A DNA stretch of 34,516 nt from a virus: the IMG/VR virus record IMGVR_UViG_3300030311_000011, positions 1 to 34,516 of that record; one strand, given 5' to 3'. A model generated the notes under the pieces. The model was not told the DNA's origin. It saw only the letters and a list, made by a program, of their open reading frames with translations, and searched no databases. The translations under genes and the position numbers were made by a program. Of the stretch, positions 1 through 34,516 are shown one piece after another (position 1 is the first letter of the stretch; each line of letters opens with the position of its first letter).

Positions 1-450
1 AATTATTGATTATCCGCCTGTACCGTCACGGCCACACAACCGCCTGAGCGGGAAACGCCTTTCCCTCGGCCGGATTGACACCCTGTTTCAAGGTTTTATC
101 TGCTCCCACCGCCGCAGTCAACACCGTCTTGTCCGAAGGTTTTAACCATTCCAAGGACATGGCGGAGCCTATGATAAGAATGCGCGCGCCGGAAACAGGC
201 AACCCTTTCCACAGTCAGCAGCTCGTCCGCACCTGCCTCCTCCGCTTCCGGGGAAGGAAGAGCCGCACCAGGAACACACATCTTCTTTTCAGGGGAACGA
301 TACTCGAATACGGGAGACGGCATTTTTCCTGGAACCGATTCCCCAAAAACGGAAAACTCCGGGCCCAGGCTCATGACATTGTGAAAAACCTTTCTCCGTC
401 ATTTGTTTAAGGACTTGTCACCACGCTTCTTTTCCCTAGAATCCCTCGGT

Positions 451-1860
451 ATGCTTGACGCCCTCCAAAATGCCTTTTTCCAGACCGGGGACACGCTCAC
501 ATCCTGGCTGTCCGCTTTCAGCAGCTTCCTGTGGGGATGGCCCCTGCTCATCATGCTGCTGGGCACGCACCTGTACCTCACCGCCATCCTGCGGTTTCCG
601 CAGCGTTATCTGCTTAAGGCCCTGAAATTGTATTTTGTGAAAGATCATACGGACAAGGGAGATATCTCCCCGTTCAGCTCCCTGATGGTGGCCCTGGCAG
701 CCAACATCGGCGCCGGGAATATCATCGGCGTGGGCGTGGCGATTGCAGCCGGAGGCCCCGGCGCCGTCTTTTGGTGCTGGCTGACGGGAGTTCTGGGAAT
801 GGCAACCCGTTATTCGGAAGGATTGCTCGCCATCAAATACCGGGTGGAAAACAAGGACGGCAATATGAGCGGAGGCCCCATGTTCGTGCTGGAACGCGGT
901 CTGAACAGCAAATGGCTGGGGGCAGCCTTCGCCGTCTTCACGGCCATTGCCGCCTTCGGGATCGGCAATCTGACGCAAGGGAACGCAGCGGCGGAACAGC
1001 TCCACCACGCCTTTTCCATTCCCTCCTGGGGAACAGCCGCCGTTCTGACGGCATTGACGGCTCTGGTAATGCTGGGAGGCATCCAGGGCATTGCCAGGGT
1101 ATGCGCTTTCTTCGTGCCGTTCATGGCCGTCATCTATATCATGGGATGCCTGTATATCCTGACCGTACAGGCAGAGTATATTATTCCCGCCATCCGGTAT
1201 ATTCTGGACTGCGCCTTCACGGGAGAAGCCGCCGCCGGGGGCGCAGCAGGAGCGGCCGTCATGGCGGCAATGAGAACCGGTGTGGCCCGGGGCCTCTTTT
1301 CCAATGAGGCCGGCCTAGGATCCGCAGCCATCGCCTCCGCCGCAGCGCAGAACCGCAACCCCGTCAGGCAGGCGCTCATCTCTTCCAGCGGCCCCTTCTG
1401 GGATACCGTCATCATCTGCGCCCTGACGGGAATTGTGCTGACCACCAGCATCATCGCGCATCCGGACATTTCCTGCACGGACGGCCCCAGGCTTACTACG
1501 CTGGCATTCAGCAAAATTCCTTACATAGGCTCCCCTCTGCTCACGCTCAGCCTGGTTACGTTTGTAGTTTCCACCATTCTGGGCTGGTCCTACTTTGGAG
1601 AAAAAGCGCTGGAATACCTGGGAGGCATCCGGCTGATCATGCCTTACCGCGTCATCTGGGTGGCGGCGGTCTTCATCGGCTGCGTCTCTAAAATAGAACT
1701 GGTATGGATTTTTGCAGACTGCGCCAACGGACTGATGGCCCTGCCCAACCTCATTTCCCTGCTGGCACTTTCCGGCGTGCTTGTCCAGCAAACGCGGTAC
1801 TACCTCTGGCAGCACAGGCTGGACGATTACGACGAATCCCACATACCGGAAGGAAAATAA
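451..1860 (+). CDS. sodium:alanine (amino-acid) symporter, AGCS family
   Basis: ORF opens at TTG 403; first ATG is at 451 (MLDALQNAFF...). It is a polytopic hydrophobic protein. The GGPGAVFWCWLTGVLGMATRYSE stretch and overall layout are typical of AlsT/AGCS carriers. Confidence 0.85.
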   Translation: MLDALQNAFFQTGDTLTSWLSAFSSFLWGWPLLIMLLGTHLYLTAILRFPQRYLLKALKLYFVKDHTDKGDISPFSSLMVALAANIGAGNIIGVGVAIAAGGPGAVFWCWLTGVLGMATRYSEGLLAIKYRVENKDGNMSGGPMFVLERGLNSKWLGAAFAVFTAIAAFGIGNLTQGNAAAEQLHHAFSIPSWGTAAVLTALTALVMLGGIQGIARVCAFFVPFMAVIYIMGCLYILTVQAEYIIPAIRYILDCAFTGEAAAGGAAGAAVMAAMRTGVARGLFSNEAGLGSAAIASAAAQNRNPVRQALISSSGPFWDTVIICALTGIVLTTSIIAHPDISCTDGPRLTTLAFSKIPYIGSPLLTLSLVTFVVSTILGWSYFGEKALEYLGGIRLIMPYRVIWVAAVFIGCVSKIELVWIFADCANGLMALPNLISLLALSGVLVQQTRYYLWQHRLDDYDESHIPEGK

Positions 1861-1947
1861 CGATTTTTTTAACTCGGATTCAAATAATTCTTGCCTTTCG
1901 GCTTCCGGTAGTATTTACTTCGCCGCGCAGTCCCTGCAAACCTAAAA

Positions 1948-2023
1948 GTCGCGTTCGTCTAGCGGTCTAGGACTCCCGCCTTTCACGCGGGCAACACGGG
2001 TTCGAGTCCCGTACGCGATGCCA
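1948..2023 (+). tRNA. tRNA-Glu (anticodon UUC), 76 nt with encoded CCA
   Basis: Cloverleaf folded by hand: acceptor GTCGCGT/ACGCGAT, D arm GTCT-AGCGGTCTA-GGAC, anticodon arm CCCGC-CTTTCAC-GCGGG, T arm ACGGG-TTCGAGT-CCCGT, then G-CCA. The architecture is the same as classical bacterial tRNA-Glu. Pair 1:72 is G:U. Confidence 0.9.
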
Positions 2024-2084
2024 ATTTTCGTCAGCACACGACGGAATGGGCCTTGATTTTCCTACGTTTTGCGCAGTTTTGAGC

Positions 2085-2152
2085 GCACCTGAAAGCACCT
2101 GACAGAAAAAAGTACCCTGTACATGCGACTGTACCTTGTCTAAGGACTGTAC
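2085..2152 (+). repeat. short direct repeats between tRNA and int (candidate integrase arm/accessory sites or int promoter elements)
   Basis: GCACCTGA occurs at 2085-2092 and 2095-2102 (10-bp phasing). CTGTAC occurs at 2117-2122, and ACTGTAC at 2128-2134 and 2146-2152. Confidence 0.3.
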
Positions 2153-2158
2153 AGCACT

Positions 2159-3346
2159 ATGGCAGGCATCATCAAACGCAACAATAAATGGGTGGCCGTC
2201 TTCCGGTCTCTGGACGGAAAAGAGCTGCGGAAAACCACCGGAATCGACGTGGTTCCCAGGGCGCTTCTCCCAGGAGCGAATAAAAAATCGGTCATGTCCC
2301 AGAATGAAGCGCGGGCGCGTCTCGTCGCCCAGGAGATGGAGAAGGAAGCCCGCTATGGGGTTTTTGACCTGGACAAGGTGAAGGCCATTGCCGGAGATCA
2401 AGCGGGCGTGCTGAAAGCCACCATGAACGGCATGACGGTGAGCCGGTTCCTGTTTGACTGGCTGGATGGACGGAAAAACAAGAAGCGGGCCTATGAGCGG
2501 GACGGCATGGCCGTCCGCCGGCTGCTGGCGTACCTCGGAGACCGACGGAATATGCCCCTGGCCGCCTTGAATAAAGGCATGGCTAAAGATTTTGTAGAAA
2601 CTGAATTAGAGCGCGTTTCCGCAGGCACCGTCATCCGCTACGTGTCCACGCTTTCCACGGCGTTCAATGCCGCTGTAGACCGGGAGATCCTTTCCCGGAA
2701 TCCGTTCCGGGGCGTCATGCCTTCCCGGTCGGACCACCAGGCGGAAAAGCAGCTGCGCGGCGCGTTCACGATGGAGGAAGTAAATACCATCATTGAATGC
2801 TTTCCCGACGAATGGCCGGATCTGGTGCGGGTGTGCCTCTACACCGGAGGCCAGCGCCTCGGAGACCTGGCGACGCTGAAATGGGAGCAGATTGACTTGA
2901 AGAACTCCTTCCTGTTCATGACCACGCAGAAGAGCCGGCGCCGCATGAACAAACCGATCATCCAGCCCTTGAAAGAGGTGTTGGAAAGGCGTCTGCTCAA
3001 CCGGGTGAACGATTACGTGTTCCCTTTGGCGGCACTTCGCCATGCCCATGCGGGCGGGCGTTCCGACAAGCTTTCCACGGAGTTCACCACACTCTTGAAA
3101 ACGTACGGAATCATCCGCGAAATGCCCGGGGAAGTAAGAGGCGACCGTCACCGGCTTTCGGAAAAGAGCTTCCACAGCCTCCGGGCGACCGCCGTGACCG
3201 TCCTGCGCCTGTCCGGGGTGTCCCCGGATTTATGCCGCTTCATCGTCGGACACGATTCCGAAGAAATTGAAAGGGTCTATTTCCGTCCGGATTCTGCGGA
3301 CGTCCAGGCGGCCATGAGCAAGATCGCAGTCGGCGTGGCCCGTTAG
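2159..3346 (+). CDS. int: tyrosine site-specific recombinase (phage integrase)
   Basis: 395 aa with an ATG start. The C-terminal catalytic region has box I (YTGGQRLGDLATLKW), HSLRATAV (H-x-x-R), VGHDS and the RVYFR tyrosine. It sits adjacent to a tRNA. Confidence 0.9.
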   Translation: MAGIIKRNNKWVAVFRSLDGKELRKTTGIDVVPRALLPGANKKSVMSQNEARARLVAQEMEKEARYGVFDLDKVKAIAGDQAGVLKATMNGMTVSRFLFDWLDGRKNKKRAYERDGMAVRRLLAYLGDRRNMPLAALNKGMAKDFVETELERVSAGTVIRYVSTLSTAFNAAVDREILSRNPFRGVMPSRSDHQAEKQLRGAFTMEEVNTIIECFPDEWPDLVRVCLYTGGQRLGDLATLKWEQIDLKNSFLFMTTQKSRRRMNKPIIQPLKEVLERRLLNRVNDYVFPLAALRHAHAGGRSDKLSTEFTTLLKTYGIIREMPGEVRGDRHRLSEKSFHSLRATAVTVLRLSGVSPDLCRFIVGHDSEEIERVYFRPDSADVQAAMSKIAVGVAR

Positions 3347-3362
3347 CCTCCTTTCCTGCCCC

Positions 3363-3392
3363 GATCATGTTGTTGACGTCAACAAGATGATC
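3363..3392. terminator. 30-nt near-perfect palindrome between convergent int and glycosyltransferase-like gene (bidirectional terminator-like hairpin)
   Basis: Sequence is GATCATGTTGTTGACGTCAACAAGATGATC; 14 of 15 arm positions pair. It overlaps the stop codon of the - strand gene. There is no clear U tract. Confidence 0.45.
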
Positions 3393-4134
3393 CGTCTTCG
3401 TTTTGCGGGAAACGGCAGCGGAACAAGGCGTCCATTGCGCGGGCCCGCTCGGATTTCGGGATGTTCGTGGGACGCGGGTTGCCGAAGGTAACCATCCAGA
3501 AATCCGCGTATTTCTGCGGAGTCACGGCGATGCTGAACCAGTTCCACGCCGTCCACTTCCCTTCCCGGTAAAAGGGCGTCCAGGGTTCATCAAGGCGGAT
3601 TTGTTCCGGGGGAAAGTGATTCTGAACCGCCCGGCAGATGGTGAGGTCTTCCGGTGCGAGCGGAGGAAGGTCAGCCTGTTCCAGCTCCTTCGCCGCCAGT
3701 CTGGCCGCCTGTCCGCTGATGGCGTAACACGGCCCATAGGCGGAACGTTCGGAAGGATGGCTGGGGACCTGGTATCCGGAGGCGTGAAGAGCCAGCCCAT
3801 GGCGCTGCATGTCTCGGATCCAGTCGCCCGACAACAGGAGCGTGTCGGAGTCGATTTTGACAATAATGTCGTGGTCTCTCGCTCCACGGGCCAGCGTGGA
3901 AATGATGCCACGGACGCAGTCCGGCCCGCGCAGGTTGCCGCAGCGGGGGAAAGAACTCCGGCGATACCGCGCCCCATGCGCTACAAGGTCCCTCCTGGCC
4001 TCCGGGGGCACCGGGGCGGCGCTGTCGTCCACCACCGTGATGACGGCTTCGGGGAGGGCCGCTGCAGCGCACCGGACGCAGACGAGAGCTTCATCGGCGT
4101 CGCCGGCATAGGTGAATAGGTAAATTCTGATCAT
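3379..4134 (-). CDS. GT-A fold glycosyltransferase-like protein (prophage-end moron)
   Basis: 251 aa with an ATG start. VITVVDDS and KIDSDTLL (DxD-like) motifs lie in a Rossmann-like N-terminal half. No TM segments. Confidence 0.5.
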   Translation of the reverse strand: MIRIYLFTYAGDADEALVCVRCAAAALPEAVITVVDDSAAPVPPEARRDLVAHGARYRRSSFPRCGNLRGPDCVRGIISTLARGARDHDIIVKIDSDTLLLSGDWIRDMQRHGLALHASGYQVPSHPSERSAYGPCYAISGQAARLAAKELEQADLPPLAPEDLTICRAVQNHFPPEQIRLDEPWTPFYREGKWTAWNWFSIAVTPQKYADFWMVTFGNPRPTNIPKSERARAMDALFRCRFPQNEDGSSC

Positions 4135-4146
4135 GATGTTGTCTGA

Positions 4147-6291
4147 TTAGGCTGGCCCGTAGGGGTAGAAGGTTCCTCCGAAGACCGGGATCTGTATCAT
4201 TCCCATGGCGTATTGCGTCACCTGGTCATCTTCGATGTCGGCAATCAGGAAGGAATAGTCGAAGTTAACGCCCGGTTTTTCTTCGGCAAGCCTGATTGGG
4301 TACACCGTCCCCGGAATGCCGGAGACGTCAACGCCTGTCAATTTGGCGTCCTGGTCGAATTGGACGTTGAGCCATACTTCCCCGCTGGTTTGGGTGAGCT
4401 GCACCCACGAGGATCCGGAACTGCCCCCCTGCGGGTATTTGCCGAGCAGATTTCCGTTCAGATAGAGCGCGCCGGGCTTGATTTGCGCCCCGGTGACGGC
4501 TCCCTCCGTATCTTTCTGCACCCGCACCTGGAAGCCGTATTCCGGAGCGGGCGTGGCTTCCCCGGTGGACTTGGTAATATGCTGGCTGATGGTCGGAGAT
4601 TCCGGCTTGGGGTCAAAGGCGTATTCCGTCGATTCCGGCGCGCCCTGCATGTTTTCAAGCGTGGAAGACTCGCGAGATTTGGCGTTGATGCTCCTCAATC
4701 TTATCCAGTCTTCAATGCTTAAATAGTTCAAAGCTCCATAGGACAACGTAATGACGTTGGTCTGCAGGTCGCGGTTCACCGTCTGGATCATGGTGTTGAT
4801 ACTCTGCCATGCGGGGTTTCCTCCCAGCAGCGAGACGCGGCGGCCCATGTATTGCTGCGTTTGAGCATCCCCCAGTGCGACAAAGGATATAGAGCCGTCC
4901 CAAGGCAATTCCTGCATGGATTCCCACACCGTTTTGGCAATGTCCCCATAGGGCACACCTTCCGAGGGAGTCCCAGATTCCCCTTCTTCCGGCCCGTTGG
5001 AGGGCTGCTCCCCGTTGTAGATGCCGTCGATGGGGTAGCTCGCAAAGGGGCGGTCCATGGTGACCAGATCCACCGAGAATTCTTCCCAAAAGCAGGGCAC
5101 ACCCTGCAAGGTCCCCACATTCTTGAATTTCTCCCGCCACTTGGCAGGGGCGCTTTCCGGGATGGCGAGACGCTGCTTGATGGTGGCATTGCACCACTGC
5201 GGCCTGATGGATTTGGTATGAATTTGCCCATCCGTCAGTTCATAGCCCGTGGCCGTGGTATTATAGCCTTTCGGTTTGTCTTCCTCCGTTCCGTCCCAGG
5301 GCTTCCCAGTGATGACAGGCTCCTGATCATAGGCCGCGAGGGCGTCCACGTCTTTCATCCACGGGAAATGATTTTTCCAGAAACTGTTGATCATGTCGTT
5401 CTGGTCAATCCGGGTCCCCGTCACTTTCATGCGCTGGTAGGACAGGCTGCCGGCCCTGGTTCCCTGTACCGGTTGAGGATCTTCTACCGGTTCCCCTGTA
5501 GAATTATACTTAGAATAATAGAAGTCTACGGACGTTCGGTAAACGATGGAGTGCGGTAAGGTCGGATCGCCGTCTTCCGGGTATTTGGACAGGTAAGAGA
5601 CGCGATAGCCGTTGCTTCCGGTAGTTTCCGCGACAATCGCCACGCAGGGAGGCACGAGGTCGGCCCGGGGGACCAGGGATACATCCATGGACTTGATTGT
5701 CGTCGTCGGCTGCAATGGCAGGGAGATAGGCGACAGGGCGTCATAGTCCGTGATGACCAGCTTGGGCCGCGCGCCGCTGTAGTCGTAGTACGTGACCATG
5801 CGGGGCGACCAGTGGCGGATGGATTGGAGCAGACTTCCAAGGGTGTCGCATGAGGCGTTCCACGGGATCAGCATTTTGTCGTCGCTGATCCGCAGTTCGT
5901 AGTCCGCGGGGTGGTGTTTGGCCAGATTCAGCACCCGGGAAAGGGCGGAGGAAATGCTTATTTTGGGGATGATGCCACCCCCGCCACTGGTTTTGCGCCA
6001 CATGGAAAAGACCGGCTTCCATTCGGAATCCAGGGCAAAGCAGTTGTCCAGGTAATACCAGGGATCGGAAAAGACGATTTTCCAGGCACGGGATGAGCCG
6101 CTGTAGGTCTTTTCGATGCTGGAAACGAGGCCCGCAAGAATGGTGTTCCCGTTTTGGGAGATGGTGACGGTGTCGAATTGCTGGAAGGGCAAGACCTCGT
6201 CCAGGGCGCGGACGGGATAAACCGCGGTAATGGTGGAGGTGGAAAAGCTTCTTTGAGAGTGATTGAGGCTCGACGGTTTGAGAGCCAGCAA
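4147..6291 (-). CDS. tail tip / host-specificity protein (putative)
   Basis: 714 aa. It is the only large structural ORF downstream of the tape measure. The start is TTG; 17 further sense codons are open upstream. No specific family recognised. Confidence 0.45.
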   Translation of the reverse strand: MLALKPSSLNHSQRSFSTSTITAVYPVRALDEVLPFQQFDTVTISQNGNTILAGLVSSIEKTYSGSSRAWKIVFSDPWYYLDNCFALDSEWKPVFSMWRKTSGGGGIIPKISISSALSRVLNLAKHHPADYELRISDDKMLIPWNASCDTLGSLLQSIRHWSPRMVTYYDYSGARPKLVITDYDALSPISLPLQPTTTIKSMDVSLVPRADLVPPCVAIVAETTGSNGYRVSYLSKYPEDGDPTLPHSIVYRTSVDFYYSKYNSTGEPVEDPQPVQGTRAGSLSYQRMKVTGTRIDQNDMINSFWKNHFPWMKDVDALAAYDQEPVITGKPWDGTEEDKPKGYNTTATGYELTDGQIHTKSIRPQWCNATIKQRLAIPESAPAKWREKFKNVGTLQGVPCFWEEFSVDLVTMDRPFASYPIDGIYNGEQPSNGPEEGESGTPSEGVPYGDIAKTVWESMQELPWDGSISFVALGDAQTQQYMGRRVSLLGGNPAWQSINTMIQTVNRDLQTNVITLSYGALNYLSIEDWIRLRSINAKSRESSTLENMQGAPESTEYAFDPKPESPTISQHITKSTGEATPAPEYGFQVRVQKDTEGAVTGAQIKPGALYLNGNLLGKYPQGGSSGSSWVQLTQTSGEVWLNVQFDQDAKLTGVDVSGIPGTVYPIRLAEEKPGVNFDYSFLIADIEDDQVTQYAMGMIQIPVFGGTFYPYGPA

Positions 6292-6342
6292 ATCATTAAT
6301 GGTGATGTCGTGGTTCCTGCTGCTTGTAAAAAGGTTAAGGTT

Positions 6343-6933
6343 CTATTTATTCCTGTCCTGCATGTTTTTCAAGATATGGACGCATTCCGCAATCCGGTCG
6401 TAAATTTGCCCCATCCACAGGAAAAACATTAACGAAAAGAATCCAGATAAAAGACAGGCAATGGACAAACCGACCAATTCATTTGCTATACAAACAAAAA
6501 ATCCGATGATTCCAGCAACAGCTACAAATCCCCCTATCATAGGGAAATAATAACCTATAAGGGTTGTCTGACTCGTTTGTTTTTGTTTTTCGGTGGCTGC
6601 TGGTTTCATTTTATAGATTCTTATTGCACCAATGATTAAAAGGCAAACAACACCTATCTCTAACAATAAGCCTACTAATCCTACATAACCAATGATGGCA
6701 ACAATAACAACAATTAATGCTACTATCCCTATCCATTTGATGCCAGTTAAATATGACGGTAGTTGATTACTACGATATTTTGCTACCACTTTCTCGAACT
6801 CTTCCCATTCTTGCCCCCCCTCTTGAAAAATCATGGTTTTCGCGTTGATCTTTTTCTGGGAGAAATAATCTTCCAGCACCTCCATCGAAACCGGACCTTC
6901 CGTTTGTCCCTCGGACGTATAGAAATAATACAT
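6343..6933 (-). CDS. GYF_2 (DUF4339)-like domain protein with about 4 TM helices
   Basis: 196 aa with an ATG start. The N-terminus YYFYTSEGQTEGPVSMEVLEDYF...IFQEGGQEWEEF resembles the GYF_2 domain and is followed by long hydrophobic segments. The gene is visibly AT-richer than its neighbours. Confidence 0.6.
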   Translation of the reverse strand: MYYFYTSEGQTEGPVSMEVLEDYFSQKKINAKTMIFQEGGQEWEEFEKVVAKYRSNQLPSYLTGIKWIGIVALIVVIVAIIGYVGLVGLLLEIGVVCLLIIGAIRIYKMKPAATEKQKQTSQTTLIGYYFPMIGGFVAVAGIIGFFVCIANELVGLSIACLLSGFFSLMFFLWMGQIYDRIAECVHILKNMQDRNK

Positions 6934-6966
6934 GTCCCCATTCTGATACGTGATTATCCAAAAATG

Positions 6967-9300
6967 TCAAGATACGAACCAGCCTGCCACCATATTGAGA
7001 CCGGTTTTCTGTGCCTGGGACTCTTTTTCGAGCCGTTGAACTCGTGCCTCCATGGATTTGATCGCGGCACGATATTGATTTCCGTCGGAAGATCCCTTTT
7101 CTACCAGGGCAATGATGCGTTTCACTAAATCAAGCGTTTGTGCATAGGTGATTTTATTCTCGCCTCTTGAGGACAGCTCCTGCATTAATTTTTTCGAGAG
7201 AACCTCCATTTCGTTCTCGGTGACCCTGTTATCCTTGAAAGCGTCTTTGATGTACCTGATGATGGCACTATAGGCTTCATTAATATTGGACTTTCGTTCC
7301 CGCGCTCTTCCGCTGACATCTTTATCGGGGCTTGACAAGGCGTCGGTCAACGATTTGCTGAATCCGGCCAGGTTAACGTTCTCGATGATATTGTCACGTT
7401 TGTCCCTCTGGTTCTTGGTTCGCTCTTTGAGCCTGGAGATTTCCTTTTTCAGTTCACGGACTTCGTTTTCCCTTTCCCGTATCTGATCTTTGATAGCGTT
7501 TTCATTCTCCTTCTGTGCCTGGACAATCCTTTTTTGCTGTTCCACAGCCTCGTTCCTCTCCCGCTGCGCTTCGTCAATTTTTTCTTCGGAAGCATTTATT
7601 TTTCGGACTTCTTCAAGCTGTTGCGTGCTTGTAGTTAAAGATTTCTCCGCTTCCGTTTGATCTTCTATCGCCTTTTTAAGCGATTCCTGCGCCTGTTCTA
7701 CCGCTTTGTCTCTGTTCTTATATGCTTCACGCAACGCATCATCCGTGCTGACGTCATATCCTGCATCGACAAGAGCGTTATCAGAAGCCGTCCTTTGGTT
7801 TCTTAAGGCGTTCAGGCGATCTAACTGCACCCTGCCATTTCCTATGGATAGAACGTCTTCCATTAACTTTGGAGCCGTTCTAAAGACGTTGGAATTATGT
7901 GCACTAACTCCTTGAAAAAATGTATTTTTTAAAACACTTGTATTACCTCCATTTTCAATTAATTGCTTAATCCAACCTTGAAGATCGTCGTCTGATATTC
8001 TTCCAAATCCCTTAAAATTTCCTGTTAGTTCAGCGGCATTCCGTGTGGTTTTGGCTATAGAAAGCAAGTTATCAAATATTTGTTTTTCCGCATTAAGGAT
8101 TTCGCCATTGAGCTTTTCCCGTTCCTGGTAGGATAAAATATTCTGGTCCTGCAATCCTCCCAAACGTTCGCTGTTTCTGTTGGTGGCTTCGGTTTTTGAC
8201 GCTAAATCCCTTTCCGCGTTAGATACATTGATTCTGGCGGATTCTTCCTGTTCTTGTCGATGCCGGGCACGGGCTCGAAGTCTGATGTCTTCCTGTTTGC
8301 CTTCAAAGAACAAACGCGCGGAAAAACTTTCAGGATCGCCGAACGCCCCGCTATAGTAATCAGTTTCCAGTTTCAACAAATCCGCCTGATCCTGATTGTC
8401 CAGAATCTTTGATTGCAGGTCCAGCAAACGCTGCTGCTCCCGTACAGATTCTTTTAATGCCTGGGCTTCTTCTTTTCGGTTTCCTGCTATTTTTGCCGTC
8501 AAATCATTGGACGTCTTTAAAGCTGCCTCGTTATTGAAGGACGCGACGATTTCCTGGGATTCCTTAATGGCTTCATTTTGTTGTTCAAGGGCCTTAGCGA
8601 GTTCTTTGGATTTTGCTTCCGTGTTTCCCATCCACTCGTAAAGCTTCGCTCCGGCTAACACGGCAATGGAGACAGCCCCGGCCAGCCCTGCCCCGCCTCC
8701 GAAGCCCATCACAAGCCCCGGAATATTGTTCAGGATGCCCTTGATGCCATACTGCACGTCATCCATGAAATAGGCAACCTGCAGCATTCCCTGCCCCATA
8801 TTCTTCACGCTCCGGGTTGCCTGCTGGCTGTTTCGGTCGAGCTGGTTCGACGATTGCGCGACTTTTTTTTCTGTCAGAGCGACTTTTTCCGCTGCCTGCG
8901 CTTGCCGTTCCTGCGCCTTGGTCAACGCATCAATCCTCCTTTCCAGTTCCTGAATATTCTTCAGGGCTTTTAACCGGTCGGGATGATTTTCCAGCTGCGT
9001 TGCTTTCTGCAGAACGGCCTGATATTGCTCCAATTCCGCAACAAGTTCCTCCAAGGCGGCTTTTTCTCTTCTTCTGGCTTGTTCGATAGCATCCGCGGCC
9101 TCCTTAGCTTTCTTCTGCCTGCGTTCTTCCGCCTGCACTTCTTTTTCGGCCGCTTTGGACTGTTCATCAGCAGTGGCTTTTCCTCCGGAAGATGAATTCC
9201 CGGCATTTTTCAGGGATTCAATTTGTTTGCGAGCTTCATCAATACCCTTATTGTCAACGGAGTACTTAACATCTACTTCAATTTCTTTCTTGATGGCCAT
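6967..9300 (-). CDS. tape measure protein
   Basis: 777 aa, highly charged and coiled-coil rich (E/K/Q/A runs), with a central glycine-rich hydrophobic block (GLVMGFGGGAGLAGAVSIAVLAGAKL). It sits after a chaperone-like ORF. Confidence 0.75.
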   Translation of the reverse strand: MAIKKEIEVDVKYSVDNKGIDEARKQIESLKNAGNSSSGGKATADEQSKAAEKEVQAEERRQKKAKEAADAIEQARRREKAALEELVAELEQYQAVLQKATQLENHPDRLKALKNIQELERRIDALTKAQERQAQAAEKVALTEKKVAQSSNQLDRNSQQATRSVKNMGQGMLQVAYFMDDVQYGIKGILNNIPGLVMGFGGGAGLAGAVSIAVLAGAKLYEWMGNTEAKSKELAKALEQQNEAIKESQEIVASFNNEAALKTSNDLTAKIAGNRKEEAQALKESVREQQRLLDLQSKILDNQDQADLLKLETDYYSGAFGDPESFSARLFFEGKQEDIRLRARARHRQEQEESARINVSNAERDLASKTEATNRNSERLGGLQDQNILSYQEREKLNGEILNAEKQIFDNLLSIAKTTRNAAELTGNFKGFGRISDDDLQGWIKQLIENGGNTSVLKNTFFQGVSAHNSNVFRTAPKLMEDVLSIGNGRVQLDRLNALRNQRTASDNALVDAGYDVSTDDALREAYKNRDKAVEQAQESLKKAIEDQTEAEKSLTTSTQQLEEVRKINASEEKIDEAQRERNEAVEQQKRIVQAQKENENAIKDQIRERENEVRELKKEISRLKERTKNQRDKRDNIIENVNLAGFSKSLTDALSSPDKDVSGRARERKSNINEAYSAIIRYIKDAFKDNRVTENEMEVLSKKLMQELSSRGENKITYAQTLDLVKRIIALVEKGSSDGNQYRAAIKSMEARVQRLEKESQAQKTGLNMVAGWFVS

Positions 9301-9321
9301 GGTGGTCGGGATGGTAGGGTG

Positions 9322-9603
9322 TTATCGTTGAGCGCGGACTTCTTCGATGACGAAAGCGGGCAAATTCCCGGACGTGAGCGCCGTCCGGGATTCTTCCACG
9401 CGTTTCTGCAGGAATTCCAGCATCATCATATCGCGGATGATGACGCCGAAGGCATGGGAAGGATTGACGCCGGCGGATTCCGCAGCCTCAAAGACGCCTT
9501 CACGCATCTCCTGCGCTGCCTGTTTCAGATTCGGGGTCTTGTTGCATTCTTCGGCGAATTCAATGAAAAGCCGTTCAATTCCGTGTTCTTGTTGTTCGTT
9601 CAT
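9322..9603 (-). CDS. tail assembly chaperone-like small acidic protein (by position)
   Basis: The tracked ORF 9322..9729 overlaps the upstream gene. The internal ATG at 9603 (MNEQQEHGIERLF...) leaves a 19-nt gap after the upstream stop. It lies immediately upstream of the tape measure. Confidence 0.4.
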   Translation of the reverse strand: MNEQQEHGIERLFIEFAEECNKTPNLKQAAQEMREGVFEAAESAGVNPSHAFGVIIRDMMMLEFLQKRVEESRTALTSGNLPAFVIEEVRAQR

Positions 9604-9622
9604 GATGATGGTTGATATGTTG

Positions 9623-11137
9623 TTAAGAAGGGTAATCAATGGAAGTATAGCGGATGGTGAGGGATAAGCTGAACGTGCGTCCGGGGGCGGTAGCGGCGGC
9701 CGGATAAGCATCATTGCCAAGGCCGTCAAATGACTGAGGGTTGTTCAGCATGGCGTTCTTCTCATAAATGCCGTTCTGATTTTCTACAACCAGCTGCCAG
9801 TCCGAACGAATTTCCACGCCTGGAGAAAACGTCCATTTCACATTTCCGCCCTCTCCGGTGGAAACAGCCTCATTGCTGGTCGCCAGAAGAGAAGCCGTTC
9901 CATTTTCCACCCGGTAAAGCGACAACGTGCCTGAATTGGCGCTCGTAGGATTCGTCGTCACGATTTCCTGCAGCGTGATTCCCTTTCCTTCCGGGTTGCC
10001 TTCCGGGAAATCGGGATAAACGTCCGAGGGGATGAACCGCCAAGACCTGTATCCCATCGGGACATCCGTATACTCTCCCTGGGGAGGTGGGAGCGTATAA
10101 TTGCGCGTGACCAGTCCCGCGCGCAGCACTCTAAGGTACGCTTTTTCCCCGGAGTCCTGTTGTGTCGCGGTGATTCTTACTGTTCCCGACGCTCCCTCGT
10201 TGGCGGAGACTGCCACCTTGAATGATCCGTTGTTGCCGTTGACCACATCGGAGATGACGACAGAGGAACTTGGAGAACTGGCCGTCCAGTCAACGCTGAC
10301 CTCTCCCGGACTGTAAAAAGAAGACACATTCACAGAATAATCGCCTCCAGTAATGGGAACCTGCAATTCGGTTGGAGAAAGGCTGAATGAGAAAGTAGGA
10401 AGCGGCTGACGAAATTCAACCTCAACAGCCTGCCCGGTTCCGTCCTGAATGACCTGGAGCGACATGGTCCTGTCCTCGTCTCCTTCATTGGCGGAGACTG
10501 CCACCTTGAATGATCCGTTGTTCCCGTTGACCACATCGGAGACGATCAACCCTTCGGAGACGTCGGCTATCTGCCACCCCTGCCCGACCGGACCCGGGGT
10601 AAACGAAGATTCCACGTTCACGGTATATTCACCCCCCTGGACGGGCACGTCAAAAGAAGCGGGTGTCACGGCAAAAACCCAGTTGGAATTGTCTGGTGTC
10701 CTGTCGGTGACGGTCATGGTCAGCGTGACCAGCAGGCACAGATAGCCGTCCTCTGGAGACGGAGGCGGGACGAAGTTTTCGGTTTCAAACTGGTAGCCGG
10801 TGATGACGGCGGCAAACCGCCATTGCGGCTGTTCGGCGAACTGCAGGTAGAGATAGCCGTTCTGGTTGCTGGCCAGCCACAGAGCCATGTTCTCTTGATA
10901 GGAGGCCATATCCTGAAAATCAACGAACCAGCGGTAAAACGCGATTGTGCGCTGCTCCACGGCGCTCCCAAGCCCCTGCGCGAACGCCCTGGGACCGTCT
11001 ACCAGCGACGTTTCAAATGCTTCCATGGAACCGCCGAAACGGGGCGGCTCCGGCGTATCGTCCCAGAGGTTGAGCAGCTGAATCTGGTTGCCGGCGGCGG
11101 AAACGTAGCGGGCTGCGTAGGGGGCCTGGTAGGTCAT
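9623..11137 (-). CDS. tail protein with two tandem BACON/Ig-like domains and a C-terminal beta-rich domain
   Basis: 504 aa with an ATG start. Residues ~155-244 and ~250-339 are paralogous, following the pattern (V/I)xGG(E/D)Y(T/S)VNV...W...SDVVNGNNGSFKVAVSANEG...R. The N-terminal ~140 aa resemble a tail tube or distal-tail (Dit-like) domain. Confidence 0.6.
   Translation of the reverse strand: MTYQAPYAARYVSAAGNQIQLLNLWDDTPEPPRFGGSMEAFETSLVDGPRAFAQGLGSAVEQRTIAFYRWFVDFQDMASYQENMALWLASNQNGYLYLQFAEQPQWRFAAVITGYQFETENFVPPPSPEDGYLCLLVTLTMTVTDRTPDNSNWVFAVTPASFDVPVQGGEYTVNVESSFTPGPVGQGWQIADVSEGLIVSDVVNGNNGSFKVAVSANEGDEDRTMSLQVIQDGTGQAVEVEFRQPLPTFSFSLSPTELQVPITGGDYSVNVSSFYSPGEVSVDWTASSPSSSVVISDVVNGNNGSFKVAVSANEGASGTVRITATQQDSGEKAYLRVLRAGLVTRNYTLPPPQGEYTDVPMGYRSWRFIPSDVYPDFPEGNPEGKGITLQEIVTTNPTSANSGTLSLYRVENGTASLLATSNEAVSTGEGGNVKWTFSPGVEIRSDWQLVVENQNGIYEKNAMLNNPQSFDGLGNDAYPAAATAPGRTFSLSLTIRYTSIDYPS
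10121..10675 (-). repeat. intragenic tandem duplication (two ~96-codon Ig/BACON-like units)
   Basis: The 55-nt cores at 10200-10254 and 10488-10542 differ at a single position and are offset by 288 nt (96 codons). Confidence 0.85.
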
Positions 11138-11143
11138 GGGCGG

Positions 11144-11725
11144 TTACTGGTTGAGGTAGTCCTTCACCCCTTCGGCAATCGCTTCGGCAATGCGTCCGGG
11201 ATGGTCCTTCATCAGGGCGGCGTTTTCAGGATTGGTGATAAAGCCGCATTCGCACAGCACCCACGGGCAGCGGGTCCTTTTCAGGACGGCGAGGCCCGGA
11301 CGCGACTGCACGGTATTGGCCCGGCCGGGAAGCAGGCGGGAAAGAGGTTCCGCGATGCACATGGCCAGCCTGCTGCCCTTGACGCTGCCCGGGTAAAAAC
11401 ATACATGGGCGCCATGCGGGCCGGGATTTGGGACGTTTATGATTTCCGGCCCTGTTTCAGTTTCCACCGTTTTTTCAGTACTGGCGCTGTCACAATGAAG
11501 GGAAATGCCGAAGTCATAGCCGCCTTCATTGGCGGCCTTGATGGTGGCGTTCAAATCCTGGGCATTGCTCATGCCAGGAAAGTCAATCACGTCCACCTTG
11601 GCGCCCAGTCCCTGAAGCATGGGGGCAAGGCATTCGGCGATCGTCACGGCGACGGCGTGTTCTTCAAGACCGTTCCCGCGGGATCCGGTGTTGTTGGCAT
11701 GTCCAATATCAATGGCTATTTTCAT
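11144..11725 (-). CDS. N-acetylmuramoyl-L-alanine amidase (Amidase_3-type endolysin)
   Basis: 193 aa. Motifs are MKIAIDIGHANNTGSRGNGLEEH, FGISLHCDS and LCECGFITNPENAALM. A strong AAGGAGAA sits 5 nt before the ATG. Confidence 0.85.
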   Translation of the reverse strand: MKIAIDIGHANNTGSRGNGLEEHAVAVTIAECLAPMLQGLGAKVDVIDFPGMSNAQDLNATIKAANEGGYDFGISLHCDSASTEKTVETETGPEIINVPNPGPHGAHVCFYPGSVKGSRLAMCIAEPLSRLLPGRANTVQSRPGLAVLKRTRCPWVLCECGFITNPENAALMKDHPGRIAEAIAEGVKDYLNQ

Positions 11726-11790
11726 GAGTATTCTCCTTTAATGGTTGGTCGTTAATATGATTGAACTGGTAAGAAAAACTTTACTGTTGC

Positions 11791-12042
11791 CTATTTTTCC
11801 AACTTCCGTTCGATATTCTCAATTCTGACGGCAAGCAGCTGAATCGCCTTGGCCGTCTCGACCTGGGCCTGTGTCTGCATGGTCATCAGGTCACACAGCC
11901 GGTCATTATGGTGTCCCATGACATCTCCGATGTACCAGCAGGACGCGCCGCAAATGACCAGCGACAGCATGACGCAGGCAAACACGGGTGACGCCTTGGC
12001 AAAATCCATGAAACGCGCCGGCACTTCGGAGAGTTTGCACAT
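11791..12042 (-). CDS. small membrane protein with C-terminal coiled coil (holin or i-spanin-like)
   Basis: 83 aa. One TM segment (SPVFACVMLSLVICGASCWYIG) is followed by a heptad-like QTQAQVETAKAIQLLAVRIENIERKLEK. It lies directly upstream of the endolysin. Confidence 0.4.
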   Translation of the reverse strand: MCKLSEVPARFMDFAKASPVFACVMLSLVICGASCWYIGDVMGHHNDRLCDLMTMQTQAQVETAKAIQLLAVRIENIERKLEK

Positions 12043-12046
12043 GGTG

Positions 12047-12331
12047 TTACTTCTTGGAGGGAATTACCTGCACAACGGGCGGAACGTCCGTTTCGGGTTG
12101 CGCCTGTGAATAGGAAATATGGCCCGGTTCCAGAACCAGGCAGGAGCCGTCCTTGCATACGACCGTCTTGTCCGGCGTTACGTCCACGGAATGGCCGCAC
12201 CCCGTGACGGTGATGTAACCGGCTGTGGCCAGAGCGCCGATGATGGCGGCAATCACGTACTTGACCCAATTCCCCCAACGGGCGGATGCCGCCTGCTGGG
12301 CCTTTTCGATGTCTTCTTTGCTGATATTCAT
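12047..12331 (-). CDS. small membrane protein, lipobox-like VTGC after the hydrophobic segment (holin or o-spanin-like)
   Basis: 94 aa. It has a hydrophilic N-terminus, a TM/signal-like segment (VKYVIAAIIGALATAGYITVTGC) and a Cys-containing C-terminal tail. Confidence 0.35.
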   Translation of the reverse strand: MNISKEDIEKAQQAASARWGNWVKYVIAAIIGALATAGYITVTGCGHSVDVTPDKTVVCKDGSCLVLEPGHISYSQAQPETDVPPVVQVIPSKK

Positions 12332-12334
12332 GGT

Positions 12335-12733
12335 TTATTGTTTGGTGAAGTATTTGAAAAAGTCCACGGCGGCGGGATCCGTGATCACAAAAGCCGGGTA
12401 ATCACGGGAAGTGAACACCCTGCGCCCGCCCTGGGGATTGACGGCCTCAACGGTCAAATCCACAGTTTCCGTCGTCCGCATCGGTTCATCCGCCTCCGGA
12501 ACGTAAAACTCTTTCAGCCGCGCCCAAACCTGGGAGGCCTGCCACGGTTCCGACAATCCCACCAGCGCGGCCACTACCGCCTGCATGGCCGGAGCCTGCT
12601 CCGCTGGTATCTCGTCCGCTGTATAGATGTCTGCCCGCGTGTACCCTTCCGCGTCCTGGTAAATGGCCGCCAGGCCGAATTCATCCCATTGACCGGGTTT
12701 CGGGAACTGTATTTGTATTTCTGCTCTGTTCAT
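12335..12733 (-). CDS. hypothetical protein (possible fibre assembly/accessory protein by position)
   Basis: 132 aa. Its ATG overlaps the fibre gene stop as ATGA. Confidence 0.5.
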
Positions 12734-14448
12734 TCTATTGGTACGTTAATATCTTCAAAAGCGGCGGTTGCCTCGGATTCAATGGCATTCGTTCCTATCG
12801 CGTCCAACCCGTAAAAGAGGGGGTTCACATTGCCCGGCTGGTAATAGGCATATTCCCCGGGTCCCGCATAAACGGAAGCCGTGCCGCTGGTGGTGTTGAT
12901 CACATCCGTCACCCAGCGGGAAATGCCGACGCCGGTCTCAAAATTGGAGACGCCCCGGCAGGTGGCGATCTTGAACAGGTTGTTGGTCTGTGCCCCCGTG
13001 ACCAGCAGCCAGAGGCCTCCCAGGTTTTCATAAACGCTGCTGTTGGCAACCGTCTGCTGCTGGTAAATAATCTTGCAGACCGTCCACGGGACGGGCTCGT
13101 TCTGCGTCGCCGGTATAAAGCTGGTCGTCGTCTTGACCTGCCATCCATCGGCGGACGTCAGCGCATAAATTTCACGCACGCGCACCGTATAGCCGTTGCG
13201 AGCCGTATCGCGCACGTTGTCAAAGGTGATGTCCAGAATCTCCCCGGAATTAAATGCCAGGTCATTGCCCGGAATAATCGTGTAGGAGTCGGTGGTAAGG
13301 TCCGCCCTGATTGTTTTCGCTCCCCGGCCGATGCCCATCGTTATCTTCGCCGCGGCCGTGGCCCGCCAGACAAATGAAAAGCCGGCCCAGGAAGAATAAT
13401 TCCATTGGGAACTGGGGCCTTCAAAGGGGGCCTGAATAGTCGTGTGAGCGCCCGAGGGAATGCCTATGCGGGCCATCTGGTAGGGAACCGTTTTAGTCAC
13501 CGTTGCCGTGCCGGTAGTTGTCATCGAGTCCGTATTCAGGAAAGCCGCCGCCGCATAAGCATTGGCTGCGCCGGCCATGCCCGCGGCATACAGGCGGTTG
13601 ACGCCGGATTCATTGGTCGGCGCTCCCACGGCCAGCGGGATGTTGACGCCTCCATTGGCGTTGATGGCGCTTGAAAACGCCTGGGGCTGGCTCCACGTAT
13701 ACGATTCTTCCGTATTGACGTCGCCGGGATCTCCCTTTTCCCCTTGAGGGCCCTGGGGCCCCACCGGACCTTCCGGCCCCTGCGGGCCTTCGGGACCTTG
13801 CGGGCCGGCCGGGCCCGTATCTCCCTGCGGGCCCTGCTCGCCCGTTTCGCCCTGCGGCCCCCGTTCCCCGGTTTCTCCGCGGGGGCCCTGCGGCCCTTCG
13901 GGGCCGGTTTCGCCCCGTTCTCCCTGCGGGCCTGCCGGCCCTTCGGGACCGACATCCCCGCGGGGAATGGTGAAGGAGAGCTTATAGGATCCGGCAGCCT
14001 CCCCTTTGACGGCTTCCGCGGCGGCGGGCGTCCCCGGTTCCCCGGTGGTGACTTCGTCAACGGACAGGCTAAAATTCTCCGCGTACTTCTTGGCCTGTTC
14101 CGCGTACCAGGCGGCGCTGGACGCATTATCAAGCACTACCTGCACGCAGCCGCTTCCTTCCGGAAGCTGCACGACGACCGCGGCCGCCACGGCCTGCTGC
14201 TCGCCGGGCAAGTCCGGCGTTACCCGGCCCGAAGAAACAAAGCAACCGTAGAGAAGGGGGCTTTCTTCGCTTCCGTCGTCCATGAAGACGTCGTAGGACC
14301 ACATGCCCGCAGGCACCGACTCCCAGGAAATCACGCCGTTTCCCTCGTCGTCTCGGGAAAATCCGAACTCCGTCACGCCCGTCTTGAGGCGGACGGCTCC
14401 GCGCAGGGTGACGCCGCCCATATCGACGGGGTCGCCCTGGAAATCCAC
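12730..14448 (-). CDS. collagen-like repeat tail fibre protein
   Basis: 572 aa from GTG 14448. It comprises a beta-rich N-domain, 26 uninterrupted G-X-Y triplets and a ~330-aa C-terminal globular domain. The start is uncertain; the frame is open 31 codons further upstream. Confidence 0.75.
13720..13959 (-). repeat. collagen-like G-X-Y triplet repeat (26 triplets)
   Basis: Sequence is [80 protein letters not shown], counted from the translation (residues 164-243). Confidence 0.9.
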
Positions 14449-14518
14449 GACGCGGACAACCAGGGACTGGTTCAGCCCTGTGACGGTCCTGATATCATAT
14501 TTGCCTGCCTGCTGCCTG

Positions 14519-14553
14519 AAAAAAACAAGGATGCGGGGGCGTCATCCGCCCCC
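14519..14553 (-). terminator. GC-rich hairpin plus U7 tract downstream of the tube-like gene (leaky terminator or regulatory structure)
   Basis: On the - strand: GGGGGCG-GATGA-CGCCCCC (14535-14553), then GCATCCTTG, then TTTTTTT (14519-14525). An alternative pairing is GGATG/CATCC. Confidence 0.4.
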
Positions 14554-14565
14554 TGGTGAAACACG

Positions 14566-15177
14566 TCAGGAACCCGGCGTCGGCGTCACGTCCTGCACAT
14601 TGGAAGGCGTGAACTGGTACTTGCCGCGGTAATCCATCTCGAACTCGAACTGGGGTGAAGCGATCGCCGTGGTATGTTCCGGATCCTGAAGGAGCCGCAA
14701 CGCGCCATGCGCCGTTCCGACCAGATAGATTGTGCCGACGTCGTTCTGGTACCAAAAATGAAGATACCCCTCAATCTTGTTGTCGCCGCCATGTCCGACG
14801 GTGGTCGATTCCTCTCCATTGGCGGGAGGCGCTCCCAGAGCGAAAGACAGCTGGAACCATTCGGGGGACATGTCCGGCGTGGTAAAGGTCAGGCGCTTGC
14901 CGGTCGTCGTGTTCTTGCGCTGCTGGCGGTAGCCCAGCGCGCCGCCGTAAAAGCGCGTCACTTCTCCTTCGACTTGCGTGGCGACGGACTGGAACGCGCC
15001 CAGCAGTCCGAAGCTCACCCAGGGCGCTTCCGGCCCGGCGGTCGGATCCGTCGGCGGAGATGTCGGAGGCGTCGGAAACTGGTCCGGCCCGGTGACGTAA
15101 GAAGCTCCCTCGTCCTCGGTCACCTTGATCCCGTCGGGAAGGAAAATAGCCAGAACGCCGGTAATCTGCGGCGTCAC
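14566..15177 (-). CDS. major tail (tube)-like protein
   Basis: 203 aa from GTG. It is beta-rich with a PT-rich loop, and the position after the neck genes fits a siphovirus tube protein. No family recognised with certainty. Confidence 0.4.
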   Translation of the reverse strand: MTPQITGVLAIFLPDGIKVTEDEGASYVTGPDQFPTPPTSPPTDPTAGPEAPWVSFGLLGAFQSVATQVEGEVTRFYGGALGYRQQRKNTTTGKRLTFTTPDMSPEWFQLSFALGAPPANGEESTTVGHGGDNKIEGYLHFWYQNDVGTIYLVGTAHGALRLLQDPEHTTAIASPQFEFEMDYRGKYQFTPSNVQDVTPTPGS

Positions 15178-15230
15178 GTTGCGGTTGCTAAAAGTGGGGT
15201 CGTATGTAGTAGCCCTGATGCTTGAAATGG

Positions 15231-15428
15231 TTAGTAGATGATGGATGCCTTGCCGTCGGCTTCCAGTTTATTGGCGAGTTCTTTCGTAACACGAATATGC
15301 GCTCCTTTCAAGAACGTTGAACGCCCTATGCGCACTTCTTTGGCGAGAATGAGGATGTTCGTGTCGATGACGGCGGCCTGCTCCGTCTTTTTGTCCGGTT
15401 CGGTATTGGCGGCAGTTGCTTTGCTCAT
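15231..15428 (-). CDS. hypothetical small protein
   Basis: 65 aa. Its ATG overlaps the upstream stop (ATGA). Confidence 0.5.
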   Translation of the reverse strand: MSKATAANTEPDKKTEQAAVIDTNILILAKEVRIGRSTFLKGAHIRVTKELANKLEADGKASIIY

Positions 15429-15733
15429 TTGATGTCAACAAGGTTGAGGGTTTGCAGAGCTTCCGCGACGGGCGCGGGAAGTTCCGGGGTATCGGTTTTC
15501 ATGGAAAGGCTGATAATCAGCCCCCCGTCCAGTTCCGCACGGGTGCGAATGACCCGGACGGCCTTCTTGCCGGGCGTTGCCGGCGTTTGGTCGGGCGTGG
15601 ACGATGGTTTATCGTCGGATTCCCGGAGTTCATCCGGCGTTGCCGGCGTTTGATCCGGAGATTCCCCGGCTGATTCGGGTTCCGCCGGGACTTGCCTGGT
15701 GGCCTTCTTTTTGGTTGTTGCTCTTCTGCTCAT
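15425..15733 (-). CDS. hypothetical Pro/Thr/Asp-rich protein with internal PDQTPATP repeat
   Basis: 102 aa with an ATGA overlap at the upstream gene. The 17-nt repeat GGCGTTGCCGGCGTTTG occurs at 15573-15589 and 15636-15652 (63-nt offset). Confidence 0.5.
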   Translation of the reverse strand: MSRRATTKKKATRQVPAEPESAGESPDQTPATPDELRESDDKPSSTPDQTPATPGKKAVRVIRTRAELDGGLIISLSMKTDTPELPAPVAEALQTLNLVDIK

Positions 15734-16242
15734 TGGAATTGCGGGTTGTTTCTGATGTTAATATTGACCGGGACGCGGTAATCCACGGTCAAAACGTTCA
15801 TTTGCCGCTTCTCGCCGTCGATGACGGCGGAAGAGGAAAAACGGCCTTTGATTTTCGGTTTCATCATCGCAGGCGCGGCAAAGGTAAAAGGGTTCCAGTT
15901 CCACAGGGCTTCTTCAATTTCGTCGCCTACCGCCCGCAGGTAGTAGTCGGGCGTCAGGCATTCCGGGGGGAACAGGGCCGCGTTGTGGTAGACGGCGGCA
16001 ATGATGAAATACTGCCGCCACATGGTCGGCGCTTCCGTCTGCCCGTGCCCGTCCTGGTATTCGTCCGCATCTCCCGGACACACCAGCACCACGCCGTTGT
16101 TGCCCATCGCCGACATGATGATGTCATTGGCGGCGTACTGGGGGTCAAAGGGCCGCTCAAAGATATGGCAGTCCAATGTTCCGAGGCTCTGCAGGCGCTC
16201 AATGATGCGCCGGCACATGGTTTGGTCAAGGGAGGGGATCAT
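15730..16242 (-). CDS. neck/tail-joining protein, Mu gp37 (DUF1834)-like
   Basis: The tracked ORF 15730..16347 overlaps the upstream gene. The ATG at 16242 (MIPSLDQTMCRRIIERL...) forms an ATGA overlap with the upstream stop. Size (170 aa) and position fit gp37-like proteins. Confidence 0.4.
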   Translation of the reverse strand: MIPSLDQTMCRRIIERLQSLGTLDCHIFERPFDPQYAANDIIMSAMGNNGVVLVCPGDADEYQDGHGQTEAPTMWRQYFIIAAVYHNAALFPPECLTPDYYLRAVGDEIEEALWNWNPFTFAAPAMMKPKIKGRFSSSAVIDGEKRQMNVLTVDYRVPVNINIRNNPQFQ

Positions 16243-16904
16243 GATTCGTTTCCGATGTTGGCGAGGTAGGTTTCCGCGGCGCGCTGCGCCATCCGGTCCA
16301 GCGTCGGGAGGATCCCCAGCGTGGGCGGGATCGTGACTTCGCGGCAAAGCACGTAGAGGACGTCCCCGGTTTTGGCTCCTTTGCGGAACAGCTTCCGGGC
16401 CGCTTTCTTTCCGGTGGACGACTGCGCCGTCTTGAGGATGAGGACGCCGGTCACATTGCCGTTGCGTCCTCCGTTTTTGGAGGGAATGAATTGCAAATCG
16501 TCTTTGCGGAATCCGGCGCTGTAAATGCTCCGGGCCCCTCCATGCCCGCGCGGGGCGTTGATGGTGGGAATCGCGAGGTTTTGGATCGGCTGCCCCGTGA
16601 TTTCCGAGGTGCGCCCCGTGGGCCGGAGCGGGCCGCCCAGATAGCCCTGCGTGCCGAGCCAGTGCAGGCCGATACCGCGCCAGGCAATGGAGACGCTGAC
16701 GCCCTCGGCGGTTTCTTCCATGGAGGTGGCATCCGCCGCGCCGTCGTAGTAGTCCTTGCCCTGCTGGCGCAGGGTTTCCTGAATGAGCAGGCTGAGGGCG
16801 ACGCCCGCTTTGCGGATGGCTGTTTTGTGCCGGGACGCAGACGGCTCCATCTCGGCAAACGCCCGGTCAATCGCGGTCTGGTCGATATGGACGGTTACAG
16901 CCAT
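16239..16904 (-). CDS. virion morphogenesis/neck protein (Mu gpG / HK97 gp10-like, tentative)
   Basis: An internal ATG at 16904 (MAVTVHIDQTAIDRAF...) gives 221 aa and a 10-nt overlap with the upstream gene. The family call is weak. Confidence 0.35.
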   Translation of the reverse strand: MAVTVHIDQTAIDRAFAEMEPSASRHKTAIRKAGVALSLLIQETLRQQGKDYYDGAADATSMEETAEGVSVSIAWRGIGLHWLGTQGYLGGPLRPTGRTSEITGQPIQNLAIPTINAPRGHGGARSIYSAGFRKDDLQFIPSKNGGRNGNVTGVLILKTAQSSTGKKAARKLFRKGAKTGDVLYVLCREVTIPPTLGILPTLDRMAQRAAETYLANIGNES

Positions 16905-18031
16905 TTGACGGGCAAAACATAAGGGGTTGGCAGTTCCACGTGGAGAGCTCCGGCGACGTCTTCCACTTTCCTGACGTGCCCGGAGGTAAGGCGCCATGTG
17001 AATTCCCCCTCTTCCTTCCGGGAGACGGGGATGAACTGGCGGGACGATGCGGCAGCCACATCCGCGGGCCGGGCGAACCAGACGTCTTCCGGCTCGGAGA
17101 ACAGGCGGTCCAGCAGGCGGTCCAGGTAGAGGGATGCCAGCGTTCCGGCCACCGCTCCCCCGGCTGCCGCCAGGCGGAAGGCCTGGGCCTGGCGCAAGGG
17201 GATCTCTTCCGGGAAATCCCCTGACAGAAGTTCCGCCAGTTCCGCGTCCATGTAAGGCCGTGTGCCGTTCGGGTCGGTATAGACAAAGGTGGTATTGCCG
17301 TCGTTTTCGTTGTTGACGCGCAGGGCGTCTTTCAGGATGCTGCGGATCTTCTTCTTGTTGGCTTCCGTCACGCCCTGGGCATTGCTTTCCAGCGTGGCGT
17401 TGAAGCTGGCCGGAGCGGGACGGACGCGGGAAACCTCAAGACCTGCGGCACGGGCCTCGTCTGCGCTTATGGGGGCAATGTTCATCCCTGAAAGATAGTC
17501 GAATGGGGGATAAGGCGTCCCAAACCTCGAAAGCCGTATCCATATATCGGAGCAAGTCAACGCATAGCCGACAATATCCCCCCGGATGAACCCGGAGGAT
17601 ACCGCCTCCGTGGCTTCTTCTTCCAGCCCCGCTCTGGCCCGGTTCCAGCGTTCGGCCCAATAGCGGGGATCTTCCCTGCCTTGGGAGCGGTAAAATTTGA
17701 AGGCGGCCGTGTCTTCATCCTGTGTCCAGTTGTACCAGTTCCGGTATCCGTGGGCCATGGCCGCGTTGGTTTCCATCACGACCTGGATGCGGACCCAGGA
17801 GGACAAATCCTGAATGCCTCCCTGACCCGTCGCCGGGGGACGGTAGCCCTGCTGGCGCAGGGTTTCGCGGATGGCCTGCTGCGCTTCCTCGTAGCTCAAG
17901 GCGCCGGATGCGACTTTCGCGGCCTTGTCCTCGAAATCGGACAGGATAACGCCGGGTTCCACGCCGGACACGAAAAAAGCGCGCTCGGCGTAGTCGTTGG
18001 CGATCATCTCTCTCTGGGCGGCAGTCATCAT
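16895..18031 (-). CDS. minor head protein, Mu gpF / SPP1 gp7-like (tentative)
   Basis: The ATG at 18031 (MMTAAQREMIAN...) forms an ATGA overlap with the upstream stop, giving 378 aa. SWVRIQVVMETNAAMAHGYRNWYNW resembles the gpF-family core. Confidence 0.4.
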   Translation of the reverse strand: MMTAAQREMIANDYAERAFFVSGVEPGVILSDFEDKAAKVASGALSYEEAQQAIRETLRQQGYRPPATGQGGIQDLSSWVRIQVVMETNAAMAHGYRNWYNWTQDEDTAAFKFYRSQGREDPRYWAERWNRARAGLEEEATEAVSSGFIRGDIVGYALTCSDIWIRLSRFGTPYPPFDYLSGMNIAPISADEARAAGLEVSRVRPAPASFNATLESNAQGVTEANKKKIRSILKDALRVNNENDGNTTFVYTDPNGTRPYMDAELAELLSGDFPEEIPLRQAQAFRLAAAGGAVAGTLASLYLDRLLDRLFSEPEDVWFARPADVAAASSRQFIPVSRKEEGEFTWRLTSGHVRKVEDVAGALHVELPTPYVLPVKWL

Positions 18032-18504
18032 CGGTAGGTGCTTCGCATCGGGTTGAACCAGGGCCGGCGCGTGTAGCGCGGCATCATGTAGGCGGGGTCC
18101 GCGGGAGCGGATCCGTCCACGCTTTCCGGCAGCATGTCGCCCCGGGCATAGAGAGCCAGCATCGCGTCGGCCGATTCGGCGGCTTTCTGGCGCGTTTCGG
18201 TCAGGTTGAGCTGGTAGCGCAGGTAGAGCTGACGGATGATCATCGGCCATGCCAGGGCGCGCATGCTCTGCGGAATGTCGTACATGCCGCTGTTTTGGAG
18301 CGATTGCCGCAGGGCGAGGTTGTTGGCCAGCGCCCCGCGGATGGTCATGCAGACATCGTTGACCGCCTCCATCATGACACCCTGGTAGTCCAGGCTGCGC
18401 TGCTCCCCGGCCTTCACCAGGGCGTTGCGCTCCATGGTATTGAGGCCTAGAAGGCGGTCGGCTTCGTCCGTGGTGATCGTGGACCAGGCGGGAAAGGCGG
18501 ACAT
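18028..18504 (-). CDS. head-tail connector protein, Mu gp36 (DUF1320)-like
   Basis: 158 aa with an ATG start. IPQSMRALAWPMIIRQLYLRY...AAESADAMLALYARGDM matches the remembered gp36-family pattern. It lies directly after the capsid gene. Confidence 0.5.
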   Translation of the reverse strand: MSAFPAWSTITTDEADRLLGLNTMERNALVKAGEQRSLDYQGVMMEAVNDVCMTIRGALANNLALRQSLQNSGMYDIPQSMRALAWPMIIRQLYLRYQLNLTETRQKAAESADAMLALYARGDMLPESVDGSAPADPAYMMPRYTRRPWFNPMRSTYR

Positions 18505-18524
18505 GATGGAGGCGGGCGTTGGGG

Positions 18525-19391
18525 TTAATCGCCGGATGCCGTGTTGATGCGGATAATCGCGCCGGGGTTGGTCAGCTTGGTCAGCGAGTAAACCCGGTTG
18601 GTTACCTTCGTTTCCTTGTTGGTCGGGAAGTATTCCGTCGTTACTTCCCGGCGGAACTGTCCGTTCAACCCGAAGGTCTTGATAGCCGAGGCGTCAAACT
18701 GCGTCGGAGAATCTTCTTTGTAGAGGATGTAGACGTCGTCTTCCATCATTGTCTTCCCTTGACCGGAGGGATCGTAGAAAGGCATGTTGTTGACGTAGAC
18801 TTCCTTCATCCGCGTATACAGCGATCTGTTCAGCAGATCTTCGTCGAACAGGCCGACACTGTTGTGCGACACTACCTGCCTTGCCAGCGGGTTCGACCGA
18901 AGCCGGGCCCAGGCATTGGCACCGAAAACAATCGTATTCGGCATTTTCCCGGCAGTGGCATTGATGGTGCGGATCGCGTTGTCCAAATCCGTCAGCGGGT
19001 TTTTCTGCGCATTGTCCCAATCTCCATAACCGGACGCTGCCGGAACCTGGCTCTCGATGAGCTTGGCGCGCTGGTATTCGTAAGATGTGACGAATTTCGA
19101 TTCCAGGAAGCGGGCATGGGCAAGCAGAATCGCCTGCGCCTTTTCCCTGTTGACCCCCAGCATAATATCGGGAATCGGATCCGTAAGCGCGTACCCCTGC
19201 AGGGTATCGGTTTCGGTCCGTCCGAGCATGGAAGTCTGGCGGGGAGGTTCACCGGGCGCCACCTGGATGGGTTCCACCGTAAACGCGGCCGGCGTGTCCC
19301 ATACCATATACTGGAAGGAAATATCGTATACCGGGACGAGCGGAGCGATGCGGTTGATCATGGAGTCCCGTTCCGTATTCCCCGCTCCCAC
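18525..19391 (-). CDS. major capsid protein (HK97-fold, lambda gpE-like arrangement)
   Basis: 288 aa from GTG 19391; the first ATG is at 19361 (MINRIAPLVP...). It follows the protease/scaffold and a decoration-like gene, which is the lambda C/Nu3-D-E order. Confidence 0.65.
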   Translation of the reverse strand: MGAGNTERDSMINRIAPLVPVYDISFQYMVWDTPAAFTVEPIQVAPGEPPRQTSMLGRTETDTLQGYALTDPIPDIMLGVNREKAQAILLAHARFLESKFVTSYEYQRAKLIESQVPAASGYGDWDNAQKNPLTDLDNAIRTINATAGKMPNTIVFGANAWARLRSNPLARQVVSHNSVGLFDEDLLNRSLYTRMKEVYVNNMPFYDPSGQGKTMMEDDVYILYKEDSPTQFDASAIKTFGLNGQFRREVTTEYFPTNKETKVTNRVYSLTKLTNPGAIIRINTASGD

Positions 19392-19482
19392 GGAAAAGGC
19401 GGTCAGGACATCGGTAAACTGAACAGCTGAATAAAATAGATTAGCCCTTGTTGTTGGTCTTTCTAATGGTTAGAGGTGATGG

Positions 19483-19914
19483 TTAGGCGGCCGCAACCTG
19501 GTATGGAGCGACGAACCCGATTTCTATTTTTCCCGGTTCCCACGGTTCATGAATGACACGGGCATAGACGGTGTCGCCGCTGGCGGCGGCCTTCCAGGTC
19601 CCATTGGCGGTAATAGTCACAGGCGTCCCTACGCTGATGGTTCCGGGAGTCTCGGCAAGAGACGCCTTGACCAGTCCGGCATACATGCCGACCAGAACGG
19701 CGCAGCAGGTGCCCCGGTCGGGTTGGATTTGCGTGACAAGTCCGAGCAGCTGCGTCTGCGTGGGAAGAGCCGTCAGCGGGTTGCCGACAAGCTCGGGAAT
19801 ATCCGGGTTCCCGGTCAGCGATACGACGGATCCTTCCAGCGTGGACAGGTCAACGCCTTCCGGCGCGTTGAAGTAGACCTCGGCGTCCGTTTGGGTGATA
19901 TTGATTGATGGCAT
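19483..19914 (-). CDS. head decoration / DUF2190-like protein (by position)
   Basis: 143 aa, beta-rich, located between the protease/scaffold and the major capsid gene. Confidence 0.4.
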   Translation of the reverse strand: MPSINITQTDAEVYFNAPEGVDLSTLEGSVVSLTGNPDIPELVGNPLTALPTQTQLLGLVTQIQPDRGTCCAVLVGMYAGLVKASLAETPGTISVGTPVTITANGTWKAAASGDTVYARVIHEPWEPGKIEIGFVAPYQVAAA

Positions 19915-19935
19915 TGGTTTTGATCAGGTTGATGG

Positions 19936-21051
19936 TTAGCGTTCGGAGGTGACGATGTAGCCTTCCTCGGTGGCTTTTTGGAAGGCTTCATAGCGTTCCA
20001 TTCCTCCCTTCATCAGTTCGTCCACGCGGTTCTGGAATCCGTCGATGGATTCCTTCTTGCGGAACGGATTGGGAGGCATCAGGGTAACGCGGCGGTTCAG
20101 GGGCTGCCTTTTCGGCGGCTCTTTCTTCTCCGTCTCCTCTTTGTCCCTGGGTTGAGTCTGGCGGTTGAGCGCCCTGACAAAGGCGTCCAGCGCGGCGGGG
20201 CTTTCCCGGAGAGAGTTTTTCAGCTCTTCCCGGCGTTCTTCCGTGAATTCCTCGCGTTCTTCTTCGTCCAGCGCGTTTTCGTACGTGCTGACGGCGTCGT
20301 CCACTTCGGCGTTCACGTGGTCTTTCTCACGCTTTTCCAGCGAGAGCAGTTCGTCAAGGCGTCCGAGGATAGCCCTGCTCATGTCGTCGGTGCCGTCAAA
20401 TTCGACATCCAGCTTGTCAAGCAGGGAATCAAACAGGGCCCGCTGGGCCTTGTCCATTTCCTTGGACGGATATTCTCTATCGTCGTTGTCCATATTGGTG
20501 TTCTGGGTTGTTTCCCCCTCTTCGGGGCTTTTGGTGTCGCCCCCGGACTCGTAGTTGGAGTCGGGGGAAGTCTCTCGATTGACCAGCGGCCGCTTGCCCT
20601 TGATACGGGGTCGGTTGGTCAGGGCGAATCCGGTCAGCCGTGACGGACGGTAAACGCCGTCCTTGAAGGACATCCCGTCGCCGTATTCGGTGGATGATTG
20701 CGTGTATTCTTTGTCCTCCAGCATCTTCAGTCCGCGCGGCGTCCATTCGATGAACCCGTACAGTTCCAGCGTGCCGGAAGGGTCTCGGTAGGTGTCCAGA
20801 TTCTTGAGCCATCCGAGCGCCCGCGTATCGCGGGAAAGGTCGTGGCTCAGGTGGTCGCCGTCGATGAGCATGCCTGGGCCGTCAAAGGTGCGGGCGTTGA
20901 AGTCGTCCACCATGTCCCTGATCGCCTGCTCGTCGATGCGCAGCACGGCGGGGCCTTCGCCGTAGTCGACGTCATGGTCCCCGCTTTTTTCAACGTGGAA
21001 CCAGCCGTTGGCGGGTCTGGACAGGTCATTGATTTGTCTGGAACTGATCAT
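19936..21051 (-). CDS. prohead protease/scaffold, Mu gpI-like
   Basis: 371 aa with an ATG start. LIDGDHLSH...ALGWLKNL...LELYGFIEWTPRGLKMLEDKEY...LTGFALTNRPRI matches the Mu-like prophage protein I pattern. The C-terminal half is acidic coiled coil (scaffold-like). Confidence 0.7.
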   Translation of the reverse strand: MISSRQINDLSRPANGWFHVEKSGDHDVDYGEGPAVLRIDEQAIRDMVDDFNARTFDGPGMLIDGDHLSHDLSRDTRALGWLKNLDTYRDPSGTLELYGFIEWTPRGLKMLEDKEYTQSSTEYGDGMSFKDGVYRPSRLTGFALTNRPRIKGKRPLVNRETSPDSNYESGGDTKSPEEGETTQNTNMDNDDREYPSKEMDKAQRALFDSLLDKLDVEFDGTDDMSRAILGRLDELLSLEKREKDHVNAEVDDAVSTYENALDEEEREEFTEERREELKNSLRESPAALDAFVRALNRQTQPRDKEETEKKEPPKRQPLNRRVTLMPPNPFRKKESIDGFQNRVDELMKGGMERYEAFQKATEEGYIVTSER

Positions 21052-22219
21052 CGGTAAATCCTTTCATGAGGCCGGCGTAAATCATCTGCTGCAACTGTTC
21101 GTAGGCGTCGGGTGGAATGAGGGATGCGGGGCCATCCCTGTTGACTGCCGCCATCGCCGGAACGGGCTCCCTTGAGTCCTCGATCGACATGCCGATCTTT
21201 TCTTCGATTTCGGTTTTCTCCGGACGGACGCCTCCGTCCGCAAGGGCGGCGATTTCCTCGGCCTTCTGCAATGGCGTCTGGACGGTGTCAAAGGTGATGT
21301 GGAGGCGGGCCAGCGGTTCGCCGTCTCCCAATATAAGCGGGCTGATGGCGGTGTTGAACGCTTCCGCCACTTTGGAGCAGACGGCGGATACCACCGCATT
21401 CCAGCTGTCCGTATGGGCGGACCCGGCCAGCGTGCCGGATCCTGATTCGTTCAGTACGGTCAGGGTTCCAGCCATGACAAAACGCACCTGGTCTTTGTCG
21501 GCCATGTTGATGCGTGAAAGAAAATAGTTTTCGTTGATATTGGACGCCTTGAGCGGTTCCGCCTTGCAGTCAGGAGGCAGCACGATGGAGGCGCCTGATT
21601 TAAGCTGTTCGCAAGCCCGTTCCAGCGCGTCCATGACGGCGGCGCTCGCGTCCTTTGGGGCGGTGATGATGACCGGGGCGCTTCCGTACCGGTCCATGTG
21701 GTTGTCCCACGTTATCTTTGCGTGGTTGCGCTCAAAGGAGGCGCGGGCTGCCGGGAACAGGATGGGATACCGGTGTTCCATCACGACGAGCGTTTCGTCT
21801 TCCACGCTTTCCCCGGTGTCTACGCCGATATAGCACTGTGGGTTGAACTGCCACTCGTTCAACACTCCCGGCCGCACCCAATAACGCTGCGGGATGAATT
21901 CAAAGCGGCGGCCCCATGAATCCTCGATGTATTGGAGGTGGGCGTATCCATAAAACATGGCGGAAGCCAGCTGTCCAAAAGACTGCTGCAGCCCGTTGAC
22001 GGAGTGATAGAATTCTTCCAGGGCGTTTTTCTGGCGCTGGGCCTCCGGGCTGTCGTCCGCGGCGTCAATCTTCCAGCCCTGCATGGCGACGCTTTCCACC
22101 ATGCGCGAATACAGCATGCCCAGCAACCCGTCCGAATAAATGATTTCGTCCCAGATTAGCATTTGCCGGGCAAAGGCTCCCCGCCGGGCTTCATTTCTGG
22201 CCTCCACCAGGGTGCTCAA
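21026..22219 (-). CDS. portal protein, Mu gp29 (DUF935)-like; 5' end unresolved
   Basis: 397 aa from TTG 22219. The position between TerL and the protease fits a portal. The frame stays open for 85 more codons upstream with no ATG/GTG/TTG (see findings). Confidence 0.6.
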   Translation of the reverse strand: MSTLVEARNEARRGAFARQMLIWDEIIYSDGLLGMLYSRMVESVAMQGWKIDAADDSPEAQRQKNALEEFYHSVNGLQQSFGQLASAMFYGYAHLQYIEDSWGRRFEFIPQRYWVRPGVLNEWQFNPQCYIGVDTGESVEDETLVVMEHRYPILFPAARASFERNHAKITWDNHMDRYGSAPVIITAPKDASAAVMDALERACEQLKSGASIVLPPDCKAEPLKASNINENYFLSRINMADKDQVRFVMAGTLTVLNESGSGTLAGSAHTDSWNAVVSAVCSKVAEAFNTAISPLILGDGEPLARLHITFDTVQTPLQKAEEIAALADGGVRPEKTEIEEKIGMSIEDSREPVPAMAAVNRDGPASLIPPDAYEQLQQMIYAGLMKGFTDDQFQTNQ

Positions 22220-22534
22220 GTCGGCGCCCTGCAGCGGGTCCCAGTATTCATACCATTGGGGACGGTTGGGCTGCCGGCTTTGTTCCGTCAGGGCTCGCCG
22301 GGCGAGATCCGTCTCCAGCTCCTTGATTCTGGTCTCCTGTTGGGCGACCAGCTTCGGAGCGTTGAGTATATTTTTTAATGCGTTGAACCTGATCCGGAAG
22401 CGAAAGAAAATGGTGGTTGCAGGGGAAAGAATTGGACTTTCAATTCGGGGACAGGAACCCCGCGTGATACCGTTTCACCACCCTGCGATTGATTACATAT
22501 CGTCATATACGGATATATTGATATGTTGTCAACC

Positions 22535-23842
22535 CTAATATCTCCCGATGGATCGTTTGGATGACACGGGACGCGAGTACCAGGCTCCCAGCGTCCGGGC
22601 CAGTCCGCTGTGCCGGCGCGCGTGCCAGGCCATGACGAGGGCGTCGGCGCGGTCGGGAGAACGGACGCCCCGTTTCGCCATGTCTTCCTTGCTTTCGATT
22701 TTGACGCGGCCGATCGCGTCGGTTTGGAGCCGGGGCGCTACCAGCTGCTCAATCGTGTCATCGTCAATGTCGAGGATGAGTTCCTTTTCTTCGATGGCTC
22801 GGGCCAGGGCCCGCCATGCCTGGGCGCGGAGGTTGACAAAGGCCTGCGTATCGTCCGCCGGGAAGCCGCCCCGGTAGGAATGCACCGGGAAGCCCTCGGC
22901 GCGGAAGTCGTCAATGATGGGGAGTCCTAGGCCGTCTCCGTCCGCGTAAATGCGGTCGGCGGGGATGCCGAGTTCGGCCGCCCGGCGGCGGAACCGTCCG
23001 CGCGCTCCTACCGTATCCGGATCCGACCAGTGGTCGGCGATGAAGAATCGGTTGCCCTGGCCGGCCGCGAAGACGTTTTCGTCGCCTCCGGCCGCGAAAT
23101 CGAAGCCGCCGCAGGTCTCCCCGGTGTCCCGGAAGGGAGGCGGGTTGTTGACCAGCTCCATGAGGGCGCGCCGGGGAATGACGGACTGACCGTCGAGGTC
23201 GGTGAATTCGCCGAGGATGGCGGAGCGGTAGAAGGAGGACTGTTCGCCATATTCTTTTTTCAGGCGGTCGGCCTTGCCCGGGTCGTTGATCTCAATGTGG
23301 GGGCAGTCCTCGTATTTGACGCGGATTTTGTAGTAGAGGGATGAATTTTTGTGGAAGCAGTCGTAGAAGGTGCCGGAATCGGATCCCGGCGACGAGGTGA
23401 TGAACGCGTGGAAGAGCGTGCAGCGGGAAACGGCGGTGAAGATGGAGTCCGGGATGGTTTTGGCCTCGTCAAGAACATAAAAGACGGGGTCCACGTCGGG
23501 CGAGATTTTCGGGTGCCATCCTTCCGCGCGGCCGGCGTTGTCGGTCGAGAAGCCCACGGCAAAGCCTCCCTCCGGCGTGCGAATCTCGGTTTTGTTGAAT
23601 GTCCAGCCGTCAAAGAAAGGGTTATCCATGTAGCGGCGGAGCGCGGGAAAGAGCTGCTTTTCCACCTGCATCCACGACGACGACGTGACCGGCACCTGAC
23701 CCCGAGGGAAGCAGGTGAGGAAGTACAGGATGGCCGGAGCGATGCAGTTGCTCGTCTTGCCGGATCCGTTGGGGGCGACCAGAGCCACGCTTTTCCCTCC
23801 CAGGGTCAGCTTGCCGAGGGACAACGCCTTGATGGCCTCCAC
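22535..23842 (-). CDS. terL: terminase large subunit
   Basis: 435 aa from GTG 23842. It has Walker A VAPNGSGKTS, Walker B VFYVLDEA and a C-terminal RNaseH-like nuclease region (GGFDFAAGGDENV). The true start may lie upstream. Confidence 0.85.
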   Translation of the reverse strand: MEAIKALSLGKLTLGGKSVALVAPNGSGKTSNCIAPAILYFLTCFPRGQVPVTSSSWMQVEKQLFPALRRYMDNPFFDGWTFNKTEIRTPEGGFAVGFSTDNAGRAEGWHPKISPDVDPVFYVLDEAKTIPDSIFTAVSRCTLFHAFITSSPGSDSGTFYDCFHKNSSLYYKIRVKYEDCPHIEINDPGKADRLKKEYGEQSSFYRSAILGEFTDLDGQSVIPRRALMELVNNPPPFRDTGETCGGFDFAAGGDENVFAAGQGNRFFIADHWSDPDTVGARGRFRRRAAELGIPADRIYADGDGLGLPIIDDFRAEGFPVHSYRGGFPADDTQAFVNLRAQAWRALARAIEEKELILDIDDDTIEQLVAPRLQTDAIGRVKIESKEDMAKRGVRSPDRADALVMAWHARRHSGLARTLGAWYSRPVSSKRSIGRY

Positions 23843-23914
23843 CTGCCAGGGATAGGGATCCAGGCGGAGGACATGGCGAAGAAAGAAGCTGACGGGGAGG
23901 CGTGTCCTGGTCTG

Positions 23915-24346
23915 TTAAGCGTGGAGTTTGCCGGCGATGGTTTCCAGCGCGGTTTTCTCGTCTTCCTGCAGCTGGGCCAGCTGCTCGGGGTCCAGGGTGA
24001 TTTTCCGTTCCAGCGGCGCGCCGGGAACGCCGGCGACATCCTGACGGACCCGGTCGCCGAATTTTTCAGGGGCGAATCGGGCGGCGACTTTCAGCCGCGT
24101 TTCGATGGCCAGCTTTTTGGCGGCTACAGCGGCGGAACCGCATTCCGGGTCGAGGGCGACTTTCGCGGCCTCGTCGGCCAGCTCCTGACAAGCGTCAAGC
24201 ATGGCTTCCGACTGCGCTTCCCGCGCGCGTTGAATAAGTTGGGAAAAGTCCGGCCTGGTTTGCCGCCAGTTCCAGACGGTCCAGACGTCCGGCATGTGGT
24301 TGTCGGCGCAGATGGATTTCATGGTTTCGCCATTGGCTAGCCGCAC
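23915..24346 (-). CDS. terS: terminase small subunit; 5' end unresolved
   Basis: 143 aa from GTG 24346. RLANGETMKSICADNHMPDVWTVWNWRQTRPDFSQLIQRAREAQSEAM...KLAIETRLKVAARFAPEKFGDR matches the remembered HTH-type small-terminase pattern. Confidence 0.7.
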   Translation of the reverse strand: MRLANGETMKSICADNHMPDVWTVWNWRQTRPDFSQLIQRAREAQSEAMLDACQELADEAAKVALDPECGSAAVAAKKLAIETRLKVAARFAPEKFGDRVRQDVAGVPGAPLERKITLDPEQLAQLQEDEKTALETIAGKLHA

Positions 24347-24522
24347 GGCGATCTCCTGGGCTAAATCCTCGGTGTAGAGGCTCGGCCGTCCCGGTTTTCT
24401 TTTGGTTGTAGGTGATGCTTTCTTTTTCCTGCGGTTGAAGTTTACTGGTTCAAGGAAACGGAATCAAGATTCAAGGTGGATACAGTCGCTTATCCTTCAT
24501 CCTCCCAGTCCAATTTCCTCCC

Positions 24523-25266
24523 TCATTGTTCGGATTTCCTCTGGTAATCGATCTCCCGGTATGATTGCCAGTCGCAGGTGATGATGATGCCGCAAAGGTG
24601 GATGCGGGAAACAATGGCTGGTCCAAGACGATCTTCCAGGGCTGTAGGGTTGTAGTTGGCGATAAGGATGGTCGGCTTACCGTTCTGGTGCCGGTAATCA
24701 ATGAGTCTTTCCAGCGCTGGTCCCGTAAATTCAGTATCCTTAACCTCGTGATATTCGTCGAGCACCAACAGATACGGCGCCTTGTATCGGTGCATGACGG
24801 TGGATTCCGATCCATTTCCGTTAAATGTCTCCCTCAAAGCCATCGTGTAATCGTAAGCCTTGGAATAAAGGACGCGCTTCTTCCGCCTGTACATGACACG
24901 CCCCAGAAACGTGCTCAATACCGTTTTCCCGGTGCCATAGCGCCCGTTCAGCACAATGATGCTCCCAGGCGTTAAAACGGTGCGGTAGGCATCACGGAGC
25001 GCTTTCTTCCACGGTTCTCCGGTTACTTCATCGAGACAATCAAGAGCACGGCGGGGAAATCCGCGGTCAATCAGGCCCAGGCGTTCGTACGTCGCCCGTC
25101 GTTCTTCTTCCCGCTGCTTCTCGGCAGCCAGTGCTTCCGCCTCCATCTCTTCGATGGTTTTTCCGTCATCTGCAGCCAGCGCTTCCAGTGACGTCAGGAG
25201 GCTGTCTATTTTTCCGTCCAGGACTTTCCTAGCGTCAATGGGGTCGTCAATCTTTCCAGAGGTCAT
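24523..25266 (-). CDS. DnaC/IstB-like AAA+ helicase loader
   Basis: 247 aa with Walker A LNGRYGTGKT and Walker B YLLVLDEYH. It follows the replication organiser gene. Confidence 0.75.
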   Translation of the reverse strand: MTSGKIDDPIDARKVLDGKIDSLLTSLEALAADDGKTIEEMEAEALAAEKQREEERRATYERLGLIDRGFPRRALDCLDEVTGEPWKKALRDAYRTVLTPGSIIVLNGRYGTGKTVLSTFLGRVMYRRKKRVLYSKAYDYTMALRETFNGNGSESTVMHRYKAPYLLVLDEYHEVKDTEFTGPALERLIDYRHQNGKPTILIANYNPTALEDRLGPAIVSRIHLCGIIITCDWQSYREIDYQRKSEQ

Positions 25267-26014
25267 CTCTTCTTGATGGTTTAAATGTTGATTTTAGCGG
25301 GGATCCCGCAGCATGGGAGGATTTCAGCACGGATGCGTCCGCATTGTTCCGCGCCCAGGTAGCGGCGTATTGGCGGGCCATCGGTCGCCAATCCGAGAGA
25401 GGCACGCCGTGCCTGTTCCGCCACCCAACGGCGGACTGCTCGTTGAAAAAACGTTCGGCACACCGTGTCAGCTCGTCTCCGATCGGGTGCAGTGCCTGGG
25501 CGGCCATAAAACGACCCACCTCGGAAACGTCATGAGGAAATTGGCGGACTTCGCGCCCGGTTGTAGTTGTAGTAGTAGTATCTTCTTCTCTTCTCTTCTC
25601 TGGTAACGGTTTTTGTAACGCTCCGAGCGTTACATTTGCGTTACATGTTTTTGCAACTCGCTCATTATGAGCTTTTCTACTATTCGCAACACGGCGGTTC
25701 GTATTGGCCCTATTTTTGGCGGTTTGGCCGTTGTGGCGGTCAAAATTGGGGATTGAAAGGAGGCCCTCGCGTCCATTCAACCAGCCGACTTTGACAAGCC
25801 CGGCGGCGAAGCCGGGGCAGAATACGAGACGGTCGAGAAACGAATTTGTAACGGTAATGGCGTTACCAGAGACGGATTGCTGATCGGCCCAAATCCAGAG
25901 GCGAAGAAGCTTGCCAACCACGGCATCCTGATCAATGCCAAGGATGCCGGCCAGCTTCACCACTTCCGGTTTGTCGGGCGTCGTGTGTTCAACTTTGATC
26001 CAGTCTCCGGCCAT
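25247..26014 (-). CDS. phage replication initiator/organiser protein
   Basis: The ATG at 26014 (MAGDWIKVEHTTPDKPEVVKLAGILGIDQDAVVGKLLRLWIWADQQS) matches the typical N-terminal winged-helix pattern of replisome organisers. It has a Thr7 linker and is partnered with the DnaC-like loader. Confidence 0.6.
   Translation of the reverse strand: MAGDWIKVEHTTPDKPEVVKLAGILGIDQDAVVGKLLRLWIWADQQSVSGNAITVTNSFLDRLVFCPGFAAGLVKVGWLNGREGLLSIPNFDRHNGQTAKNRANTNRRVANSRKAHNERVAKTCNANVTLGALQKPLPEKRREEDTTTTTTTGREVRQFPHDVSEVGRFMAAQALHPIGDELTRCAERFFNEQSAVGWRNRHGVPLSDWRPMARQYAATWARNNADASVLKSSHAAGSPLKSTFKPSRRDDLWKD
25603..25646. promoter_or_regulatory. candidate replication origin iterons inside the replication gene
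   Basis: GTAACG occurs at 25603-25608 and 25615-25620, and its complement CGTTAC at 25628-25633 and 25639-25644 (11-12 bp phasing). These are flanked by a T-rich stretch. Confidence 0.4.
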
Positions 26015-26016
26015 AA

Positions 26017-27006
26017 TCAAAAAAGCGTCAGTTGGGGGTTGTAGTTCGTGAATCGTTCGAGTAAAACCCGGAATGCAGTTGCCGCCACTGCAGGAACTTG
26101 CCCGTTGCCAATGGCTTTAAGTCGGTCCACTCTAGCGGCCACCCCATGAGCCACTCGACCCACGTCGGGTTCAGCTGACCACCACTCCCCGCAGTCATTT
26201 GTTTCCGCTCGTCCGGCGTGATAATTCCCTTGGCTTCCAGGGCTTTCATTTTCTGAAAAGCCCCACTTCCTCCGCACATGCCTTTTGTTCTTGGGGTAGG
26301 AAATCTGCTGGCTATAGTTCCCAAATTCGGGGACTTCCGATTGCCCTGGCTGGAGCCGCTGTCCTTCCAATCCCGTGAGGTTGGAGTCGGGAATTTTGCA
26401 ATCTGGTCGTTCAGGTTCCGGCTTCGGGCTGGGTCTTCCCATCTTCTGGCTTCTCCCGTCCTGAAATCCCTGGCTTGCGGGGTTGCAAATTTCATGGCCA
26501 GCCCCAGCGGCGGATTTGACAGCAAGTATCCACATGCGCTTTCTCTCATGCGGGGCGCCCACGTCGTCCGCTCCCAGCACCATCCATTCCGCATCGTACC
26601 CGATCGCGGCCAAGTCTCCAAGAACACATCCAAGCCCGCGAGAAGTGAGCATTGGGGAGTTCTCCACAAAGACATATTGAGGTCGTACCTCGCCAACAAT
26701 CCGGTGCATTTCCCGCCAGAGGCCGGAGCGGGCGCCGTCAATGCCGGCGCCTTTTCCTGCGGCTGAAATGTCCTGGCACGGGAAGCCTCCAGATACCACG
26801 TCAACAAGGCCGCGCCACGGTCGTCCGTCAAAGGTGCGTACGTCATCCCAAACCGGGAAAGGCGGGAGTAAGCCGTCATTTTGTCGGGCGAGCAGTACGC
26901 TTGCGGGATAGGGTTCAAGTTCGACAGCGCAAACGGTGCGGAATCCGAGCAGCTCGCTTCCAAGTATGCCTCCACCAGCGCCCGCGAAAAGAGCCAGCTC
27001 ATTCAC
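26017..27006 (-). CDS. dcm: DNA (cytosine-5)-methyltransferase (orphan phage Dcm)
   Basis: Ordered motifs are LFAGAGGG (I), GGFPCQDIS (IV), FVENSP (VI), HERKRMWILA (VIII) and AIGNGQVP (X). The ORF is open to ATG 27042, but GTG 27006 sits behind GGAGG and overlaps the upstream stop as GTGA. Confidence 0.85.
   Translation of the reverse strand: MNELALFAGAGGGILGSELLGFRTVCAVELEPYPASVLLARQNDGLLPPFPVWDDVRTFDGRPWRGLVDVVSGGFPCQDISAAGKGAGIDGARSGLWREMHRIVGEVRPQYVFVENSPMLTSRGLGCVLGDLAAIGYDAEWMVLGADDVGAPHERKRMWILAVKSAAGAGHEICNPASQGFQDGRSQKMGRPSPKPEPERPDCKIPDSNLTGLEGQRLQPGQSEVPEFGNYSQQISYPKNKRHVRRKWGFSENESPGSQGNYHAGRAETNDCGEWWSAEPDVGRVAHGVAARVDRLKAIGNGQVPAVAATAFRVLLERFTNYNPQLTLF
26028..27002 (-). other. 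full-length same-strand alternative-frame ORF (+1) superimposed on dcm; coding status unresolved
   Basis: 324 codons. The ATG lies directly after the upstream TGA (TGAATG). It contains three F-[AP]-T-P units and an LNPTWVEWLMGWPLEWTDLKP tail. See findings. Confidence 0.3.
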
Positions 27007-27344
27007 TCCCCCTCCTTTCTCGGCTCCCAGTAAACAGGCCATCCTTCATGGACGCAGGCTGCGCAGAACTTGTACTGCATTAGCTCATGTTTACAGTTCG
27101 AGCATCTCCTTCGCATAGGATGCACCCACACCCGGCACGCGGCCCGCTTCTGGCGGACGGTATGGATTTTCCCGGCAAGGTCCGTTGCCATTCTTAAGAT
27201 CCTTTTTTCAGAGGGCATCAAAAGGTAATATGGCTCTCCAAATTCATGAATGGCGTGTTGCCGGATTTTCTGAATGGTTTCCCTGACGGACTCCACGGAT
27301 TTTCCGCATTCGTAAAACGCTTTCTGTTCAGGCGTCATTTTCAT
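27003..27344 (-). CDS. hypothetical Cys-rich (zinc-finger-like) protein
   Basis: An internal ATG at 27344 (MKMTPEQKAFYECGKS...) gives 113 aa. The C-terminus reads CSNCKHELMQYKFCAAC. Confidence 0.5.
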   Translation of the reverse strand: MKMTPEQKAFYECGKSVESVRETIQKIRQHAIHEFGEPYYLLMPSEKRILRMATDLAGKIHTVRQKRAACRVWVHPMRRRCSNCKHELMQYKFCAACVHEGWPVYWEPRKEGE

Positions 27345-27480
27345 TTTCTTCCTTTCTTTGTAAAAGAACGACATTAACCGCTTGAAGAAGCCCTTTAACT
27401 TTACCAATCAAATAAAGGTAATACCCATACGCGGCGACGGTGGCTAAAAAAACTATAAGTTGCGCAATATCAAATATCAT
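27328..27480 (-). CDS. small single-TM protein
   Basis: 50 aa from ATG 27480 (MIFDIAQLIVFLATVAAYGYYLYLIG...), preceded by AGGAGGAAGCA. It lies below the ORF-track length cutoff when started at this ATG. Confidence 0.4.
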   Translation of the reverse strand: MIFDIAQLIVFLATVAAYGYYLYLIGKVKGLLQAVNVVLLQRKEENENDA

Positions 27481-27850
27481 TGCTTCCTCCTTTCTGCTCA
27501 ATCTCCCACGGCCATTGCTCCACCTCATCACAGTAAATGATGGAAGCGTCTCCTGCGTAGTCGCGAACGGTTATTTTGCATAAATCAAGGTCCTTAGAGA
27601 CAATCGTAACGGGATAAATACTGCTACTATATACGAGCTTGTCCCCCGGCCAGACCCTCATGATGGGAGGAAACAAAGAAACAAGCCTATCCATATCTTC
27701 AATGCACGCTTTCTTGGTTTTCCAAAAATGGGAACTCTGGAAGAAACAATTGTAGCAACCAGCAACCCAGTCGGTTGTTATTCCATGGACATCATATCCT
27801 CGAATGGGTTTCAACGGTACACCGCAAATAGGGCATTTAGGCGTTTTCAT
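27470..27850 (-). CDS. hypothetical zinc-ribbon protein
   Basis: The ATG at 27850 (MKTPKCPICGVPLKP...AGCYNC) is preceded by GGAGGG. The tracked N-terminal extension overlaps rusA. Confidence 0.5.
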   Translation of the reverse strand: MKTPKCPICGVPLKPIRGYDVHGITTDWVAGCYNCFFQSSHFWKTKKACIEDMDRLVSLFPPIMRVWPGDKLVYSSSIYPVTIVSKDLDLCKITVRDYAGDASIIYCDEVEQWPWEIEQKGGSNDI

Positions 27851-28235
27851 CGTCCCTCCTTTCAAACACGATTTCCACCTGTCCGGCGCGGCCCAAGTCA
27901 TGCACGCGGTCAATCCCCGCGCAGTCCAGCGTCCGGTCGTCAATGCCCAGGGCCTTGCAGGCTCCGTCCAGGTACGCCTTGCAGCGGGCAAGGCGGTTGT
28001 CCGCATCCGGTTTATTGCCCTTGTAAAACCAGATCACCCGGTAATGCGTCGGCATCATCCTGCGGCCATTCAGGGCTTCACAAGTCCGGCCCCAGGCTAT
28101 ATTCCGGGCACGGCTCTTGGCAGCCGTCTTCTTATAACCGGCCACAATGGCCCCCCTCTGCGTGAGGGGAGTCTTGGCGTTAGGCGAGAGTTCCCGCGGA
28201 GTGTGGGGCAAAGTAATGGTCAATGTGGTCATCAT
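27837..28235 (-). CDS. rusA: RusA-family Holliday junction resolvase
   Basis: 132 aa. LPHTPRELSPNAK... and PDADNRLARCKAYLDGACKALGIDDRTL form the RusA catalytic Asp pattern. Confidence 0.75.
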   Translation of the reverse strand: MMTTLTITLPHTPRELSPNAKTPLTQRGAIVAGYKKTAAKSRARNIAWGRTCEALNGRRMMPTHYRVIWFYKGNKPDADNRLARCKAYLDGACKALGIDDRTLDCAGIDRVHDLGRAGQVEIVFERRDDENA

Positions 28236-29362
28236 GCCTCACCTCCTTCCACTTCCTTCACGGATCCGTCAGAAACCTTCACTTCCGCGCATCCGGCCAG
28301 CGTCTTCCGCAGCCAGTTCTTGGACTCGGCCACCTTGGCGCCGGCATCCGCAGCCTTGCGCACGCCATGCACCAGCTTGTCAAGGTCGGTAATCCCTACC
28401 TTGCAGCAGCCTGTGAACGCAGCCGCCGTGATGCCGTCCGGGAATAAGCCGTTGAGGATTTGAAAGGCCGCAGCGGCATCCGTAATCGTAAACGCCTTCT
28501 TGCCGGGAGCCAGAACCAGACCGGGAATCTCCACCTCGGCTTTCAAATCCGCCTTCACCTTGGACTCCACGGAAGCCGCCCACCGCTTCGCCAGTTTGGC
28601 AAGATCGTAGGCTTCCCTCCGTTTTTCGGGAGACCATTCCTCCCAGGCTGCTGTCAAATCCCCGGACGTCACCTGCACCAAAGCCAGCTTCACCGCCGGG
28701 CAGGAAGACTGGGCCCGGCAATACCGGCAAGCCTTCTCGCTGGGCTTCAACGGGGCGTGCTCATCCTGTGCCTGCTCAATGCAGGCCCGGAAAAACGCCC
28801 GCGCCTGCTCCACGCTCTCGCGGGTGTACCCGCATACGGCAGGCTCCTTCCGGCTCGCGTAAGGCTGCAAAATGCACACAAACACCTCGTCTATATCCCC
28901 CTCGTCAAACATATCCATCACCAGCACAGCCAGGGCGCTCAACTGCAAATTGCACTCGGCAGCCGCCACGGGGAGACGGCCGAACTTGTAATCAACCACG
29001 AAAGCCTTGCGTACTCCCACGGCAACCAAATCCGGCTTGCCGGAGAACAGACGGTCGCCGCGCTCAAACAACCTGAGTTCCCGATAACGGATGTACGAGC
29101 ATCCCAGATACTTGTTGCACAGGGAGTCTTCCATCTCGCGGCACCAGGCTACGGCCTCCGCGTCCTCCGGATCCTCCGGCATCGTCCCCTGTTCCATGCA
29201 GGCGTGCAGCATCGTGCCCAGGGCGGCGTCCTCGCTCTCTTCATCCACGGGACACTTCTTCTCCGCCTGCCAGGACCCGGGGCAGAGGAAAAGCCGCTGC
29301 ATCCCGCTCGCGCTGGGCAGCCCCTGACGTTCATCCTTAATCATATCCATTGCGTCCATCAT
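28232..29362 (-). CDS. PD-(D/E)XK exonuclease, Cas4/DUF2800-like
   Basis: Motifs are LPSASGMQRLFLCPGSW (N-terminal), GKPDLVAV...FVVDYKFG (nuclease core) and the C-terminal CRYCRAQSSCP cysteine cluster. The ORF opens at TTG 29368; the first ATG is at 29362. Confidence 0.65.
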   Translation of the reverse strand: MMDAMDMIKDERQGLPSASGMQRLFLCPGSWQAEKKCPVDEESEDAALGTMLHACMEQGTMPEDPEDAEAVAWCREMEDSLCNKYLGCSYIRYRELRLFERGDRLFSGKPDLVAVGVRKAFVVDYKFGRLPVAAAECNLQLSALAVLVMDMFDEGDIDEVFVCILQPYASRKEPAVCGYTRESVEQARAFFRACIEQAQDEHAPLKPSEKACRYCRAQSSCPAVKLALVQVTSGDLTAAWEEWSPEKRREAYDLAKLAKRWAASVESKVKADLKAEVEIPGLVLAPGKKAFTITDAAAAFQILNGLFPDGITAAAFTGCCKVGITDLDKLVHGVRKAADAGAKVAESKNWLRKTLAGCAEVKVSDGSVKEVEGGEA

Positions 29363-29379
29363 CGTCAACAGGTCAGGGG

Positions 29380-30408
29380 TTAATGCTCAAAAGAACCAAA
29401 GGAAGGCACATCCTCCGGCACATCCAGCCCGGGAATACCGTCTACCGGCGCCGGAGCGGTTGCAGGCGGCGGGGCCTGCACCGTCCTGGCAGACGCCTTG
29501 GAAGCGGGAGCAGACGCAGGAGTCTTCGGCAGGGCAGGTTCCCTGGCGGGCTGGTCGTCATCCGGGAACACATCCTTCACCCGAACCATCCCGTCGGCAA
29601 TACTGTTAAACACCTTACCCAGCTTCACTACCTCCGGCATGGTCGTCTCCTCCAATTTGTGCCCCAAATTCGCCTCCAGCATCGCGCGGGAAACGCCGTA
29701 CTCCCGGAACTTCGCCTCCAAAGACCGGATAATATCCGCCAGAGGCCGGGAATCGCCATTCTCCAGCGTCTTCTTCGTCACTGCCAAAGCCTCCTCCGTC
29801 AGCCACCCGGGAAGAACCTGTAAAATGCAGGCGCGGATGCGGCGGGAAGCCATATTGGCACAAAGCTCGTAAATATCGCGCTCACTATCCAGCGGCACCC
29901 GCAACATCTTCCCCGTCTTCTTCCCTCTGGCATCAGTTTCAGCTTTATCTCGGGTATGAGGAACCGAAAAGGAAATCTCTCTCCTCACGTTGGTCTCCTT
30001 GTCAAAACAAAACGCCACACACTCGGAAACCATGCAGCCCTTGCCGTCCGTTCCCTTTGGATCCCAGTGCCGGGCAACCTCCTTCCATCCGGCCTCCGCA
30101 TTCCCCCAGGCCCCGATCAGCGCCTCCGCCAACCGGATGCTGGGTCCCTCCACCGTCGTTCCCCCGCGGGGAAAAGCATACGTGGCGGACTGCGCCAGCG
30201 TCAGCCGGGAACAAGCCTGGTTCATGCGGGCCGTCACTTCGGCCAAATCCCGCGGAAACTGCTTGGCAATCCAAATGGAGGCCAGCACGGAAGTAACGGC
30301 TGCATTGCTCGTCATGGCAGCCAGGGCCCCGCCTCCGGCGGAAGCCTGAACGGCAAACGGATTGCCCGGCGCTTGATTGGAAAGTTCGTTTGTAGTATTG
30401 GTATTCAC
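29380..30408 (-). CDS. single-strand annealing/recombination protein (RecT/Red-beta-like, tentative)
   Basis: 342 aa from GTG. GPSIRLAEALIGAWGNAEAG forms the core, with a Pro/Ala-rich C-terminal tail. It is paired with the exonuclease gene. Confidence 0.4.
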   Translation of the reverse strand: MNTNTTNELSNQAPGNPFAVQASAGGGALAAMTSNAAVTSVLASIWIAKQFPRDLAEVTARMNQACSRLTLAQSATYAFPRGGTTVEGPSIRLAEALIGAWGNAEAGWKEVARHWDPKGTDGKGCMVSECVAFCFDKETNVRREISFSVPHTRDKAETDARGKKTGKMLRVPLDSERDIYELCANMASRRIRACILQVLPGWLTEEALAVTKKTLENGDSRPLADIIRSLEAKFREYGVSRAMLEANLGHKLEETTMPEVVKLGKVFNSIADGMVRVKDVFPDDDQPAREPALPKTPASAPASKASARTVQAPPPATAPAPVDGIPGLDVPEDVPSFGSFEH

Positions 30409-30443
30409 GTTATTAGTATTCTATTGGTTAGCTATTGATAACA

Positions 30444-30474
30444 GGCCGGGGACCAGTTGGCGCTGGCCCCGGCC
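30444..30474 (-). terminator. GC-rich stem-loop between recombination genes
   Basis: The structure is GGCCGGGG-A-CCAG-TTGGCG-CTGG-CCCCGGCC (8 + 4 bp stem). There is no U tract. Confidence 0.35.
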
Positions 30475-30482
30475 AACTCATT

Positions 30483-31307
30483 TTATCGGTCAATTTCTCC
30501 GGTGAAGGCGGATTTCGTGCACATGCACACGGCACCACGGTGAATCCGGTTCTCCGGCAGCTCCATTGCCAGCTTGTCGGCAATATCCTTAATCGCGTTT
30601 CGCTCCGGGATATCCGCACGGATAAGCTGGTACACAAAAAACAGCTTCCCATCAGCCAGGCGCACACGCAGGCGCACCTTGATTTGATACGTGGTATCTC
30701 CTTCGGCTCCCCGGATAACCGGAATCGCAATCGTGAACTCCGTGGGAACATTCAATTCCCCGGACTTGGAATCCACCGTTTCGTTGTAGGTCAGCTTCGT
30801 TTCGCCGTCGGAAGCGCGGTAAGCGCTCTTGAACTCCACCTTGCGGTGCATATCGAACTTGCTCGCCAGCGTCAGCATTTCAGACGGGGTGGGCTCCATC
30901 ACGTCCTTACTGTTCTCTTCAAGGAATTCAACAAAATCCTTTTGAGACATAGCTTGTCCGTCGTATTTGGTCCAATTCTCCCATTCCACCGTCTTATTGA
31001 GCTGCATGGTGGCGTGATGATCACCCCATCCATTACCATCCTTGGAATAATAATTGAGCACGGCGTGTACATCTCTGTCGCTCACGTAAATCACGCTCCT
31101 GACGCCATTTTCGGCATCCTCCGCCTTCACGAAATCTGCCAGCGTTTCCAGATCCAGCAATTGGACTCCCCCTGACTTGCGCGGAGGCGTCAACGCCAGG
31201 CAATCCAGATGATAAAGGGTATATCCATCCGGCACGACGGCGGCACGGCCATTCGCCACTTCCTGCACGCGGACGGCTGCCAGAGTATCTTCATTCAAGT
31301 TATCCAT
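30483..31307 (-). CDS. DUF2303 (YfdQ)-like protein
   Basis: 274 aa with an ATG start. Size and general pattern (…[13 protein letters not shown]…) resemble prophage YfdQ-family proteins as I remember them. Confidence 0.4.
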
Positions 31308-31355
31308 ATAATTTAATTCTATGATGTTTATATTGTTATAGGGTTGTTGGAGAAC

Positions 31356-31751
31356 TTAAGCCTGCTTCACCTTCCTGGGAGTATCGGCAGCATCAACATC
31401 GGCAGCAGCCGGGAATGTCACCTTCACAGGAGCATCCAGGTCCAGTTTCCCCTGGGCTGGGTCGTCCGTGTGCAGGGTGCCGGAGGTATCGGCAAACATA
31501 ATGCGCGGGGCAATCGTCGGATCCGGGATAGAAGCCGTAACCTTCGGCTCGATTACCACCTGATTCACGCCTCCCTTGCGCTTCACGTTCAGCTTAAGAG
31601 TCAGGGAACCATTATTCCCGGTTGCCAGCACGGCGGAAACAAGGCTGGTCATCTTGGTATCCAGGGCCTCCAAAAGAGCCCCTTCGTTAATTTCGGAAAG
31701 CCCTTCAAAAAAGACATCTCCGGGCACTTGTCGTTTAGTTACTTCACTCAT
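31356..31751 (-). CDS. hypothetical protein
   Basis: 131 aa with an ATG start. No family recognised. Confidence 0.5.
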   Translation of the reverse strand: MSEVTKRQVPGDVFFEGLSEINEGALLEALDTKMTSLVSAVLATGNNGSLTLKLNVKRKGGVNQVVIEPKVTASIPDPTIAPRIMFADTSGTLHTDDPAQGKLDLDAPVKVTFPAAADVDAADTPRKVKQA

Positions 31752-31794
31752 GATGTTATCTATTGGTTATTGCTTCCTCATGCCGTGAGGGCGG

Positions 31795-31814
31795 GACGGT
31801 TTGGAAAAACCGTC
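31795..31814 (-). terminator. perfect 8-bp stem-loop just after a stop codon
   Basis: GACGGTTT-GGAA-AAACCGTC begins 10 nt downstream of the stop at 31824. There is no U tract after it on the - strand. Confidence 0.3.
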
Positions 31815-31823
31815 AAAAGCTTT

Positions 31824-32093
31824 TCAGTTTTTCAAGGATTCGCGGTACTCGCGATTCTTTTCGTCGCAAAGCTCTTCAGCTTTCTCCAGGGCCTTGTCTC
31901 TGGTTACCCCGATGTGGTCGCCGAAGTAGATGGAGCATATATATTTATCGTTATTCTCACCTTCACGGCGAACATCAAAGCATCCACATGATTCATCAAC
32001 ATAGTAAGGGCATTCCAATTTAATTTTTTCTATTGGTTTAATCAAAACCAGCCTGGAAAAATCCACCTCCCCCCCATCCGCGGGGGTTTGCAA
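31824..32093 (-). CDS. hypothetical Cys-containing small protein (start uncertain)
   Basis: The ORF runs from TTG 32093 and overlaps the upstream gene by 56 nt. An in-frame TTG at 32045 would give 73 aa and an 8-nt overlap. Confidence 0.45.
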   Translation of the reverse strand: MQTPADGGEVDFSRLVLIKPIEKIKLECPYYVDESCGCFDVRREGENNDKYICSIYFGDHIGVTRDKALEKAEELCDEKNREYRESLKN

Positions 32094-32397
32094 TTTTATC
32101 TATCGTAATGAGTACTTGTCCATCGTGGCTTTCATCTTCTAGAACTTTGTAATCTATACCTTCGTCCAGCATGCCAGCCCATTTCCTCCCCTTGTAATCG
32201 GGCCTGACTATATCGCCCTTTCTGAATTTCCTCTTCGGGTCATATTGATTAACATCCCGTTCAAAGAAGTCATAACCGAAAAGAAATTTATGCCCTCCTT
32301 TTAGTTCTAAGGCTACGGATTTCAGTTTATCAAATACTTCACATATTGTGCCTTTGATTTGTACTTTTGTTCCAACAGTGCAATCTTTAAATTCCAT
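32038..32397 (-). CDS. hypothetical protein
   Basis: 119 aa with an ATG start. Beta-rich, with a WGGGGFF C-terminus. Confidence 0.5.
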   Translation of the reverse strand: MEFKDCTVGTKVQIKGTICEVFDKLKSVALELKGGHKFLFGYDFFERDVNQYDPKRKFRKGDIVRPDYKGRKWAGMLDEGIDYKVLEDESHDGQVLITIDKIANPRGWGGGGFFQAGFD

Positions 32398-32414
32398 TTT
32401 ATTTATTTTGTTAA

Positions 32415-32810
32415 TCAGTTAAAAAAGGTTTTAATCAGCAGGAAGAAGACAAATAAGATAAATCCTCCTGCCAAGACGATCAGAGACCACACAAAAAAGG
32501 CCATGAACTTTTCAAAGAGCCTTTCTATCCAGAAGGCTTTGGGCTTGGCATCATGTGTGTAGTTCCAGCTCCGTTCCGCGTCGTCCGGGATGCCGTTGAG
32601 GCGTTCCCTGGCGCACAAAGGACACAGAAACCGGGCGCAGAAGACGCCGTTCTGATGGTCCCCTACCAGGGACATCCATGAAGTCGAGGCTTTCAGCGGC
32701 TCGGCGCACATGTAACAGCGGGCCGTCTTGGACGGGTGCGGGTTGTCGGTGAGCGTTTCCACCATCCCCTTGTAGGGGCCCCGGTCGATCAGGTGTTGAT
32801 ACGTAGTCAT
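32415..32810 (-). CDS. hypothetical Cys-rich protein with C-terminal TM anchor
   Basis: 131 aa with an ATGA overlap at the upstream stop. It has CYMC...CPLC and a C-terminal FFVWSLIVLAGGFILFVFFLLI. Confidence 0.5.
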   Translation of the reverse strand: MTTYQHLIDRGPYKGMVETLTDNPHPSKTARCYMCAEPLKASTSWMSLVGDHQNGVFCARFLCPLCARERLNGIPDDAERSWNYTHDAKPKAFWIERLFEKFMAFFVWSLIVLAGGFILFVFFLLIKTFFN

Positions 32811-33118
32811 TTTCTGTTGTTGGTTAAGTATTTTTCCACGTCTTCCATGTTGTAAAGGGTTCCTTTTCCAACCCCTTCCAGCCTTCTTATGTTCTTCCCG
32901 GCCCGTGCGAGGATGTTGTCCATCTGACGGGACGAAATGTCATAGTAAATGGCTAATGTGGAGCTGCGTGCGTACTTTTTTTCGGTTGCTCCGAAAAGGG
33001 AAACGGAAGACGATTCCGGCGTAGAAGGAACAGGCGTGGTTGCCAGCTCCCGCAATACTCCGGCCAGCGTTTCCAGCGCGGTCGCAAGGGTGGTCATTGT
33101 TGTTTTGTTTTCGCTCAT
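32807..33118 (-). CDS. helix-turn-helix DNA-binding protein (excisionase/AlpA-like or early regulator)
   Basis: 103 aa. STLAIYYDISSRQMDNILARAGKNIRRLEGVGKGTLYNMEDVEKYL resembles the HTH_17/Xis-like fold. It is preceded by a 138-nt intergenic region. Confidence 0.45.
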   Translation of the reverse strand: MSENKTTMTTLATALETLAGVLRELATTPVPSTPESSSVSLFGATEKKYARSSTLAIYYDISSRQMDNILARAGKNIRRLEGVGKGTLYNMEDVEKYLTNNRK

Positions 33119-33256
33119 GTTCGTTCTTCTAAATTGGCCGCCCGGACGGGATTTTACGCCCCGCGCCTGCCAGACCGTATTTCTCTATCTACCGTTTTTT
33201 CGATTTGTGTTTTGGTTTTAGGCCCCACCTGGGCCGGGCGATTGGTTAAAAGTCGT

Positions 33257-33424
33257 TTAGTCGTCGTAGTGTCCGTCCGGGTTGTCGCACTGCGGGGCGT
33301 GGTCAAAATCCCACTCGTCAAGGGCCTGTTGCAGCTCCTCTATGAGGCCTATAGCTCTTCCGTAGGAGATGGCTTCTCCGTCCACCCGGATACACCGGTC
33401 TTCGTCGTCGTATTCAATGATCAT
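33257..33424 (-). CDS. small highly acidic protein (not in ORF track)
   Basis: 55 aa translated by hand: MIIEYDDEDRCIRVDGEAISYGRAIGLIEELQQALDEWDFDHAPQCDNPDGHYDD. There is an 11-nt overlap with the upstream ORF. Confidence 0.45.
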   Translation of the reverse strand: MIIEYDDEDRCIRVDGEAISYGRAIGLIEELQQALDEWDFDHAPQCDNPDGHYDD

Positions 33425-33686
33425 TGTTGCCGGAGGATTTAGATTTATTCACCAGCTCGGAAAACTCGTCTACTGGCTCGGAGGGCAATAATGCGCCGGG
33501 AATGGCTTCAAGGCTCAATCCTAAAAGCCTCCGGGCTCCGTAAATTCTCCCTGCGTATTTCATCCGGAAAATTTTATCTTCCGGGTCCGTAGAGAGATAA
33601 TACATTTGAACATCCTCCTTCGTTTCGAGCTTGAGAACCTTGTCCAGCTCTATGAGAAGTTCAACTATGTTTTTATCCTTATCCAT
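33414..33686 (-). CDS. hypothetical protein
   Basis: 90 aa. The ATG lies 2 nt after the upstream stop. Confidence 0.5.
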   Translation of the reverse strand: MDKDKNIVELLIELDKVLKLETKEDVQMYYLSTDPEDKIFRMKYAGRIYGARRLLGLSLEAIPGALLPSEPVDEFSELVNKSKSSGNNDH

Positions 33687-33688
33687 AT

Positions 33689-33925
33689 TTATCGGTTGGC
33701 AGTTTCGGTTTTCTTTACAGGTGGTTCACCACCTATAGATAAAAAAACTCCCTTCTTTTTGATTCTCTTTTTTAGAGGTGGTTCACCACCCGCGAGTAAA
33801 AAAACTACTTGCCCGGAAACTGATCTTTGTTCTTTCCGCGCAATCAATTTTATTTGCTCAAATAAGTCAATAGGGAGGTTAATTGTTATTTGCTTTTTCT
33901 CGTATTTCTCGGGCGATGTTTTCAT
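33689..33925 (-). CDS. ribbon-helix-helix (CopG/Arc-like) DNA-binding protein
   Basis: 78 aa. KKQITINLPIDLFEQIKLIARKEQRSVSGQVVFLL has a strand-helix-helix pattern. The C-terminal tail (GGEPP twice) is encoded by the inverted repeats. Confidence 0.55.
   Translation of the reverse strand: MKTSPEKYEKKQITINLPIDLFEQIKLIARKEQRSVSGQVVFLLAGGEPPLKKRIKKKGVFLSIGGEPPVKKTETANR
33720..33733. promoter_or_regulatory. inverted repeat GGTGGT-TC-ACCACC (operator candidate), copy 1
   Basis: The repeat lies 34 nt upstream of the ATG at 33686. It is part of a 31-nt direct repeat unit (AGGTGGTTCACCACC-N7-AAAAAAACT). Confidence 0.4.
33777..33790. promoter_or_regulatory. inverted repeat GGTGGT-TC-ACCACC (operator candidate), copy 2
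   Basis: The 14-mer is identical to copy 1 and lies 57 nt from it, with the same N7-AAAAAAACT extension. Confidence 0.4.
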
Positions 33926-34310
33926 AATCTTCGGGTGTAAGGATTACGTTTTGAGTTTGTTGAACTAAATAAGCGGTAATGATTTCAGTCATCGTCATAT
34001 TCAGTTCTTTTGCTCTCTTTTGAAATTTTCGGAAGAGGACGATGGGGATCCATACTGAAATCTGTTTTTTGTCTATCTTCCGTTGACTTGGCATGCGCTC
34101 AACATAATCGGTGGTTAACCACCAGTCAACACTATTTTTCATTTTTTTTACATTTTTTTCATCCAGCATCATTCCGGATCTCCTTCCTAATTTTTTTTCA
34201 TCATTAGAATTAAGCGCGTAATGTAGATAAGTAGACACATCTACATTGATATGCACACCTAAGGAATCTTTGATCGCCGAACGAGGAAACGAGGAGATTG
34301 ACGAGTTCAT
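33879..34310 (-). CDS. ribbon-helix-helix domain protein (paralogue of the downstream RHH)
   Basis: 143 aa. The C-terminal half reads KKQISVWIPIVLFRKFQKRAKELNMTMTEIITAYLV. Its ATG overlaps the upstream small ORF stop (ATGA). Confidence 0.5.
   Translation of the reverse strand: MNSSISSFPRSAIKDSLGVHINVDVSTYLHYALNSNDEKKLGRRSGMMLDEKNVKKMKNSVDWWLTTDYVERMPSQRKIDKKQISVWIPIVLFRKFQKRAKELNMTMTEIITAYLVQQTQNVILTPEDYENIAREIREKANNN
34110..34123. promoter_or_regulatory. perfect palindrome GGTGGTTAACCACC (operator candidate), copy 3
   Basis: The copy lies inside the 143-aa RHH ORF, where it encodes WWLTT. Confidence 0.35.
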
Positions 34311-34453
34311 TTCTTCTTCTCATCCTTTTGAGTGATGTTTCGCAAGATCCTCTTTGTGGTTCGCCGGCAACCCTCCACAATGCCAAGGCCGAAACAAGCG
34401 CCACCGAACATCACAGCCAGCAAGAAAAACACAAGCATCACGTTACCCGACAT
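34307..34453 (-). CDS. small hydrophobic protein with basic tail (not in ORF track)
   Basis: 48 aa translated by hand: MSGNVMLVFFLLAVMFGGACFGLGIVEGCRRTTKRILRNITQKDEKKK. Confidence 0.4.
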   Translation of the reverse strand: MSGNVMLVFFLLAVMFGGACFGLGIVEGCRRTTKRILRNITQKDEKKK

Positions 34454-34516
34454 AGACGTAACCCTTTCTTGCTGAAAATTTATCTCCTAATACACTAATA
34501 TTTAGCGCGTTATAAT

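Follow-up and report, generated by a model that had tools for sequence, protein, structure and literature searches.

The window, a stretch of 34,516 nucleotides of viral DNA (IMG/VR record IMGVR_UViG_3300030311_000011, positions 1 to 34,516), carries two open reading frames (ORFs) on its minus strand that cover nearly the same bases and each run across ~325 codons without a stop. Frame A (26017..27006, minus strand) specifies 329 amino acids from GTG 27006 to the stop TGA at 26019..26017 and contains DNA (cytosine-5) methyltransferase (C5-methyltransferase) motifs I-VIII, followed by an unconserved linker and motif X; we refer to its product as the alpha chain. Frame B (26028..27002, minus strand), shifted by +1 relative to A, specifies 324 amino acids from ATG 27002..27000 to the TGA at 26030..26028, and we refer to its product as the beta chain. 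The original prediction, made from the DNA letters, that this locus is open in two same-strand frames with a 324-codon frame B inside the frame A ORF is borne out: every motif listed for frame A (LFAGAGGG, GGFPCQDIS, FVENSP, HERKRMWILA and AIGNGQVP) is present, as are the motifs quoted for frame B and its 14 Trp residues. No other same-strand stretch of the window is open in two frames for as long as these 324 codons, the next being 229, 208 and 199 codons. The GC content of the window is 56%.

The two starts are paired in the string GTGAATG (27000..27006, minus strand), in which the A start GTG (27006..27004) overlaps the TGA of an upstream ORF (27005..27003) and the B start ATG (27002..27000) directly follows that TGA; the start region contains the string AAAGGAGGGGGAGTGAATGAGC. 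A single Shine–Dalgarno sequence, GGAGG (27011..27015, minus strand), is common to both frames and lies 4 nt from the A GTG and 8 nt from the B ATG. The upstream ORF (27003..27407, minus strand; 134 amino acids) shares its frame with the B ATG, and its stop, overlapping one start and abutting the other, allows termination–reinitiation coupling. The coupled starts had been described correctly; 'ATG 27002', proposed as a target for mutation, is the B start codon itself and not a separate site. Frame A had been listed as 26017..27042, that is, 341 amino acids counted from an upstream ATG; the ORF and its motifs stand, and comparison of family sequences makes GTG 27006 a more likely true start than ATG 27042. 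The same arrangement of upstream ORF and starts is found in two loci (L001 and L002), an upstream ORF of at least 40 codons terminates at the start site in 50 of 123 loci, and a purine-rich Shine–Dalgarno-like 4-mer lies within 15 nt 5' of the A start in 118 of 149 loci. Across the 149 loci, the B start codon is ATG in 133 and GTG in 8, and the A start codon is ATG in 63, GTG in 40 and TTG in 18; the family consensus of the start region is NTGAATGAG[CT]TGG.

Motif content of the alpha and beta chains

The alpha chain matches PF00145 at residues 17-179 of the 341-residue form (E 1e-30), a match that spans only profile positions 5-165 of 324, and it matches phrog_363 (E 1e-69) and, by hhalign, M.HhaI residues 12-176 (E 1e-15); its TIGR00675 score of 79.8 is under the cutoff of 100.65. 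Motifs I, IV, VI and VIII occur in order with the catalytic PCQ, ENx and RxR intact. In motif X, G300, N301, Q303 and V304 are invariant in 27 sequences, and residues 276-329 match the tails of the A chain of Che9d (E 4e-9) and of Andrew gp44 (E 7e-5). A structural model of alpha has an overall pLDDT of 49 and is good only at residues ~100-170 and in the C-terminal helix (303-322, pLDDT 66-86); its best Foldseek matches are M.HaeIII, M.HhaI and DNMT1. The target recognition domain (TRD) and motif IX are absent from the A polypeptide, the profile matches stopping at residue ~165-180. Residues 166-275 form a linker of ~110 residues that is unconserved and predicted to be disordered (pLDDT ~25), that is only ~50 residues long in L002 and for which no similarity between subfamilies was detected. 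This linker is stop-free despite ~4.9 stops expected from shuffles, and the middle of A is simply kept open.

The beta chain has more than 6,395 homologues in databases and matches phrog_1008 (E 4.6e-23). Pfam, NCBIfam and PADLOC searches with B gave no match, Pfam gave none for B-like chains that also bear motif X, and searches of PDB sequences with the B profile and with Andrew gp44 returned 0 matches at E <= 10. AlphaFold2 modelling of B alone from an 88-sequence alignment was uninformative (mean pLDDT 43, pTM 0.20). Among more distant relatives, B is similar to proteins of Che9d, Arthrobacter phage Andrew (gp44) and Paenibacillus plasmids with E values of 1e-8 to 1e-15; residues 61-165 are 38% identical to Che9d B (E 1e-15), beyond 200 of 200 synonymous shuffles. 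Similarity in the B N-domain tops all 200 shuffle controls for Che9d, Leptospira and Acinetobacter (z 3.0-4.1) and is weaker, under the largest shuffle value, for Andrew gp43 and Paenibacillus (z 2.3-2.4). The original prediction that the two annotated families might be two frames of one gene is correct, A belonging to phrog_363 and PF00145 and B to phrog_1008.

Within beta, QLNPTWVEWLMGWPLEWT aligns with M.HhaI KLHPRECARVMGYPDSYK (residues 273-290, motif IX) as its top local match, with E values that are each non-significant (0.29 profile–sequence, 0.12 profile–profile, 3.3 BLASTP); the canonical M.HhaI profile was built from relatives at least 71% identical only and was too narrow to help. 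We regard the B block LNPxWVEWLMGWPxxWT, on the strength of its pattern, as a candidate counterpart of motif IX and the 'PTP' modules that precede it as a candidate target-recognition region.

Recurrence of the open frames and selection along the gene

The two-frame layout is present in 78 of 80 viral loci sampled via B, with both frames open over 240-410 codons, and in 76 of 80 loci from GTDB bacterial genomes sampled via A, which cover many phyla and GC contents of 0.47-0.69; both samples were seeded by family-specific peptide patterns and consist of loci without phylogenetic independence. B identity among loci is 38-56%, i.e. these are not near-identical copies, and the third same-strand frame in related loci is open over merely 6-125 codons. 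Both frames are also open in Acinetobacter phage ABMM1, a Manatee Spring phage and a Leptospira plasmid, and B is open even in genes at GC 0.47-0.51. Synonymous shuffles that keep protein A predict ~3.2 + 2.6 stops in B (~6) and shuffles that keep protein B predict ~5.0 + 4.9 stops in A (~10), while no stop in either frame was observed in 75 distinct loci. Frame B thus stays open in diverse homologues far above the expectation from codon-shuffled controls, as the original prediction had anticipated, and the recurrence of the layout together with these shuffles excludes a GC artefact. In the window alone, A-preserving shuffles leave B stop-free in ~4% of cases over the first 150 codons and in ~4% over the rest. 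One frame contains a stop at L101-L102, L136, L143, L168 and L172, suggesting that some copies decay or work differently. A search of E. coli genomes found only four prophage copies; one of them was inspected and proved to be a pseudogene, both of its frames being interrupted by stops.

Both frames are conserved as well as open, the paired start is conserved, and purifying selection switches between the frames along the gene, from A (motifs I-VIII) to B (PTP modules and IX-like block) and back to A (motif X). The first segment (26512..27006, minus strand) encodes alpha motifs I (LFAGAGGG), IV (GGFPCQDIS), VI (FVENSP) and VIII (HERKRMWILA), and its bases also encode the beta N-domain (residues 1-159). 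Here, A dominates, with 0.058, 0.033 and 0.151 differences per site in close pairs at A codon positions 1, 2 and 3. The most variable B position over the first 150 codons is position 2, and this freedom implies that much of the beta N-terminus may be merely kept open; in A, the four-fold sites at R108, V114, A133 and G136 hardly vary and fix D107, W113, P132 and G135 in B. In the second segment (26178..26525, minus strand), B dominates: it contains the beta PTP modules FATPQARDFRTGE, FPTPTSRDWKDSG and FPTPRTKGMCGGSG opposite the unconserved linker of A, and differences per site in close pairs are 0.042, 0.031 and 0.216 at B positions 1, 2 and 3, so that in the middle third of the gene the third B position is 5-7 times as variable as the first two.

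The beta motif IX-like block follows (26124..26177, minus strand). As had been pointed out, the same nucleotides that read QLNPTWVEWLMGWPLEWT in B read EPDVGRVAHGVAARVD in A (26125..26172). The codon position of greatest variability in the block is B3, and the overlying A four-fold sites, at residues 280-298, are invariant in 149 sequences; suppression of A synonymous sites where B is conserved, which the original prediction had named as a signature of overprinting, is seen here. The alpha motif X (LKAIGNGQVP; 26092..26121, minus strand) reads in frame B as a tail that is part of DLKPLATGKFLQW, and over B codons 299-313 the most variable position is A3, i.e. this segment is A-dominated. Reading the B motif IX-like block in frame A gives, as its shadow, the motif 'GRVAxGVAxRVD', and reading alpha motif X in frame B gives the shadow tail 'DLKPLxxxKFxxW'. 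The two tail motifs, which had been thought of as belonging to separate families, are thus each partly a shadow of the other frame.

A two-chain enzyme, its relatives and the alternatives

We consider it probable that this one gene of a temperate Akkermansia-type phage is dual-coding and specifies a DNA (cytosine-5) methyltransferase of two chains, alpha and beta. In our model, ribosomes would initiate at a pair of codons 4 nt apart that share one Shine–Dalgarno sequence, and may also reinitiate past the TGA of the upstream gene, so that frame B would be translated along with frame A. Alpha would contribute the AdoMet-binding and catalytic motifs I-VIII, a spacer and motif X, the parts that form the 'large domain', while beta, with its conserved N-domain, two to several 'h-P-T-P-x-x-x-D' modules and LNPxWVEWLMGWPxxWT, would supply the 'small domain' for target recognition, motif IX included. 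In the way demonstrated by experiment for M.EcoHK31I, the two chains would join non-covalently on DNA into the active enzyme. The step beyond the original prediction is that A and B most probably encode subunits of a single enzyme.

C5-methyltransferases are described as having a large domain comprising motifs I-VIII together with X, plus a small domain that consists of TRD and motif IX (PMC3404938). The N-terminal 165 residues and C-terminal helix of alpha match the large domain of M.HhaI and M.HaeIII (PF00145 / TIGR00675); unlike these monomeric enzymes, alpha is without a TRD or motif IX. The closest precedent, M.EcoHK31I of E. coli HK31 (YGGCCR; Lee, Kam & Shaw 1995), is described as a two-polypeptide C5-methyltransferase in which the alpha gene harbours the beta coding sequence in a different frame and both chains are required (PMC2836561, PMC3404938). 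The gene architecture described there is like that of the window, where the second chain also lies in an alternative frame and is under purifying selection. Unlike in M.EcoHK31I, beta here starts 4 nt past alpha and is co-extensive with it rather than nested (324 versus 329 residues), has a ~160-residue N-domain that overlaps the catalytic domain, and contains the selected region between motifs VIII and X. Because that selected region lies in beta and the 'TRD region' of alpha is an unconserved linker, the TRD is probably on beta, again unlike in M.EcoHK31I. The enzyme of the window further differs in being an orphan phage enzyme in a replication module, with no restriction–modification pair, and in its very wide distribution. 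In M.AquI of Agmenellum quadruplicatum (CYCGRG), the other two-chain C5-methyltransferase described (PMC3404938), alpha has motifs I-VIII and the second chain has recognition, IX and X, a split that we also met in Andrew gp43/gp44 (L004), L073 and L080; in the window, by contrast, motif X is in frame A and the ORFs overlap completely, whereas those of M.AquI are consecutive. Classical overprinted genes such as those of phiX174 overlap on the same strand with both frames translated (review PMC8227390). The adaptive conflict of such genes is seen here as alternating frame dominance; in contrast to them, an overlap of ~975 nt lies in a dsDNA phage of 34.5 kb that has no evident reason to compress its genome, and the products appear to be halves of one enzyme and not unrelated proteins. 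Literature searches with the motif strings gave no match.

Natural variants of the split bear on the model. Motif X is on the B-type chain in L073, L080, P0243 and Andrew gp44, and the A chains of L073, L080 and Andrew stop no more than ~110 codons past motif VIII. Motif X can therefore sit on either chain, which makes sense only if both chains work together. A nested geometry nearer to that of M.EcoHK31I is found in Che9d gp80 (L003) and in the Paenibacillus plasmid loci L166 and L167. When the longest B-like representatives were scanned with Pfam for single-frame ancestors, one, P0347, was PF00145-positive, and it looks like a frame hybrid. In the DNA of L172 (P0111), a frame change leaves motif IX on a separate 75-residue ORF; tail swapping between the chains, considered from hybrids such as P0111, was dropped as unproven.

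An alternative in which alpha alone is a minimal methyltransferase and B an independent overprinted protein, such as an anti-defence factor or a DNA-binding regulator, would fit the lack of any significant match of B to a methyltransferase profile, the lack of a confident predicted fold for B alone and the existence of small stand-alone B-like ORFs (L167 3060..3461, P0340 and P0309). We find it unlikely, as alpha has no conserved region where the TRD and motif IX belong, the most conserved B block has its best local alignment with M.HhaI motif IX, the B-type chain also bears motif X in several variants, and B without an overlapping or adjacent C5-methyltransferase N-domain was never seen in the loci examined; M.EcoHK31I, as described, is moreover a precedent for a subunit.

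The order of selection, A, B, A, matches the canonical motif order exactly, as it would if two programmed frameshifts, from A to B past motif VIII and from B to A before motif X, yielded one polypeptide with the canonical I-VIII / TRD / IX / X arrangement and the extra open stretches were incidental. Such a mechanism could also tolerate the A-frame stop that lies just past motif VIII in L102, L136 and L143. It would leave unexplained, however, that B is open from its own conserved ATG, ~150 codons 5' of the putative shift site, and that A is open across the ~110-codon linker, since ~3.2 (B) and 4.9 (A) stops are expected in these unused parts and none occurs in the 75 loci. The geometry is also not the partial overlap typical of frameshifting, the ORFs running from paired starts to near-common ends; in the natural variants, motif X has shifted onto the B chain and yet no single frame is re-established; and the precedent of M.EcoHK31I is described as yielding two separate chains. 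We hold this reading to be very improbable. Finally, B as a non-coding shadow of GC-rich composition and codon bias that gene finders mis-called would account for its richness in W, S, R, P and T, for the variability of its position 2 over the first 150 codons and for its occurrence in a window of 56% GC, but this reading is already refuted by the comparative data, in which B is open at GC 0.47-0.51 and in Acinetobacter and Leptospira elements, its third position varies 5-7 times more than B1 and B2 in the middle third, A four-fold sites are invariant exactly at the conserved B block, the B start ATG is conserved (133 of 149 loci) and ~6 stops expected by shuffling are all missing.

Annotation and significance of the family

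The two-chain methyltransferase reading has consequences for annotation. Gene callers report one frame out of the two: on this contig they took B and missed the catalytic chain A, NCBI records of relatives have A called and B left out, and PHROGs holds A and B as separate families. One-frame calling of this kind makes methylome predictions, specificity inference and counts of phage 'hypothetical proteins' systematically off for the family. On a broader scale, we lean towards the view that fully co-extensive dual coding (~250-400 codons, starts 4 nt apart) is the norm of a very large, cross-phylum phage and prophage family whose members would be obligate alpha/beta heterodimers with the TRD modules on the chain that is usually omitted or called 'hypothetical'. 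What sets the family apart from the precedent is the full-length overlap with paired starts, a TRD that probably sits on beta and a very broad distribution.

Whether bacteria and their phages have long overlapping genes is disputed, and most reported cases are based on Ribo-seq of lineage-restricted ORFs. The comparative evidence in the present case is unusually clean, with ~150 distinct sequences from many phyla, both frames open and selection that switches frame. If our model is correct, few same-strand overlapping gene pairs of prokaryotes would be as long and as well supported as this one, and each annotated family would owe several of its 'conserved motifs' to shadowing by the other reading frame. 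Heterodimeric C5-methyltransferases, of which a 2012 paper (PMC3404938) gives two examples as exceptions, would then be common. Natural split methyltransferases have been described as templates from which tools for targeted methylation can be built (PMC2836561). Mobile elements may commonly carry two-chain C5 enzymes, whose specificity may lie in a modular chain that is readily reshuffled.

Layout and annotation of the two frames

A single gene on the minus strand of the window probably codes along its full length in two frames for a two-chain C5-methyltransferase, whose alpha chain (frame A) and beta chain (frame B, +1 relative to A) would assemble into one enzyme. Frame A occupies 26017..27042 (341 aa as listed, from an upstream ATG) and frame B 26028..27002 (324 aa). 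In the start region (AAAGGAGGGGGAGTGAATGAGC), all on the minus strand, a GGAGG at 27015..27011 precedes the GTG start of A (27006..27004), which overlaps the TGA (27005..27003) of an upstream ORF (27003..27407; 134 aa, Cys-rich near its C-terminus, CSNCKHELMQYKFCAAC), and the ATG start of B (27002..27000) directly follows that TGA. The motifs quoted in the original prediction were all found in the window, and its count of 14 Trp in B holds. It had further stated that only a collagen repeat keeps another same-strand frame open beyond about 200 codons; this gene does have the longest such stretch (324 codons), but others reach 229 and 208 codons, and the translations listed for the 208-codon stretch (15733..17435) contain no collagen-like repeat. 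That stretch, the second-longest on the minus strand, lies between the stop-to-stop spans 15733..16866 and 16242..17435, among structural-gene ORFs. The window is an entire 34.5-kb contig whose nearest relatives are Akkermansia prophages, and the dual-frame gene sits within its early/replication module, with a PDDEXK/DUF2800 nuclease gene upstream and a replication-organiser-like ORF, an IstB/DnaC-like ORF, the terminase and a Mu-like portal downstream.

Frame A matches PF00145 (E 1e-30) over aa 17-179 only (profile positions 5-165 of 324), matches phrog_363 along its full length and scores under the cutoff for TIGR00675; B has no match in Pfam, NCBIfam or PADLOC and matches phrog_1008, 'DNA methyltransferase' (E 4.6e-23). 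PHROGs splits the frames into families, phrog_363 holding A and phrog_1008 holding B plus an A-type tail, which, with the motif shadows that the two share, bears out the proposal that one annotated family is the overprinted frame of the other. Homologues of B number more than 6,395 in a collection of 5.8 billion proteins, and the C-terminal half of B alone recovers 9,226 clusters (50% identity, E <= 1e-3). The identical homologue is the protein called on the window's own contig, so there the metagenome-contig gene caller picked B, which has no Pfam match, and omitted the catalytic frame A; in the NCBI records of relatives (L169-L171) only A is called.

Distribution of methyltransferase motifs between the chains

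The N-terminal 160 aa of A are extremely conserved and hold motifs I, IV, VI and VIII. The middle, 50-200 aa, has no alignable conservation, similarity across subfamilies having been sought there and not found, and is modelled at pLDDT ~25 with no secondary structure; the tail is conserved and places motif X on a confidently modelled helix. The best PDB matches of the A model are M.HaeIII, M.HhaI and DNMT1. Conservation of the B N-domain appears to exceed what A imposes: over residues 61-165 its identity to the equivalent frame of gp80 in mycobacteriophage Che9d is 38% (E 1e-15), and in the comparisons with Che9d, Leptospira and Acinetobacter the domain outscores every one of 200 synonymous-shuffle controls (z 3.0-4.1). 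B also contains h-P-T-P-x-x-x-D (PTP) modules, which vary in number and are gained or lost as units, and, in its C-terminal part, the block LNPxWVEWLMGWPxxWT. This block aligns to M.HhaI 273-290 (KLHPRECARVMGYPDSYK, motif IX) as the top local match in three comparisons, at E values of only 0.12-3.3, and is likely but not demonstrated to be motif IX. Structure modelling of B alone gave no usable model. One 466-aa database protein (P0062) is a B-type chain with a C-terminal PF13649 (Methyltransf_25) fusion bearing a DPPH-like motif, suggesting that in some phages a second, different methyltransferase gene may follow beta and be joined to it.

In Arthrobacter phage Andrew, gp43 is an A chain with motifs I-VIII only and the overlapping gp44 is B-like, with PTP modules, EWMMGQPAGW and LKACGNGVV all in one frame; each is annotated as a DNA methyltransferase. 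At two related loci (L073, L080) A ends after the linker and B continues into motif X, and the database protein P0243, a single B-type chain, combines the motif IX block with motif X. Motif X can thus be on either chain, which would be expected if the chains form one enzyme and seems hard to explain otherwise. B might instead be an unrelated protein overprinted on A, but we consider this unlikely, given an A without a small domain, the motif IX-like block in B and these variants with motif X on the B-type chain.

Other copies differ in layout. In Che9d and two Paenibacillus plasmids, B is nested within a longer A. A frame change in the middle of a common Akkermansia prophage allele (L172 1497..2340, also L173; P0111; indexed in 83 blocks) splits it into three ORFs, namely an A of 204 aa with motifs I-VIII, a 279-aa chain joining the B N-domain to an A-type tail with motif X, and 75 aa in the third frame with one module and NPVWCEWFMGWPEGWT; the allele may encode an active enzyme of three chains or may be in decay. 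Three unrelated genomes carry a single frame-A stop 10-20 codons past motif VIII (L102 ~2540, L136 ~2513, L143 ~2513), the remainder of A including motif X being open and B intact; recent decay, a split alpha or read-through could account for this. In Paenibacillus bovis the dual-coded gene is immediately followed by a free-standing ORF of 133 aa (L167 3060..3461), a 'mini-beta' with WPTP and INPAWIECMMGFPEGWT, and similar short B-like proteins occur in databases (P0340, P0309). The copy in the E. coli PCP07014 prophage (L168 1501..2281) has stops in both frames within ~10 nt and is labelled a pseudogene with 'internal stop' by PGAP; a search of 5,426 complete genomes of this species detected copies in only 4. 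Some copies with stops or frame changes may be decaying.

Openness, paired starts and selection in relatives

Both frames are open in Acinetobacter phage ABMM1 (A 304 aa, B 298 aa), a Manatee Spring phage (246 and 240 aa) and a Leptospira interrogans plasmid (284 and 262 aa), which have the start ATGAATGAG in common. A search with a B alignment yielded 80 viral contigs at 38-56% B identity; in 78 of them neither A nor B contains a stop over 250-410 codons, and the remaining frame of that strand is open for 6-125 codons only. Conversely, an A alignment run against GTDB genomes, one for each species, yielded 80 loci spanning Verrucomicrobiota, Pseudomonadota, Planctomycetota, Patescibacteria, Chloroflexota, Acidobacteriota and others, with B open full-length in 76. 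Synonymous shuffles keeping protein A predict 3.2 B stops within the first 150 codons and 2.6 beyond them, and those keeping protein B predict 5.0 and 4.9 A stops; none was observed in either frame of 75 distinct loci, which are related by descent and come from samples seeded by family-specific peptides. B is therefore open beyond codon-shuffled expectation, as the original prediction required, and the double-open state is conserved rather than an artefact of composition.

The starts are paired as well (consensus NTGAATGAG[CT]TGG). B starts with ATG at 133 of 149 loci and GTG at 8, and A starts 4 nt upstream with ATG (63), GTG (40) or TTG (18), or further upstream at the remaining loci. The B-frame TGA ahead of the ATG consists of the A start and the first base of Asn-2. 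At 50 of 123 loci this TGA also closes an ORF of 40 codons or more lying upstream, as it does in the window, so coupling to an upstream gene is common, not universal.

Because B is +1 to A, the synonymous third position of A is the second of B, and the third of B is the first of A. Differences per site in close pairs, by codon position and segment (B1 = A2, B2 = A3 and B3 = A1, respectively), were 0.033, 0.151 and 0.058 in the first ~130 codons and 0.07, 0.192 and 0.128 in the tail, where A is dominant, and 0.042, 0.031 and 0.216 in the middle and 0.031, 0.039 and 0.086 in the NPxWVEWLMGWPxxWT block, where B is dominant; entropy profiles of 75 sequences gave the same map. The anticipated suppression of synonymous sites in A is seen at A 280-298, where all four-fold-degenerate third positions are essentially invariant in 149 sequences (e.g. 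CCC, GTG, GCT, GGG, GCC, GTG). Four near-invariant four-fold sites in the catalytic half of A (R108 CGA, V114 GTG, A133 GCC and G136 GGG) fix D107, W113, P132 and G135 of B. It follows from the alternation that the A-family motif 'RVAxGVAxRVD' is a shadow of the B block, and the B-family tail 'DLKPLxxxKFxxW' a shadow of motif X of A, LKAIGNGQVP. A double programmed frameshift (A-B-A) into a single polypeptide would fit this selection mosaic, but it leaves the upkeep of the B ATG and of the 'unused' parts of both frames unexplained and is, in our judgement, very unlikely. That B is a compositional artefact is excluded by its openness in phage ABMM1 and the Leptospira plasmid, the invariant four-fold sites of A and the position-specific constraint on B in close pairs. 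The two-frame observation is thus confirmed, and conserved openness, paired starts and alternating selection support its interpretation that both frames are real.

Relation to known two-chain methyltransferases

Characterised C5-methyltransferases are almost all monomers, the exceptions cited in PMC3404938 being M.AquI and M.EcoHK31I. As described in PMC2836561, the alpha chain of M.EcoHK31I holds motifs I-VIII, X and the presumed TRD, beta holds motif IX, and activity needs both chains. Compared by that published description, the window gene follows the same principle, and its kind is therefore already known. Unlike M.EcoHK31I, however, its frames overlap completely with starts 4 nt apart, its beta extends across the catalytic region with a long N-domain, and the selected part between motifs VIII and X is on beta, alpha being a spacer there, so that target recognition is probably on beta. 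We infer translation of B, association of the chains, the need for both and a recognition sequence. The literature searched, with partial coverage, contained no paper describing a dual-frame arrangement of such breadth. Also unlike M.EcoHK31I, the window enzyme is an orphan encoded within the replication module of a phage, and full dual-frame coding is the rule across the very large family, spanning phyla, to which it belongs; the gene is best explained as a new and widespread version of the M.EcoHK31I kind.
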